From: Mytilus trossulus
Lineage: Eukaryota
Length of the DNA: 64,000 nt
Direction of reading: 5' to 3'
NCBI RefSeq assembly: GCF_036588685.1
Contig: NW_026963312.1
Coordinates: forward strand, 372,001-436,000
Position numbers and translations under genes: made by a program. This document shows positions 1 through 64,000 of the stretch, piece after piece. The notes beneath the pieces were generated by a model that worked only from the letters and a program-made list of their open reading frames with translations, ran no database searches and had not been told where the DNA came from. The stretch's first letter is position 1, and each line of letters opens with the position of its first letter.

Positions 1-1595
1 TATCTTTTAGGTCAAAGTAATGTTTCTCCATTCTTTTATCAGAATTTTGTAAGAATTATAATTCATGAAAATTTTTATTGTGTTGTGGTCAGCGTCTTTA
101 AAAAAAAGTGCCTGTCATGCCCCATGCCTTTATTTCAGGAACATCCTTAATGGAACTTCCATTAAATTTAGACTTTAATTTTAAGCATCTCTTCTAATGA
201 TATTCTATGTAATTATTCATGTTCAGGAACATGAGGAAGTGCACATATACTTTTCATAACTACCAGTTGAGAAAATGTTTGTCATTTGGAAAATTTGGTG
301 TTATTGGCAGATCGTCAAAGTCTGTAAAATTTATTCACAACTTTTTGTATTATACATGCAAAAGGTAAAATAAATATTCAAAACACCACTTTAACAGAAA
401 ATTGAATCTACTTTCACTACAATGAAAGCAATTATTGTTTAAAGAAATTAAATTTGACATGTAAAATAAAAGATTTAAGTATTTTTGACATTGGGTCCAT
501 GATAAATATGTTAATCATCTATAAGCCTAATTTATTTTTCTATAGACCTTACATGCTTTTACTTTTTATATCACTGAAATTAGTGGGTTTGTTGGTGTAA
601 AACAACAAGTTCAGTTACCTCGGTTGTAACATGGCTGCCTGTATTTAAAAAATGGAGGAAACCAGAGTACTATCAGAGAACCATAGGCTTCAGCAGGAAA
701 ACTTGTAATCCTTGTCAATAAAGATCTGAGGCAAACACATCTTGCCACAAAAAGAGTTCAAACTCACAACCTCAGAGTTGATCACTGCAAATGAACTACT
801 TACACCACTTGACCACAGTTGACCTCTGGTGAAATTTGTGATGAATAATACTTCTAGTTTGCACTTTGTAAATACAGCTGTTTCACAAACCACGCCTCTT
901 TTGGGGAGATATATAAAATTCATATATAAATTGTTTTGTTTATGTACTGGTTCCCACATATGATCTCCATGTTCATCTCATAGAGACATAACTTGGGATT
1001 GTTACCAGTATAAATAAAAAAATATTGCGGCAGCCTTGAATTCTGAGGGAGACCAAAAGTTAAGGTAGGGGTAGTATATGTAGTACAGAACTTAAGTACA
1101 AGTTTAAACTCTTAGACGTTCGGGGCATATAAATGTTGAAAATATGCCGCACAGCCCTATATTTTGACCTTTGAAAAAAATAGTAGTGCATATGAGCTTT
1201 CAATGATTCTAGGATATAAATTTTTTCGAAACTTCATAGTAAAAGTGGTACAGTTTTAGCCGTAAAAGGAGTTCCTATGGGAATTTGCATTGTCTATACA
1301 GAAACGCAACCTCTAGAAGATTCGATAGGCATTTGCTTCAGGTTCATTGTGACTTTCACGCTATATTTTCTTTTTCAAAAAGCTCATTTTTAGTTGCATA
1401 TAGGTGCAGTAGATGCTATCTAGCTATATATACAGTGTGTTTTTGATATTTACATTGAATACAAGAAGTGAGTTATTGTTCGACATGTTGACGACAGACA
1501 GACCGACAACAGTATACCATAATACGTCCCGAAAACGGGCGTATAATGATAAATCGATTCATATTAATTACTCTTTGTATTTGAAGACATTTTAC

Positions 1596-4500
1596 CTCTT
1601 TGATGTAGTAAACTTTACAACCAAGAAATGTTCCCATTCTAACCACAGCTCTCACAGCAGAATTCATACCTGTAAAACAAATTATAGTTGATTATCTATA
1701 AGACTATATGTATGTGATATACATGCATACATTTATTCAACCTAATAGGACCTTATTAATTAGGGTGAATGAGAAATCTTAATTTTTCTTTTATCTAAAT
1801 ATACAAAAATGTACATATGACATATGTTGCAAAAGAAATTTATTATAAAAAAGTTATATATATGTTGCATAACTGCTAAACTTTCCTTTCATATTTATAT
1901 TTATTTCATATCACTAACAACACTAAAATCAGTCACTATCCTTCTTGTAGTTTACAGAAATTATGACCTTTAAAGTTTTACAGAGGCAGATGAATGTCCA
2001 TTAAAACATGTTAAATTTGGTTTTGGCATTAGAAAAATACATTAATGTGGAAAGTATTTGACAAAGATATCCAAACGGTAATTACAACCTTTAGAATCTA
2101 TTATTCATGTCAAAAAGTTTTTAAGGTTTGTTACTCATAATTGTGAGAGTAATTTCCATCACATATGCATAGAGTCTGAAAATTACAAGCCAACAAAAAA
2201 TAAATGTTTACATAAATGTTATATCAACATTCTGTTTGTGTGTATATATATATATATACATACTAAAAATAGAATAATTTATTTGATATTTCTATGTTAT
2301 CTATATATATCTATATATATATATATATCATTTCATTCTGGTATCACCTAAGTTGACCCAATATACAGTGTATCTAAATATTATTAATAATGATCATGAG
2401 AAGAATGCAATTAGTGCTACCTATAACAATTAGCATCAATATTAATTAACCTGTCAGATTATAGATAGAAATAAGGAGATATGGTATGAGTGCCAATGAG
2501 ACAACCCTCCATCCGAGTTACCAAGTTACAATGTGTAACAAGTAAAACAATTATTGTTCAATTAACTGCGTTCAACACTGAGACTTGACTCACACTGAAC
2601 AGCAAGCTACAATGTATAAAGGGCCCCAAAATGACTATTATTATTAAACAATTCAAACAGGATAACCAATAGTTAATCTATTAATGGATTAATAATTGCA
2701 TGTATTGTACTATATTTACAGAGAAGTTCAACAATAATATTCCATTCCATTCCTCAACACATATGAGTTATGACTAATATACTTAAGATCAATTCTATTT
2801 TTTTCTGGGATATTAAAATCCATAAAATATTTTTATCTAAATCAACATAATTTACATAAAATGCATTAGTTAGCATTGTTAGTGTTAGTCATGTATGTTT
2901 TGTAATATTAGTTCTGACATTTATATGTTTTGGAGTTAAGTACATGAAGTATGACCTCAATTTTCCCTGAAGTTAACTAATACGCAATTTTATTATGGGG
3001 CCAGCTGAGCCCTACCTCTGAATGCCAGATTTTCTCGCTGCTTTAAATTTCAGCGGTTTTGACATGTGGTAGTCTTTTTGACATATTTCCAATTTCAATT
3101 TTATATATCTTTAAAGTACAAAATATATCAGGCCATTCATTAGGCCACGTTTTTTTAATTTGTTGGTTTACGGATTTTCTCCATAAAAAAGTTGGGTCGG
3201 TCGGTCGGAAAAAAAGAAGAAAAAAAGATCTTTCAAGACAGAAAACTGATATGCAAAATAAAAATATATTTCACCTTTCTAATTTGTTTGTCATACAATT
3301 TTTTCATTTTTCTTAAATTTTAGTTTGATGAAATATAATTGCTCAGCTGTAAACATCGCATGACATTGTCTAATAATTTCCCCTAAAAAAAGGGGGGGGT
3401 ACACTGACAAAGACGAAATTAAATCGTCATTTCACAAACAAGAAAAACAGATTCACGTCAGTTATTTGACTTAGCTTTTAATCAAAACTTGGTGAAAACT
3501 GATAAAGAAAAAAAAAGTAAAAACGTCGTACGAAAATAAGTTTCAACACACGTGTCAAAAACGTAATAGACTCGTCCACTGGAAAAACGAGAATATCAGG
3601 TTAAATAATCTGTTGTCATGCATTCCCGTTTTTTTATCCAAATGGACGATATTTTTTTATTATCTTTAAAACAAGAAAATATCAAATGATTTGTTAAAAT
3701 TCAGTATTTTAACTTGATGTCTTGAACTACCACCTGTCCACATTTGGACAAATCTATTTATATGAGAACATGCATCTTGCGGACTGGTGACAAATAAGGG
3801 AAACGAACTTATTGTTTAATTGGTTTTAAACACAGGTTTCGTTCCGCAAAATTATTTGCGCAAACGACATTTCAAGGTCATTAATAATTGATTTGTCTAT
3901 TTTTAGAAACGTAAACTGAAAGTTTCATTTTTCACACCAGAAAGTGTCACAACTTCTGTTAGTGATTAATGCATTTCATTATATGAAAAAGGATATTTAA
4001 TTATTTTTCATAGATTTTTTCCTCAAAATTTGATCGTTTGAAAATTTATTTTCAGAAATGAAAAAAAAAGTTCTAGGGTCAGGGGGTCTAAACTAGGGTC
4101 GGTCTGGTAACTGGAACCACACACATATTTTTATTTGGACTTAGGAGTTGGTACCCGGTTCTTTTACCCTCCTATGCTACTGATAAGTACCGCCTGAATT
4201 CAGGAATTTTTTATATAAGACTTTCATTGACTATATTGAAAAGTACCACCTACAAGTAGGAATGTACCAGTTAACATGAAAGATAATGAAACCCCTAATA
4301 TATCTAGATGATGCTACAGGTTAAATCCTTTCGAATGTATTCAGAGTAATTTGATATTTAATAAAACAAATTTGTGTCTGTTTGTTATGACACATGTGAT
4401 GAACCTTGAGAAGAAGAAAAAAGTGGTTCCAAAATGCATGTGCCTCAATTTTTAGTGCATGGGCTAATCAACATTTTATTCTAAATGGCTTGGACAAGCT

Positions 4501-7500
4501 GATATTTTCATGCATGCATTAATATTAGTAGAGTAAACAAAAAGATACATGTACCTTTTATTTTAATGGCATACAAGATTGGAATATGTTGCCAAATAAT
4601 GTTTAAAAAATAAAGAAAATAAAGGATTTCAAAATTAGCGTCAAAGAGTACTTGACCAAAATTTATAGTGCGGCTTCATCAGACTCATTTTTATATTATT
4701 AAACTTATTTTTTATTTAAATTATCATTATATAAAATTTTATATGAAGTTTTTATGTCATATTAATTTGTGTGTTATTTTTTTTGTATGTCGAAACTATA
4801 AGCCGTTTACATGAAGGGACTCCATTGGGAACAAGCTTTAGAGCTTTCATGGGTTATCCCTGATAAAATATCAGCAAACTTTTTCCATGCACTTTTAAAA
4901 GGATACTACACTCATAAAATTTGTAAGGATTCCGCGGAACCCAGAGTCTCGCCTACTATTGCTGTAAATCACAGGCTCAACAAAAATGAGGAAAAAAATC
5001 AATAAAAATATTCCTCTTGATACTATCTTTTGATTGTAAGAAGCTTCGAATTCTGTCCAAGTTTGGTAAAAATCTAGGATAGTTAATGAATCTAATAAAT
5101 GTTTTGAAAACTTCAACTGCAGACTGTATGCAATGTTAACTGGAAGAAAATCTAAGTCCAAATTTATTTCTGCATACTATCTTATGATCATAAATAAGCT
5201 ACTGTCCAAGTTTGGTACAAACCCAGGATAGTTTAAGAAAGTAAACTTTAACCACAGAGTGAATGTAATGTTTCCCCGCAGAAAAACTAAGTCCATTTAA
5301 AAGTAAATACGGAAAAAATGGATTTATTTTTTCACAAAATTTACTTCTAAATACTATCTTATGATCATAAGCAAGCTTCTGTCCAAGTTTTGTACAAACC
5401 CAGGATAGTTTAAGAAAGTTATTAAAATTCTAAAAACTTTAACCACAGAGTGAATGTAATGTTTCCCCGCAGAAAAAACTAAGTCCATTTATAAGTAAAA
5501 TACGGAAAAAATAGAATTTTATTTTTACAAAAATTTACTACTGGATACTATCTTATGATCATAAACAAGCTTCTGTCCAAGTTTGGTACAAACCAAGGAT
5601 AGTTTAAGAAAGTTATTAAAATTCTAAAAACTTTAACCACAGAGTGAATGTAATGTTTCCCTGCAGAAAAAACTAAGTCCATTTATAAGTAAAATACGGA
5701 AAAATGGAATTTTATTTTTTCAAAATTTACTTCTGGATACTATCTTATGATCATAAACAAGCTTCTGTCCAAGTTTGGTAGAAATCCAGTATAGTTTAAG
5801 AAAGTTATTAAAATTTCAAAAACTTTAACCACAGAGTGAATATTTGTGGACGCCGCCGCCGACGACAGAAAGTAGGATCGCTTAGTCTCCCTTTTTCGAC
5901 TAAAGTCGAGGGCTCGACAAAAATGACATTAAATTTTACAAAGTATCAGGGGTGTGGAAATATTTGTTGTGAGCACTTGTCCCCGGGCAAGTGAAACCTA
6001 ACATTTTACTTGTCCGGAAAAATATTTACTTGCCCTGATGATCTCAATAAATATTGAAGTATTTCTTGTTAGCTAATATATGATTCTTACTCTGCACTGT
6101 TGTGCATCATCCATTTGTTTATATGTGTAAAAAAAATAGGAAAGTAGGAAATGGGTTAACATCAATGGGACAGAAACCTAACAGCAAACCAACCAATGAA
6201 ATGACATGTAAGCAGTTTTGATAAAAATTGTAGCCAGTAGGTACATATACTAAATTTGAGGAGAGTGACTGATAATTTGAAGAAATGTAAACTATAAATA
6301 ATAGATAAAACTATTGATTTTGTGGTGTTTCTCTCAACTGACACACTTGTTTTTTTCTTGATTATTCATTATTGTCTTGATGGGCAATTAAAGCGTCCCT
6401 TCTTTTTACCACTTTGACAACAAATAATGTTGACCTTTCATCTATTATAAATAAGACAAAAACTTAATTTATTTTCCGAATTTCCATAGATAGCCAGGGG
6501 CAATCTGATATCCACGATGTCTGAAATTCTCGCTTCCGTTTTTATTATTTAAATACTCTGTGTCCTGCATTTAAGGTTTTCTACTCGACTCATGACTCTT
6601 TTTGTCTTGCTTGCCCAGCTTTTTATTTAGTATTTATCAATCTGAATCTCAATACAAAATTAAAAGAAATGACACTTCCGGCAAATGACGGATAAAACCT
6701 AATCGACGATCCCGGGTCAATGGACAAAGCCAATGCAATGTTACGCGACTGGGGTTCGCATACTTATTTTTATTTATTTTGGTAATCGATCTATTTCCGG
6801 TATCATGTAATATTTATCGTCATGAACATTGATGTTTTTACTTGCTGAACATTGGTTTCTCTTACATAAATTAAACATCTCTATACGTTTTGAAATTAAT
6901 TTTATGTTTTTGTTGGATTTGAACTTTGTCTTGTGTATTTTTTTACTTGTCCACGGGCAACCAAGACAAAAATAATTACTTGTCCGGTTGTTCAAATGTA
7001 CGAGTCGGGCGAGTCGGGCATAGCATTTCCACACCCCTGAGTATGTGTTAGTATTGTCTTAATGTATCGTATATATTGTGTATTGTAATAATTCATATGC
7101 TTAATATTTTATTGAATAAAATATTATTATAATTATTATTGAAGGTATCACACAGAGAAAACAAAATTTAAAATAGCCTTTCAAAACATCATAATGATAG
7201 ACATGATAGATGTACATGTAATTATTTGAATGAGTTAGTAGCAAGAGACATAAAGTCATTACATATATTTTTATTTTTTTTTAAATAATGGATGATACAT
7301 GTACAAGAACAACTAAATTTAAGGTCAGTGTGGGATTCCATGCTGTAGAATTATTTTTTATATAGTTTTCCAGATACTGTGTATCGATCAATGTTGGAAT
7401 TTGCGCTATTCAGCTCACCTGGAAAACTAATTTAGATATCAGTGTCTGAAAACTATGATAAATAATCCAATAACCAACTTCGACAAAGCAAGGCCCCCAT

Positions 7501-8033
7501 AGTACCCTTTCCAGTTTATACTCCGGTATGAACACCAGAGCCAGAGATGTGTGTGGGACGATGAATATCACACTTCTAGTTCTAATGTACTGAAATTTCC
7601 AGCACCCTGAGTCAGAATCAAATGAAGGACGCTAGCACTGTAGCCTGCCATCTGTCTTAAAAACCAAACAACCAACCCACACAAAGAAGTGCTCCTAATA
7701 TAGGAGGAACCAGTTACCTACATCTTTACTTTAAAACAGTAAACTAGCATTAATTTAAATATAAATAGACAAATTTTGTTCTTTAAATTCTTTTGCAAAG
7801 TAGATCTTCTATATCAAATGACATGCTTGCAAATGTCATGAATGTCACTGAATAGTGTAATAACTAAACGTGCACATTTGCGACTTATTTTTACCCTGTG
7901 AATCGCCCCCGCTCGTAAAAACTCCGAGGGATTTGCCAGTTGCAGATCCAGCATCAAGTTCCTGTCCTTCTCTTCCAGTTTGGATCCAAATACTGTCTTT
8001 CCTTAAAAGATGCTCTCTGCTATGGTCTACCAT
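1596..8033 (-). CDS. PFK: ATP-dependent 6-phosphofructokinase, 5' part (coding exons 7895-8033 and 1596-1669; gene continues off the left edge)
   Basis: Splicing gives MVDHSREHLLRKDSIW...GKSLGVFTSGGDSQG|MNSAVRAVVRMGTFLGCKVYYIKE, the eukaryotic PFK N-terminal motif. GT donors at 7894-7893 and 1595-1594, AG acceptor at 1671-1670, phases compatible. The next exon (GYQG...) was not found in 1-1595. Confidence 0.93.
3143..4140. mobile_element. Non-autonomous DNA transposon with TTA TSD (PIF/Harbinger- or Zator-like)
   Basis: GGCCAC...TTTGGAC ends flanked by TTA on both sides, subterminal GGGTCGGTC motifs; left end resembles the element at 12144. Confidence 0.6.
4921..5920 (-). mobile_element. Helentron-associated non-autonomous element (HINE/CvA-like) with internal ~190-bp tandem repeats
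   Basis: Repeated AAGCTTCTGTCCAAGTTT units at about 5196, 5373, 5567, 5759; GCC/GAC microsatellite; terminal hairpin TTCGACT-AA-AGTCGA; second copy at 41747-42640. Confidence 0.75.
5947..7039. mobile_element. hAT-like non-autonomous element with 5-bp TSD
   Basis: TIR CAGGGGTGTGGAAAT / ATTTCCACACCCCTG; AGTAT at 5942-5946 and 7040-7044; repeated TTACTTGTCC subterminal motifs. Confidence 0.75.
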
Positions 8034-8099
8034 GATGAAGCTAGTGTGAAGGTGAGATTCTGTGTTGGGATACTGAATCGGCTGCAACCTTCAGCCGAT

Positions 8100-8400
8100 A
8101 TGACCTTCACCTGTTCACCGTTGGATAACTTCCGTCTGCTAAAACGAAAGAAGACGACGGACAATTTGAACCGGAAATAGAAAATCACCGGAAACAGACC
8201 GAATTACAAACCCAAATTGCCAAAATTTTACCATAGTCATTTTCACTTTCGAATTTAATAAAATAGATAATTTCTTTAAAATCATGATAGTTTTTTTAGG
8301 TGTCTTACACATATATGATAGTTAAATTTGGATTAATAAGTTTAGAACTATTTTTTTTCGTCCCTACTTTTAACCGAATTCCTCCGCTCGTTCTCTTTCT
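8100..8400. promoter_or_regulatory. Bidirectional promoter shared by PFK and RPL19, with ETS/GABP-type CCGGAA sites and the RPL19 TCT/5'TOP initiator
   Basis: Divergent ATGs at 8033 (-) and 8423 (+). CCGGAA at 8171 and 8188. Pyrimidine tract TTCTCTTTCTC at 8391-8401, about 25 nt before the RPL19 ATG. Confidence 0.7.
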
Positions 8401-8422
8401 CAACAACGTGCAATCTGCAGCC

Positions 8423-11400
8423 ATGAGGTAAAAGAGAAAACACGATTTCTCTCAAATTTCCCTGTGATATAAGCAAAATATTACCTATTTATTATGATAC
8501 TATTATCCTTAATTGATTTGTTTTATAAATATGTCTCACAAGTTACTTAAATAATATTTTAATGCTTGGTTTTGTTATTTTCAAAGCCGTACTCGACGCA
8601 CATGTTCCCCCTCTTTTACATAATATCGTTGGCATTTAGTTATTACTGAATTAAGCAGTATCTTAACTTAATGCATATTATTGAAGTATCCTATGTTATA
8701 TATCGAGAAGTCGGGAATACTTGTACATGTAACATTTTTGTGCAGACGAGTCCTCAAAGTTTTGTAACACATTTTCCTATTGAATCATACGTTTAAATCT
8801 ACCCATCTGTATTTTTCTGTTAAATTAAATGCCTACAAAATTCACTTCAAGATGCAATGTGGTAAAGTCCAAGGCCTATTTTTGTGCAACATGTTTTGCC
8901 TTTTTTATACGACCGCATTTTATTTCATGTGCAGCCATGACAAAGATTCGTTATTCACTGAGTTTCGTGAAGAGACAATTTTATGGCAGTGTCTGCGCGT
9001 ACCCGCATGCGGGTACGAATAGTCAAATTGCCGTTCTAGGCTGCGCGTACCCACATCCGGTTTTCTAATAAAATGCCATCAAATCGGGAATGAAACGTGA
9101 AATATATCGATATATTATGATAATATATTTAATTTATCGATATTATGGGGATTTCGTGTAGAACGAGTGAAGAATATGAAAAAATAATATTTTCAAATTG
9201 TAATTATTAAATAATGATACATAATAAACATTTCAAAATTAAATGCACAATGATGGAAAATGAAACTGTACAGTCCCTGAAAAGAAAAAAGTAAAAGAAA
9301 ACTACTAAAATTAAAGCTTGAGTTTATAAAATTAAAGAAGCAATTAAGTAATGATATCAATTTAAATCAATTATAAAAGATTCATGTAACTAATTAAGAT
9401 TTGGAACAAATTCTACATATCAAATATGATTGTTTTGGCACAGATTTCAACCCGGCTGCACATTTCAAATGTTGCCAGCCTACGTTCACGTTTCATTATT
9501 CATTATCACTTGCTTCTTTAAACTTTATTTTTTATAAACTCAAGCTCTAATTTTATTGAGTAGTTTTATATATTTTAAAATTTTAGTTTCTGTTTTACAT
9601 TTTACTAAAAGATCATTTTAAAATACCATATGGGTATATTTTTAATTTATAAAAAAAATATTCTTTAAATTTGCATTAAAATTTTGTAATAGTATTAATT
9701 TCTTTCATGTTTTTCTTTTACAGGGACTTTACATTTTCATTTTCCATCATTGTGCATTTAACTTTGCAATGTTTATTATGTATCATTATTTAAAAAATAC
9801 AATTTGAAAATATTATTTTTCATGCTCTTCACTCGTTCTACACGATATCCCCATATTATCGATAATTTCCGTAGATATTTCACGTTTTATACCCGATCCG
9901 ATGGCATTTTATTAGAAAACCAGATGTGGGTACGCGCAGCCTAGAACGGCAATTTGACTATTGACACTGCCCAATTTTATTTTGCATAAGTTCTGTTCAG
10001 ATACCACCCCCCCCCCCCCCCCCCTTTTTACAGCCTTAGTTTGTTTACATTTTTTTAAAACAAATTGGGCATGATCAACAATTTGATAGAGCAAGTCTCT
10101 CAAATGAGTAACATTTTTCTGGTGTTAAAAAAAACTTTCTGAAACATGCTGAACATAATCCAATGGAAAAAAGTAATACTTCTGAATAGTAAATTGATAA
10201 AAAACCTTGAAAAATTATTAATTTTCATGGGAACAAATTTTTTCAAACTTTCGACTCGATCTTTCAAAAAAAAAAAGAGCAGAGCTTGAATTTTATTGAA
10301 AAATTTTACCATCAATCTATAGTGCAGTGGAAACCTTTTTCAAGGCCACTATTCAGTTGCTTGTGGTCAATTTGAGTGTATTTTTTAGATTATCAATCCT
10401 TTTGCTTTCAAGCTCTTCTAAAAAATATTTAATGAATGGCTATTATCTATTTTGAATTTATTGAACCATAAAACTAATTTTTGACTCTTCACATTGAATA
10501 ATCCTTTGCGGATTATGTAAAATGTGAAGAGTCAAAAATTAGTTTTATGGTTCAATAAAGTCAAAATAAATTATTGCCATTCATTATAAATAAATTTCTA
10601 TTAAAATAAGGCTCAAAGAACTTTTTATATTATTTATATTAACAATAACAACGTACACACATGTTGGCGTAAGAATACACATCGTCAGAGTGGGCGTGTC
10701 ACCATCAAAATTGACATCATTGAAAATAAAACTAATAATTTGAACCAATTAGAAGACAATAAAAACACCAAATTTATTTATTTTGAATTAAAAAGTAATC
10801 AGATTTTTTGTGGAAAATATTTTTTTGAGCCAGGTGGGGGAGGGGAAACAAACATATTTTAAATAATTGGCCCTGTCTTCCCTCACTGGCATTCAAACTC
10901 ATGTTATTGAGGATATCAAGCACAGGCACTTGTTTCTGTCAATATGGGGTTTACTATCCATACCAGTACAAAAAAAACACAAGGTAGCTAACGGGAATTT
11001 TCAATGTGATCGCTTCAACCAATATTTTATTACTTTCCCTTGCCCCTTTCACGAATAAAAGTACATCAGTCTTTCGGTAATTGAGTTATCTTTACAATGA
11101 AACAACTCTAACGTACCTTGAGAATACCCCTCAAACAGTATAACCCACTTGAGATGAGAATTATTGACCTTTTTCCAGACCATTGAATTTGGAAGGACTA
11201 AACTTCCGGTTTACTTAGGAAGTTAATAAAACTGTGCAATCCCATTGGTCACATTTTTCTGGTTTCTGGTAACTAGTATAAATAAACAGGTAACCAGATG
11301 AAATCGACCAATCAGATTGCTGTTTTATATTAACTTCCTAAGTAAACCGGAAGTTTAGTACTTCCAAATTCAATGGTCTGGAAAAAGGTCAATAATTCTC

Positions 11401-14400
11401 ATCTCAAGTGTGTTATACTGTTTGAGGGGTATTCTCAAGGTACGTGAGAGTTGTTTCATTGTAAAGATAAATTAATTACCGAAAGACTGGTGTACTTTTA
11501 TTCGTGAAAGGGGCAAGGGAAAGTAATAAAATATTGGTTGAAGCGAACACATTGAAAATTCCCGTTAGCTACCTTGTGTTTTTTTTGGTACTGGTATGGA
11601 TAGTAAACCCCATATTGACAGAAACAAGTGCCTGTGATATCAAGGCACTGCCTGCACCATGTCCATAGCTCTTGGCCGGTTAGACTGAACAAATAATTCA
11701 GCTTTAGGTGGCCTAGTGTTACCTTTCATTGCTATCAGTAGAATGATGTAGTAGGCATGAAGATTGAATTGATTGCAGATTAGCTAAATATTTAAAGATA
11801 CAGTCACAGAATACATGATTTATTAAGTCTAAATGCATTGTCAGATTTAACTCTATTTCTCTGTATGATACTGACAGAAGATAGGTGCAAAAGGAATATT
11901 GAAGGCTTGTTTAAATTGATTTTATTTCTCTATTTTTATAGCACCCTAAGGTTGCAGAAACGGTTGGCCGCAGCCGTTCTCAAATGTGGAAAAAATAAAG
12001 TTTGGTTGGATCCAAATGAAACAAATGAAATAGCAAACGCTAACTCAAGTAAGTTAATTCTAAAAAGATGATTATTAAATGGTAAACAGCTGACTTGAGA
12101 GACAAAGAAATGAAGGTGGCTTTAAGTGAATTATGCTTGTTAAGGCCACTTTTTTTTTATTAGTTGGTTTACGGATCCGCCGACCCTGTTTTTCACGATT
12201 TTGAAATAAAAATAAAAACGATTTTGAAGATTTTTTTTAATTCCGCCGACCTTTTTCTGTTTGAAGAAGTACAAATAAAAATAAAAACATGAATAAAAAA
12301 AGATCGGTCTTTCTTCTTCCAGTCGGAATACCCTCGGAGTGAATTCGGAAATCCTGTGCGGTTCCCTGTTCAGTGAACGTTTCATAATGATCTAATGTGG
12401 TGAAAAGGAACCAGTTGAAAGGCGGTTCCCTGTTCAGTCAACGTTTCATCATGATTTAATGCGGTGAAAAGGAACCAGTTGAAAATGGAGGCAACTTCCA
12501 AGCAAGGACCGAAGCTCATAAACTCGGCAATCAATGTTACACGCAGGACTTCGGGAAAGTTCGGAGAGCCGACAACCTTGCTTCAGAAGTTGAAATGGAG
12601 GACCAGATACGATTTTGATATTGTTGCCTTGGAGATTTTCGGTGTAAATCTTAACGGTTGAACAAATTAAACATCGCAGTCATGAATAATAAAAATGAAA
12701 ATTATTTTTGAGATCATATGGTTTGGAAAGTTTGGTTTAAAAGGTCGAACAACCGCTAATTTGAAACCCTATTTTAGACAGTCAGTGAGGTTGACGGCGG
12801 GTCAACTTTGGTTCAAGTGTTGATCAGAAAGTCTGAAACCCGTCGAAAGGGGTTGTTTTAGTTTCTTGAGGATTGAGCTGCATTTGTCATTACATATATG
12901 AGGTACTAGTCCAAATAATTATGACGTCTGGCAAGGCTTTCTGGCATCCAAGATTTGTTTTAAATAGCCTTGCCAGACGTCACTTATGGGAAGAATCTTT
13001 TAACTTGCTGCCAGGGATGGGTGTCTGATTAATTGGCCTTATTATAAATACCATCCCACCGTACCCATTAAGATTTAATGGAACAGAGATGGGATATGGT
13101 GGACAAGATCCCAACACAAAATCAGAACATGTATTACTGTAATAGAATGCCTGACAATTAAAATCACTTCAACATTTATAAAAAGGGACAATCACAGAAC
13201 ACTTCAAGATATAAGCTTATACTTTATTAATAGCAGTGTAAAATAGCATAAAAAGCCTAAGAAGGACATGTTTTCATGTACCACATATGAAGGTATATGA
13301 CATGCAGAGCGCATATGGTATTTCCTCAATAAGATTGTATTTTGTTATGAGGAATTTTGTCACTCCCTGATCTAAATTTGATAAATAAATACACAGAACA
13401 AAGAGAAATGCAATTGGTAAAGACACTTCCCTTTCATCAGGAACATGGTTTCATCAATCTACATTGACATTGGACTCCTTGTAACACATTAAATTAATTT
13501 AAAACAGCAAGAATCAATACCAAATTATGAAACGATCTGCATACATGTTTAGTACAAAATGCATAATACTATCATATCTATCTATCTATCTTCCGTCAAG
13601 GAGTGGACTCATTTTTGAGTGTATATACTCCAGCAATTATATTACTATTATATAGAGTAATGTCATTGTTTGTTTCTCTTCATTTTTGGTTAAAAAAAAC
13701 CAGTATTAATTCCAATTTTTATTTTTATTTATTTTTCAACCTCCTACCCTACATTTTTTCATTGTTTTTATTTTTATTTTTTTTTCGACCTCCTACCCTT
13801 CCTTTTTTAAGAAGAATCCCGTAAACCAACTAATAAAAAAAAAGTGGCCTAAAGAATATAGGATTGTTAAAAAATGCAAGAAACTCTTTAACTGTCATTC
13901 TCCATTCAATCTGGATTAAACTTGTTAAAAGTCAATGCAAGACAGATATTTTTTAACAAGATGGCTGATTGGTTTGATACTCGCCTTGATTAACTTGTGC
14001 ATACATGTACATGTCGACAAATCAAGTGCTTTAGAAGAAATAGAAACAATCTAAGCTATATAAACATGTGAAGATAAACCTTTAAAGCAGTATTAGTTAA
14101 TATTGAGAATGATGATGAATTATATTTAATGTCTGAACATATGAGAGATTGCAGTGCCTTCATTGCTTTTCTTTGAATCGATCAATATGCCTGAATTCTC
14201 ATAAAATTAACACCTGTCATTTTTTGTGAAACATTCAAGAGACCTGAATCTCACAAAATTATCGTGGATTCTCTGTAGATCAGCAAAAGTTAAACACTTG
14301 CACTCTGAGGAGGTCCAAAAAAGATTTTTGACAAACTTGTTTACTTTGCATATATAATATATATTGAAAGTACACAAAAATAAGTTTTAAATTGATTCAA

Positions 14401-17400
14401 ATGGTCTTTGTTGGTAATACATTGTAACATTCAGCATATGTGTACATTCTAACCCTATCTTAAAACTTGTTGCTAATCAATAAAATGTTGTTGTAGAGGA
14501 TTACCTCTGTCATAAATCATGTCTTTTTGGAATCTGGTGGACTATCAATGTCTTTTAAATAAAGTTGTATCATTTTCGTTTTGGTGAAAAATATTGAACA
14601 TAATTGTACTTTCAATCCTTGTGCAAACATTAAAGAAACATTTTGCCCTCCAGTTGACCATGCAAACCTTTGTAAAGAATAAACATATATATATATATAT
14701 AGAAGTGTAAGCTATGATAGTGATTTACAATTTTGAGAATGATGATGAGTTATATTAAATGTCTGAACATATGAGAAATTGCAGTGCCATCATTGCTCTT
14801 CTATGAATCAATTAATACACCTGAATTCTCACAATTAAAATACAATGTACATGTACCGTTTTCTTGTTAAAGACCCCCAAATTCTTACAAATCACCATGT
14901 TCATGGGAAAAAAAAATACTGCACTTTTGTATCCTGCAATTACCAGGTAACTTTAAACATGTAGTATTATCTACATTTGTTTCAGGACAGAACATCAGAA
15001 AATTGGTAAAAGATGGTTTGATCATCCGTAAACCTGTGGCAGTACACTCCAGAGCTCGTGTAAGGAAAAATGCTCTTGCAAGAAGGAAAGGACGTCACAT
15101 GGGCCATGGTAAAAGGAAGGGTACTGCCAATGCTCGTATGCCTGTCAAAGTTTTATGGATTCGAAGAATGAGAGTCCTGAGAAGATTGTTAAAAAGATAC
15201 AGAGAAGCCAAGAAAATCGACAAGCACTTGTAAGATGATGTTTCATATTAGCACAAATGCTGCTTGTCCTTTCATACACCTAATTATATATAAACATAAG
15301 TGAAAACCAAATTTTTTTTTATAATGGTCATAAGTGCATTTACAAAATGTATAATATAGACAAACTTGATTATTGTATAATATAGATTTTGTAATTACAA
15401 TAATCAAGTTTGTCTATATCTGATTTGACCAAATAGTAAATTGTATCTATGTATCATTTAAAAAGCAGGAACTTATCAAAGTGCTGTTGAAAAGCAAGCA
15501 TTGAACCTTCCATGTTATGTATAGATGTATGCATGGCAATATTTGTTAATGTGGAGAGTTATGATGAGTTTTGTCTCGTTCGTATGAGGAAATGCAGTGG
15601 TAACATTGTTATTTTCTTTGAATCAACCTAGACAGCTGAACTCTATCAATACTGCCAAGAAATTTTAAAAATGGAAGTGAGGACAACCTTAACTAATGCT
15701 AATCAGTTATGTTACCCATCAGCTTTTAACACAACCAAAATTAGTTCCATTACAGAATGATTTTTAACCTGGTCTTTACTGACTAGCCTTGAGTGCATTG
15801 ACATTTTTTTGACATGGTTAAGGTACCAAAAGAAATATAGTAATTAAGAGTTTTATCACTTTTTATCAAACTGTGTCCCAGTAATTCACTATTAAAAGAA
15901 ACACATTAGAAAAAAGTTCGATTATTGGTCTTTAGACTGATAGTTTGAAATTATGGACTTTTGTACAGACAACCTTCACTGCTTTAGATCTGTACTGTAT
16001 ATCAAATGATTTTTGTCAGATTACATTCAGGCTTTGGTAATTTTAATAAGTTTCAAAAGCAGGGGAAAACCCAAGACCAATCAAATTGTAATGCTTTAAT
16101 AGATAACCAATCATTGCTGTGTTTGTCAATAATGTGAGTGATGATGAGTTTTTGTCTCGTTCGTATGAGAAATTGCAGTGGAAACATTGTTATTTCTTTG
16201 AATCAATCAAGACACCTGAACTCTTAAAAATTCGAAACTGCACAAAAGTTTACAGAATGGAAAGGTGAACAACCTTAACAAATGCTAAACAATTATGTTA
16301 CCCAACAGCTTTTAAAACAACTTAAATAAGTTCCATTACAGAATGATTTTTAACCTGGTTTAAACTGACTAGCCTTGAGTGCATTGAACCTGGTTTTTTT
16401 TTACAGTTTTATTAAAGGTACCAAAAGAAAAATAGTAAATCAGAGTTTTATCAATTTTATCGAACTGTTTCCCTGTAATTCATCTAATGGCTAATTAACC
16501 AAAGAAATACATTAGAAAATTGTTCGAATGTTGGTCTTGAGACTAGTACTTCTAGTAAATTGAAAAGATTTTGGTGCAGACAGCCTACACTGCTCTAGAT
16601 CTGTACTGTACATCAAATTGCTATGCTTTAATAGATTAACACTCATTGCCGTGTCTGTCAAAATTGTGAGTAATGATGAGTTTTTGTCTCGTTCGTATGA
16701 GAAAGTGCAATGGAAACATTGTTTCTTTCTTTGAATCAACCTAGACACCTGAACTCCCACAAATTGACTTGAGTACACTTATTGAATATGAATTAGTTTC
16801 TTGTGTAGCTTTATTGGTTTACATGTACCACATCAAAATTTCCAACAAAACTCACTATTTGTAGTTAGGTTATCATGGTTATGAAGTGTTGCGCTTTTTG
16901 TTTGATGATTGTAGTGTTAAATAAGCACTTGTCTGTTGTTAAAGGCCTTTTGCATACCTTTTTAGCTCACTGTTCCAAAGGAGCTTTAGCCATCACTTGT
17001 CGTTGTCATCTGTCAGGTGTAAACTATAAATTTATGTAACTTATTTATATATATTATTGGAGATATTGCAGCCTTTTCAATCTAAATATTAATAAAATAA
17101 AATGACATATTGTGAGTGATGATGAGTTTTTGTCTCGTTCGTATGAGAAAGTGCAGTGGCAACACTTGTTATTTTCTGTGAATCAACCTAGACACCTGAA
17201 CTCTACATTATATTTTCTTTAAATCAATTAAGACCCATGCAAGCCACATTTGACTTTCTATGAAACAATCAAGACACATGAACCTTAAAAAAGGATGAAA
17301 GGTGCTATTATTAGTACAATATAATACAAACTTAATTAATTTGATGCTGTATATACTTTACCCAATTCAAAGACAAAAATGTTCAATTTTATCCACAATG

Positions 17401-17835
17401 ATTTCAGAGAATTTTAGTATGATGTAACATAATTAATGACCTCTTTGCTCATTAGAGTTTCACGCAATTCAAATTCAAATATTTTCTAATAGATTTCAGA
17501 GAAATTTTGATCAATGTCACTTAATGAATTGCCTATATTTATTGCAGTTCTACATGTAATTTTATGAAGTTTTAAAATGTTCTGCTTTATTTTTTAGGTA
17601 CCATGAATTATACATGAAATGTAAAGGTAACGGTTTCAAGAATAAACGTGTCTTGATGGAACATATTCACAAGAGGAAGGCAGAAAAGAACAGAAGCAAA
17701 GTTCTCAGTGACCAAGCAGAGGCTAGAAGAACGAGAGTCAAGGAGGCTCGTAAGCGTCGTGAGGAGCGTATCAAAACAAAGAAGGAAGAACTGCTCAAAT
17801 CTTTCTCTGAAAAGGAAGAACCTGCTAAGAAATAA
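8423..17835 (+). CDS. RPL19: 60S ribosomal protein L19 (eL19); exons 8423-8427, 11942-12048, 14986-15229, 17598-17835; 197 aa
   Basis: Joined exons (5+107+244+238=594 nt) read [51 protein letters not shown]...[12 protein letters not shown]...[30 protein letters not shown]...PAKK*. All introns GT-AG and in phase. Confidence 0.98.
8985..9971. mobile_element. Long-TIR (MULE-like) MITE in RPL19 intron 1
   Basis: GGCAGTGTC...GACACTGCC ends, inverted arms of roughly 250-300 bp, exact 9-bp TSD CAATTTTAT (8976-8984, 9972-9980). Confidence 0.85.
10431..10585. repeat. Palindrome of about 155 bp
   Basis: AATGAATGGC...TTGACTCTTCACATT mirrored by AATGTGAAGAGTCAA...GCCATTCATT. Confidence 0.8.
10921..11636. 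mobile_element. Foldback element (P/Galileo-like termini) in RPL19 intron 1
   Basis: Near-perfect inverted arms of about 305 bp starting CACAGGCACTTGT, more degenerate centre, exact 8-bp TSD ATATCAAG (10913-10920, 11637-11644). Confidence 0.85.
12144..13849. mobile_element. Non-autonomous DNA transposon with TAA TSD (PIF/Harbinger- or Zator-like) in RPL19 intron 2
   Basis: TIR GGCCACTTTTTTTTT(T)ATTAGTTGGTTTACGG at both ends; TAA at 12141-12143 and 13850-13852. Confidence 0.8.
12492..12592. mobile_element. 101-bp MITE nested in the 12144-13849 element
   Basis: TIR CAACTTC.AAGCAAGG / CCTTGCTTC.GAAGTTG; 9-bp TSD AAATGGAGG. Confidence 0.85.
14104..14201 (+). ncRNA. SNORD72: Box C/D snoRNA A1, SNORD72-like; predicted guide for 28S rRNA Um (human U4590 old / U4620 new numbering)
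   Basis: Terminal stem TGAGAAT/ATTCTCA, C box ATGATGA 14112-14118, antisense AATGTCTGAAC complementary to 28S GUUCAGACAUU, D' ATGA 14141-14144, D box CTGA 14191-14194; in RPL19 intron 2, sense strand. Confidence 0.85.
14734..14831 (+). ncRNA. SNORD72: Box C/D snoRNA A2, SNORD72-like (same 28S target)
   Basis: Stem TGAGAAT/ATTCTCA, C box 14742-14748, 12-nt antisense AAATGTCTGAAC, D' ATGA 14771-14774, D box CTGA 14821-14824. Confidence 0.87.
15555..15644 (+). ncRNA. Box C/D snoRNA B1; predicted guide for 18S rRNA Am (human A1383 equivalent)
   Basis: Stem AGAGT/ACTCT, C box 15561-15567, antisense GTCTCGTTCGT 15573-15583 complementary to 18S ACGAACGAGAC, D' ATGA 15584-15587, D box CTGA 15636-15639; RPL19 intron 3. 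Confidence 0.85.
16136..16223 (+). ncRNA. Box C/D snoRNA B2 (18S Am1383-equivalent guide)
   Basis: Stem GAGT/ACTC, C box 16141-16147, guide 16154-16164, D' 16165-16168, D box 16216-16219. Confidence 0.85.
16668..16756 (+). ncRNA. Box C/D snoRNA B3 (18S Am1383-equivalent guide)
   Basis: Stem GAGT/ACTC, C box 16673-16679, guide 16686-16696, D' 16697-16700, D box 16749-16752. Confidence 0.85.
17114..17203 (+). ncRNA. Box C/D snoRNA B4 (18S Am1383-equivalent guide)
   Basis: Stem GAGT/ACTC, C box 17119-17125, guide 17132-17142, D' 17143-17146, D box 17196-17199. Confidence 0.85.
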
Positions 17836-17836
17836 A
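17831..17836 (+). terminator. Candidate poly(A) signal AATAAA overlapping the RPL19 stop codon
   Basis: AAA TAA A at 17830-17836 followed by T-rich sequence. Further AATAAA hexamers lie near 17916 and 17941. Confidence 0.5.
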
Positions 17837-20679
17837 GACAGTGCTCTTAACTTATTTCATCTCTTCATTTTGTCTATATCTTCATAGTCATTTCACCATG
17901 AAAACAAACTACAAAAATAAAACAAAAACACAGTCAAATGAATAAAAAGTTGCTTTAAAAGGGTAAATGGAAATGTAGGTTATGCATCAGTGAGAAAGCA
18001 ATAGAATGACGCTTAAACTGACACTCGAATAAATCAATCTTTAAAAAAATCAGTTAATGCTAGACTTGAAAAATCTGCAAGATGCACTGTGTCAATAAGA
18101 CCGCAAGAAATTGTTGACAAAAGACCAGAAAAAATCACCACAGGAGTTTAACACTGAACAAGAGCCTATACAGTACATCAGGTGGTTTATTTCAACTCTC
18201 GGTTGTGCTTTATGATGGTGATAATACATGTAGATCACTCTGAAATATTGTGTATTTAAGATGTTTTGCCTTGTAAAAAAATATTCCCTTGTCAACCTTC
18301 TCCAGGAAGACAATCATCTAGATCACTTAAATATTCTTCTGTATATTAAGCAAATAATGCATTATAAATAAATAATTCCCTTGTCAACCTTAACAAGCAA
18401 GCAATGTTAAAAGTTGGAAATCCAAAATAATCTATGAAACAATTGTTTGATGAATTCCAGTAGCAAATATTTCATGCTCATTCAGAACTACAACAAATAT
18501 TAGATGGTAGGTTTGACAAACAGGGAGGGATTGAAATGCAAGCAGGATAAGATATAGTTTGTCAGATACAATGTATATGGCAGAAAAACAAAAAATGTTC
18601 CCTACTCAAACTGAACACGGTTGTGAATCATTAGCAGTATCAGACTGAATACTGGATCATTAAATACGTGTAGATTTGAAGATTTAAAACCAAAATAACT
18701 ATTCTTATCTGAGTTAAAAAAAATTAAGAACTTTATAACATTTATCAACCGAATATGAAATTACGAGGCATCTAAAATGTTTTTTGTGTGATTGGAGGCT
18801 GCATGGTAGCATTTGTTAACTTTCATCTTTGGGTTCTTTATATGCAGCTTTTGTTGCAGAAAGCTCTACATGGGGATAGTGATCCGGTGGTGGCAGTGTT
18901 GGCTAACTTTTTAGAAGGTAGAAGACCTGGATGCTTCATACTTTGTCTATATATGACTCATGTTACGAAGTTTCTGTCTGTTACATGTCCAATGTATTTT
19001 CATGGTTCAGTGGTAAGTTTTTGTCTGTTTTTCATATACTGAATGCAGTAGGTCTATATTTGGTGTATGGAAAGAATGTAAGGTGTACATCTCTAGCTGG
19101 TAGGTGTCGTCTTACCAGACTCGATTGCTTGACCTTATTTTCATGGTTCAGTGGTCAAAATTAAATATTTGAGTTTTGTTCTTGTAGTATCATACTATAT
19201 TTGGTGTATGGAAATATTTTATGATCTATATGTCGGTCACTCTGATTTAATTTGACCTTGACATCAATATTCATACCATAAAGTAGAAGGTTTGGATTTA
19301 ATTTAAGGGTTATTGGGCAAACAGTCTAGGAATTAAACACCAAAAACAAGCATTTTGATACGAACGCGGAACAATAACTAATCGATCTTTCTGACATTGT
19401 ACCACAAGGTTCAATATAACGAAGGAAAGGCTTTAATTAGGTTCGAGGTAAACATCCCTGAATATTTAGAAAAAAGGGCCCATAAGAAGCATTTTTCTAG
19501 TTTACAGGCAATTACTTGTGTTTATCTCTGAAATTATACTTCAAAGGAAAGGATGGAATTGAGTCTTGCTCCAAGGTTGAGGGGGGGGGGGGGGGTCAAC
19601 AAGTGAGGGCCCAAATAAGCACTTTTGTAGTTCAGTCAATAACTTGTGTTCAAGTATAAAAATCTTCCTCAAATTATACTACAAAGGGATAGTCTTGGGG
19701 GGGTTATGGCGCAAATCATTTAGCAATTAGGGGGAACACGAGGGTTTTTCTGTTAAAAGGACAATTTAAATGCTATAAAAGCAGTGTAAGGAAGGAATTG
19801 CAGTTAAAATTTATAGACTGATATATATGTTAAAATTACTTGATTACCTCCCGTACACTGCTTGTTATCAAAAGTTTCAAGAAGAAATCTCAGATTGTGC
19901 AATAGATTTGTAAGATCTTTGACCACATTTATTTTGTGACAAAAACTTGTATTATGTCATTTTTTTTTATCACAAACCCAAATTCAGACAGTATCAAGCT
20001 TGAATATAGTGCCCAACTGATCAGGGTTCAACCACTAAGGTCGTATAAAGATGTGCCGTGCGGATCACTTGGTTGTTTGTATCATTTGATGCGTATCAGA
20101 TTGCAAGACATGACGATAACGATTCAATGGTGTAAACAGTTTGTAGATTTCCTGGATGCTTCATTTATTGTATGCAAACGACTTACGTTGAGCAGTATCT
20201 CTCTTGTGACCATTGTCATTGATTTTTATTAAGGTTTACCTTTGTCTGTAAGTTGCAAAATTGCATTAACTTTAGTTTGCTTCGACCAAATGTTTATAAT
20301 GAAACTTGTACACAATGCTTTATACCACAATCCACCGGTCAATTTCGAATATTGGTGAGCCGTCATTTTTACAGTTCTTCAGTAATGTCTCTTTATAACA
20401 TTTATGCTTGTAGCAACGGTCACCTATATTTGGTGTATTTTTGTTGTATTGCAGGGTTGACTTCGATGTCATTTTTATTTTCCATTGGTCAATGTTCTAT
20501 TTTCTGAATGACGGTTATTTCTTGAATACATGCACACACAATATCTAATAATTTCCCAATCTAATTAAAATTAAATCCTTTAATTGCTCCTGTTCTGATA
20601 TGTCGCGATTTTATTTTACTAGATTGATAATTTCTCTATATGGCATAATTAATAAGGTAGGCGAGACTTGGCCCTAACA

Positions 20680-21036
20680 GGGGGGGATGTGTTACTACCT
20701 ATATTTTTAGTGGTATGAGTGTGCCGCAAAACGGTTACTTTTTCATGTCCTGCTGGTTAGAACAGGGTCCCTTTTTCGTGTTCTGCTGGTTAAAACAGGG
20801 TCCCTTTTTCATGTTCTGCTGGTTAGATCAAGGTCGCTTTTTTATGCCCTGCTGGTGAGAACAGGATCGCTTTTTTCATGCGCTGCTGGAGAGAAGTGGA
20901 TATTTTTAAATCTTAAGTATTTGTCTAGAACAGGGTATACATTTCTGTTCGTGTTTAGAACATGGTATATTCTTCAATATTTTTGCTGTCGGCACAGTTA
21001 TACCAAAAGGAAAGTCAGTTACCCCCGCCCCCGGGG
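20680..21036. mobile_element. G/C-ended non-autonomous element with internal 33-bp tandem repeat
   Basis: About 5 units of CTTTTTCATGTYCTGCTGGTTAGAACAGGGTC at 20738-20890 between poly-G and CCCC..CCGGGG ends. Confidence 0.5.
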
Positions 21037-21929
21037 ACTTGGCACTACACTTGAATCTTAATTGCGGTAGATCGAACGTTGGTCCATATATAGCGGATCA
21101 AACTGGGATTTAACATTGGTATTTGTTGCTTCTACCGTAAGGACACATAGAATTCGAAAGGACAGCCGATTTCATTTTCATACCGCCCTGCGGAGCATCT
21201 GGTTCTAGTTTACATGCAATAACATGTGTTTAAGTGTTTGGATCTTTCTGAAAATTACACATCAAAGGAAAGGCTGAAATATTGAGTCTTGCTCCAGGGG
21301 GGGGGGGGGGGGGTTCAGCAAGTGAGGGGACCAAATAAGCACTTTTGTAGTTTTCAGTCAATAGATAGTGTTTCCGCTTATTGCATTTTCGTGTTCATAT
21401 AATATGCTTGAAATATGTGTTGCTGGTGTTAAATAAACGAATCCGTCAGTATTATTTGCTCTAATTTCGTTATATACATGTACATCTTAGGTCTCTTAGG
21501 GGTCATACTATTAGAAATAAATAGGTCGGTAAAAACGCGTATTTCATATCCTTAGGTTGCAGGTTCCAAAGTCGGCTCATGGCTTTAGATGCTTGGGTTC
21601 CAGGTGGAGTTGATGTTACCAGACAATAGAAATGCACAACCGATAGATGCGTTCAAATGAAGGGGCAAATAATTTGACCAGCTTTCATGGCAGAAATCAG
21701 AGGAGGCAGTACAACTGACTGAAAGAAGTCTACAAAAATTATTGATTAAGCGTCGACTTTATGATATTATGTATGAAAGGGATAATTTTATTTTTCGTAT
21801 TCGTTTCGAAAATGATCGAGTTTTATCACGTATATTTATTTTCAACTGTCGTACAACAACTTACTGGTTTACAACATTCATACATGTCGTAAGAAGAAAA
21901 TTTTCGTCAATCTTAATTTTCTTGAAATG

Positions 21930-22250
21930 AATGAATGAATACTTTATTCTCATAAAACAAAAATGTATCAGAGAATAAATACATATTAATTAATAATATA
22001 CAAATGTATAACGCATGTTTAAATTACATATACATGTATTAACTATAAAATAAACAATTATTGGCTTCAATGTTTTAAGAAAATGATCAGTTACCAGTTG
22101 TACTTCTGCATACGTATTACCTTAATGAACATTCTTAATGTTTATTTGCCAGTATGTTCTATATGGAACATATACTATATACTGTTCCTAAAGCTTGGTT
22201 TTATAATAAAAACAATGTACGACATTAACTGCAAATGTATTAAAATGTTT
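21930..22250 (-). mobile_element. Probable LINE 3' end relic
   Basis: AATAAA followed by (ATTC)n tail on the minus strand at about 21930-21950, with degenerate coding-like sequence upstream. Confidence 0.4.
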
Positions 22251-22285
22251 TTATTTTGTTCATTTTTATAATTTCATGCCAACAT

Positions 22286-25200
22286 CTAGGAGTTCGGATC
22301 ATATTGTGGTACAATACCTTCAAATTCTTTGACCCATCTTTCAAACTTACGTGGGGAAAACCTAAAATGAAAGAAAACAATAAAGCAAATACTAGTAGCA
22401 TCATTATCAACTTCCAAGCAAGGACCGAAGCTCATAAACTCGGCAATCAACGTGTTGAACGCAGGACTTCGGGAATGTCCGGAGAGCCGACAACCTTGCT
22501 TCGGAAGTTGCATCATTATGTGATGCATATATCCTCACAATACCAATAGTTTAATATACAGAATCATTATCCGGGTGACTGGCATTGCCGCAAGTGAAGT
22601 GGCAAATATTATAAGAAGGGAACCTTTTTAAATACACTATGAAAGGTTAAATGTGCAAAGTGGTTGGACCGAAATGAAGGAATGGATGGAGTTTTGTCTT
22701 CCCTCAGGCAGTTGCTATCTAAGTGTCCGAGATTTTGTCTTGCAACAGTCGACCTACGACGTACTTAGAGTATGGCACGTTCCCTAAAAGTTGATTTAAT
22801 ATTTAACGTCTCAATTCCGACCAGACATTGTCGCGTATTTATACATCCCACAGAGTCAAATAGACACCCCTCTTCTTCAGCATTTATCTTTACCGGCGGA
22901 TATTAGTAATCAAGTGATGACCTTAACCTATACCTTAATCAAATCTTGAGGTCAAAAGTATATGTATCCAACTTTCACAATGAAGATGTTGCTGCTATTA
23001 AAAAAAATCATTTATAGTTGTCTCGAGTATACATATGTTCAGGGCGGATCCAGCCATTTAAAAAATAAAAAAGGGGGGATTTCAACTATATGTCCCTATT
23101 CAAATGCATTGATCGGCAAAAAGGGGGTCCATTCCCCGACCTCCCCCCCCCCCCCCCCCCGACCCCCGATCCGCCAATGTATATACCTCTTTCAAGATCA
23201 TAGCACTTGTGATTTAATATGGTCATACTAACTTCGGCTTAGTGTATGCTTAAAACAGAGGTTTTGACTTATGAGTCTGGGTTGGTATGCATACAACCAC
23301 TTAAGTTTTAAGATATCCAAACGTAGACTTACTGTAGGACGCCATGTAGAAAAATCCGTTCGTTCTGAACAAATCTTAAGCAGCTTTATGCATACGGACC
23401 CCGAGATAAAGTTACTGTGTGCATTGGGTATTTTGTTAATTAAACAGTTATTGTTGAGATATAAAAATAAGAAATATTTTTTTCATTTATCACATCATAT
23501 TTTTTGGGGGGCGGGGGAGTGTCTAATTAAGAAGACTATCTGACTGATCAAATATGAAACAGTTTTAACACTAATCTGAAAGGAAAAAAAGGATTTTTAG
23601 AATGTTTTTGCGCACAAGGAATATTCTTGTCTTTCAAAATAAATCATAGCATTATTATAAAGGCATATATGCCTTTTTCAGACACAATCGCATGTTTCCC
23701 AACTATAATAACTCACATTTGTAGTTTCAAACCAAGATGGAGTATCCTAGGTATATACACGTGTTCTTCTTCATACTGGATACCTTTAACAACTTCAACA
23801 GCCACAGTACCAGGAGTTAATAATGTCGTTATTCTACAAAAGAATGATGGAATATCTGTATAGAAAGCAAAATAATATTATAACGTTTTTTTTTATAATT
23901 TTCCTCGACAAGACGATTGGATGACGCAAAATGAACAATATGACTGTACTAAAGCGGAATAACGATTTTGATACATGTATTCACCATTTGCTTACTGGAT
24001 ATTTTGTAAAAGACTTTGTCATTCTTATGGAGAAAATAATAGTTGTCGTTTGTTTATGTAATTTATACGTGTTTCTCGTTTCTCGTTTTGTTTATATAGA
24101 TTAGACCGTTGGTTTTCCCGTTTGAATGGTTTAACACTTTTAATTTTCGGGCCCTTTATAGCTTTTTGTTCGGTGTGAGCCAAGGCTCCATGTTGGAGGC
24201 CGTAACTTGACATATAATGGTTTACTTTTATAAAATGTTATTTGGATGGAGAGTTGTCTCATTGGCACTAACACCACATCTTCCTATATCTATACTAACA
24301 TGTGCTTGTGAAAAGAATAGACTTATCACATTTTTGTTCTGGGTTTGAATAAGACCAAAAGAAGCCGAAATAGCTCCGCGCTCTAAAATTTGACTGTGGA
24401 TTTCATATATCTATAAGTTATGTTAAGGTTTCAACATACTTGTGTAAATTTTATATATAATATTAAAGTATCCGAACATCTGTTTTCGGTCTCATTTGCC
24501 AGAGGTCAGACATAGTGGAACGAACCTTTGTCTGGATGAACCGGACTCATTCAATTAACAAGACGCATAGCCATATATTTGATACTTGCAATACCGTAGT
24601 TTTATGTATAGAAGCGGAAATTTATTAAAGGACACCGAATATAAAAAATTAAAATTAGCATGCCTGTTTCTTATTTGAAAACGGTACTTTTTTCATCATA
24701 ATGTAATAATGTGCTCTTTAATCTTGCAAAATCAACTATTGTCGTAGAATAATGTCAAGAAAGTACTAAACACAGTCTAAATTTATAAAATGTATTATGC
24801 TAACAGCCTATAATTGAATAAATTCAGGAATTTTCTACAAAAATAAATTTATCAGTCGATCTGTAAAAGCTCACATGAGCTTGTGTGTATGTAGTTTATT
24901 GAATATCGACTTTAAATAAAACTTTGAATTGAATTAAATAAAACAATAAAAAAAAATAGAATTATAGGATTTTATACTACATCGCTTTTAAAATCTGCTT
25001 ACTTGTCTCTGATCTGCTTGACCAGTCCAGTTGAAACAAATGCTGGACAAACGGTTGTAGTTTTTACTCCATTCTTCCCCAACTTCATAAGTTCTTCACT
25101 CAGAGCTTCGGTGAATCCATATACAGCATACTTAGATGCACTATAAAATAGAAAGTAAAAATATATATGTGTCACTACAAAAAAAAACTTTCACCAATAA

Positions 25201-28200
25201 AATCAAAAATAAAATTCCGGTAAATAAATCAGAATGCGATTTGCGTCATGACATGCCATTGTGATCCATTGTGTTACTTCACATAACGTGTGCAAAAACT
25301 GAGAAACTTTCACGAACTTTAATTGGAGAAAGACCGAGTGTCTTGATCATCGTGCATGTTTTAGTTTTATAGACTATAAATGACAATACATATTAGAAGA
25401 TGTGGTATGAAAGCCATTTCCAAGTCACAATTTGTAAAAGTAAATCACCGTAGGTCAAGGTACGGGTACTAATCGACATCCTAGATTAACGATCGTGTTC
25501 TAGTTTCGACCGACGGAAGGGATATGTTCGATTATCGGTGAGCTTTGGAATATCGGTTCATAACAAGTTGCGCTGTATGTTATAACATGTGCTCTACCTA
25601 TAATCTACCATATAGGCTGTCCCTGATTTAGCTACCATTGATGCTATAGTGACAATATGTCCACTGTTCTTTTCTATCATTGCTGGCAAAAATTCTTTCA
25701 CAGTCTGCGAATATAAGAGAAAAAAATATATATAAAAAATTTGACTGTGAAACATTATGCTTTTTATCAGAAGGTTATATTTGATCATACATGTACAAGA
25801 TTATAAAATTACTATATACTTTTGCGAAAAGTGGACCCATAACCTGTGTCTATGTATCATAGAGACAATGGTCATATATAATAACTCAATCTTAACATCT
25901 CAAAAGCTTTCGTTAAATAGTTGATTTTTTATACGCAAACAATGTATTGAAAATTATTTTAAAATTAACTTTACAACATCAAGAGTACTGGGCCAATTAT
26001 CAATAATATAGCCTTCATCTGGTAAATACATGTAAGTTGCAGTTTTCTGGATCCAATTTTAGTGGTGCCTTCATTGACCTCTTTTATTTTTTGTTCCTCT
26101 CCATTTGTGGAGAACTTATTTTTGTGATATGCAGTTTAAGAAGAAGAAAAAAATAGATCTAGTAAGTCGATCTTAAAAAAAGATTATATTTTCTCGCTGC
26201 GTTGAAGACCCACTGGTGGCTTTCGGCTGTTATCTGTTCGGGATATTATCTCTTTGAATATACCCGTTTCCATTCTTAACTTAATTGTGTGAAAAAAAAA
26301 CAAATATCTTCCGTATGACCAAGTAGAACAATCTTCTCCCAAGTCTGATGTTGCTTTTAAGTGTGGCGTCCTTTTGAGGATTTGACATGGAGGACTCGTG
26401 TCCGATTTGTTTAATTTAATGGTAAGGTATTAACTAATTTTTGAACTTCTTTGAAATTATAAACGTTACATATCTCAATAGATCAAATCAAAATAACTGA
26501 CGAAACCCAATTTCTTTACCCAGAAATGTGCCAACGTGTTAACATCAAAAGTTCTCCTTATGTGAGCCTCTTTAAGTTTTAAGAGTTCTCCACCATATAA
26601 AATTCCAGCATTATTCACCAGTATATCTACATCTCCTACTTCTTCTCTCAATTGTTCGGCTGTTTTGTGAATGTTGTCGGCATTTGCTACATCAACCACA
26701 TAAGACGTTGCTGAGCCACCCATCAGGTTGATCTGTGAAGCTGTCTCGTCGTTATTTGCCTGTAGATACAAGGACAACACATATTTTAGTGTTTGTTTAT
26801 ATGCAAATAGTTTTTTCGTGTTGTGATCTTCGTTCTCTTGTACATGTAGGTGCATCAAGTTTACATGAAAATAAATTCTTGTGAATCTCATGTCAAAAAT
26901 AACCTAACCCGAGCTAACTAAAAAGTTTCACTGTTTCACTTAAGATTCACGATAAACGTAATCTTTAGAAATATAAAAATATTATATGTCGTCTTTGTCA
27001 ATATTCAGTGGTTAATTTCACACTTTTTAAGCACGTTTTTGCGTGTCCATTTTGTAATGATAAAATTTATGAAAACGATTTCTTCAGTGTTTTTTCAGAG
27101 AGAGTCATAACATTTTGATACTATTTTGTTTAGTGTGTTTCTGTGTGTGGTTCTGCGGAAATAAAAAGACACATAATACAAACACAAAAAAAAAATGGCA
27201 TTAAAAATAAATATTGAACAACACAAAAGAGATATCAACCACCAACGATCGACTTCTCCGACAAAATACATGTACATACAACGACAAAACGTATAAAACA
27301 CTAGTACTAAAATAAATCAACTAATATCGATACAAATCTTTATCAAAAGATGGAAAATGTTTATGTAATATAAATAAACATTCAGATTATTATCAAATCA
27401 ACGTAGGGAATTATAGATTAGATCTTCTTTACATAATATAAGTATGATCAATAACCAAGAATAAACTTGAGATGACTATTTTTGGGTGAAGTGGACTAAA
27501 TATAGAACAACTAGTATCAGTATAGACGATTTCGGTAACTACTTTTCTAAAAATGGCGTCATTATAATAGTAAGATAACAGATATTGATAATGACACACT
27601 GATGTTTTCGTTTTCCTTCATTTTTTCAAAAGTTAAGCTACATTTTCAATAATATTGTCATATCTATAGTGAATGAAAGTTTGAACCGATTTTTTTCCTT
27701 GATAATTTTTGGATTTGGACTTAAACACGGAAAAGCACAAATTACAAGCATAATGCAATATAAAAAATCATGCATTAAGGCTTGCAAGATTTCCATATGA
27801 AATTGATACACGTCATGATATTTCGATAACAGAGAGAGTGCAATTGTAAGGTTTTCTGCAAACATCATAATTACATTTGCATCAGTTCATATACATTTTA
27901 ATTTAAAAAAAATAGACTCAGTTTTTACTTTCAACTTCACATTTCATTTCATTTTAGGACTCAATGAAATTGCGTCAAATCAGATATGAACTAATCCCCC
28001 CTTTAAACTTAGTTTTAAACAAGAATGTGTCCAAAGTACACGAATGCCCCGCTCGCACTATCATTTTCCATGTTCAATGGACCATGGAATTGGATAGAAA
28101 ATATAACAAGGCATTAAAATTAGAAAGATAATATCATAAGGAACATGTGTACTAAGTTTCAAGTTGATTGGACTTCAACTTTATCAAAAACTACCTTGAC

Positions 28201-29496
28201 CAAAAACTTTAACCTGAAACATACTCTTTTCAGTGGACCGTGAAATTGGGGTCAAAAGTTAAATTTGGTTTAAAAATTAGAAAGATCATATCATATTAAA
28301 GGAACATGTGTACTAAGTTTCAAGTTGATTGGACTTCAACTTCATCAAAAACTACCTTGACGACACTTTAACCTGAAGCGNNNNNNNNNNNNNNNNNNNN
28401 NNNNNNNNNNNNNNNNNNNNNNNNNNNNNNNNNNNNNNNNNNNNNNNNNNNNNNNNNNNNNNNNNNNNNNNNNNNNNNNNNNNNNNNNNNNNNNNNNNNN
28501 NNNNNNNNNNNNNNNNNNACAGACCAGAAAACATAATGACTTGGTACAGTCATTGTCAAATGTAGAAAATGGTGGATTGAACCTGGTTGTATAGCGCTAA
28601 ACCTCTCACTTGTTTGAATAAATAAAGGCAACAGCAGTATACCGCTGTTCAAACTGTATGACAGTCGTTTCAAATTCCATTGTATTTATTTTCAACGATG
28701 TGAACAAAAAAGACATAATTGGTAAAATAGTCAAAGTATGGTTACATCAGTCATCATTGCGTCACAATATCAAAATAAACACATATTTAACTAAAAAGCA
28801 CAAAAAGCATCTATCAAATTTTAAAACCACATCCATTACTTCGCGTGTATGACGTCAGCAAATATATACGTCACATAGGAAGAAATATAAACTAATTTTG
28901 TCGTTCAAAGCATTTAAAAAAAGTATAATTTCATATAATTTCACATGGGGAATTCTGGTATACAGGTTGAAAAAAATCTAGAATTTTTAAGAATCCAAAT
29001 AAGGTTAATATAACTATGCGAGTAAACAATTTTGTCGTTCAAAGAATTTTCAAACTTATAATAGAACAATAACATTATGACATATACTACACTACGTGCC
29101 AGAAATACAACACCAACACTCACAAAAACACACATAGAAACGCACAAACAATAACATAATAGTCATATTAAATGGTCCCTAAACTGTCATGTGTTGGCTG
29201 CTACCTGACTATTAATTAGTTTTTAACTGACGATATTAAATATGATATGTACTTTATTATTATTATATTACCTTATTTATATCCCATAAAACTAATTTTG
29301 CTCCTTTTCGTGCAAGTTCTAATGCGATTTCCTTTCCAATACCGTGTCCAGCACCTGTTACTAATGCAATTTTACCCGAGATGTTTTTGGGTTTAGCTGG
29401 AATCAAGGCTGTTACAAGGGCCACACAATAATAATACAACAGTCTTGGAAAGAAAATACACGTAAAAAAGATAATCTTCTCCACAAGCGATTCCAT
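22286..29496 (-). CDS. Short-chain dehydrogenase/reductase, SDR16C family (SDR16C5/RDHE2/HSD17B11-like), copy 1; exons 29272-29496, 26520-26759, 25598-25704, 25003-25140, 23717-23833, 22286-22361; 300 aa
   Basis: Hydrophobic N-terminus, TGAGHGIG Rossmann motif, [15 protein letters not shown], catalytic Y-S-A-S-K across exons 3/4. Exons sum to 903 nt, all GT-AG, no internal stop; AATAAA on minus near 22250. Confidence 0.93.
22408..22510. mobile_element. Second copy of the ~100-bp MITE, in the last intron of SDR copy 1
   Basis: Same sequence family as 12492-12592; 9-bp TSD CATCATTAT (22399-22407, 22511-22519). Confidence 0.85.
24020..24292 (-). repeat. Abundant SINE-like interspersed repeat; other copies near 2463-2680, 25395-25465, 33343-33453, 35717-36030, 42885-43020, 49490-49850, 51818-52020, 59020-59150
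   Basis: Shared core GGAAGATGTGGTRTGAGTGCCAATGAGACAACTCTCCATCC...AAAGTAAACCATTATAGG. Confidence 0.8.
28019..28540 (+). mobile_element. HINE-type element spanning the N gap 28381-28518; relative at about 45001-45410
   Basis: AACAAGAATGTGTCC start, tandem GGACCGTGAAATTGG...AACATGTGTACTAAGTTTCAAGTTGATTGG units; the relative ends in a (GACGAACG)n microsatellite. Confidence 0.7.
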
Positions 29497-30329
29497 TTGT
29501 TATGCTCCACTTAACCCGATTAATCCAGTAGATATATTCCGATTTACTATATCGAGCGCAACATTAGGACACTGACCCATAGAGACCTAGGGCGCTGAAT
29601 CATTCGAGTTATGCTCCACTGTAATTGACTACCTAGATGGGGTTAAATGATTAAAGAATAATGCCCTAAAAAGATGAAGATTAGAGAATAATGAGCCAAA
29701 AAATAGAAGATTAGAGAATAAAAGGGTTAATTTTTGGAAGATTAGAGAAAAAAGGGGTTAATTTTTTAAAGATTAGAGAAAAATGGGGTGAAAATTAAAT
29801 GTTTACAGAATAACAGACCCCCCCATCCATACCCTCCTATATAACGGCCGTTATCAGTCTATGGCAATCCCACATTGAAAGAAGTTACAAGCTGGTTGTT
29901 CACCTGTATCGCTCACCTGGTTTATCACTTCAACTTCCGATATATTTAATAAGATAAATAAGATTAGCATTGATAATATAGATACGATTTTTATTTAAAG
30001 TCGGATTTATAAAACATGGACAACACAATCTCACAATTTCCGAAAAATATTAACATGTGCATAATTTTTATGTATACATGGTATAAGAGTATATCAATCC
30101 AAAATTGAAAATAGTACACCAACAAAAAGATGGGAGCTTCGTCTATAGTATATTTACAAAAAAAGACTAAACAGAAAAGGTTAAAAATGAACAAAGACAA
30201 TTAAAAAAGAACACCATTAGAGAGGCGATGGGTGCCAAAAGAACAATCAAACTAACAAATCGGGAAAACAATTGAAAACGCCATGGCTTAAAAGAGAAAA
30301 ACAATCAAATACCAGTACACAAAAATCAA

Positions 30330-30430
30330 CAAGGTAAATCAAGGTAAATCAAGGTAAATCAAAGTAAATCAAAGTAAATCAAGGTAAATCAAGGTAAATC
30401 AAGGTAAATCAAGGTAAATCAAGGTAAATC
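30330..30430 (+). repeat. 10-bp minisatellite (AAGGTAAATC) x ~10
   Basis: Directly visible tandem array inside an interspersed repeat. Confidence 0.95.
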
Positions 30431-31601
30431 AAAGTCTGAGCAACACGAACCACATCAAAAACTAGGGGTGATATCAGGTGCTCCGGGCGGGTAAGCAGAT
30501 CCTGCTCTACATGTGTCAACCGTCGTGTTGCTCGTGCTTGTATAAACCCGTTGATAAGTGTTATTCGGTAAGTCACATTCTGGGTCAAAGGACGGAACTG
30601 TAGTTACGACAAACGGATGTTCCATAATGTCATCCAACTCGTGCTGGCCTCCGTAAATTATACGAAGGGACTTGAAACTCTTGGTTTAAATAGGTTTCTT
30701 GTGAGCAGCAACTCTCAATCAGCGCAAAACAATCCATTGAATATCTAATTACATGAAAATGGATACGTCGTATGCAGAAGCTAATGGAATGTTTCTACAT
30801 AGAAAAAGAGTGCTGGGATGCTTAAATCAAATCTATTGTCGTAAAATTTTGATTTAATTCGACTACGATTGTCAATTTCTAGATGTAAGTCAGGAAATGA
30901 GACCGTAATTGATGTATTCGTTATCTTATTTTCGATTGGATACTATTAAATGCATTCAACATAGTCATCAAATTTTAAATTATTTAGTGAGAAAACCAGA
31001 AAACCTCATCTATATAGCAGAAAGTGAATTATAGGATACTGCTAACTTTTTTTATTTCTTCTTTAGAAGTTCCATATGACGTCAGTCTCATATGAATAAA
31101 GGGGTACAGTTGCTTCCCATGGGAATGCCGAGTGCTTGTTGAAAAGCATGAAACAAATATGTTGTCAATCAATAAATCAAGATTATTAATGATGTCAAGA
31201 TAAGATTATAAACTGCGTCAACACTTCGAATCTATACTGCAAGACCATCATGTATTATTTGCGAAGTTGATACGGACTATTGATCAACAAGGTCTTGGTG
31301 TCTTCCAATGAACTTTTTAAGAAGGACAAGATTCTTTTTTAAATAACTTTGGAAATTTAAATATCTTCTCACATACTGATGACGTGTTTTAAAGTTTGAG
31401 TAGTAGGTACATATACTAGAATACTGAATTAGTTAAGGGAAACGTTGTCAAATCAAGAGACAACAATCCAAAGAGCAGTAATGCACAGCTAAACGGGAAA
31501 CGATTAGTAAAAAGTTAAATCACAAAAATACTGAACTCTGAGGAAAATTCAAAACGGAAAGTCCGTAATCGAATGGCAAAATCAAAAGCTCAAACACAAA
31601 A

Positions 31602-33140
31602 TGACATAGATATAATGTACATTCGCAACGACACAGACGTAATACAGAATGTAAGGAACATAAAGCACCCAATACATCGTGCTACACTAGTTATGGAGAC
31701 AGATATTGATCATCCTGGATTTGCCCGACTTATATTAATAGCAGAGAAGAAAGGAGAACCCGTCTGGGAACCTAGTAAAAGATGTAATACAGGAGTTGAC
31801 TACTTTATTAATATACACAACATAGCGTTGTTTAATGTATAGGTAACTTCACACGGTCCCTGTAGATCAGATTAACAACTGAGTACGGATTTTACATTCT
31901 GCGTAAGGAGCAAATACTTTCCTCACAACGCAGTGCCATGGGCATCCCGTCATCGACGTCAATGGCCATCTAGTACCGTAAATGACAGGATCATACATTA
32001 CGGATGTTTGATAGTACATATAGGACCCAACGATGACAGTTTATGGAGATTGTCTTTCTCTGTAGATGAAAAAAATCTTGTACATTCGTTTAATTTCACT
32101 CAACTGTTATGTTACGGTCTACTAAAATTAACATTAAAGCATATTGTTAATAGAAATAATGATGCAAAAGAGTTATTGTGTTCTTACTTTCTAAAAACGG
32201 CTTTATTCTGGGTCTCTGAGGAGGAAGATATTAACACATTTCGACTACTTAAATTGTATTTTTGTTTTTCTCTCTGTCTTTGTAGATTAATATCATGGGT
32301 AAACATCTGCTATTACTCGATTTATTTCACTTGACTGGGAGGAGTTTAACCGGTTCGCTCATAATAAACCAGTCCATCTATATTAAGGTGTTATAGGATA
32401 AACTCATCAATGAAGTTTCTAGTCATTCTTTTGTAAATTCCTTTGATGACACTGATTGGTAATTAGAAATCAGTATTTATTATAACGGCAATCATCCTTA
32501 TCACACACATTTTCAAATAGACTGTCCACATGCAAATTAAAACGTTAGCTCCGCCCGATCAGTTGAAATAACATTGGTAATACTGTCCAAACTATTTTAT
32601 ACCTGAACACAATATGTTCCAAGGAAAGATCAATCAGAGAAATAAAACGATACTGATACTTGTACTTGAGAGTATAAAGTGTGGAGAGATTGATAGATTA
32701 ATAACGAGTTTATTTCAGCTTGACAATGAAAATCCCCGTTTATCAAGTACAAAGATTGCACTTTCATTCGAAACGTTTGACGATCTATTTTACAGGATTG
32801 CTAGAATAAAATTGGAACCAACAGACCTTTTAAGTTTTAATGGTCTTTCAATTGCTCAATCTTTGATGAAGTCTGAATCTTCTACATTTATCATTGATGT
32901 ATGTTAATATTACTATGCTGAATTCAATCAATATATAGCGTAACTACTAACAACGCCAAACTCAAAAGGTAGCATGTACAACATACAAAAACGTTTCCAT
33001 GGACATTTACAAGACAGTGTAAAGACAGATGTTGTGTCCGGCTGGTTGTTATACGCGTCGTTTCATTATGTTCTTGGACAGTACGATGTAACGCTGAGAC
33101 TAACAGATTATGTTCTGTCAAGATGTACACCGGACATGAT
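31602..33140 (+). pseudogene. Decayed cGAS-like/Mab-21 receptor paralog
   Basis: Fragments DIDIM..VIQNVRNIKHPIH, WRLSFSVDEK..LLCSYFLKTALFW, VSGWLLYASF are colinear with 37431-39381. In-frame stops (e.g. 32905, 32941), frameshifts, a MITE at 32313-32580, and 5' and 3' truncation. Confidence 0.9.
32313..32580. mobile_element. TA-target MITE (Tc1/mariner-like) disrupting the cGLR pseudogene
   Basis: Imperfect ~37-bp TIRs; the TA of codon TAC in C-Y-C-P-N-Y-F is duplicated on both sides. Confidence 0.8.
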
Positions 33141-35366
33141 GAAAAATAAAGAAAAACTAAACGATTGTTGTGAGATACAAAGTGTACAATTTAAATTGTG
33201 AGATCCACGCGTAGCCTCTGGCTGTTGGCAATCCTCTTTAAATAGATAAAGAATTAAATTAAATTAAATTGTCTTTTATTGAAAGGATGAAAATATCCTA
33301 TGCTCATATGGGTTTCTACATAAAACACTCGTCACTAATACCAAGGCTCCGTGTTGAAGGCCGTACATTTACCTTTAATGGTTTACTTTTATAAATTGTT
33401 TTTTGGATGGAGAGTTGTCTCATTGGCACTCACACCACATCTTCCTATATCTATAAAGTGAAAACAGCTGAAGTGATTTTATGAACTTCGAACTTACATT
33501 ACTAAATATAAATGTCCTTGTACGTACATTGATACAAGTGTTTGACAAGTTTATGTATCGTTTTATAACAACTCAACGATACTTCTCCGAAAAAGTACTT
33601 TTCAATGTTTGTATTAGGAAGTGTTATTTTCTTTTTGTTTTAGTTTCTCTTTTTCTACTATATTAAATTATAACAAAATGTAGGCAATCAAAGACGCATT
33701 ATTTAATATTTTAAATCTAAACATGATTTAAAATAGATGCAGATTGATTGCAATTTCAAAACGGTAATAAATACGTAAAAAGTAAAATCACAAAAATACT
33801 GAGCTTCGAGGAAAATCCAAAACGGAAAGTTACTAATCAAATGGCAAAATCAAATAAATGTATGATAGTTATCATTTGACTACTAGGAATTTTATGTATT
33901 ATTCGACAAGAATAGAGGCAGTTTTATGATTTATGAACGTTATGTTTTGATTTCCTTGTAAGTACACAACTTTCAATTAGCAAGTGACCTTCGTTCCATC
34001 CTTAATTTAAAACGATCACAATCTAATATCCGCATGACAAATATTTGCACTGTTTTCATCAGGAAGTTTTTCTCTTTGTTTCAGCTTCTACAAAACCCTA
34101 CTTTTGATTATCTTAAATAAGTAATATTGTGTGACTACAAGTGTTCCAGTCATCAAGCAGTCCAGTGAAAAAAGGTAAGAGATAATACATCTGTAGAAAC
34201 ACTTACATTGTAGTAGACGCTTACCCTGTCGTGGTATCCGGATTTCCCCAGGGTTTGTTTGTAACCTAAGTAAGTCTCTTCTTACATGATATACGAAACT
34301 TAAACATTGGTAATCTACTACTATCTTTATTTATAAGACATGAAATATACTTTCATGTGATCATCGAAATTGTAATCGTAATCGACTGTAATTGTTTTGA
34401 TTTTATTTAAATTTTTTTTTTGGGGGGGGGGGGGGGGCGGGGAGTGGGATAAAGGTGGGATAAAGACCAAATCACAATGATAAATGCAACTTTTTTTCTA
34501 AACATCGGAATTAATATATAAGATACACGATTGTCAACTTAGTTTCATACATTTTACATCAGATACATGAAATGTAACTAAAGTAAATTGTAACTTAAAG
34601 GAGGAGGATTTATAAAATGATAAAAAGAAAATACACCTAAAATTGAAAAATAGAAATCTTCATTTATTTATTGTTAGTTTAATTGGTAAACAAATATAAT
34701 CTGGACACTGTAGTGGGATGTCATAGTGACGTTGTAGCAAAATATTTTCTCGAGTGCAGCTGCTGTTCTATAATATTAGTATTAGTATATTAATAACAAG
34801 ATAAAACATGTGGTTAATTTGACAGTTTTTGCTGTTCGGCATTACATTTAAGAAGTTCGAAGCCTTAATCATAACATGTAGTACAAAGTATAAAAATAAT
34901 ACAATTGTCACAGACTAATGTCTTATAAACACCTGAAAAATAAGTTTGTGATAGATTTATACTACTTTTTGATTTTTGAGTTAAAGGGAAAAATGTAGTG
35001 TCTTTATTATGACTGTCATAAAAACCAGGATTAGTCCACCATCTTCTACATAAGAAAATGCCTGTTCCAAGTCAGGAATATGACAGTTTGTTATCCATTC
35101 GTTTGATGAGTTAGGGAATAAATTTTGCCATTTGATTAGGAACTTTCCGTTTTGAATTTTCCGCGGAGTTCAGTATTTTTGTTATTTTACTTCTTATCAT
35201 ACCACCTCCCTTAGAAATCAAGTTTTACATTTTGACTGATTATGTATTAACTGATAGTCAGCATATTATTTTATATATCAAACAGTAATATGGAACTTAG
35301 TATTCATTTCATACGAAATTAGCCCAGAGATTAAATGTATTTACATATAACTTTCTTACAGGCATT

Positions 35367-38300
35367 ATGAATGGAAACTCCACAAACCGAGACAATAATG
35401 ACGATGGTAATATATTTGGAATGAGGAAAATCTCGTATTGGGAAATACACGGTGTGAAACGTTTTCCGTATCGTGGACGGCGTAAATTTACACCATTACT
35501 TTACCAATCTTTTGATGGAGGGACGAAAATCTCAAACGACGTTTTCGGACTGACAATCAGACAGTTTGAACGAACATATAAAGCTTGTTTAGAGAGAAGA
35601 AAAGCACATGAGCAGTGGATACTAAACCTTAGATATCCTGATAAATCTTCAAATGAATATCTGGATTACTTACTGAACTGTACAGACTGTAATAAAGGTA
35701 TCTATTGTGTAATATAAAAAAGAAGATGTGGTATGACTGCCAATTAGACAACCATCCACAAAAGACCAAAATGACACTAACATTAACAACTATAGGTCAC
35801 CGTACGGCCTTCAGCATTGAACAAAGCCCATACCGCATATAGTCAGCTATAAAAGGCCCCGATAAGACAATGTAAAACAATTCAAACAAGAAAACTAACG
35901 GGCTTATTTATGTAAAAAAATGAACGAAAACCAAATATGTAACACGTAAACAAACGACAACCACTGAATTACAGGCTCCTGACTTGGGACAGACACATAA
36001 ATAAAAATATGTGGCGTGGTTAAACATGTTCTTTAAATCAAGTGCATGGCATGACGGTGTCTATTTGAATACAAATGAAAAAATGATATAACGAGGTGGA
36101 AACATATCATAATTCAAATATTAAACCACGAAATAAAGACTAATAAAGAACAACAAGGCAAAAAAGGAATCCACAAACAGACAAAACCATGAGAAACGAA
36201 AGGATAGAATCTAAAAAAAACACCAAATAGTTCAAAACGTTCCCTTCAAGACACGCGTGAAAATGATTTGGTTAATTCCGTGCAGGGGGTTATTTTCGCG
36301 GGGTGTAACTCTTCACTTATATTCGCGAATAGAACACAATCGCTCAAATAAAATCCGCCAATTTAAAAGTGCACATGTTAAAAGGTATTGATAAAAGTTT
36401 TAAATCCGCCAAAATATTTAGTTTACCTTATTCAATGAAAATCACGAAATTTTACAACTGCTGCAATAACCCGCTATACAATACTAAATTATGAAAATAG
36501 TGTAAGGTACGTATAAGGTTTTTGAAATGTATACGTCGGTCGTACTATTAGTATAGTACGTGCGATGAAAACAATCTGTATTTAGGTTTCAGTAAAATAC
36601 TAATTTGTCATGAATAACATATAAACTAATTGCGTCTAAATTGGATTTAAAAAAAAAGCGCTTACACCCTAGATTATCAAGCAAACATACATTGCTTAGT
36701 CTGAATATGGTTACAAGTAGAACAAAAACACTGTGTTTTTATATCATTTATAATTATTAAGTATTTTCCGTTGATTGTTAATTTGCATACCTGTCGCAAA
36801 ATATACTACGATAGACGTATAATGAGGCCCCTCATGGGGGGTCCTAGTAATCACATAATCACCATTGTTTTGCCAATATAATCACATAATCATTAAATAT
36901 TTGCTTATCTTTAGTAATCAAATAATCATAAACTAAAAATACAGTCCTAGGTAATCAAATAATCATGAAATATTTGGCTTAATAATCAAATAATCATTGA
37001 AAAAAACGGCCAAGTAATCACATAATCAAAAACCCCATGAGGTCCCTCACCTGTCACCAAATATACTACTATAGACGTATAATGTCTACATACTACTGTG
37101 GATTCATTAATCTTCGTTGGATACCAATTTTCGCGTGGATTTCGTGGATACCGAAGAACCACGAATTTAAATGTTCAACGAATTGTAAATTTTCTTAAGG
37201 AATGTATGGACACTTTACAAAAACCACGAATTTAAATATCCACGAATATACAAGTTTTCCTCAAACCACGAAAATTGGTACCCACGAAAATAAATGAATC
37301 CACAGTACTCAATATTACCGATCGAATCACAACGATTGCATGTGATAAATATCGTGGAGATAACTCTCTTCGTTCGTACGACGTTATACGGTTTTATGAT
37401 TGATAAAGAAAAAAAAATCACTTTTTACAGATCACTTGCTTTGGCTCGAAACAAAACCGAGAGAGAAATACTTATATGAACACCTCGTAGAAAGAGTTGG
37501 TACTGAAATCGATATAAGAACAAGACAACGATTCTTTATAATCAGTGATAATATCGAAAATGAAGTTTCGCCTCATCAAATAAAAATATCAAGTGGAAGT
37601 AAGGCAGAAGGACTGGATTTACCCGGAAGTGACATAGATATTATGTGCATAAACAAAATGGAAGAAGCAGACATAGTACAGAATGTAAGGAGTATCAAAC
37701 ACCCAATACACCATACTACCTTTGTTATGGAGACTGATAATGATAATCCTGGATTCACTAGACTCCGATTGGTAGCAGAAAAGAAAGAGGGATACTTCTT
37801 TGTACCTTTTGCTGGTAATAGCTTGTATCTTAGAGTTAATCACTTTGTTGAAAGGAATAAGCAATCGATTCCGACAATGACTGTCTTTGCACACGGTCCA
37901 TGTTTATCAGATAAAGATCAGACAATAGATTATGCATTCTGCATACGAAGTAAATATCTACCTCAGAACGCAATTCCATGGGCATACCGTCATCGACGTC
38001 AATGGCCCCTAATATCGTTATTGACAGGATCATAGATTACGGATGCTTGGTGGTACCTATAGGACCTAAGAACAGATCAGAAGATGACTTTTTATGGAGA
38101 TTGTCTTTCTCTGTAGCAGAAAAAATGCTTGTACATTCGTTTAACTTCACTCAACTGCTATGTTACGGTCTACTCAAATTAACATTAAAGCATGTCGTTA
38201 ACAGAAACGATAATGTTAAAGAGTTACTGTGTTCCTACTTTCTAAAGACGGCTTTATTCTGGGTTTCGGAGGAGCAGGATATCGACACATTTCAATTATC

Positions 38301-39381
38301 GAAATTGTATTTTTGTTTTTCTCTCTGTCTTGATAAATTGATATCATGGGTAAACATATGCTACTGTCCGAACTATTTTATACCTGAACATAATATGTTC
38401 CTACAAAAGATCAATAAAAGTAACAATAAGACACTTCTATGTGTACTTGAGAGTATAAAGTGTGGAGGGATTGATGGATTAATAGCGAATATATTTCAGC
38501 TTGATAATGCAAATCATCGCATATCACGAACAAATAGTGAATCTTCGTCCGTTAAGATAGAATTTCTATTTTACAAGCTTGGTGGATCGATATCGGCACC
38601 AACAGAAATTCCAAGTTGTTTTAAAGGTCTTGTATTAATTGAATCTTTCATAAAGTCTGAATCTTGTACGTTTATTATTGAGGTGTGTAAATACTATTAT
38701 GCTGAAATCAGTCAATATTTAGCACAACTTCTACCATCGCCCAATACAAGAGATAGTATGTATAACATACATAAACGTTACCATAGACATTTACAAGACG
38801 GCATCAATACTGATGCTGTGTCCGGCTGGTTGTTATACGCGTCATTTTATTACGTAATAGGGCAATACAATGTTGCACTTACACTTGCAGACTATGTTCT
38901 GTCAAGATGCACACCGGATATGGAACGATTACGCAATCATCAGTATCGTGAAACAAATTATAGTGAATATTTACATTCCACATTGCCATTAGTTAAAAAG
39001 ATGAAAATAGCCATTGTCAATAACGTTACCTTTTTACAGCACTCGTCACTAATACCAGAAGAACTACGACTAGAGGTTATTACGGATCCCTGCTTTACAA
39101 TACAGCCTGTTGCATTGTCTCACTGTCTAAGATTTCTATGTTATCATCATCTTTCTGATATTTCCAACAGACAAGAGGCATTACATAATTTATATTTAAC
39201 GGTTAAAAACAAATATTTCATGTCAAAAGTTGGATTTTCTGAATCAATTACCCTTATTGGTGTATGTTGTGAGATCTCCGGTAATAAAGAGTCCGCATAT
39301 CGGTACTACGACTGGGCTATGCAATGTCCTTATTATGTTTGTCACACAGCAAAAATAAGGAAATCAAAGCTTTTTTTTTAA
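35367..39381 (+). CDS. cGAS-like receptor (cGLR) / Mab-21 nucleotidyltransferase with helical C-terminal extension; coding exons 35367-35697 and 37431-39381; one 1-nt frameshift at about 38006-38009 (about 760 aa if corrected)
   Basis: SSGSKAEGLDLPGSDIDIM (GS..DxD NTase motif), third Asp in DQTIDYAFC, WRLSFSVAEK, CSYFLKTALFW, CPNYFIPEHNMF. Phase-1 GT/AG junction gives K-D-H-L-L-W. 331+1951 nt is one base short of a whole number of codons; TGG CCC CT AAT lacks one C. Confidence 0.88.
36824..37048. mobile_element. GAGG-ended MITE (Sola-like termini) with internal TAATCA repeats, in the cGLR intron
   Basis: GAGGCCCCTCATGGGG / CCCCATGAGGTCCCTC ends; repeated TAATCA(C/A)A units. Confidence 0.6.
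37096..37305. mobile_element. TA-target MITE; related copies at 57468-57653 and 53912-54104 (the last nested in a SINE-like repeat)
   Basis: TIR CTGTGGATTCATT / AATGAATCCACAG flanked by TA; internal CCACGAA repeats. Confidence 0.8.
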
Positions 39382-39599
39382 AAGCTTTTAGCATTAAAAA
39401 CTCATGCAGTTTGCTATGTTATATTGTGTCAGCAGAAAAATATGTACAGTCAATCTGTGTTCTTAAAGGAGGCATCTTTGCTTATATTATAGAGGTTTTA
39501 TCTTGCTTTAGCTTCATTATGTATTGAAATTTCCTTTAGTAAAATAAAATAATAAAATAAAAACACAAATATAGTTCTGCTGCGTAAAAGGACTAATCA

Positions 39600-41290
39600 A
39601 CACAGGTCTGATAATAAAGAAACTCAATTCAGGGTTCTTTATAATCATTTTAACCAGCCTGGCCATGTTCCTTCTTTATCTATGAAAGTATGCATCAGCG
39701 AGAACAGTTATCACCGCACAATTAGCCCTACACTAAAAGATAAGGAAACTAGGTTCTGCAATACCATATGGTTGCAATGAAAACATCAAAGGAGTAAGAA
39801 TTTGTCAAGTCCAGCTTGCAGCAATCTTAATAATGTAAAGAGTTTATTTAATACTGATTTAGGACAAACACGGAGTCATAGGCAAAACATTACCATCGGC
39901 CTATAAAGTAAAAAAGTCTTCCCAATCTTGATAGACCTCTTAGAGCTTTAATGACCTTCTTTCACAAGTTCATCTCCTTGTAGTGTTATATTACATTAGA
40001 CTTTTCTTTCCCCACTGCCTGTTAAATACTAAAATGTTTGAGAGAATATGCAATTGATCAAGGATGCATAAATACGTTTTTCTGCAATAAACAGACTGGA
40101 AAAAATAAATTCTAATGCAAGTTCTTTGCTGCCTTTTTTAGGAAGTAAGATTGGAACTTACACATGAGGAACATAGGAAATTCATTCCTGATCAGATTAC
40201 TTATAAAAGATTTGATGCAATCAACATAAACAAAGTTCTACATCCCAAAGAGGTAACATCTAAAATTTCACTTTAGTTTCAAAAGCAGGTTGTTCCGATT
40301 GTATCCTACAGTTACAACACGACTGATGCCACATGTGGAACAGGATCTTCTAACCCGTCCGAAACACATGAGATTACCCACAGTGTTTGTGGGGTTCGTA
40401 TAGCTAAGTCTTTAGTTTTCTATGTTGTTTCTTGTGCACTATTATTTGTCTGTTTGTTTTTATATTTTTTAGCCATGGTGTTGTCAGTTTATTTTCGATC
40501 TATGAGTTTGAATTTTCCTCTGGTATCTGACGCCCCTCTTTTACAATAAAACCATGGCACCAAAAGTATTCAACTATAAGCAAACATTGTAGGACATCTG
40601 ATATGTGACTGTTCCCGCCTTATATTTACAGTCCATCTGGCCAAGTTATTACTGGGAATCTAAACATGATTCAACATGACCATCTCTGAAAAATGATATA
40701 TCATAGTCCTTAGTTTAGACAACCCTAACATCTAAATTGGAACCATAACTTCAAATCAATCATTGATTCCAATGAGGACTACACTAGAGCATGGGCTAAA
40801 CGAGAAGAATTAAGTTGAACTAGACACTTTGTCAAAATTGGTCAAACAATCAAATTCCTGATAAAACCTCGCTTTCATAAGTTGACAAACTGTGTGAATG
40901 ATCGACCATAATCCGTTTTCAAAGACAAAGAGGCTGTGAAATATCAATCATATCTTCAAGATAAGGCTGTTATTGTTCCTGCGGACAAAGCTTCACATAA
41001 TATTGTTTTGTATGTACATCATACTACTACGAGGGTCGTGTAAAAAGAATTAGGAATAAATGAGCAATTAGGTAATTCAACATACAAAAACATATCATTT
41101 GACAAGCCAGGATAACATGTTGGCCAATCATAAGTCCTTCATTGCTTCAATGAACATTACATTGAACAACAAAGCAAATCGGAGGAACTTACCTTGTTGG
41201 TATTTTAAACTTCAAAGAATTCCGTACAACTAAAGTCACTAATGTTACATTTCCGTATCATCAGCATGTTAGACGAAATAATTATCCAAA
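39600..41290 (+). mobile_element. Degenerate Penelope-like retroelement relic, interrupted by an interspersed repeat at about 40290-40545
   Basis: Broken frames read KVFNYKQTL, CDCS, YIYSPSGQVITGNLNMI, VIVPADKASHNIV, resembling invertebrate Penelope-like RT N-terminal motifs; many stops. Boundaries approximate. Confidence 0.55.
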
Positions 41291-41746
41291 AGATTGATAT
41301 TAGACTAGATTATATTTTAAGCGATTGTCACACAAATGAGAAGTTAATACTTAGGCTTTTTCAACCTCAGGAATAGATAACCTTAGCTGTTTTTGGCAAA
41401 TCATTTAGGAATTTTTGGTCCTCATTGCTCATCAATTTTGTACTTTATTTGGCAATTCAAAGTTCTTTGTAGAAAAAAAAAAAACAACGCGCGTGTGCCG
41501 CAAACACCAAATTTCAATCCTCGTATAAATGAATTTATTAGCAAGCAGTAAAACCAGGTTAAATCCACAATTTTCTACACAAGAAATGACTGTACAAAAG
41601 CAGGAATACGACAGTCTTAATCTATTCGTTTGGTGTGTTTGAACTTTTACCAGAGTAAATACTTGGGGCATTTTTTCATTTTACAATTTTTGGTAAAAAA
41701 AATAATTTCAACATGATTCCAGTATATGAAGGCTTTTGAAAAAAAT

Positions 41747-42640
41747 TTGTAAGGGTTCCGCGGAACCCAGTGTCTCGCCTACTTTAGCTGTTAATCACAC
41801 ACTCAACAAAAATGATGAAAAAAATAAATAAAATTATTCCTCTTGACACTATCTTTGGATTGTCAGAAGCTTCTGTTCAAGTTTGGTAAAAATTCAGGCT
41901 AGTTTAAAAATCTTAAAGATGTTTTAAAAACTTTTACTGCAGACTGTATGTAATGTTAACTGGAAGAAAAACTAAGTTCATTTATAAGAAAATGCGGAAA
42001 AAATGGAATTTTATTTTTAAAAATTTACTTCTGGATACTATCTTTTGATAATAAACAAGCTTCTGGCTAAGTTTCGTACAATTCCAGGATAGTTTAAGAA
42101 AGTTATAAAATTTTTAAAAAATTTAACCACAGAGTGAATGTAATGTTTCCTGGCAGAAAAAACTAAGTTCATTTATCATGTTTATAAGTAAAATACGGAA
42201 AAAATGGAATTTTATTTTTACAAATTTTACTTCTGGATACTATCGTCTGATCATAAACAAGCTTCTGGCTAAGTTTCATACAATTCCAGGATAGTTTAAG
42301 AAAGTTATAAAAATTTTAAAAACTTTAACCACAGAGTGAGAATGTAAAGGTTCCTGGCAGAAAAACTAAGTCCATTTATAATTAAAATACGGGAAAAATG
42401 GAATTTTATTTTTACAAAATTTACTCCTGGATACTATCTTATGAACATAAACAAGCTTCTGTCCAAGTTTGGTAGACATCCAGGATATTTCAAGAAAGTT
42501 ATTAAAATTTCTAAAACTTTAACCACAGAGTGCATATTTGTTGACGCCGCCGACGACGCCGACGCCGCCGACGACGCCGCAGGAATGTAGGATCGCTATG
42601 TCTCGCTTTTTCGACTAATTAAAAGTCGAAGGCTCGACAA
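41747..42640 (-). mobile_element. HINE-type element, same family as 4921-5920
   Basis: Same ends (TTGTAAGG.TTCCGCGGAACCCAG ... GGCTCGACAA), ~190-200-bp units, GACGCC microsatellite. Confidence 0.8.
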
Positions 42641-43240
42641 AAAGAAGAAATATTAATGGCAATTAAAAACCAATTGTTCAGAGAACAATTGAAGGTCTTT
42701 CCACCAGTAAAGATCTATTTTGATATTAAAATATTAAAAACGGAAAGGTGGAAAGACCTAATTATAATTGTTGAAGGCAAATGTTTAAGTAACCGTTAAC
42801 TTATACAGCTCTTTACACGCAAATGCCAAGCAGGACATGCATTTGCTGGTACATATCTGTTGTTTCCGTATTGTGAATCGTAGAATAGATATAGGAAGAT
42901 GTGGTGTGAGTGCCAATGAGACAATTCTCCATCCAAATAACAATTTATAAAAGTAAACCATTATAGGCCAATGTACGGCCTTCAACAAGGAGCCTTGGCT
43001 CACACCGAACAATAAGCTATAAATGCATACATAACCTTGTTACACCGTATGCTATTGTGAGTTCCGTTCGTGTGTGACTTTGATACCAAATTACTATCAC
43101 CCTAGCTTTTCCCATTCCATAGTTAGAGTCACGCTGATAGGGAAGTATGTTTGGCTCTGTGGAGGAAAACATGCCCGTGGAAGAATACATATGCAGCCAC
43201 AGCTAGACGAAGTTTAACCTTTAAATTGGTTTATTGTTAA

Positions 43241-43820
43241 AGGACAATTTACGATAAGGCCAATTTTAAGGCCCCCCTATTTTTTCATATTTCTAAAATT
43301 TGCTTTGGAAAGTTACTTATCACAAAATATGCCCTTAGGTTCGAAGTTAGTTTAAATGAACTTTAAAACCATTAATTTCAGAAAATGGGCGAGGTTAGGG
43401 AGATAAAAGAGCATCAAAAACGCCAAAAGAAGGAAAAATATCGATTTTTGACCATTGTGTCTTAAAATTAAATAGCGTGTGACTATGTGACCCAGATAAA
43501 AATATTGCGATTTGAATAGCAAAAACAGTTCTCATGACATTGGAATAAAACAATTCCTTGGTCAAGTTGTCGCAGGCACTAAAAAAATAACAGTTTGTTG
43601 TAAAATTACCTGCAAAATCAATAATAATTACAATATTTGAATGATAGCAGAATGTTAACCCCCCTCACCTCACCCAGTTGCAAAAATTAGTGATTTTGAA
43701 GTTCATCATAACAAACTTCAAACATCAGGAAATGTTTTAACATAATAAGTAGCTTTCCAAAACAGAATTTGAAAAATGAGAAAATAGGGGGCCAAAACAG
43801 GCCTTATCGTACCTTGTCCT
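43241..43820. mobile_element. TTAA-target MITE (Kolobok-like)
   Basis: AGGACAA..TACGATAAGGCC / GGCCTTATCGTA..TTGTCCT; TTAA on the left, TTAT on the right. Confidence 0.7.
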
Positions 43821-44626
43821 TTATTCTCGTCCTTATTTCACATGAAATATTTGTCACTAAGCGTTGTACGTAATTAACAAGCAAGGTATAGCTATATTAT
43901 ATAACTCAATGGCGTACATGTAGAAAAAAAACTTCACTGTTGATGTGATAAATGATAGGTCACAATTATATAAATAAACTCATCATAGATACCAAAATTA
44001 AATTGTGTTTTACGCCAGGTAACAAAAGACTCATCAGCTACGCTCGAATCCAAATAAGTAAAAAAGGCCCAACAATTTAAATGACCACCATTCCTAAAAG
44101 GTTTGCCAAATACAGCTTAGGTAATCTATTGCTGCGGTAGTAAAGCCTTAGAATCTCATTTTTTTGTAAACAGTAAATTTATAAATATGACCATATCAAT
44201 GATAATTCATGTCAGCACAGAAGTGGTGACTACTGGGTTTGTGATACCCTGGCCTCGGGGAATTAAAACTCCATTAACAGTGGCATCGACCCAGTGGTTG
44301 TATATGAACTCATCACAGATACTAGGATTCAATTTTGTATTTACGCCAGACGCACGTTTCGTCTACAAAAGACTCATCAGTGAAAAAAGTTAAAAAGGCC
44401 AAATAAAAGAGATAAGAGGTAAGAGCATGTTCAGTAAAATACTGCATTTAGTCAAATTTAGGTAGTGTTCATTTCATTAAAAAGAAGCAATTGGGAATGA
44501 ATAGGCGGACATCACAGCAATGGTTCAAAAAGATAGTAACTAATACGCATGACACATAAATTTATTATATTATTGCACTGATATATTGCATCATGTAAAA
44601 CACTCAAAAGGCTTTTTTTTTGTAAC

Positions 44627-47522
44627 TTATGCATTCGGATCATACTGTGGGACGATGCCTTGTTCTCCAAATTCTTTTAACCATCTTACAAACTTGAGTG
44701 GAAAGAACCTAAAAATTCAATATAAAAAGTTAAAAGTTACAATGAACAATGTGTTCACACAATTTTTTGTTAATAATTAAAATTTAGGCCTAGTTCATGG
44801 TATGAAAGATTTATAAATGGATATCAATCTAATCAATAATAGTGTAGATGACACATAGCATGTTTCGTTTTATATCTGTACCTCAAAACTACGCCCTTTA
44901 TTGCGGGTTACAACAACAAAACGTAAATTTAGCTTTTAATAATGTGTATTTGTTGGTTTATGAATGTTCTTATATAATGTCTTGTTTGTTAACACAGTAG
45001 AAACAAATCCAAAGTACACAGATGCCCCACTCGGACTATTATTTGCCATGTTCAATGGACCGTGAAATTGGCATTAGATTAGAAAGATCATACCATAGGA
45101 AACATGTGTACTAAGTGTCAAGTTGATTGGACTTCAACTCATCAAAATCTAACTTGACCAAAAACTTTAACCTGAAACTCACACTTTCATTTTCTTTGTT
45201 CAGTGGACCGTGAAATTGGGGTCAAAAGACTTATTTGGCTTTAAAATAAGAAAGATCATATCATAATGAACATGTGTACTAAGTTTTAAGTTGATTGAAC
45301 TGCAGCTTCATCAAAAACTAACTTGATCAAAAACTTTAACCTGAAGCGGGACAGACGAACGGACGAACGGACGAACGAACAGACGCACAGACCAGGTACT
45401 ATCGTAGGTGAGGAAAAATTACATTGAGATCTTTCCAGGTACTTGTTATGTGCTTATGATGTTCTTGTGCTTATCGTAGGTGGGTTATCGTAGGTGGGTT
45501 ATCATAGGTGGTGTTATATGTGCTTGTGCTTATCGTAGGTGGGGCATATAACTGTTTGTGTTGTCTACTTTTTACATTGTATTTGTTGTGTCTAATATGT
45601 TTTATTTTGTTATTAGTTTCTTGTCTTATTTTTTTCATATGAAGAAAGAAGATGTGGTGTATTTGCCAATGATACAAATTTCCATCAGGCAAAATGACGT
45701 AGAAATATGCAACTATCATACCTATACGTTAATCTGTGTACGATAATGAACATGGCCATCATATGGCATGTTATGTCATGATAAGCTCCGACATGACAAA
45801 AGCAAAACAATTTACACAAGAGCCTTACTATCCTAAGCATATCATATCTGTTTAAGCCTTCATGTTTTCCGGATTTCTTGTTTTTACGTTTTAATGTCAA
45901 CACTTTAACTTTATCAGTCTCAAATTTTCTATACTTGTATTGATCATAGATTTGACTATATACATAAATTTGATTAATTCATAACTTACATTTGCAGTTT
46001 CAATCCAAAATGGAGGTCTCTAGGTATATAAACATGCTCTTCATCACACTGAATACTATTAACGACTTCAGCGCCCACTGTTTCCGGTGTAGAAATTTTC
46101 ATTAACCTATATATTGACAATCTTAAGTTCAACATTGACATAAGAGCGCGATGTTTGGCTAGCCACAAAACCAGATCTAACCCAACATTATTTTCTTAAA
46201 ATGTCATGCACCAAGTCAGGAAAATGGCAGTTGTCATTTTATAGTTCACTTCTGTGAGTGTTGCATTGTCGTTGTGTCTTTTGTTTCACTTTTAGTATTT
46301 CTGTTGTTTCGTTGTTTTCTCTCAGTTTACTTTGTAACCCGGATTTGATTTACTCAATCGATTAATTACTTTCGAACAGCGGTATACTACTGTTGCCTTT
46401 ATTTAAGGAACATTGATTTGAATTTATTTCCAAAGCATCTATTAAGCTGTAAAATGCAACTCATATTATTTTTCAAAATGAATAATACTATTTTAACTGT
46501 TCATAATAAGTTGTAAATAAAAACTTACTCAATTTTAATCGTAAATTTCTTATTACATAACGAACAATTATAAATGTCCATTGTCCATCTGTTCAGCATT
46601 TATAATTGAGTCTTTTGTTCATTTTTCAGAAGCAGATTCAGAAAATTTATATTTTAATATGACGTGCTTCTTTTGCTTTGTGAAAAAAACCCATGCTCTA
46701 AATCCAATAAAATTTGTTTTAAATATGCGTATATTGACTACTGCAGAATAATGAATCTTACTAAATCCGAATGCATTAAATATATTTCATTAACTTTAAA
46801 CTCTTCAAAACTCTTAAATGATGCACATGTTGTTACTCATTCATTTATCATGACTGTAATGAGTTGCAATTCGAAATTGACATATTTGACCTAGATACGA
46901 CAACCGTTCATGCTTGCTGTTCAAACTCCTCCCTTTGAAAAATCACATTGCCAGTCGTTTGCCTTTTTATAAACAAAAAAGGGAGGTTCGTAAAAGAGCC
47001 TAAACATGCGCTCTATTAATTACACTAAGACACATCGGACATAGAATTTTACGTCATCATGTTTATTATCCTAATCAGAACCGAAACAATTGATGCAAGA
47101 TATATTTTATTGTAGCTTTAACATGTGTATGCATTATATTCGTATTATTTAAGCCCTCATTGTCGCTCGGGCAAAAATTATCACACATATAATGCCTACC
47201 AATGTTAAAACTACAATAAAGTATAGCTTGCATCAACTATTTCTTAATTCTTTATTTTTCATGCTTTTTACAAAACTCTTTTTATCTTTTATTCTCCTTT
47301 TTTTGCCAATTAAATTCTGTATTATTTGTAAACACGATCCAGACCTTCATAGACAAAATGTATGGTAATTTTAAGTTGGCTTACTTGTCCTTAATCTGCT
47401 TAACCATTCCAGTAGAAACAAATGATGGACAAACTGTTGTAGTTTTCACTCCAGTTTTCCCTAATTTCAGAATCTCTTCACGTAAAGCATCGGTAAACCC
47501 GAATACAGCTGATTTTGATGAA
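44627..47522 (-). CDS. Extra SDR16C exons 4-6 (47385-47522, 45990-46106, 44627-44708): alternative 3' cassette of the gene at 52597-60768, or a 5'-truncated paralog
   Basis: Reads (S)[45 protein letters not shown]|[39 protein letters not shown]|[27 protein letters not shown]. Same exon sizes (138, 117) and phases as the paralogs, intact splice sites. No exons 1-3 seen in 47523-52596. Confidence 0.8.
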
Positions 47523-50500
47523 CTACAAAATATACATATAATCTTTACTATCATGTAAATAAGGATCGAGGTACATATGATTGACATTGAGACAACTATC
47601 TAAGTCCAAATGAAACGGATGTAAGCAACTATAAAGGTCACTGTACGACCTTCAACTAGAAGCAGAAGTCATATTGTCCGTTATAAAACAAACGGTCGAC
47701 ATGACAAAGTATCGAACAATTGAAACGAGAAAAACAATGACCTGTTTTTTGAATACTGTAGACCATGTACTATTCTATTTGGATACTTTTCTGTGTAATA
47801 TAAAATATACAGCCACGTTGGGACTTTCCATTTCACTTTCAAGCCGTATGGTACATGTGGTATATGTTCTAACGTAACCAACAATGTATAGCTATTGTAA
47901 TTAAATCATAGCCGCAATTATATACGGTTTCAAAATGCAACAACATGTCACCAAAGGTGAACTGCACGTAATTCTTTGCAAGGAATCATGTAGTTGCACA
48001 ATGAAACATTTTAAAGTTAGGTACTGAAGCCGAAGACAAAAGTTGTCGGGTGTGATATAATAACTAAAACAAGGATGAAATGGTACTTATGTTGCTGCAT
48101 ATATAAGATAAATAAACTCATCATAGATACATAAATTGAAATTTCGTATCTGCACCAGACGCGCATTTCGTCTACTAAAGACCCAGCAGTAACGCTCGAA
48201 TAAGAATATGTTAAAAAGGCAAAATAAAAAAATGAAGTTGAAGTGCATTGAGGAAAAAAATGAAGTTGAAGTGCATTGAGGACCAAACATTCCTAAACTT
48301 CAAAGTTTGGTTTATAGTAAATTTCTAATTATGACCATATCAATGATAATTCATGTCAACAGTTAATATATATTTATGACCATATCAATGATAATTCATG
48401 CCAACACAGAAGGGCTGGTGATACACTTGGGGAATAACAAGTGCACAAAATTCAACCTGCAGTGGCATTAACCCAGTGAAGATGGGCTACTTTAAGAACT
48501 CATCAATAAACAGATAATATATATATATAAAAAAAAAATTGGACACCAATTTCAGTCTTTGAAGCATACCACTGATAAGAAATATTTAAGGGAAACATGT
48601 AAAAAGTCTATGCATAAACCATATATGTAGCTCTATATAGGGATTGCCCCTCCTTTTATCCACCTCATAACATACTAGTGTTAACTTAACATTAAGAAGT
48701 CTTTATCTTGGTCATGCTAGCCTTCTTTGTCACAAGACATTAAGCATTCTACATTATTCATTCCAGTGTCTCCTTTTATTTTTATTTTAAACTAATTATT
48801 TTACATCCCTTGTCCTAGCTAGTTGTTTCATCACTCTACTTTGGAATGTATGAGCATGAAGGCTAAACAGCATATGAGTGCCCGAATGGGGGTGGGATAT
48901 TCTAAAAGTCATTGAATGTAACTCACACATAAATATGTATACAGTTAACATTTCTAAGCAAGCTGAATATATAACTTCATTATGATTAATGCTTGTTAAT
49001 GTCCAGTAACAAATATTTCAAGCAAATTCAGGACGATACAAATCAACAATTCATACAATAGCTAGATGTTGGTCAACCTGGATAAAAGGCAAGATATTTT
49101 AATTGATACTATAAAAGAGGGACTAAAGATACCAAAGGGACATTCAAACTCGTAGATCGAAAATAAACTGACAACCCCATGCCTAAAAAGAAAAAGACTA
49201 ACAGACAAACAATAGTACACAAAACACAAAATTGAAAAAAATTAGGCTAAGCAACAGGAACCCAACCAAAAAGTGAGGGTGATCTCAGTTGCTTCTGAAG
49301 GGTAAGCAGATCCTGCTCCACATGTTGAAAATGAGTTTATGTTGGTTAACAGAATAAAAGAGAGGTGAAAGGTACTAAAGCCAGGATACATATTGTTGAA
49401 ACAGACTCACTACTGTTATCTTGAAGAGTTGTTGCAAGGGATACGCAAAGTTCTTAGCACTTACCCTGCATATTACTGAAATAACTTTAAATAGATATAG
49501 GAAGATGTGGTATGAGTGCCAATGAAACAACTCTGCATCCAAGTCACTATTCATAAAAGTAAACCATTATAGGTCAAGGCAGGGTCTTCAACACAAGGCC
49601 TAGGCTCACACCAAACAGCAAGCTATAAAGGACCCCAAAAATTTCTAGTGTAAAACCATTCAACCAACTGTCTAACTCTATATAAAAAATGAGAACCACT
49701 TTAACTGCATAAACAAACGACAACCACTGAACATCAGATTCCTGTCTTAGGACAGTTGCAAAAAATTGCAGTGGGATTAAACGTTTTAATGGTACAAAAC
49801 CTTCTCTCTTTTTCTGAAACAATACTATAACATCACAACATAGAAAGACAAAATAAAGTTTGTTTCATATAAATTATCAAAATTTTCACAAATATGAGAA
49901 AAAAAGGGGGATTTGCCTTTCCCCAGCTCCTACTGAGTACATATCTACAAATGTACCATGGTTTAAGGTTTTGCACTCACATGTTATTAAAACAATCAAC
50001 TATTATATTGCTTATTAATTTTATTTATACAAGCTGTAATGTTTAACAAGGCAGTATAAAGACAAACGTTGAATAAAAATAACTTATATTATAGTTTATT
50101 ATTAGTACAATATAATATAAAAATAATTGTTGACCTCCAATATCAAAACAGCCGAATAAAGTAAATATTCAAAAAAACAAGTATATAAAAAATTGAGCTT
50201 TAAAGATATCACTTTTACTGTAAAATACACAAGAGTAAAGGATCTAATGACAGTTTACAACTCATCTGTTTTAGATACCATAGATTTTTTTTAATTTTTG
50301 CCTGGCAAATTAGGTATTATTGAACCAAAAATTCAACTGTTTAATGAAGTACATATTGTTTTTATTAATATGACTTCTACTAACTAAATCTCTATTGAAA
50401 GAGACCTCTTATGTCAGTTCACCATTACCATATTACCTACATTTTTTCTAATGGTTTGCATGTAGATTTTGACAAAATCATGACATCTTATCCACAAAAA

Positions 50501-52596
50501 TACAATTTACGTATTCTAAGAAAAAATAATACACACTATAATAAATGTATGCATGCCCCTGAATCCACAACTGATAAATTTCATTTTGACACTTACCTTA
50601 AAGCAAACGGTTTTAACATTTAACCTAACACTTTTCTGATATGCATTATGAATTTATCCTAATTTCATGGTCTTTGAATTCCTAATTTGGCATATTTATT
50701 AAACAATTTTCTTCAAAATGAACATGTGTATGAACTTATGAAATAACTTTATGCTAATGTGACCATAAATTCCCTTAAATCAAAACTTTTATTTGATTTA
50801 GGACAGACATACACACAGATTTTTATTCTTGTTATTCAAAGGCAAGGTAGGTTCATTGAAGATTAAAAGGGTAATTAACAAGGGTTTTATGGAAATACAT
50901 GTCCCCCATATTACATAAAAGTCTTTGTAAAGGTCTATCAATCATTGTTCTTATAATCAGCATGGAAAGTTTATTTGTATGCCTATAGTGAATAGATTCG
51001 TTTTAAAAACGAGGTACATAGCTAAGGATGTTTGCTACTCTGTTTTAAAATAACAAGCTTTTTAAAAGACTGTTATAAATTGATGGAATATAAATAACAG
51101 AACTTGAAAAGAAGATAAAAATGACAGGTCTGTGTCCTATATTTTTGAAAAGTTATCAACTGTAAATTTGATGGGAAATAATTCTCTGTAGATTTTTCGT
51201 ACATATAATATTGGCATGTTTTTTTTCAAAACTGATAAAAAAATAACCAGGGTTTTATAAGATTTTTGAATATGTTTTTTTAAACTATAAGCAATCAAAT
51301 TAGCAATATTTTCATCAGTACTAAAATGACTAACCGGAAAAAACCTAGAGGATTCTGAAATATCTGACAAAAGTCAAAACATGAGTAGCGAACGTCCTAA
51401 ACTTCTGCATATATATCGTACAAACAGGGAGATACAACCTTAATTCTTTCAAATTCAAATCACACATCACTTTCAATTTTAAGGTCCTTCACCACTAATA
51501 ATCAATATTTTGCTTTTTGGGTTTTACACAGTTATACTGTTCATTTAAAGGAAATAAAAAATATAAACTATAAATCATTATCAAAACTTTGGACAGTAAA
51601 TATTTTCAAGTTGCTAACATCAAAACTTAATATTTCAATAAAAATTGTCATGCTATAAAAAGTTTTTGGTTTTATTCAGTTTTACAATATACTGTTTATT
51701 TAAAGGAACTTATGAATATAAATTATAAATCATTATCAAAACTCTGGAATGTTAATATTTTCAAGTTGCTAACATCAAAACTTAATATTTCAATAAAAAA
51801 TGTCATGAAATAAATGTATATAGATATAGGAAGATGTGGTGTGAGTGCCAATGAGACAACTCTCCATCCAAATAACAATTTAAAAAGTAAACCATTATAG
51901 GTTAAAGTACAGCCTTCAACACGGAGCCTTGGCTCACACCAAAAACAACAATTATAAAGGGCCCCAAAATTACTAGTGTAAAACCATTCAAACGGGAAAA
52001 CCAACGGTGTAATCTATATAAATGCATATCAAAGGCCCCAATATATGTCATTAGAACAATATTTTTCATTTCTCATAGCCAAACTATTGTTGGTCATGAC
52101 AAATAAAGAGTAGAAGATGATATTTCACAAAAATGTCATGAATTAAATGTAGGCATATCAAATGCCCCCAAATATATGTATTAGAACAATATTTGTTTGT
52201 CATGGCCAAACTTTCATCGGTCATAACAAATTTGCTGTAGAAGAGGATTTCACCATATATTACACTTTGTATAAAAATTCCATATGAATATTTTCTAATG
52301 TGATTAAAGATCAGCATAAATAGATTTATTCTCAGCTGGGGTTCTCACTTACTAATAGAGGACATTCTTAAGCTCCTCAAATATTCACTGATTTCCTCAC
52401 TTTATCAGATAATAAATTACCAATTGTATTTTTAAACACACTGTAAGTTTTATGATGTCAGCCCAGCTAACTTTTTATAAAAAAAACTACATAAAAATTC
52501 TGAATGCATGTTTCACATGACAGTTTGCACACTAGAAAACCTGGTTGCATATTGCATTCAAAATATTCCTTTAAAATTGGAAAAACAAGAGGGAAT

Positions 52597-55500
52597 CTAA
52601 TCTGATTTGCTGTGTGGGTCATATTGAGGCTTAATTCCCTGTTCTGCAAAGGTCTTTAAAAATCTTTGAAATTTTCTTGGGAATAATCTGAAAAGAAATA
52701 AATAATTTAAAATAAGTTCATAAATTAACATATGCTAAATAGATGACAGATTGCAAATATTTCATGACTAAATTCAGAAGGGTTACAAATTATCACATTT
52801 TTTCAAGTTAATGGACAAAAATGTGATTTTCTTGGAGACAAGTTTTTAGAACTTTTTCAAAACCATGTAAACAATTACTGCAAGTGGATTAATTCATTTT
52901 CGTGGATTGAGGAAAATTTCATTTTTTAGGATATAAAATTTACTTGATTTTGTTGATTAATGTTTTTATTGATTTGTTTCTAGTTGAACATCTTTATTCC
53001 TTTACATTTACCCCGATATAAAAAAATGAAATCCCACTATTAGAGTTGAAGTTTACAGTACCCTTAAACACTTTCTCTACAGATAAGAACATTGACACCT
53101 TTGAAAAAGTAGAGGCTGTCAAGAGCCTGTATCTCTCACCTGACTCTACTTGGGTTTTCTAAATCATATAAAAAAAGATAAAATTTGGCTACAAAGTAAC
53201 TTCACCATATCATAAGAAACATTTATGCTATGTTTTATTTCATTCCATTCAGTGGTTCTCTAAAAGAAGACTTTTGTATGCATTTCCCAAAGGTTCCTAT
53301 GTTAAACTAAGTCCCCCGCTGGAAGCCACCTTGGATGATGGATCGGCTACAAAGTAACAACACTTGGTCAGCATCTCATAAGAACATTAATGTAGTGTTT
53401 GGTTTCATTCCATTCAGTGGTTCTCTAAAAGAAAACATTTGTATGTATTTCCCATAGGATCCGATGTTAAACTAAGTCCCCCGCTGGCAGCCATCTTCGA
53501 TGATGGATCAGCTACAAAGTAACAACACTTGGTCAGCACCTCATAAGAAATATTAATGCCATGTTTGGTGTATTCCATTCAGTGGTTCACTAAAAAAAGA
53601 CTTTTGTATGCATTTCCCATAGGGTCCTGTGTAAAACTAAGTTCCCCGCTGGCGGCCATTTTGGATAATGGATCGGCTACAAAGTAACAACACTTGGTCA
53701 GCACCTCAAAAGGAACAGTCAAGCCATTTTTGGTTTCATTCCATTCAGTTCTTCTCTAGAAAAAGTTTAAAATGCAAAATGTGAACAACAACGACCAGGG
53801 CCAGGTGAGCAAAAAATGAATTCAAAGTAAGTTTAAGACCATACCATGACCTATAGCTGTTAATTTCTGAGTCATAGGGTCTCTGGTGGAGAATTGTCTG
53901 ATTGGCAACTACTGTAAACCAACTTATTTTCGCGAGCGATTTATTTTTCGCTACTTTCGCGAGTAGAAAATTAATGCGAATATCAATCTTCGCAAATATG
54001 TAAAACTTAGTTCTTTCCTTATTAAACTATATCCAGAAATTAGAAAAAATTTTCAAAGTGGTAAACGCAAAATATAGTATCCGCGAAAATAAATTGGTTT
54101 ACAGTATACCACATCTTCTTATTTTTATATCAAACCCTGTATTTCTATAACTTACCCTGCCACTCTTAGTGATATGTTTAAAGATCTTGGAATGTAAACA
54201 AATTCCTGGTCATACATAATCCCTTTTACTGTTTCTAAGGCAACTTCTTTTGGTTCTAAAATTGGATAAACCCTGAAGAAATACAAGAAAGGCATCCAAA
54301 CTAATCTTAATGTCAAAGGAAATCATTAGTATAATTTCGTTAAAGGATATTCTATGTAAACAAATGTGAATTATATGAATTACAATTATTATGATGTTAA
54401 ATAATAATAGGGTCATAGATTAGGTTTTTACAGTTAATATAATTTAAGGTTGTGTTCAAGTATTACCACAAAAAATCGAAGTAAGCAGAACTGTGCTGTT
54501 GGTCATAAAGGTATACTTTTGACATTTTTCAGTGTTTTTGGTATTACATTTTTATCAATTTAAAGGAAATATCTGAGTACCACCTATGCATTACGTTATC
54601 TCCCTTGAAAGTGTGTTATCTCCCTTTACAATGCAGTGACTTACTTGTCTTTTGGTTCTTTAACTAGACCAGTAGCAACAAACATAGGATTGACAGTTGT
54701 GGTTTTTACTCCATCTTTTCCAAGTTTTAGTATTTCTTCTTGCAAAGCTTCTGTAAATCCATACGCTGCATATTTTGAAGCACTATTGAAAAATCAAAAA
54801 AAACATTTAAAATTTTATTTAACTGAAATTAGTAAACTTTATTCTATTTCTATTTCCTATATCACACTTGTATTTAGTCCAAATAATTATGACGTCTGGC
54901 AAGGTTACTTTAAGTTTCTTTTGGGATGAAGGCGTCCCACAAAAAATTGAAAATACCTGGAAGACCTGACCAAATCACTGCCCAGTGTCACTAAGAGGAA
55001 GATTTATAACCCCAACATATTGCAGTACTGATGGTTGGACCTAACTTCATCTCTATAAATTCAGAAATAAATCTAAGGCTTTTATCAATGCAACTCAATG
55101 AGTATTGTAATATTAAGAAATTGCATTCTGGTATATGATTCATAAAAAACTATGAAACTTTTCCCGAAGAAACATTCTTGCCACAATCATCCCTTCCCAT
55201 TATACTATTACTCTGAGCCTTTTTTTTTAATTTTTAATCATTAACTAATATCTAACCTTAAATTTAATTCAGCTTTTAATCTTCTTTTGAGTCTGTATGG
55301 AATCTTTTAAAATTTCCGTTGACAAAAAAAATCGCATAAATAAAGATAAATGCCATTTGTGGTCAATCTATTTAGGCTTTTCCATAAATTTATGCAACAC
55401 GACTGCAAACAACTTTAAATGGAGCAGGAACATATATATTGACATACTGTTCCCAGAATGGAGGATGAACACTAGTCTATTAAGGATGTACTTAGGTGAT

Positions 55501-58500
55501 CTAAGGTAAAATCAAATAAATCAAGAATTCAAATTAGATACTTTAAAGGGGCACTAGCTGTCAAATTCATGGTCACCAATTTGACTCAAATTCTCATATT
55601 TGATTAATAACAATGTAAAACATTTATCCAATCTATCAAACGTTTAAAATAAACAGTTTACAGAGCATGGGGTAGATGATATGTAGGTTCGTTTCGTGTG
55701 TATTTAAATCCAGACGCCATCTAATTAACTATCGATTTGACCTCAGATGACCATATAAGCGATGTAAACACAAATAAAGATATGAATAGGTTAAACCAGC
55801 ACGTGCAATTGGATTTTTATAGGTCTGTTTGATATGAATTTATAGATTAAAAATATAAGTTACTCATTGTTTTTAACCGTATAAGAAATAATTTATGTGG
55901 ATCGAATTAGTAATCAAATGATTTACCGTAGTTTCACTTTCATTGTTGACATTTTTTTTCTTTAAATAACCAGTTCACGTACAATGCATGCGTTGTCAGT
56001 CTCTAGCTAGGGGGTTAAGTTAAGTTCACATGAATACCGGTTAGAATGATGATGACGTTTTCACTTGCAAGTGAATCAGTCAAAAATTATGTATAATCGC
56101 TTATTTCAACAAAATTAAAGCAAATTGATTGCTAAAAGCAAATTGTTATTTCATTATTCCAATTTAATTAATGATTAATCTAAAAAAATATATACTTATT
56201 TTTTTTATATATATCGTAGCTAGTGCTCCTTTAAGATGGAAGAGTATCAGTTAAGGATCAAAATAAGCTAAATATATTGATAGGTCATGGATCGAGCTCC
56301 CTTTTTAAGATATTTGATTTTATGAAATTTTATGAAATATGGCGGGAAAAGGCTGACTCAGACTTTTACCTTAAATTTGCATTGGTATTGTTTTGGTCTC
56401 AAATCAAAAGAAAGAAAATTAAGAATCCGCTTAATTTTTGTCAAATGAACTTATATGAGTTATTAAGTCTTATGTTAAAAGATAAATAGGTGTTATCAGG
56501 CAAAATATTTTACCATGTATCGTATGCAAAAAAAACCACCAAGTAGTCCAAATATTTGACACTTATTCCAAAACCTCACCTAAGTACATTCTTTATTCTA
56601 GAGGTATAAGCTGTACAAGTATATGCTTTTATTTTTAAAAACAGTGGGATTCATACATAAATATACATAGGATGAAACATTACACCATGCTTGAAAATAC
56701 CATTGAAAGTCCAATATCATTTGACATTATTTAAAAACACATTTTTTTGTCAACAATTTTGATAAAAATGTGAGATGTTATTTTTGTCATACATGTATAT
56801 GTAAAATTAGCAAATCTCAATTAATTATTGACAATAAAAACTCTTCCATTTTAACATTTAGAGAATGAATAGCAAAAGTATTATTACATGTACTTAATAG
56901 TAGTTAGATAATTGAATTTCAGTGGTAATTTTAAACTTTATGTAACATGCCATATAACAAACAAATGACTTCACATGCTTTGACTTTTATTAACAAATAT
57001 GCAAGTCCCACACATGCACATGAAACATCAACAGCCGGGGGGAGCCCTTTCTAAAATTAATCACAAAATGGTTTTAAATTGTAATTTCTGTTGGTGTTTA
57101 TTTGAGCAAAATCTTAACATCTAAAGCCATTTGAAATCGATTTATCAAAAAGATAGAGGTATAATTGTAAGTGGTCTTTGCTAGACCACAGAAATCAAAG
57201 GCTAGGATAATTCATATTTCAAAGAAATAGGCTTAGACAGACATTCCATAATTTTGAGGTATAAATATTTAGGCCCAGTTATATATAATTAAGAGCTAAT
57301 TTTATATCATGATATTCATACGTTTTTCTTGCAATTTGATAAACAGAAAGACCAATAGGTCATGTTTGATAAACATTTAGGCCAATAGGGCACACTGACT
57401 ATAATGCTATTATCAAAGCTCAAGTAGACTTAACCCATGTATGTATCTGATTAAACCAAATAGCTTACTGTGGATTCATTTATTTTCGTGGGTACCAATT
57501 TTCGTGGATTAAGAAAATCTTGCATTTTCGTGGATATTTAATTTCATGATTTTGCAGAGTCTGTATATATAAACCTATATTTAATTTCGTGGTTCTGTTG
57601 TACCCTTGAAATCCACGAAAATTGGTATCCAAGGAATAATAATGAATCCACAGTAATAATAGAACAAATCAGCAAAACATACTACATTTGTATAAGAATG
57701 TGAAATCTGAAATGAGATTATCCCTTTATTGAAATTATTTAATGAGGATGTGGTTAGACTCATTTATAAAACATCAACCCAGAAAAAAGCTAACAACAAC
57801 AAATTTCATAATTCTATTTTTTTTTTACCTGTAATCTACTAAATATGCAGTCCCAGATTTAGCAGACATGGAAGCTATGGTAACAATATGTCCACTGTTC
57901 TTCTCCAACATGGCAGGCATGAATTCTTTTACTGTCTAAAAATATATAGTAAAGACAAATTTAAGAATCAAACAGTTGGGAAAATGTCATACCTTATTGA
58001 AAGTTCAAGAAAATACTAAAACTACTTTAATCTAAGGGTAGCTTGGTATTACAAAGCTGCATCTGTGAATTGAAGAGCATTACAGATCAGACTTAAACAT
58101 TGTTAAACAATCAAAGAAATAAAACAAAGACTGTCATCATTTATCTAGCAATTCAATTATAAAATTAAAGACGTAAGAAAATCAAATAGTTAGGCAATTG
58201 TAGAACACATCAATTTCAAATATGAAATATAATAACACTACTTTAGAAATTACTTATTTACCCAGAAATGTGCTAATGTATTGACTTCAAAAGTTCTCCT
58301 TATGTGAGCCTCTTTAAGTTTTAAGAGTTCTCCACCATATAAAATCCCAGCATTATTCACCAGTATATCCACATCTCCTACTTCTCTTCTCATTTGTTCA
58401 GCTGTTTTGTGGATGTCGTCAGTTTTCGTTACATCAACAACAAATGCTGTAGCGGATTCTCCCATACTTCTGATCTCTGTAGCTGTCTCTTCATTGTTAG

Positions 58501-60768
58501 CCTGTAAACACAAATTATGTTCTTGTAGAGCAAAACCTGTTTTAAGGTGGTACCTAAAACTACAGGGAGATAACTCTGTAAAATCAGCTTCATGTTTTAA
58601 TTACATTGTGTTGTAAAGGGAATATCAAGCTTCTCAATTATCAAAATTGGTGTTTGTCAAACTGCTATCTAACCAGTGTATTTTTTCTGAAAAAAGTGGT
58701 TGGTTCAAAATTTTTGAAATTTTTATATTTTTGTCAAACATGTCAAAGGGTTAAAGTAAATACATTGTCAAAATTTAATGAAAATTAAAGGAGCCAAATT
58801 AATTTTAGTGAAAGTGTTGGGTACCACCTTAATCAAACAATGCATGAATTTGAAACCTGTTAAAACAGAATTTTGTATCAGGATTCTGTAGATTCAGCAC
58901 CTGTTGCTTTATACCACATTTGTTTTTCTGTCATTTTTTTTACACATACATTTGGCTGTTAGTTATCCTTATTCATGGTGTTTGGATTGTATTACATCTG
59001 TCATTAAAAGGCCTTTTATATAATTATAGCTGACTATGTGGTATGTGATTTGCTAATTGTTGAAGGCCATATATGGTGACCTCTATTTGTTAATTTCTGT
59101 GTAATTTGTTCCATTGTGGAGAGGTGTCTCATTGGCTCATACCACATCATATTCTTCCTTTCTTTATCTACAAATGTTGTAAGAAAGTGCTTGAATGAAT
59201 TAACCATTAGAGAAGAGAATTTTGAGCTAGGCTGACAACCTTGTCATCCTCCTTTAAGATTTTTTTGTTTTTTGATTTTTATTTTAAATATTCTAACTTG
59301 ATCTATATTTTGTCATGGTGTAAACTACATAAAATAACAAACAAACCTACCGTTAAATTCTTCAAACAATTTACTAAAGAAAAGGAAAATAAATCAAAAA
59401 TGTCATTTATCTTAATACAAAGTCTTTTACAATTCTTTTAAAAATGAATTATTTCCCTTTGAACAGAAATACAGAAATCTAGTAATTAATAAGCATTTCA
59501 TCAAAAGATTTATTCTAAGATAAATAAAAAATNNNNNNNNNNNNNNNNNNNNNNNNNNNNNNNNNNNNNNNNNNNNNNNNNNNNNNNNNNNNNNNNNNNN
59601 NNNNNNNNNNNNNNNNNNNNNNNNNNNNNNNNNNNNNNNNNNNNNNNNNNNNNNNNNNNNNNNNNNNNNNNNNNNNNNNNNNNNNNNNNNNNNNNNNNNN
59701 NNNNNNNNNNNNNNNNNNNNNNNNNNNNNNNNNNNNNNNNNNNNNNNNNNNNNNNNNNNNNNNNNNNNNNNAATCTATCAATACCTTTAAAATAGATAAG
59801 ATAACACCTGAAAATTGTGAAATACACTAGATAACATTTGTTAAATTGATAGTCTGATAGCAAAAGGTCAGGAAATGAGATCAGTGCTGTATGATTTTTT
59901 CTCTAAATTTAAACAACAACAAAGATAAACATGATAAAGGTTTGACCCTTCAAAGTCAACCAGGATATAAATGAAAAATAAAAATAATGTGTTTTTCTTG
60001 AATGATCATAGCTAGGTAACATGACAAACATATATGTCATGTATGTACAGAAATATATTAAAAGGTATTTTATTGGTTTAAAATTTTCAATTAAAGGATT
60101 GTTACCGTTAAAAATGTTTATACACACCAACTGTGCATTACGGGCTGTAGTATAGCCAGTCAATGCTGTTAAACACTTCCATTTGTAAATGTATATACAT
60201 GTATACACTAAACAAGATTCTATTACACTGTACTGTGGACAATAAGGGTCAGAGTACTTATTTACAAATGCAAATTTACAACGAGATTGTTCTCTTTGAT
60301 ACATTCCCATTTTCCATTCTCAATTTTATTATATAGGTAAAACAAAATGAAAGTAAGATAAAGTCGTCTGGACTGGTCTAGTACGCAAATAAGTCATAGG
60401 TCAACATCACAGTGGTCATGGTGGTCAACATTTGCACCACAGAATCGAACACCAGATACTTAAAATAGATTTATCCACTTAACGTGTCAGCGTGTGCACG
60501 GAATTGCATATAAAACATTAACCTTTTTTAAACTAATGATTACCTTGTTTACGTCCCACAAAACTAATTTAGCTCCTTTTCGTGCAAGCTCTAAGGCGAT
60601 TTCCTTGCCAATTCCATGCCCCGCCCCCGTAACCAGTACAATTTTCCCGGCAATACTCTTGGGTTTGGCAGGAATAAATGCTGATATAAGAGCGTCAATA
60701 TAATAATAAAATAGTCTTGGGAAGAAAATGCAGACGAAAAATATTAGTTTTTCAACAACTGTTGCCAT
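52597..60768 (-). CDS. SDR16C-family dehydrogenase, copy 2; exons 60544-60768, 58262-58501, 57829-57935, 54645-54782, 54156-54272, 52597-52687; 305 aa
   Basis: [11 protein letters not shown]...TGAGHGIG...LVNNAGI...[12 protein letters not shown]...[15 protein letters not shown]. Exons sum to 918 nt, GT-AG, same structure as copy 1. Confidence 0.93.
53110..53815 (+). mobile_element. HINE-type element with ~165-bp tandem repeats
   Basis: CTCACCTG...CAGGTGAGC subterminal inverted repeat; units containing GGATCGGCTACAAAGTAACAACACTTGG at about 53340, 53505, 53670. Confidence 0.75.
55547..56230. mobile_element. TTAA-target MITE (Kolobok-like)
   Basis: AGGGGCACTAGCT / AGCTAGTGCTCCT flanked by TTAA on both sides. 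Confidence 0.8.
58546..58828. mobile_element. TTAA-target MITE (Kolobok-like) just upstream of the SDR copy 2 exon 2 acceptor
   Basis: GGTGGTACC / GGTACCACC flanked by TTAA. Confidence 0.8.
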
Positions 60769-61089
60769 TTCGTCTGTTAGCCTGTTAACGACATGAAATG
60801 GAAAACTCAAGAATGTTTCGAACTTAACAAAAATGAGAATGAATAAAGGAATGATAAATATGATTAACCAGGATTTCCGCACTCATTAACCCTTTTAAAA
60901 CAGTCTTTTGAACTGAGGACATTTACTTTTATTGTGTACATCAATGATCTTGTTCTTTTTTTTTCGTTTATTTTGTGTTACATACTATAAATATGTTGTT
61001 TTATGGCAATAAAGATTTGAATTGAATTGAATTGAATTCAAATCACTCGAGGGGCACCATGTATATACATGTATATACAGGATACATAA

Positions 61090-61500
61090 ATATAAGATAA
61101 GATAATTTATTTCCAATTAAAAAACCACAAGGGACATATAGAGAATACAAGTATAAGGGGAAAGGACATCGATTCGCATAGATACATATACGATATATAG
61201 AATTTAAATTACATACACAATTAGACTGTAAATAATAAAACCCTTGGTTTGAAATATATGGACTTCATCTTCAACACAACCATAGGAGCATTTTTTGCAA
61301 ATTCGTTCATTTCGTGGAGTATTAGAAAAACGATCAAATTCTATCTGCAGCTTATGAGCAGATATACGTAATTTACAAATAGCACTTAATTCTAAAATCA
61401 AAGTTCTTAATTAACCAAAGAGAGATAATTGTCATAACCAAAATTTTGTTTTACTTTTAAATGATTGAACAATTTTTCATTAGAAGCATTTGTTGGGCAA
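61090..61500 (-). mobile_element. LINE (CR1/L2-group) 3' fragment
   Basis: LRISAHKLQIE..R..ICKKC..GCVEDEVH is the C-terminal CCHC-type region typical of these RT ORFs; followed by AATAAA and a (TATCT)n tail. Confidence 0.7.
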
Positions 61501-62154
61501 GTTAATACACACCAACACGACGGATTAAGCAATTAAAAAAAGGGGGTCCCAACCCAGGGTAAAATGGGGGTGGGGTCCAACTACATGTCTGTCCCATTAC
61601 AAATACATTGATTGTCCAAACAAATGGGGGGGGGGGGGGGCTCCAAACCCGTACCCCTTTTGGATCCGCCACTGTACCAATTGTCAATATATTTAGTGTG
61701 AATTAATTTGATAGATTTATTCAAAAATTTATAGTTTCCATAATGTTTTATTTCTTGTTTAATCTAAAAACAAATATAAACTTTATGATAGGCCTATAAT
61801 AAACTCAATTTCTCATATTTTGTTGCATGAATGATTTTGCCAAAACTGTAGCTCGAAAATTGTAAGATGACCTATACAAGAGGATCTGATCGGGGCCCTT
61901 CATTTAGAGCCTTACTGGCGAGACATTTCTGCCACACTACCAATTCGTTCATAGACCGTCGTTTTGGCTACACTACGAATCCGTCCACAAGTCGTTTTGG
62001 GCCGCTTCCAATACAGCCACAGCTGTTTCAGTCATTTATAATAATTATTAATTCTTAATCAATTATATTCCTCCCTTTATCATGTTTATGAACAATAAAA
62101 AAAAACCACTTTACAAAGTATGCATGGCAAAACTGGCAGTTAGATCGAAACTTC

Positions 62155-62335
62155 AGTGGCCGAAACGTCTGTGGCCGAAACGTCTGTGGCCGAAACATCT
62201 GTGACCGTCTGTGGCCGTGTGGTCGTGAATGACGTTACGTCTGTGGCCGTGCACGACTTTACGTCTGTGGCCGTGTGGTCGTGAACGACGTTACGTCTGT
62301 GGCCGTGTGGTCGTGAACGTCTGTGACCGAAACGC
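62155..62335 (+). repeat. Tandem ACGTCTGTGGCCG-containing repeats, probably transposon subterminal repeats
   Basis: 15-bp then ~32-bp units; inverted counterparts GTCGTTTTGG at about 61957 and 61991. Confidence 0.7.
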
Positions 62336-62410
62336 CGGATAATGTTACCGGAACGTCCCGCAACGATTTCTATATTCTTTTATACTGTTCTCTATTCTTT
62401 ACGTGTTTTT

Positions 62411-62534
62411 CACAGGCACTTGTCTCAGAAAAAAAAATATTACCTATATACCTTAAGAAAAAAAAAATACCTATATACCTTAATATAACATTAAGGTATA
62501 TAGGTAATTTTTTTTTCTGAGACAAGTGCCTGTG
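62411..62534. mobile_element. 124-bp palindromic MITE sharing termini with the 10921-11636 foldback
   Basis: CACAGGCACTTGTCTCAGAAAA...TTTTCTGAGACAAGTGCCTGTG; no clean TSD. Confidence 0.7.
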
Positions 62535-63640
62535 TTTTATTTTCTATTCTCTATATCTTTAATTTTGCCTATGCTCATTATTCTATAAATTTTTGCCCTT
62601 CAGTCTGCATTTTTACATTTTTCTATTCTGTTAACCCAATCAATATCCCTTGAATTTTTTAATCTTTAAAAGTATCACCCCAATTCAACGTCCTTGGGGG
62701 ACTAATAAAGGACGAAATCGTTTCTAAAAACTAATTTTACTGCTCTCAATATATTTGTGTGTGACTACCTTAACATGTGGTGGTAAAGAGAAAGAGAACA
62801 GGCATGCTAATGTAATTTGATACGGAGGATATATAGATGATTATACTATTTACAAACATCATCCCGGAGCACCCCTGTGATTCCGGTATGATACGTACTG
62901 AACTACGTTTCCAACAACCATATACAAATCAAGTATATAACATCCCCGCCCCGAAAGAAAAAGAAATTCAAAAATTTCGTGATGGTTGTTGGTAAACGTA
63001 GGTCAGAGAATATAAAACTAAAATAAGACAACACACATAATAGTCGACCATAATCAAAAAGATAATTAAAAAAAAAAATATATATATATACATGTATATG
63101 CAAGTTTCTCACTAAACTTCAACAGGTTCAAGCTATCAAATCTCTGACGCCGACTACCACACAAATCTCTTACAATGTAATATTTTCTCATCACAGTTCT
63201 GGTCTTGCGCATGAAACATTCAAATGAATCATAATTTCAGTTATGCAATTGAGGAATCATAGTCTATTTGATAAGTCTAGCAGAGACCTGAAACTCCTAA
63301 TATTTCAGATAATACATTCATAAATAATATAAACTTTCACACACAGATTGGGTTAACACTGACACTCTCACTTACAAAAACATACGAAAATATTATAGGA
63401 AAAATAAACAGGTTTTATATCTAGAACATGCCAATCAACCTCATTTGACACAAAGTCTATCAATGAAACGACCAATAACAACTAGTAATAATAATACAGT
63501 GATAAGAGAAAGGTGGCAGTCACACACAGTACATTCAAAAATCATAAATCTCAATACAAATTAACAATCAAATCAAATAAAGTCTCAATTATGTCTACTG
63601 TTATCAACGATAACTGGTCCCTGGTACTGGACGAATATAA

Positions 63641-63887
63641 TAGCGATGCAATCATCACTGATTAACACAACATCTGGATTCAGCACGTTTGGCGATGCAA
63701 TCATCACCGATTATAACATCATCATTGTCAAACAAGTGTGGCGATGCAATCATCACCGAACATCAAATCACTAAGCTGGTTGTGGCGATGCAATCATCAC
63801 CGATCATATAAAACATCTTCGTAGGTATTTACAAAAAAAACCACATTCAAGTAAACGGTAACGCTTTGGCGATACAATTATCACCGA
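63641..63887 (-). repeat. Array of five 21-nt hairpin repeats with divergent spacers
   Basis: TGGCGATGCAATCATCACCGA (or variant) at 63641, 63690, 63739, 63783, 63867; spacers 28, 28, 23, 63 nt. Confidence 0.9.
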
Positions 63888-64000
63888 ATAATAACAAAAT
63901 ATCCATGAGCTCTGAATGTGTGATAATCTTACTTTCCAACATTTTTGAAACAATTACGGTATACTACACTAGCGGAGGTGGCCTAGCAATTATCAGCTCC

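Follow-up and report, generated by a model that had tools for sequence, protein, structure and literature searches.

Six intronic box C/D snoRNAs of RPL19 form one family with two predicted rRNA targets

The RPL19 gene in the window, that is, the whole analysed stretch of 64,000 nucleotides, contains six box C/D snoRNA genes, all on the plus strand: two (class A, copies A1 and A2) in intron 2 and four (class B, copies B1 to B4) in intron 3. The two classes share one scaffold and are complementary, in the register of a methylation guide, to different rRNA molecules, 28S for class A and 18S for class B. We consider it probable that they constitute a single paralogous family in which the guide was switched from the class A target to the class B target. 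The host exons, the six copies and two decayed copies are located as follows.

11942-12048, plus strand: exon 2 of the host gene RPL19; loose read ends connect its 3' end with exon 3
14104-14201, plus strand: A1, intron 2; C box 14112-14118, guide core 14128-14140, D' ATGA 14141-14144, D box 14191-14194
14228-14262, plus strand: candidate remnant after A1, the decayed 3' half of one more copy; alignable to B2 and A2 over their 3' halves
14733-14831, plus strand: A2, intron 2; C box 14742-14748, guide core 14758-14770, D' 14771-14774, D box 14821-14824
14986-15229, plus strand: RPL19 exon 3, separating the A-bearing from the B-bearing intron; peptide matches and splice joint
∼15552-15645, plus strand: B1, intron 3; C box 15561-15567, guide core 15573-15583, D' 15584-15587, D box 15636-15639
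∼16133-16224, plus strand: B2, intron 3; C box 16141-16147, guide core 16154-16164, D' 16165-16168, D box 16216-16219
∼16664-16761, plus strand: B3, intron 3; C box 16673-16679, guide core 16686-16696, D' 16697-16700, D box 16749-16752
∼17110-17207, plus strand: B4, intron 3; C box 17119-17125, guide core 17132-17142, D' 17143-17146, D box 17196-17199
17213-17291, plus strand: decayed partial copy downstream of B4; partial match of a covariance model (R1, below), BLAST and alignment
17598-17835, plus strand: last coding exon of RPL19, stop codon included; translation with terminal stop, joint from exon 3

The translations of exon 2 and of the last coding exon (exon 4) are, we take it, those of an L19e protein. 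At an E threshold of 1e-20, the 80-residue peptide of exon 3 matched 371 proteins, of which some are named ribosomal protein L19e at the source; these proteins carry Pfam domain PF25476 and, in part, PF01280. Exon 3 stops at 15229, which corrects the end assigned to it in the initial annotation. In RNA-like runs, position 15229 is joined to 17598 across intron 3 with GT..AG borders, the placement being ambiguous by up to 3 letters downstream, and the joint between exons 2 and 3 is also present. With a depth of 1e4-1e5 over exon 3 in runs X1 and X5, RPL19 is a highly expressed and spliced host gene. RNA-like contigs with four organism labels cover parts of the locus and jointly span copies of both classes, all six copies being spanned only by runs X1 and X17.

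All six copies have the C box ATGATGA and the D box CTGA, and between them the D' box ATGA and the C' box TGAATC, linked by a conserved hairpin. Both internal boxes (AUGA and UGAAUC in the RNA) are degenerate relative to the consensus, with the GA dinucleotides retained. Aligning the six copies gives 112 columns, of which 55 do not vary, with a mean column identity of 81%. Fully shared are the C box ATGATGA, TATGAG with the D' ATGA, the hairpin TGCA.TG...CA.TTG, TGAATC, and CTGAA. These positions and this alignment agree with the initial annotation, which had described six copies with the same shared elements. Four pairs of the terminal stem are kept in every copy, one of them with a compensatory change (class A has A-U there, class B G-C), and in the B3 hairpin one G-U pair has become A-U. 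The covariance model R1, built from the six copies, scores A1 at 100.9 bits, A2 at 103.6, B1 at 110.5, B2 at 124.7, B3 at 118.8, and B4 at 111.9, while its next-best plus-strand match between positions 9000 and 20000 of the window reaches 15.2 bits. The 3' end of B1 is 12 bases shorter than in a second copy of the locus (see below) and in runs X1 and X17. Judged by sequence, each of the six is an intron-encoded box C/D snoRNA gene whose product would be released from the RPL19 pre-mRNA and presumably assembled into a snoRNP.

The guide core is AATGTCTGAACAT in both A copies and GTCTCGTTCGT in all four B copies, and the target strings of both were found in the rRNA of this same genome. Targets were searched by ungapped scans against this rRNA and read at the fifth base upstream of D'. 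In this register, the A guides face 28S U3376, with 11 Watson-Crick pairs for A1 and 13 plus two G-U pairs for A2, and the B guides face 18S A1343, with 11 Watson-Crick pairs in each copy. In both classes, the antisense element, which in a box C/D guide should be 10 bases or longer and abut D or D', spans 11-13 Watson-Crick pairs, the target facing the fifth base upstream. Of 2000 shuffled guide windows per class, 1 equalled the observed run for A and 8 did so for B. U3376 lies directly 3' of the sarcin-ricin loop and is the SNORD72 site; A1343, by its sequence context and relative position, appears to be the equivalent of human Am1383. The available excerpts of the literature list SNORD72 with Um4620 (U4590 in the old numbering) and SNORD30 with 18S Am1383, and report the latter site as methylated in Arabidopsis too, as Am1327/Am1330. 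The initial annotation had named these two sites, and had given SNORD30 as the guide of Am1383; the sites are reproduced in the correct register, and the assignment to SNORD30 is found in the excerpts.

The stretch before the terminal D box varies among the copies. The ungapped scans found no rRNA match of at least 8 pairs in the right register there, except for a weak run in B1 (8 pairs, 6 of them Watson-Crick). Each copy is therefore predicted to be a single-guide snoRNA that would use the element before D' (AUGA), the terminal stretch apparently having no rRNA target. Class A would direct 2'-O-methylation of 28S U3376, and class B methylation of 18S A1343. A genome search for the B guide with the box pattern gave 11 matches, of which 8 were snoRNA-like, all at these loci, and 3 had no C box; no redundant B guide was found, as 8 further matches of a looser pattern also had no C box.

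The same six copies are present in the same order at a second, collinear locus on contig C11. No further locus with the six was found elsewhere in the genome among the 150 candidates scored out of 463,219 from a first look. The snoRNAs are under constraint: between the two locus copies, we counted 0 changes at 160 positions of boxes and guides, 6 at 415 other snoRNA positions, and 98 at 2709 intron positions, a difference between snoRNA and intron with Fisher p of 0.00057; boxes and guides compared with the other snoRNA positions do not differ significantly on their own (p 0.19). This is in line with the earlier suggestion that both guide states are preserved. The four B copies have one change in total, B4 being identical in both loci, and the two A copies have five. 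The C11 allele of A1 has TGAATG as its C' box.

Class A and class B are paralogous. BLAST comparisons between them gave E from 1.7e-4 down to 3e-14, and in each of five non-box segments none of 2000 shuffles reached the observed alignment score. With boxes and guides removed, the A-B identity is 71-82%, lower than the identity within either class. A tree with a midpoint root places the A clade against the B clade with support of 100/99, B2 being the B copy closest to the A copies (80-82% identity without guides). Moreover, the 5' part of the guide region retains similarity between the classes (z 4.66, 0 of 2000 shuffles). Since the scaffold identity of 71-82% persists without boxes and guides and was not reached by any shuffle, we treat A and B as sequence paralogs, and a single guide replacement would separate the two well-supported clades. 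The common origin of all six, proposed in the initial annotation, is thus favoured concordantly by BLAST, shuffles and tree. Its observation that guides are invariant within a class while flanks drift also stands: the guides are identical in 2 of 2 and 4 of 4 copies, and the flanks have diverged beyond alignment. In particular, the snoRNAs are 88-92% alike although the flanks of A1/A2 and of B4 no longer align, those of B4 being unalignable with the flanks of the other B units.

In gathering mode, an Rfam scan reached no family. Membership of class A in SNORD72 (RF00577, HBII-240) was rejected by score: the family requires 43 bits in gathering mode, and A1 reached 28.1 bits and A2 25.0 bits. 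Still, the guide and D' of A2 match the Rfam consensus UAAAUGUCUGAACAUAUGA letter for letter, A1 being one base off, and the target of class A read by register is the same nucleotide, the U lying two positions to the 3' side of the G opposite the SNORD91 consensus. In the excerpt available, a published table gives Gm4618 under SNORD91 and Um4620 under SNORD72. Both SNORD72 and class A have a single 5' (D') guide and are intronic to a ribosomal protein gene, which for human SNORD72 is RPL37, according to the part of the source at hand, and here is RPL19. By contrast, the SNORD72 model has 80 positions, while class A snoRNAs are ∼98 nt long, with a longer hairpin between D' and C', and, unlike SNORD72, have two copies per locus. 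One source, in its accessible part, assigns SNORD72 another target, 5.8S U55, in conflict with the Um4620/U4590 listings.

The two classes probably arose by duplication inside the host gene, followed by rewriting of ∼7 D'-proximal guide bases and a shortening by five bases. GUCU, which would pair with the AGAC common to both targets, would have been kept through the switch, and later tandem duplication of units of ∼0.5-0.6 kb would have amplified the B form. As for the direction, A to B is favoured as the most likely, though not proven, because class A has its guide and the unusual AUGA D' box in common with vertebrate SNORD72. Two characters that are not forced by the target match the Rfam consensus, namely the AUGA of D' and a mismatched A at guide position 2. 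Neither class was found at 80 RPL19 loci from metagenomes, mostly short and from unknown taxa.

The reverse history, in which an ancestral B-like guide for 18S A1343 was duplicated and one copy was re-aimed to 28S U3376, converging on the SNORD72 guide, seems unlikely to us. It draws on the tree being rooted only at its midpoint, with no rooting given by the window, on the greater number and stronger constraint of the B copies (one change in four against five in two), and on the antiquity of the 18S site, which the excerpts cited above make common to plants. In addition, both 3'-half relics, including the one adjacent to A1, are B2-like before the D box. The relic near B4 matches R1 at 17213-17281 (14.7 bits, E 0.23) and BLAST pairs 16193-16230 with 17255-17291 (89% over 38 bases); the one at 14228-14262 is weakly supported, since it was missed both by BLAST at E 1e-3 and by R1 on the plus strand. 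Against the reverse history, class A agrees with vertebrate SNORD72 beyond the forced guide, in the AUGA of D' and in a mismatched A located two bases upstream of D', and the Rfam snoU30 consensus has CUGA at D'. Convergence on all of these characters is less parsimonious than the inheritance of AUGA by class B from an A-like parent.

Some or all of the B copies could also be inactive duplicates, the 11-base match to 18S rRNA being fortuitous or serving another RNA. The shuffles that reach 11 pairs (8 of 2000) leave some room for this, as does an alternative pairing with 28S rRNA at AACGAGA (position 2643), which, paired by eye, has seven Watson-Crick pairs and one G-U. Furthermore, the intron depth in the RNA-like runs is ∼10 and flat, with no peaks at the snoRNAs, these data being contigs that carry neither ends nor levels; one B unit is missing from one run; and the decayed relics demonstrate that copies do die. 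Against this, guide and boxes are identical in all four paralogs and in both locus copies while the flanks are unalignable, the terminal stem has been maintained by a compensatory change, and the guide falls in exact D'+5 register on a site that the excerpts report as methylated in human and Arabidopsis, making inactivity quite improbable. Finally, gene conversion that homogenised the scaffolds of unrelated A and B genes in neighbouring introns, with the guides protected by selection, is favoured by the location of all copies within 3.1 kb on one strand and by the restriction of similarity to the snoRNA bodies, but we consider it about as improbable, as conversion requires prior similarity, the A-B scaffold identity (71-82%) is below that within classes, the two clades are clean with no mixing by position, and the 5' guide region retains residual similarity.

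The ancient 18S site predicted for class B is assigned to SNORD30/U30 as Am1383 and to plant AtsnoR32 at the equivalent position in Arabidopsis. Membership of class B in SNORD30/U30 was rejected: B2 reached 19.4 bits with RF01283 (snoU30) against a gathering score of 45. No B copy matched RF00088 (gathering score 40), whose sole weak hit is on the opposite strand, at 16435-16490; genome-wide, RF00088 had no match at E up to 10 among the 65 candidates scored out of 283,968, and AtsnoR32 (RF00330) was absent among the matches at E up to 10. In a weak alignment, UCUCGUU of B2 is as far from D' as in the snoU30 consensus; the latter has the canonical CUGA at D', unlike the AUGA of both A and B. 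Class B differs from SNORD30 in having a dedicated guide of 11 pairs, placed on a scaffold that resembles SNORD72. According to the excerpts, the classical target of U30 is 28S Am3804, and 18S-1383 was an orphan until CLIP chimeras assigned it to SNORD30 in 2016.

As a tentative proposal, less secure than the switch itself, the ancient methylation equivalent to 18S Am1383 may have been taken over by a re-aimed SNORD72 copy, a non-orthologous guide displacement with both forms kept in neighbouring introns. With the shared AGAC as a retained anchor, only seven D'-proximal guide bases would have needed rewriting. In the excerpts, the 18S site has different snoRNA families in plants and in human; were class B a third solution unrelated to these, this would speak for frequent turnover of guides at conserved sites. 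If the displacement is true, the two classes would allow a natural comparison, before and after the change, of how a new guide gets past non-functional intermediates.

SnoRNA guides are viewed as address labels that can evolve while the scaffold stays constant. Clear cases with the old and the new address side by side on a plainly shared scaffold are uncommon, and the RPL19 pair crosses from the large to the small subunit. With the covariance model R1 and the two guide motifs as they stand, the switch can be followed through mollusc genomes; we found no snoRNA or rRNA methylation map for lophotrochozoan-type genomes in the literature. As far as the available parts of the sources go, target switches among snoRNA paralogs are described in fungi, in clans CD_5/CD_19 (PMC5824354); in Xenopus, where SNORA58 and SNORA58-like, in one host gene, target 28S and 18S rRNA, respectively (PMC6984369); and in chicken, as cis-duplicates with new guides (PMC2653536). 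The same excerpts describe old rRNA sites guided by different families in different lineages (PMC5824354, PMC6984369, PMC2653536). The RPL19 family is a tidy new instance of this documented re-aiming of guides, clean but precedented. Like the fungal, Xenopus and chicken switches, as far as these are described in the excerpts, it combines duplication within a host gene with a subsequent change of the antisense element, so that one scaffold addresses different rRNA sites. It differs from them in having both states in adjacent introns, in the rewriting of only the D'-proximal part of the guide, and in its occurrence in a lophotrochozoan-type genome.

The host gene of the snoRNA array is RPL19. 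A protein search with the exon 3 peptide alone (14988-15227) yielded 371 matches at E <= 1e-20, some of them named ribosomal protein L19e in the source, and exon 2 and the last coding exon give translations that we take to be L19e. Two small sequencing runs are RNA-seq-like, with a depth of 1e4-1e5 in exons vs ~10 in introns; the sequences of these runs are contigs, and their intron depth is flat. In both RNA-like runs, intron 3 is spliced out, joining 15229 to 17598, with GT..AG ends (the joint can be placed up to three letters further on), and loose read ends connect exon 2 with exon 3. These translations and splice joints bear out the placement, made in the initial annotation, of the class A genes A1 and A2 in intron 2 and of the class B genes B1-B4 in intron 3.

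Exons, introns and family elements of the locus
11942-12048: exon 2, clean translation
12049-14985: intron holding two snoRNAs
14104-17207, + strand: six snoRNA elements of ~92-99 bases each
14228-14262: decayed 3' half of a family copy, downstream of A1
15230-17597: intron holding four snoRNAs
17213-17291: decayed partial copy, downstream of B4 (14.7 bits at 17213-17281 with R1, the covariance model built from the six copies; 3'-half relic at 17255-17291)
17598-17835: last coding exon, clean translation

The two and four snoRNAs per RPL19 intron stand in contrast to the vertebrate habit of one snoRNA per intron. The relics beside A1 and B4 are evidence of birth and death in the array. The introns and their surroundings also carry repeats. 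In intron 2, ~1.7 kb (12137-13856) lie between 38-base inverted repeats (12137-12174 against 13856-13819, 94.7%), and the same stretch is missing from a second, collinear copy of the locus on contig C11, where 12143 is followed directly by 13850 in the alignment. The stretch resembles an inserted transposon that ends in terminal inverted repeats. Intron 3 contains, ahead of B1, a near-palindrome of 66 bases (15354-15419), 86.6% self-complementary. Upstream of exon 2, a long inverted repeat at about 10980-11590, with arms of roughly 250-300 bases as judged by eye, looks like a foldback element.

All six elements have the same order of parts: C box ATGATGA, guide slot, TATGAG (with ATGA as D'), hairpin, C' TGAATC, a variable 11-base stretch, D box CTGA, and terminal stem. 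The D'-C' hairpin, TGCAGTG....CATTG, is lengthened by GAGAA/TTCTT pairs. Of the 112 columns of the six-way alignment, 55 are invariant, with a mean column identity of 81%; RNAalifold recovered both the terminal and the internal stem from the six copies, one terminal pair being A-U in the A copies and G-C in the B copies. R1, which includes both stems, scored the six copies at 100.9-124.7 bits, the next-best + strand matches being 15.2 and 14.7 bits (window 9000-20000, filters off). In the window, 12 bases are missing from B1 directly after the D box (15638-15645); the C11 copy and sequencing runs X1 and X17 have these bases, and with them a longer terminal stem.

The central observation is that this shared scaffold carries two different guides. 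Twelve candidate guide elements were scanned against the genome's own 18S and 28S rRNA in the D+5 register. The A1 guide forms 11 Watson-Crick pairs with 28S and the A2 guide 13 plus 2 G-U, the fifth base upstream of D' facing U3376, the second U of GGUUCAGACAUUU, immediately 3' of the AGUACGAGAGGAAC loop. All four B copies form 11 Watson-Crick pairs with 18S, and here the fifth base upstream of D' faces A1343, the second A of CGAACGAGAC. Shuffled 20-base guide windows equalled the observed run in 1 of 2000 trials for A and in 8 of 2000 for B. Thus, the two rRNA targets that had been assigned by the D'+5 rule hold in register on the rRNAs of this genome. From its conserved context and relative position (1343 of 1825 here), we infer that A1343 corresponds to human A1383. 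The stretches ahead of the D box showed no rRNA run of at least 8 pairs in register, save one weak run in B1. Since these stretches have no comparable rRNA match and vary between copies, we read the six RNAs as probable single-guide snoRNAs whose pre-D-box stretches would be non-guiding. The CTGA within the A guide was considered as D' and dropped: A1 and A2 do not agree in the bases that precede it, and the SNORD72 register is obtained when ATGA is taken as D'.

Searched in gathering mode, the whole window had no Rfam match. In E-value mode, A1 and A2 scored 28.1 and 25.0 bits against SNORD72, below its gathering score of 43. In the guide and D', A2 is identical letter for letter to the consensus UAAAUGUCUGAACAUAUGA, including the unusual AUGA. 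By register, the SNORD91 consensus faces a G two bases upstream of the class A target; one published table assigns Gm4618 to SNORD91 and Um4620 to SNORD72, and an earlier text gives the SNORD72 target as U4590. For class B, the sole related match was 19.4 bits to plant snoU30, with a gathering score of 45. According to the published accounts, the classical U30 target is 28S Am3804; 18S-1383 was an orphan site until CLIP chimeras (2016) linked it to SNORD30, and the equivalent Arabidopsis site, Am1327/Am1330, is attributed to AtsnoR32. The B snoRNA is therefore predicted to be a functional analogue of the SNORD30 and AtsnoR32 guides, outside their families. A further match, to snoMe28S-G3255 at 17413-17504 (25.4 bits, E 8.3), was set aside, as its D box is unconvincing and it is probably no snoRNA. 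A direct repeat flanks this segment, and an X1 contig goes back 36 bases there, from 17458 to 17423, as might be expected of a polymorphism for a short tandem duplication.

Three lines of evidence, self-BLAST, segment shuffles and a guide-less tree, show A and B to be paralogs, as had been proposed. In self-BLAST of the two introns, every A copy aligned with B copies over 104-124 bases at 68-75% (E values from 1.7e-4 down to 3e-14). After removal of the boxes, the elements were divided into five parts (the upstream stem, the guide slot, the D'-C' hairpin, the pre-D stretch and the downstream stem); in all five, no shuffle out of 2000 equalled the A-B scores, with z of 4.65-11.79, values made generous by the non-independence of the four B copies. 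When the guide slot is left out, A copies are 71-82% identical to B copies, compared with 87-91% among the A copies and 82-90% among the B copies, and in a maximum-likelihood tree of twelve copies from both loci the two classes form separate clades, both with 100/99 support. One guide replacement thus explains the pattern. The two guide slots share GTT...TGTCT, and the GUCU of the guides pairs with AGAC, which both rRNA targets contain. The D'-proximal guide bases differ, GAACAT against CGTTCGT, and the B slot is 5 bases shorter.

In the 1.3-Gb genome, R1 found all six copies again, in unchanged order, at a second locus, G000:C11:50962865-50968769. Nothing else convincing turned up genome-wide among the 150 of 463,219 first-look candidates that were scored, the single other match (34.8 bits) being without a C box. 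The two loci are collinear, with 91-98% identity and kilobase indels; the C11 locus may be an allelic haplotig or may stem from a recent segmental duplication.

Substitutions between the two loci
Boxes plus guide cores: 0/160
Other snoRNA positions: 6/415
Exon 3: 1/244
Intron: 98/2709, plus 166 gap columns

The snoRNAs have changed less than the intron (Fisher p 0.00057), as have boxes plus guides (p 0.0059); the difference between boxes plus guides and the rest of the snoRNA is non-significant (p 0.19). Five of the six snoRNA changes fall in A copies and one in a B copy. The flanks were said to drift around invariant guides; in our alignments, the A1/A2 and B4 flanks are unalignable and the snoRNAs 88-92% alike. 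The B1 and B2 units still have ~500 bases in common at 79%, and ~50 bases are common to the regions upstream of B2 and B3. Contigs with four organism labels overlap parts of the locus at an identity of at least 85%; those of runs X1 and X17 span all six copies, those of X5 and X20 a part. Among the 40 differences listed of 155 (13947 to 15792), none touches the guide cores or boxes of A1, A2 and B1. One X5 contig (labelled organism B) skips 591 bases, one B repeat unit (window 15801-16393), which suggests that the B copy number varies, three instead of four.

The replacement probably ran from A to B, as judged from sequence characters. Class A has two features of the SNORD72 consensus that, in our pairing, are unforced by the target, namely the AUGA D' and, two bases ahead of it, a mismatched A; the AUGA D' recurs in B. 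The reverse direction, from B to A, draws on the better conservation and greater number of class B copies and on the resemblance of both 3'-half relics to B2 ahead of the D box; the unforced A characters make it the less probable course. Had the switch come about by a micro-inversion (GAAC to GTTC), this would save at most one step vs point changes, and we give the idea no weight. Scanning metagenomes with 19 aligned exon-3 peptides yielded 80 RPL19 exon-3 loci, mostly short and many of them ~1 kb or cDNA-like; these carry neither class, a result of little weight. R1 gave nine matches in them at E up to 10 (best 23.6 bits), none resembling a snoRNA that bears either guide, and none of the five occurrences of the 9-base guide cores lies beside a box.

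Genome scans for a redundant guide for either site turned up none, at a first-look filter that is lossy in the covariance search, since the A copies themselves were unlisted by RF00577. That model gave one boxless match (32.7 bits), and RF00088 gave none in the genome. The B guide together with an NTGA box matched 11 times in the genome, eight being the B copies of both loci and the other three lacking a C box; none of the eight matches to a looser B guide pattern with a CTGA box had a C box. A third guide pattern was too loose to be informative (219 matches vs 194 in the control).

Our literature search found nothing on mollusc RPL19-intron snoRNAs or bivalve rRNA methylation. The process itself is already known. 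Target switches of snoRNA paralogs are described in fungi (PMC5824354), and chicken has cis-duplicates with target switches (PMC2653536). In Xenopus, SNORA58 (28S) and SNORA58-like (18S) share a host gene, and the same work describes "antisense element shuffling" (PMC6984369). The RPL19 array is a clean new instance of this process, and its A/B pair presents an unusually legible before-and-after state that crosses ribosomal subunits.

What the first reader, a model, noticed from the sequence alone, without database searches (positions are those of the whole stretch)
63641..63887. CRISPR-like array of five hairpin repeats with compensatory base changes
Seen: five 21-nt repeats (63641, 63690, 63739, 63783, 63867) separated by dissimilar spacers of 28, 28, 23 and 63 nt. 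On the minus strand each is UC-GGUGAUG-AUUG-CAUCGCC-A, a 7-bp stem with one U-G wobble and an invariant AUUG loop; the plus strand has a C-A mismatch at that position, favouring a minus-strand RNA. Copies 2-4 are identical. Both variant copies differ only by a paired double change that keeps the stem: copy 1 changes an outer G-C to A-U, copy 5 changes the loop-closing G-C to A-U. All four spacers also carry a GAUGUU motif a few nt 5' of the hairpin. Inference: selection on structure, i.e. a multi-copy protein-binding or processing element (by analogy with the five IREs of TfR mRNA, or a retroelement packaging/processing array). It matches no IRE, SECIS or CDE consensus I know.
Basis: partly seen in the sequence, partly recalled or inferred. 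Interest (0 to 1): 0.8.

Follow-up and report, generated by a model that had tools for sequence, protein, structure and literature searches.

The report
Hairpin array in mussel retrotransposon UTR
The five repeats are copies of a small RNA hairpin that a group of mussel jumping genes (Ty3/Gypsy retrotransposons) and their stripped-down parasites keep beside their genes, most likely as a tag by which the element's RNA is recognised.

Summary
In detail: there are five 18-20-nt repeats at 63642-63887, against 0 expected by chance. They are not a free-standing array. They lie 78 nt after the pol stop in the 3' UTR of an 8.1-kb minus-strand Ty3/Gypsy LTR retrotransposon in a Mytilus genome.

- **Other copies:** the same hairpin sits 48 nt before gag. 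It also sits after pol and before gag in Gypsy families whose Pol is only 45-60% identical, in deletion derivatives inserted at unrelated sites, and in a 1.8-kb TRIM-like element without gag/pol.
- **Covariation:** across 57 distinct copies, 96.7% of stem cells pair. Six of 7 pairs show double (compensatory) changes, and 0 of 500 shuffles reach this. G·U pairs number 65 on the sense strand and 4 on the antisense strand.
- **Known families:** no Rfam family and no paper holds the motif.

Best reading (about 0.45): a multivalent recognition tag for Gag/nucleocapsid, i.e. a packaging signal. Binding by a host factor or a DNA-level role are not excluded. RNA reads were too few to settle the strand.

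Verdict: a new member of a known kind, of moderate interest.

The parts
62680..62683 (.). Target-site duplication CCAA. Its twin follows the 5' LTR at L015 784-787, outside the window.
   Evidence: Read. The three deletion derivatives start their LTR at the same TTCAACG.
62684..62942 (-). 3' LTR of the Ty3/Gypsy element (259-260 bp). In sense orientation it runs TGTTATATAC...CGTTGAA.
   Evidence: Self-BLAST gives 260 bp at 100% identity with L015 524-783, the 5' LTR.
62943..62952 (-). Polypurine-tract-like GGGGCGGGGA directly 5' of the 3' LTR on the sense strand.
   Evidence: Read. The TRIM-like element has GGGGGCGGGA at the same place. Its function is inferred.
62943..63963 (-). 3' untranslated region between the pol stop and the 3' LTR (about 1.0 kb). 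It has no sense-strand ORF of 60 aa or more starting with Met.
63868..63885 (-). Hairpin A, the 5'-most on the RNA: GGUGAUA-AUUG-UAUCGCC. The loop-closing pair is A-U.
   Evidence: The covariance model scores it 38.4 bits. It folds at -8.2 kcal/mol.
63784..63801 (-). Hairpin B: GGUGAUG-AUUG-CAUCGCC.
   Evidence: Covariance model 35.6 bits. Folds at -10.0 kcal/mol.
63740..63757 (-). Hairpin C: GGUGAUG-AUUG-CAUCGCC.
   Evidence: Covariance model 40.2 bits. Folds at -10.0 kcal/mol.
63691..63708 (-). Hairpin D: GGUGAUG-AUUG-CAUCGCC.
   Evidence: Covariance model 38.4 bits. Folds at -10.0 kcal/mol.
63642..63659 (-). Hairpin E, the 3'-most on the RNA: AGUGAUG-AUUG-CAUCGCU. The outer pair is A-U.
   Evidence: Covariance model 35.8 bits. 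Folds at -7.6 kcal/mol.
63964..64000 (-). Last codons and stop codon (63964-63966) of pol. The ORF continues beyond the window end to L010 8322 and totals 1452 aa, in the order PR-RT-RNaseH-integrase.

Best explanation
**Shown.** The repeats are copies of a cis-acting RNA hairpin carried on the sense (window minus) strand of a Ty3/Gypsy LTR retrotransposon.
- The lower stem GGUGA/UCGCC, with a U·G wobble, is nearly invariant.
- The two upper pairs covary freely.
- The tetraloop is usually AUUG or ACUG and nearly always ends in G.
- The hairpin lies only in non-coding stretches of the genomic RNA: one to three copies just 5' of gag, and an array of five or six just 3' of pol.
- A whole guild of elements in this mussel genome shares it: autonomous families with 45-60% identical Pol, internally deleted derivatives, and a TRIM-like element without gag or pol.

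**Inferred.** The hairpins are multivalent, sequence- and structure-specific binding sites for the element's Gag. Its nucleocapsid part has two CCHC zinc knuckles. The hairpins would therefore mark the RNA for recruitment into virus-like particles, i.e. act as a packaging signal. The unpaired 3' G of the loop and the wobble-bearing lower stem would be the contacts.

I put about 0.85 on 'selected sense-strand RNA hairpin of this retroelement guild'. I put about 0.45 on the specific Gag/packaging role.
For: **Context**
- Identical 260-bp LTRs flank minus-strand gag (392 aa) and pol (1452 aa).
- Pfam finds Retrotrans_gag/Ty3_capsid and the order PR, RVT_1, RNase H, Integrase_H2C2, rve.
- Pol is 100% identical, over residues 380-1200, to a Mytilus edulis protein.

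**Positions**
- The covariance model run with filters off over the window, L010 and L015 gives only six strong hits, at 31.5-40.2 bits; the next best is 10.1 bits. They are the five 3' UTR copies and one at L010 9475-9502. That one lies 48 nt before the gag AUG and 79 nt after the ORF0 stop.
- There are none inside gag or pol.

**Spread in the genome**
- The 18-mer with up to 2 mismatches hits 119 places, against 2 for the reversed control.
- The covariance model gives 145 matches among the 150 candidates that were scored.

**Diverged families**
- In loci whose Pol is 45-60% identical, the first hairpin follows the end of the Pol match by 31 nt (L029) and 93 nt (L030).
- Apart from one 100-nt match in the ORF0 region (L032), the window element shares with loci L028-L047 only pol-region similarity by blastn at E <= 1e-5.
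- Hairpin strand equals pol strand in 7 of 7 loci with a Pol match.
- The 5' leaders of two other families carry three hairpins each, at L288 1363-1612 and L289 1554-1707. Their upper stems differ (GGUGAGG/CCUCGCC and GGUGAUA/UAUCGCC). Their loops are ACUG, AAUG, AUAG, UUUG and AAG.

**Covariation (57 distinct 28-mers)**
- 96.7% of 399 cells pair; 6 of 7 pairs have changes on both sides.
- 0 of 500 shuffles reach the observed paired percentage, pairs or cells changed on both sides, or covariation score; 10 of 500 reach the count of further pair types.
- Versions slid by 1-3 columns give 18-67% paired.

**Strand**
- Sense: 321 Watson-Crick pairs, 65 G·U and 13 mismatches.
- Antisense: 321 Watson-Crick pairs, 4 G·U and 74 mismatches.
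- Of the 15 one-mismatch genome hits that fall in the stem, 13 keep pairing (12 G·U, 1 U-A).

**Natural deletion analysis**
- Three internally deleted copies share the deletion 7848/9130 and have unrelated flanks. They keep the array and the leader hairpin.
- A 1.84-kb TRIM-like element was seen at 7 loci. Its open frames are at most 88 codons and it has no gag, pol or ORF0 match.
- With the window element it shares only four things: the LTR start TGTTATATA, the PBS start TGGTGGA, the PPT GGGGCGGG, and two hairpins.
- Those other three features, plus a packaging signal, are the classical minimal cis set for an LTR element (established knowledge).

**Gag**
- Gag in 3 of 3 families examined has two C-X2-C-X4-H-X4-C knuckles 13 residues apart.
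- Retroviral CCHC knuckles bind unpaired G in tetraloops (recalled, not tested).

**Literature**
- Passages of the review PMC4974528 say that Ty1/Ty3 packaging sequences are not precisely defined. They also say that Ty3 packaging depended on UTRs or POL.
Against: - No binding or packaging data exist; the partner protein is pure inference.
- Most copies lie in the 3' UTR, whereas retroviral packaging signals are mainly in the 5' leader.
- The near-invariant lower stem across families with about 50% Pol identity could also reflect a conserved host partner or a DNA-level site.
- The plus-strand version also folds, at -6.8 to -7.2 kcal/mol.
- The 366-nt array region as a whole is not significantly more stable than shuffles (z -1.44).
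- Within the young family, hairpins are not significantly less variable than their surroundings: 4 of 90 sites, against 13 of 154 in spacers and 45 of 699 in the rest of the UTR. These changes are mostly post-insertion and neutral.
- The many cells in the covariation count descend from few events, because repeats and copies are inherited. The pair-level count (6 of 7) is the safer number.
- Six of 63 distinct regex hits were left out of A1 as non-homologous.
- Raw RNA reads were few (31 and 57 laid), partly single molecules, and changed strand near the pol stop. Sense transcription through the array is therefore not shown.
- No other species could be examined.
Confidence: 0.45

Rival explanations
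1. The hairpins are RNA sites for a host RNA-binding protein. That protein would serve nuclear export of the unspliced RNA (as the retroviral CTE does), protect it from decay after a stop codon, localise it, or control its translation.
For: - The structure is on the sense strand and covaries.
- The arrays start 31-93 nt after the pol stop in three families, and the leader copy sits 79 nt after the ORF0 stop. That position recalls 3' UTR export and stability elements of retroviruses (recalled).
- A conserved host partner would explain why the lower stem is nearly invariant across families with about 50% Pol identity.
Against: - No hairpin follows the gag stop, where most ribosomes should terminate. 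This speaks against a purely anti-decay role.
- The TRIM-like element has no long ORF yet keeps two copies.
- Nearly all genome hits lie in clustered arrays of these elements and their derivatives; about ten isolated two-mismatch hits were not examined for context.
- No Rfam family matches.
Confidence: 0.27
2. The repeats act as double-stranded DNA. They would be an array of imperfect palindromic sites for a dimeric transcription factor (an internal enhancer or promoter), as the Su(Hw) site array is in the Drosophila gypsy leader.
For: - The core GATGCAAT/ATTGCATC resembles a C/EBP-ATF composite site (recalled, not tested).
- Arrays of factor sites in the UTRs of LTR elements are known (recalled).
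- A non-autonomous element also needs transcription, so retention in the TRIM-like element fits.
- The strand of the few RNA reads changes near the array in two runs.
Against: - Common variants (GGUGAUA..UAUCGCC, GGUGAGG..CCUCGCC, AGAAAUG..CAUUUCC) change the supposed core on both arms yet keep the pairing. Six of 7 pairs covary.
- The asymmetric U·G, which is C·A on the other strand, is kept in 51 of 57 distinct copies. Intermediates are G·U on the sense strand (65) and not on the antisense strand (4). A duplex DNA site has no reason to show either pattern.
- The read evidence rests on very few molecules.
Confidence: 0.1
3. The hairpins are bound by another protein of the element rather than Gag. 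Candidates are the SGNH/GDSL-like ORF0 product and reverse transcriptase or integrase.
For: - ORF0 or an ORF0-like remnant lies directly 5' of hairpins in the window element, L028 and L032, and about 430 nt 5' of them in L038.
- Passages of PMC5408684 say that esterase-type ORF1 proteins of some non-LTR elements are thought to act in RNP assembly.
Against: Hairpins are present where no ORF0 match is found: L288/L029, L289/L033, L030 and the TRIM-like loci. An SGNH fold is not a known RNA-binding fold (established knowledge).
Confidence: 0.08
4. The repeats are a neutral tandem duplication of a UTR segment that happens to be palindromic and has no function.
For: The array grew by duplication of a 49-nt unit. 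Within the young family, hairpins are not significantly more conserved than spacers.
Against: - The 18-mer is identical in elements whose UTRs are otherwise unalignable and whose Pol is 45-60% identical.
- Six of 7 pairs covary, and 0 of 500 shuffles reach this.
- The motif recurs at a second place, the leader, with different upper pairs.
- It is kept in deletion derivatives and in the TRIM-like element.
Confidence: 0.05

Closest known systems
Retroviral packaging signals (psi): the stem-loops of the HIV-1 leader, the GACG hairpins of murine leukaemia virus, and the psi shared by MLV and the non-autonomous VL30 elements
   Same: Both are short hairpins on the genomic sense RNA near gag, present in several copies, with an exposed G in the loop. 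Both are shared between an autonomous element and non-coding elements that it mobilises. This is recalled knowledge. Passages of PMC4859993 name a dimerisation/packaging sequence of rat VL30.
   Different: Here the copies are near-identical repeats. Most lie 3' of pol, not in the leader. The loop is not self-complementary, so no kissing dimer is expected. No binding has been shown. No sequence or Rfam relation was found.
Repeated stem-loop packaging signals of plus-strand RNA viruses (alphavirus nsP1 signal, coronavirus 'repetitive structural motifs')
   Same: Both are arrays of four to six similar hairpins with a conserved loop feature, read by the capsid protein. This is recalled; only the start of the abstract of PMC8206606 was seen, in the listing.
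   Different: Those arrays lie inside coding regions of RNA viruses. This one lies in the UTRs of an LTR retrotransposon.
Constitutive transport element of Mason-Pfizer monkey virus and related 3' UTR export elements
   Same: Both sit between the last ORF and the 3' LTR, and both work better in several copies (recalled).
   Different: The CTE is one long hairpin with two internal loops. This motif is a 7-bp hairpin, and it also occurs in the leader. No Rfam match was found.
The five iron-responsive elements of the transferrin-receptor mRNA
   Same: Both are five similar hairpins in a 3' UTR.
   Different: An IRE has a CAGUGN loop and a bulged C. The Rfam scan at E <= 10 gave no IRE match. The host RNA here is a retrotransposon, not a cellular mRNA.
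Su(Hw) binding-site array in the leader of Drosophila gypsy
   Same: Both are arrays of short repeats with AT-rich spacers in a UTR of a Ty3/Gypsy element (recalled).
   Different: That array acts as duplex DNA and is not a hairpin. This one shows strand-specific G·U pairs and compensatory changes.

Membership tests
CRISPR array | Lies in a prokaryotic genome, with cas genes nearby. | tested here: not met
   The genome is 1.3 Gb. Pol is 100% identical to a Mytilus edulis protein. The array lies inside an LTR retrotransposon.
CRISPR array | Repeats are separated by unrelated spacers of nearly constant length. | tested here: not met
   The spacers are 23-63 nt long and partly homologous. TRF finds a 49-nt tandem unit with 82% matches.
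Ty3/Gypsy LTR retrotransposon (the host element) | Has long terminal repeats with a target-site duplication. | tested here: met
   The 260-bp LTRs are 100% identical. CCAA lies on both sides.
Ty3/Gypsy LTR retrotransposon (the host element) | Has gag with a capsid domain and CCHC knuckles, and pol in the order PR-RT-RNase H-integrase. | tested here: met
   Pfam gives the domains and their order. Two CCHC knuckles were read.
Ty3/Gypsy LTR retrotransposon (the host element) | Has a primer-binding site complementary to a tRNA 3' end, and a polypurine tract. | tested here: inconclusive
   TGGTGGAGGACC lies next to the 5' LTR and GGGGCGGGGA next to the 3' LTR. The tRNA was not identified.
Retroelement packaging signal (psi) | Is a structured element on the sense genomic RNA, outside spliced-out or coding parts. 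| tested here: met
Retroelement packaging signal (psi) | Is kept in non-autonomous elements that are mobilised in trans. | tested here: met
   Three deletion derivatives have unrelated flanks. The TRIM-like element was seen at 7 loci.
Retroelement packaging signal (psi) | Is bound specifically by Gag/nucleocapsid. | not testable with these tools
   Only the presence of two conserved CCHC knuckles in 3 of 3 families was seen.
Retroelement packaging signal (psi) | Is needed, and suffices, for enrichment of the RNA in particles. | not testable with these tools
   This needs an experiment.
Known Rfam cis-regulatory hairpins (IRE, SECIS, histone 3' stem-loop, and other curated families) | Matches the family covariance model. 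| tested here: not met
   cmscan of L010 2600-4100 at E <= 10 gave five hits at 13.9-19.8 bits, against gathering scores of 35.7-64. None is a cis-regulatory hairpin family of this kind.
C/D box snoRNA | Has C and D boxes and reaches the family score. | tested here: not met
   GUGAUGA in the 5' arm resembles a C box (recalled). The Rfam hits sR45, SNORD14 and snoZ157 score 13.9-19.8 bits against 40-64. The common variant GUGAUAA breaks the box.
C/EBP-ATF composite DNA site | Keeps the core TGATGCAAT on duplex DNA. | tested here: inconclusive
   The consensus is recalled only. The canonical copy has 8 of 9 positions. Frequent variants change the core on both arms while keeping the pairing.

The most novel reading that the evidence does not exclude
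The hairpin is a shared, multivalent packaging 'currency' of a whole guild of mussel Ty3/Gypsy elements. Gag multimers would read copies at both ends of the RNA, in the leader and after pol. Any RNA that carries the motif (another family, a deletion derivative or a TRIM-like parasite) would then be co-packaged. That would explain the parasitism in trans. It would also explain the modular exchange of ORF0 and hairpin arrays between families seen here. It would be the first defined packaging signal of a metazoan Ty3/Gypsy clade.
Probability: 0.2. Interest if true: 0.7.

Novelty: new member of a known kind. Interest (0 to 1): 0.55.

Why it matters
**An open question made testable.** Cis-acting RNA signals of LTR retrotransposons are poorly known. 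Passages of the review PMC4974528 state that even for yeast Ty1 and Ty3 the packaging sequences are not precisely defined. Here natural variation already provides three things:
- a mutational analysis, with covariation at 6 of 7 pairs;
- a deletion analysis, from the derivatives and the TRIM-like element;
- a clear candidate 18-nt motif with a simple binding test.

**Practical uses.**
- The motif, or the covariance model built here, marks this Gypsy guild and its non-coding parasites in mussel genome annotation.
- It is a candidate new RNA family.
- It shows that 'CRISPR-like' arrays in animal genomes can be retroelement UTR hairpins.

**Limits.** Function is inferred, and conservation is shown within one genome only.

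Tried and rejected
**Readings rejected**
- CRISPR: rejected because the host is a eukaryote, the array lies inside an LTR element, and the spacers are partly homologous.
- IRE, SECIS, histone stem-loop and snoRNA: no Rfam match near any gathering score.
- Extending the helix by three flanking pairs: not supported, since only about half of the cells pair.
- GAUGUU as a conserved co-motif: it occurs only in the window's family.
- GCUGAUAAUUGCUAGGCC at the pol 3' end (7 instances): it does not form the hairpin, so it was left out.

**Searches that led nowhere**
- Other species could not be reached.
I take them for chance matches and did not read them.
  - Viral contigs gave 14 single hits and no Pol relative.
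- Within-family constraint: the family is too young to show any.
- Expression was not settled.
  - The 20 runs found to hold the stretch are not on record as RNA; four raw-read RNA runs were listed by species label only.
  - In two raw RNA runs, 31 and 57 reads were laid.
  - Part of them came from one molecule or from another locus, as shown by the 14-read loose end at the LTR.
  - The strand changes near the pol stop, so no conclusion was drawn.
- The search of earlier findings gave only two notes on other parts of the window and nothing by words.

**Papers**
- The motif was not found in the paper library in three spellings.
- The mollusc LTR paper PMC6238403 has no occurrence of hairpin, stem-loop, esterase or untranslated. 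Its supplementary element lists, which I did not open, could name this clade.
Full report
**1. The observation**

The five repeats are real. The 20-mer GGCGATGCAATCATCACCGA with up to 3 mismatches matches only at 63642, 63691, 63740, 63784 and 63868 on the + strand. None of 100 shuffles gave a match. The repeat finder reports the same five copies with spacing 49, 49, 44 and 84.

Read on the minus strand, copies 2-4 are GGUGAUG-AUUG-CAUCGCC. This is a 7-bp stem with one U·G. Copy 1 has A-U as its outer pair and copy 5 has A-U as its loop-closing pair. Each differs from copies 2-4 by a double change and nothing else.

Each copy folds alone as this hairpin at -7.6 to -10.0 kcal/mol. The plus-strand versions also fold, with a 1x1 internal loop, at -6.8 and -7.2 kcal/mol (two tested).

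The spacers are not unrelated. TRF finds a 49-nt unit with 82% matches, so the array arose by tandem duplication. GAUGUU precedes four of the five hairpins.

**2. Where the array lies**

The window is G000:C37:372001-436000, in a 1.3-Gb genome. The last 600 nt of the window recur at 9 places with 91-100% identity, so the array is part of an interspersed repeat.

I fetched the sequence beyond the window end. Self-comparison then showed two 260-bp direct repeats, 100% identical, at window-equivalent 62683-62942 and 70524-70783. CCAA lies on both outer sides.

Between the repeats, on the minus strand, lie:
- a 392-aa gag (Retrotrans_gag, Ty3_capsid);
- a 1452-aa pol with protease, RVT_1, RNase H, Integrase_H2C2 and rve, in the Ty3/Gypsy order.

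Pol is in the -1 frame relative to gag. Over residues 380-1200 it is 100% identical to a Mytilus edulis protein.

In sense orientation the element reads as follows:

| Feature | Position in the element (sense) |
|---|---|
| 5' LTR | 1-260 |
| PBS-like TGGTGGAGGACC | directly after the 5' LTR |
| ORF0 (246 aa, extra ORF) | 467-1207 |
| Leader hairpin | 1287-1304 |
| gag | 1353-2531 |
| pol | 2462-6820 |
| The five hairpins | begin 78 nt after the pol stop |
| Further UTR | about 700 nt |
| PPT-like GGGGCGGGGA | directly before the 3' LTR |
| 3' LTR | to the end of the element |

**3. The same hairpin elsewhere in the element and the genome**

I built a covariance model from the hairpins and ran it with filters off over the window, L010 and L015. 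It gave six hits at 31.5-40.2 bits, and the next best scored 10.1 bits. Five are the array. The sixth is GGUGAGA-AUUG-UCUCGCC at L010 9480-9497. It lies 48 nt before the gag AUG and 79 nt after the ORF0 stop, and two of its pairs are changed on both sides. No hit lies inside gag or pol.

Genome-wide, the 18-mer with up to 2 mismatches occurs 119 times, against 2 for the reversed control. The model gave 145 matches among the 150 candidates scored out of about 475,000 first-look candidates. This is a lower bound.

I fetched 20 further loci. Six of them hold Pol relatives that are only 45-60% identical to the window's Pol.
- In L029 the first hairpin follows the end of the Pol match by 31 nt, and in L030 by 93 nt. 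Arrays of five or six hairpins follow.
- Hairpin strand equals pol strand in 7 of 7 loci with a Pol match.
- By blastn at E <= 1e-5, apart from one 100-nt match in the ORF0 region (L032), the window element shares only pol-region similarity with these loci. The hairpins are therefore islands of identity in otherwise unalignable UTRs.

For two of these families I fetched the region upstream of gag. Each has three hairpins there:
- GGUGAGG-ACUG/AAUG-CCUCGCC at L289 1554-1707;
- GGUGAUA with loops AUAG, UUUG or AAG and UAUCGCC at L288 1363-1612.

**4. Is the structure selected, and on which strand?**

A fuzzy search (up to 5 substitutions) over 30 loci gave 63 distinct 28-mers. I left out six as non-homologous:
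- one inside pol on the other strand;
- two forms of a non-pairing sequence at the pol 3' end;
- two isolated hits;
- the reverse reading of one perfect palindrome.

On the remaining 57:
- 96.7% of 399 cells pair.
- Six of 7 pairs carry changes on both sides: G-C/A-U with G·U intermediates at pair 1, U-A at pair 2, U-A and A-U at pair 3, A-U at pair 4, G-C at pair 6, and A-U at pair 7.
- One pair never varies.
- 0 of 500 shuffles reach the observed paired percentage, pairs or cells changed on both sides, or covariation score; 10 of 500 reach the count of further pair types.
- With the 3' partner slid by 1-3 columns, pairing falls to 18-67%.

The six leader hairpins of L288 and L289 were found later and are not in this count. 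All have fully paired 7-bp stems; one (L288 1363-1389) has a 3-nt loop.

Strand asymmetry is strong:

| Strand | Watson-Crick | G·U | Mismatches |
|---|---|---|---|
| Sense | 321 | 65 | 13 |
| Antisense | 321 | 4 | 74 |

A less biased view comes from the genome hits with exactly one mismatch. There are 16 of them, 15 in the stem. Of those 15, 12 are the G·U form of pair 1, one turns U·G into U-A, and 2 break a pair. Single changes at the loop-closing pair are absent, although its double-change form is seen 26 times among the listed hits.

Caveats:
- Copies and repeats are inherited, so cells are not independent events. The pair-level count is the safer measure.
- Among nine copies of the window's young family, hairpins are not significantly less variable than their surroundings: 4 of 90 sites, against 13 of 154 in spacers and 45 of 699 in the rest of the UTR.
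- The 366-nt array region as a whole is not significantly more stable than shuffles. It folds at -94.9 kcal/mol with z -1.44 on the sense strand, against -64.4 kcal/mol with z +0.77 on the antisense strand.

**5. A natural deletion analysis**

Three copies (L002, L003, L006) share an internal deletion, with L010 7848 joined to 9130. They also lack most of pol. Their flanks are unrelated, so the deleted form has inserted at least three times. It keeps the array and the leader hairpin. A contig in a public run carries one of its junctions.

Seven loci (L039-L045) hold a 1.84-kb element with 203-bp LTRs. Its open frames are at most 88 codons, and it has no gag, pol or ORF0 match. With the window element it shares:
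- the LTR start TGTTATATA;
- the PBS start TGGTGGA;
- the PPT GGGGCGGG;
- two hairpins.

Further copies of its ACUG-loop hairpin are scattered in the genome.

L028 and L032 join an ORF0-like remnant directly to an array of the L029 type.

What non-autonomous LTR elements must keep is the integrase ends, the PBS, the PPT and the packaging signal (established knowledge). The hairpin is the only other shared feature.

**6. Mechanism**

Shown: a sense-strand hairpin with a nearly fixed lower stem (GGUGA/UCGCC with U·G). Its upper pairs vary freely but stay paired. Its loop nearly always ends in G (56 of 57 in A1; AUUG in 43 of 57). It is confined to untranslated stretches at both ends of the coding block, occurs in several copies, and is shared by a guild of elements.

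Inferred: it is a protein-binding site. My best candidate is Gag.
- In 3 of 3 families its C-terminus has two C-X2-C-X4-H-X4-C knuckles, 13 residues apart, with conserved neighbours.
- Retroviral knuckles hold an unpaired G of a tetraloop (recalled).

The role would be selective recruitment of the RNA into particles.

Rivals:
- A host factor for export, stability, localisation or translation.
  - The position just after stop codons fits this.
  - No hairpin follows the gag stop, however, and the ORF-less element keeps the motif.
- A duplex-DNA factor site. The core resembles a C/EBP-ATF site from memory, but variants change it on both arms while keeping the pairing, and the G·U asymmetry is unexplained.
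- Another element protein such as ORF0, which is absent from several hairpin-bearing loci.
- Neutrality, which section 3 excludes.

**7. Expression**

The 20 runs found to hold the stretch are not on record as RNA; four raw-read RNA runs were listed by species label only. Contigs of two runs guessed to be RNA span the array contiguously with pol. Their 10 differences from the window in the array region all fall in spacers.

In two raw RNA runs, 31 and 57 reads were laid over 6 kb. Some were copies of one molecule. Fourteen continued from the LTR into a different sequence. First mates lie on the minus strand over the 3' UTR and mostly on the plus strand over pol. Without the library chemistry, and with so few molecules, I draw no conclusion on strand or ends.

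**8. Comparison with what is known**

No Rfam family comes near its gathering score. The motif is in none of the 8.4 million papers searched, in three spellings.

- The mollusc LTR survey PMC6238403 has no occurrence of hairpin, stem-loop, untranslated or esterase (supplements not opened).
- Passages of the review PMC4974528 say that Ty1/Ty3 packaging sequences are not precisely defined. They also say that Ty3 packaging depended on UTRs or POL.

In how it probably works, the hairpin is closest to retroviral psi hairpins and to the repeated stem-loop packaging signals of RNA viruses. In position it resembles 3' UTR transport elements. It is a member of none of these by sequence.

**9. Limits**

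- Conservation is shown within one genome only.
  - Collection scans gave only chance-level single hits.
- Because the element is a retrovirus-like element of an animal, I only described copies.

**10. Verdict**

The feature is a new RNA motif of a known kind, a cis-acting retroelement signal. Its packaging role is likely but unproven. Interest is 0.55.

Noticed in passing
L013 3463-4200 (+). In the window's element this is L010 9577-10000 plus L015 1-317, beyond the window end.: A 246-aa ORF ('ORF0') lies between the PBS and gag. It has 157 homologues of about 240 aa at E <= 0.001, and the ones that carry an organism name are bivalves: Mytilus, Pinctada, Mizuhopecten. One source calls a homologue an SGNH hydrolase-type esterase, and 5 of 25 family members weakly match Pfam Lipase_GDSL. 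Invariant residues D-S-K, G, G-T-C and D-G-x-H fit the SGNH blocks. GDSL ORFs are known as ORF3 of bdelloid LTR elements and as ORF1 of some non-LTR elements (passages of PMC5408684). A position upstream of gag is not mentioned in those passages.
   Followed up: partly
L039 2221-4060 (minus strand), and L040-L045.: A 1.84-kb TRIM-like non-autonomous LTR element with 203-bp LTRs at 97.5% identity. It shares the LTR start, PBS start and PPT with the window's Gypsy element and carries two hairpins. Seven copies were fetched, and more are scattered in the genome.
   Followed up: partly
L002, L003 and L006 (also held as L019, L023, L024; C12:46.12 Mb, C13:1.09 Mb, C13:47.17 Mb).: An internally deleted derivative of the window's element, about 4 kb long, lacks the gag C-terminus and most of pol. 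It has inserted at three or more unrelated sites.
   Followed up: partly
L010 2600-8599 (window 62600-68599).: In two raw RNA runs from different studies, first mates lie on the minus strand over the 3' LTR and 3' UTR, and on the plus strand (X21) or mostly the plus strand (X24) over pol. The change falls near the pol stop and the array. Very few molecules are involved.
   Followed up: no
Window 62146-62340.: Tandem repeats of 15-nt (CGAAACGTCTGTGGC) and 24-56-nt units lie just outside the element's 3' LTR.
   Followed up: no
Window 62411-62534.: A perfect 28-nt inverted repeat encloses a second, 29-nt one. It looks like a small foldback or MITE-like insertion, about 150 nt from the element.
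   Followed up: no
L035-L037 (C9:38.09 Mb, C12:12.82 Mb, C8:64.13 Mb).: A repeat longer than 6 kb, without gag or pol matches, carries three hairpins 146 and 91 nt apart. One of them, AGAAAUG-AUUG-CAUUUCC, has two pairs changed on both sides.
   Followed up: no
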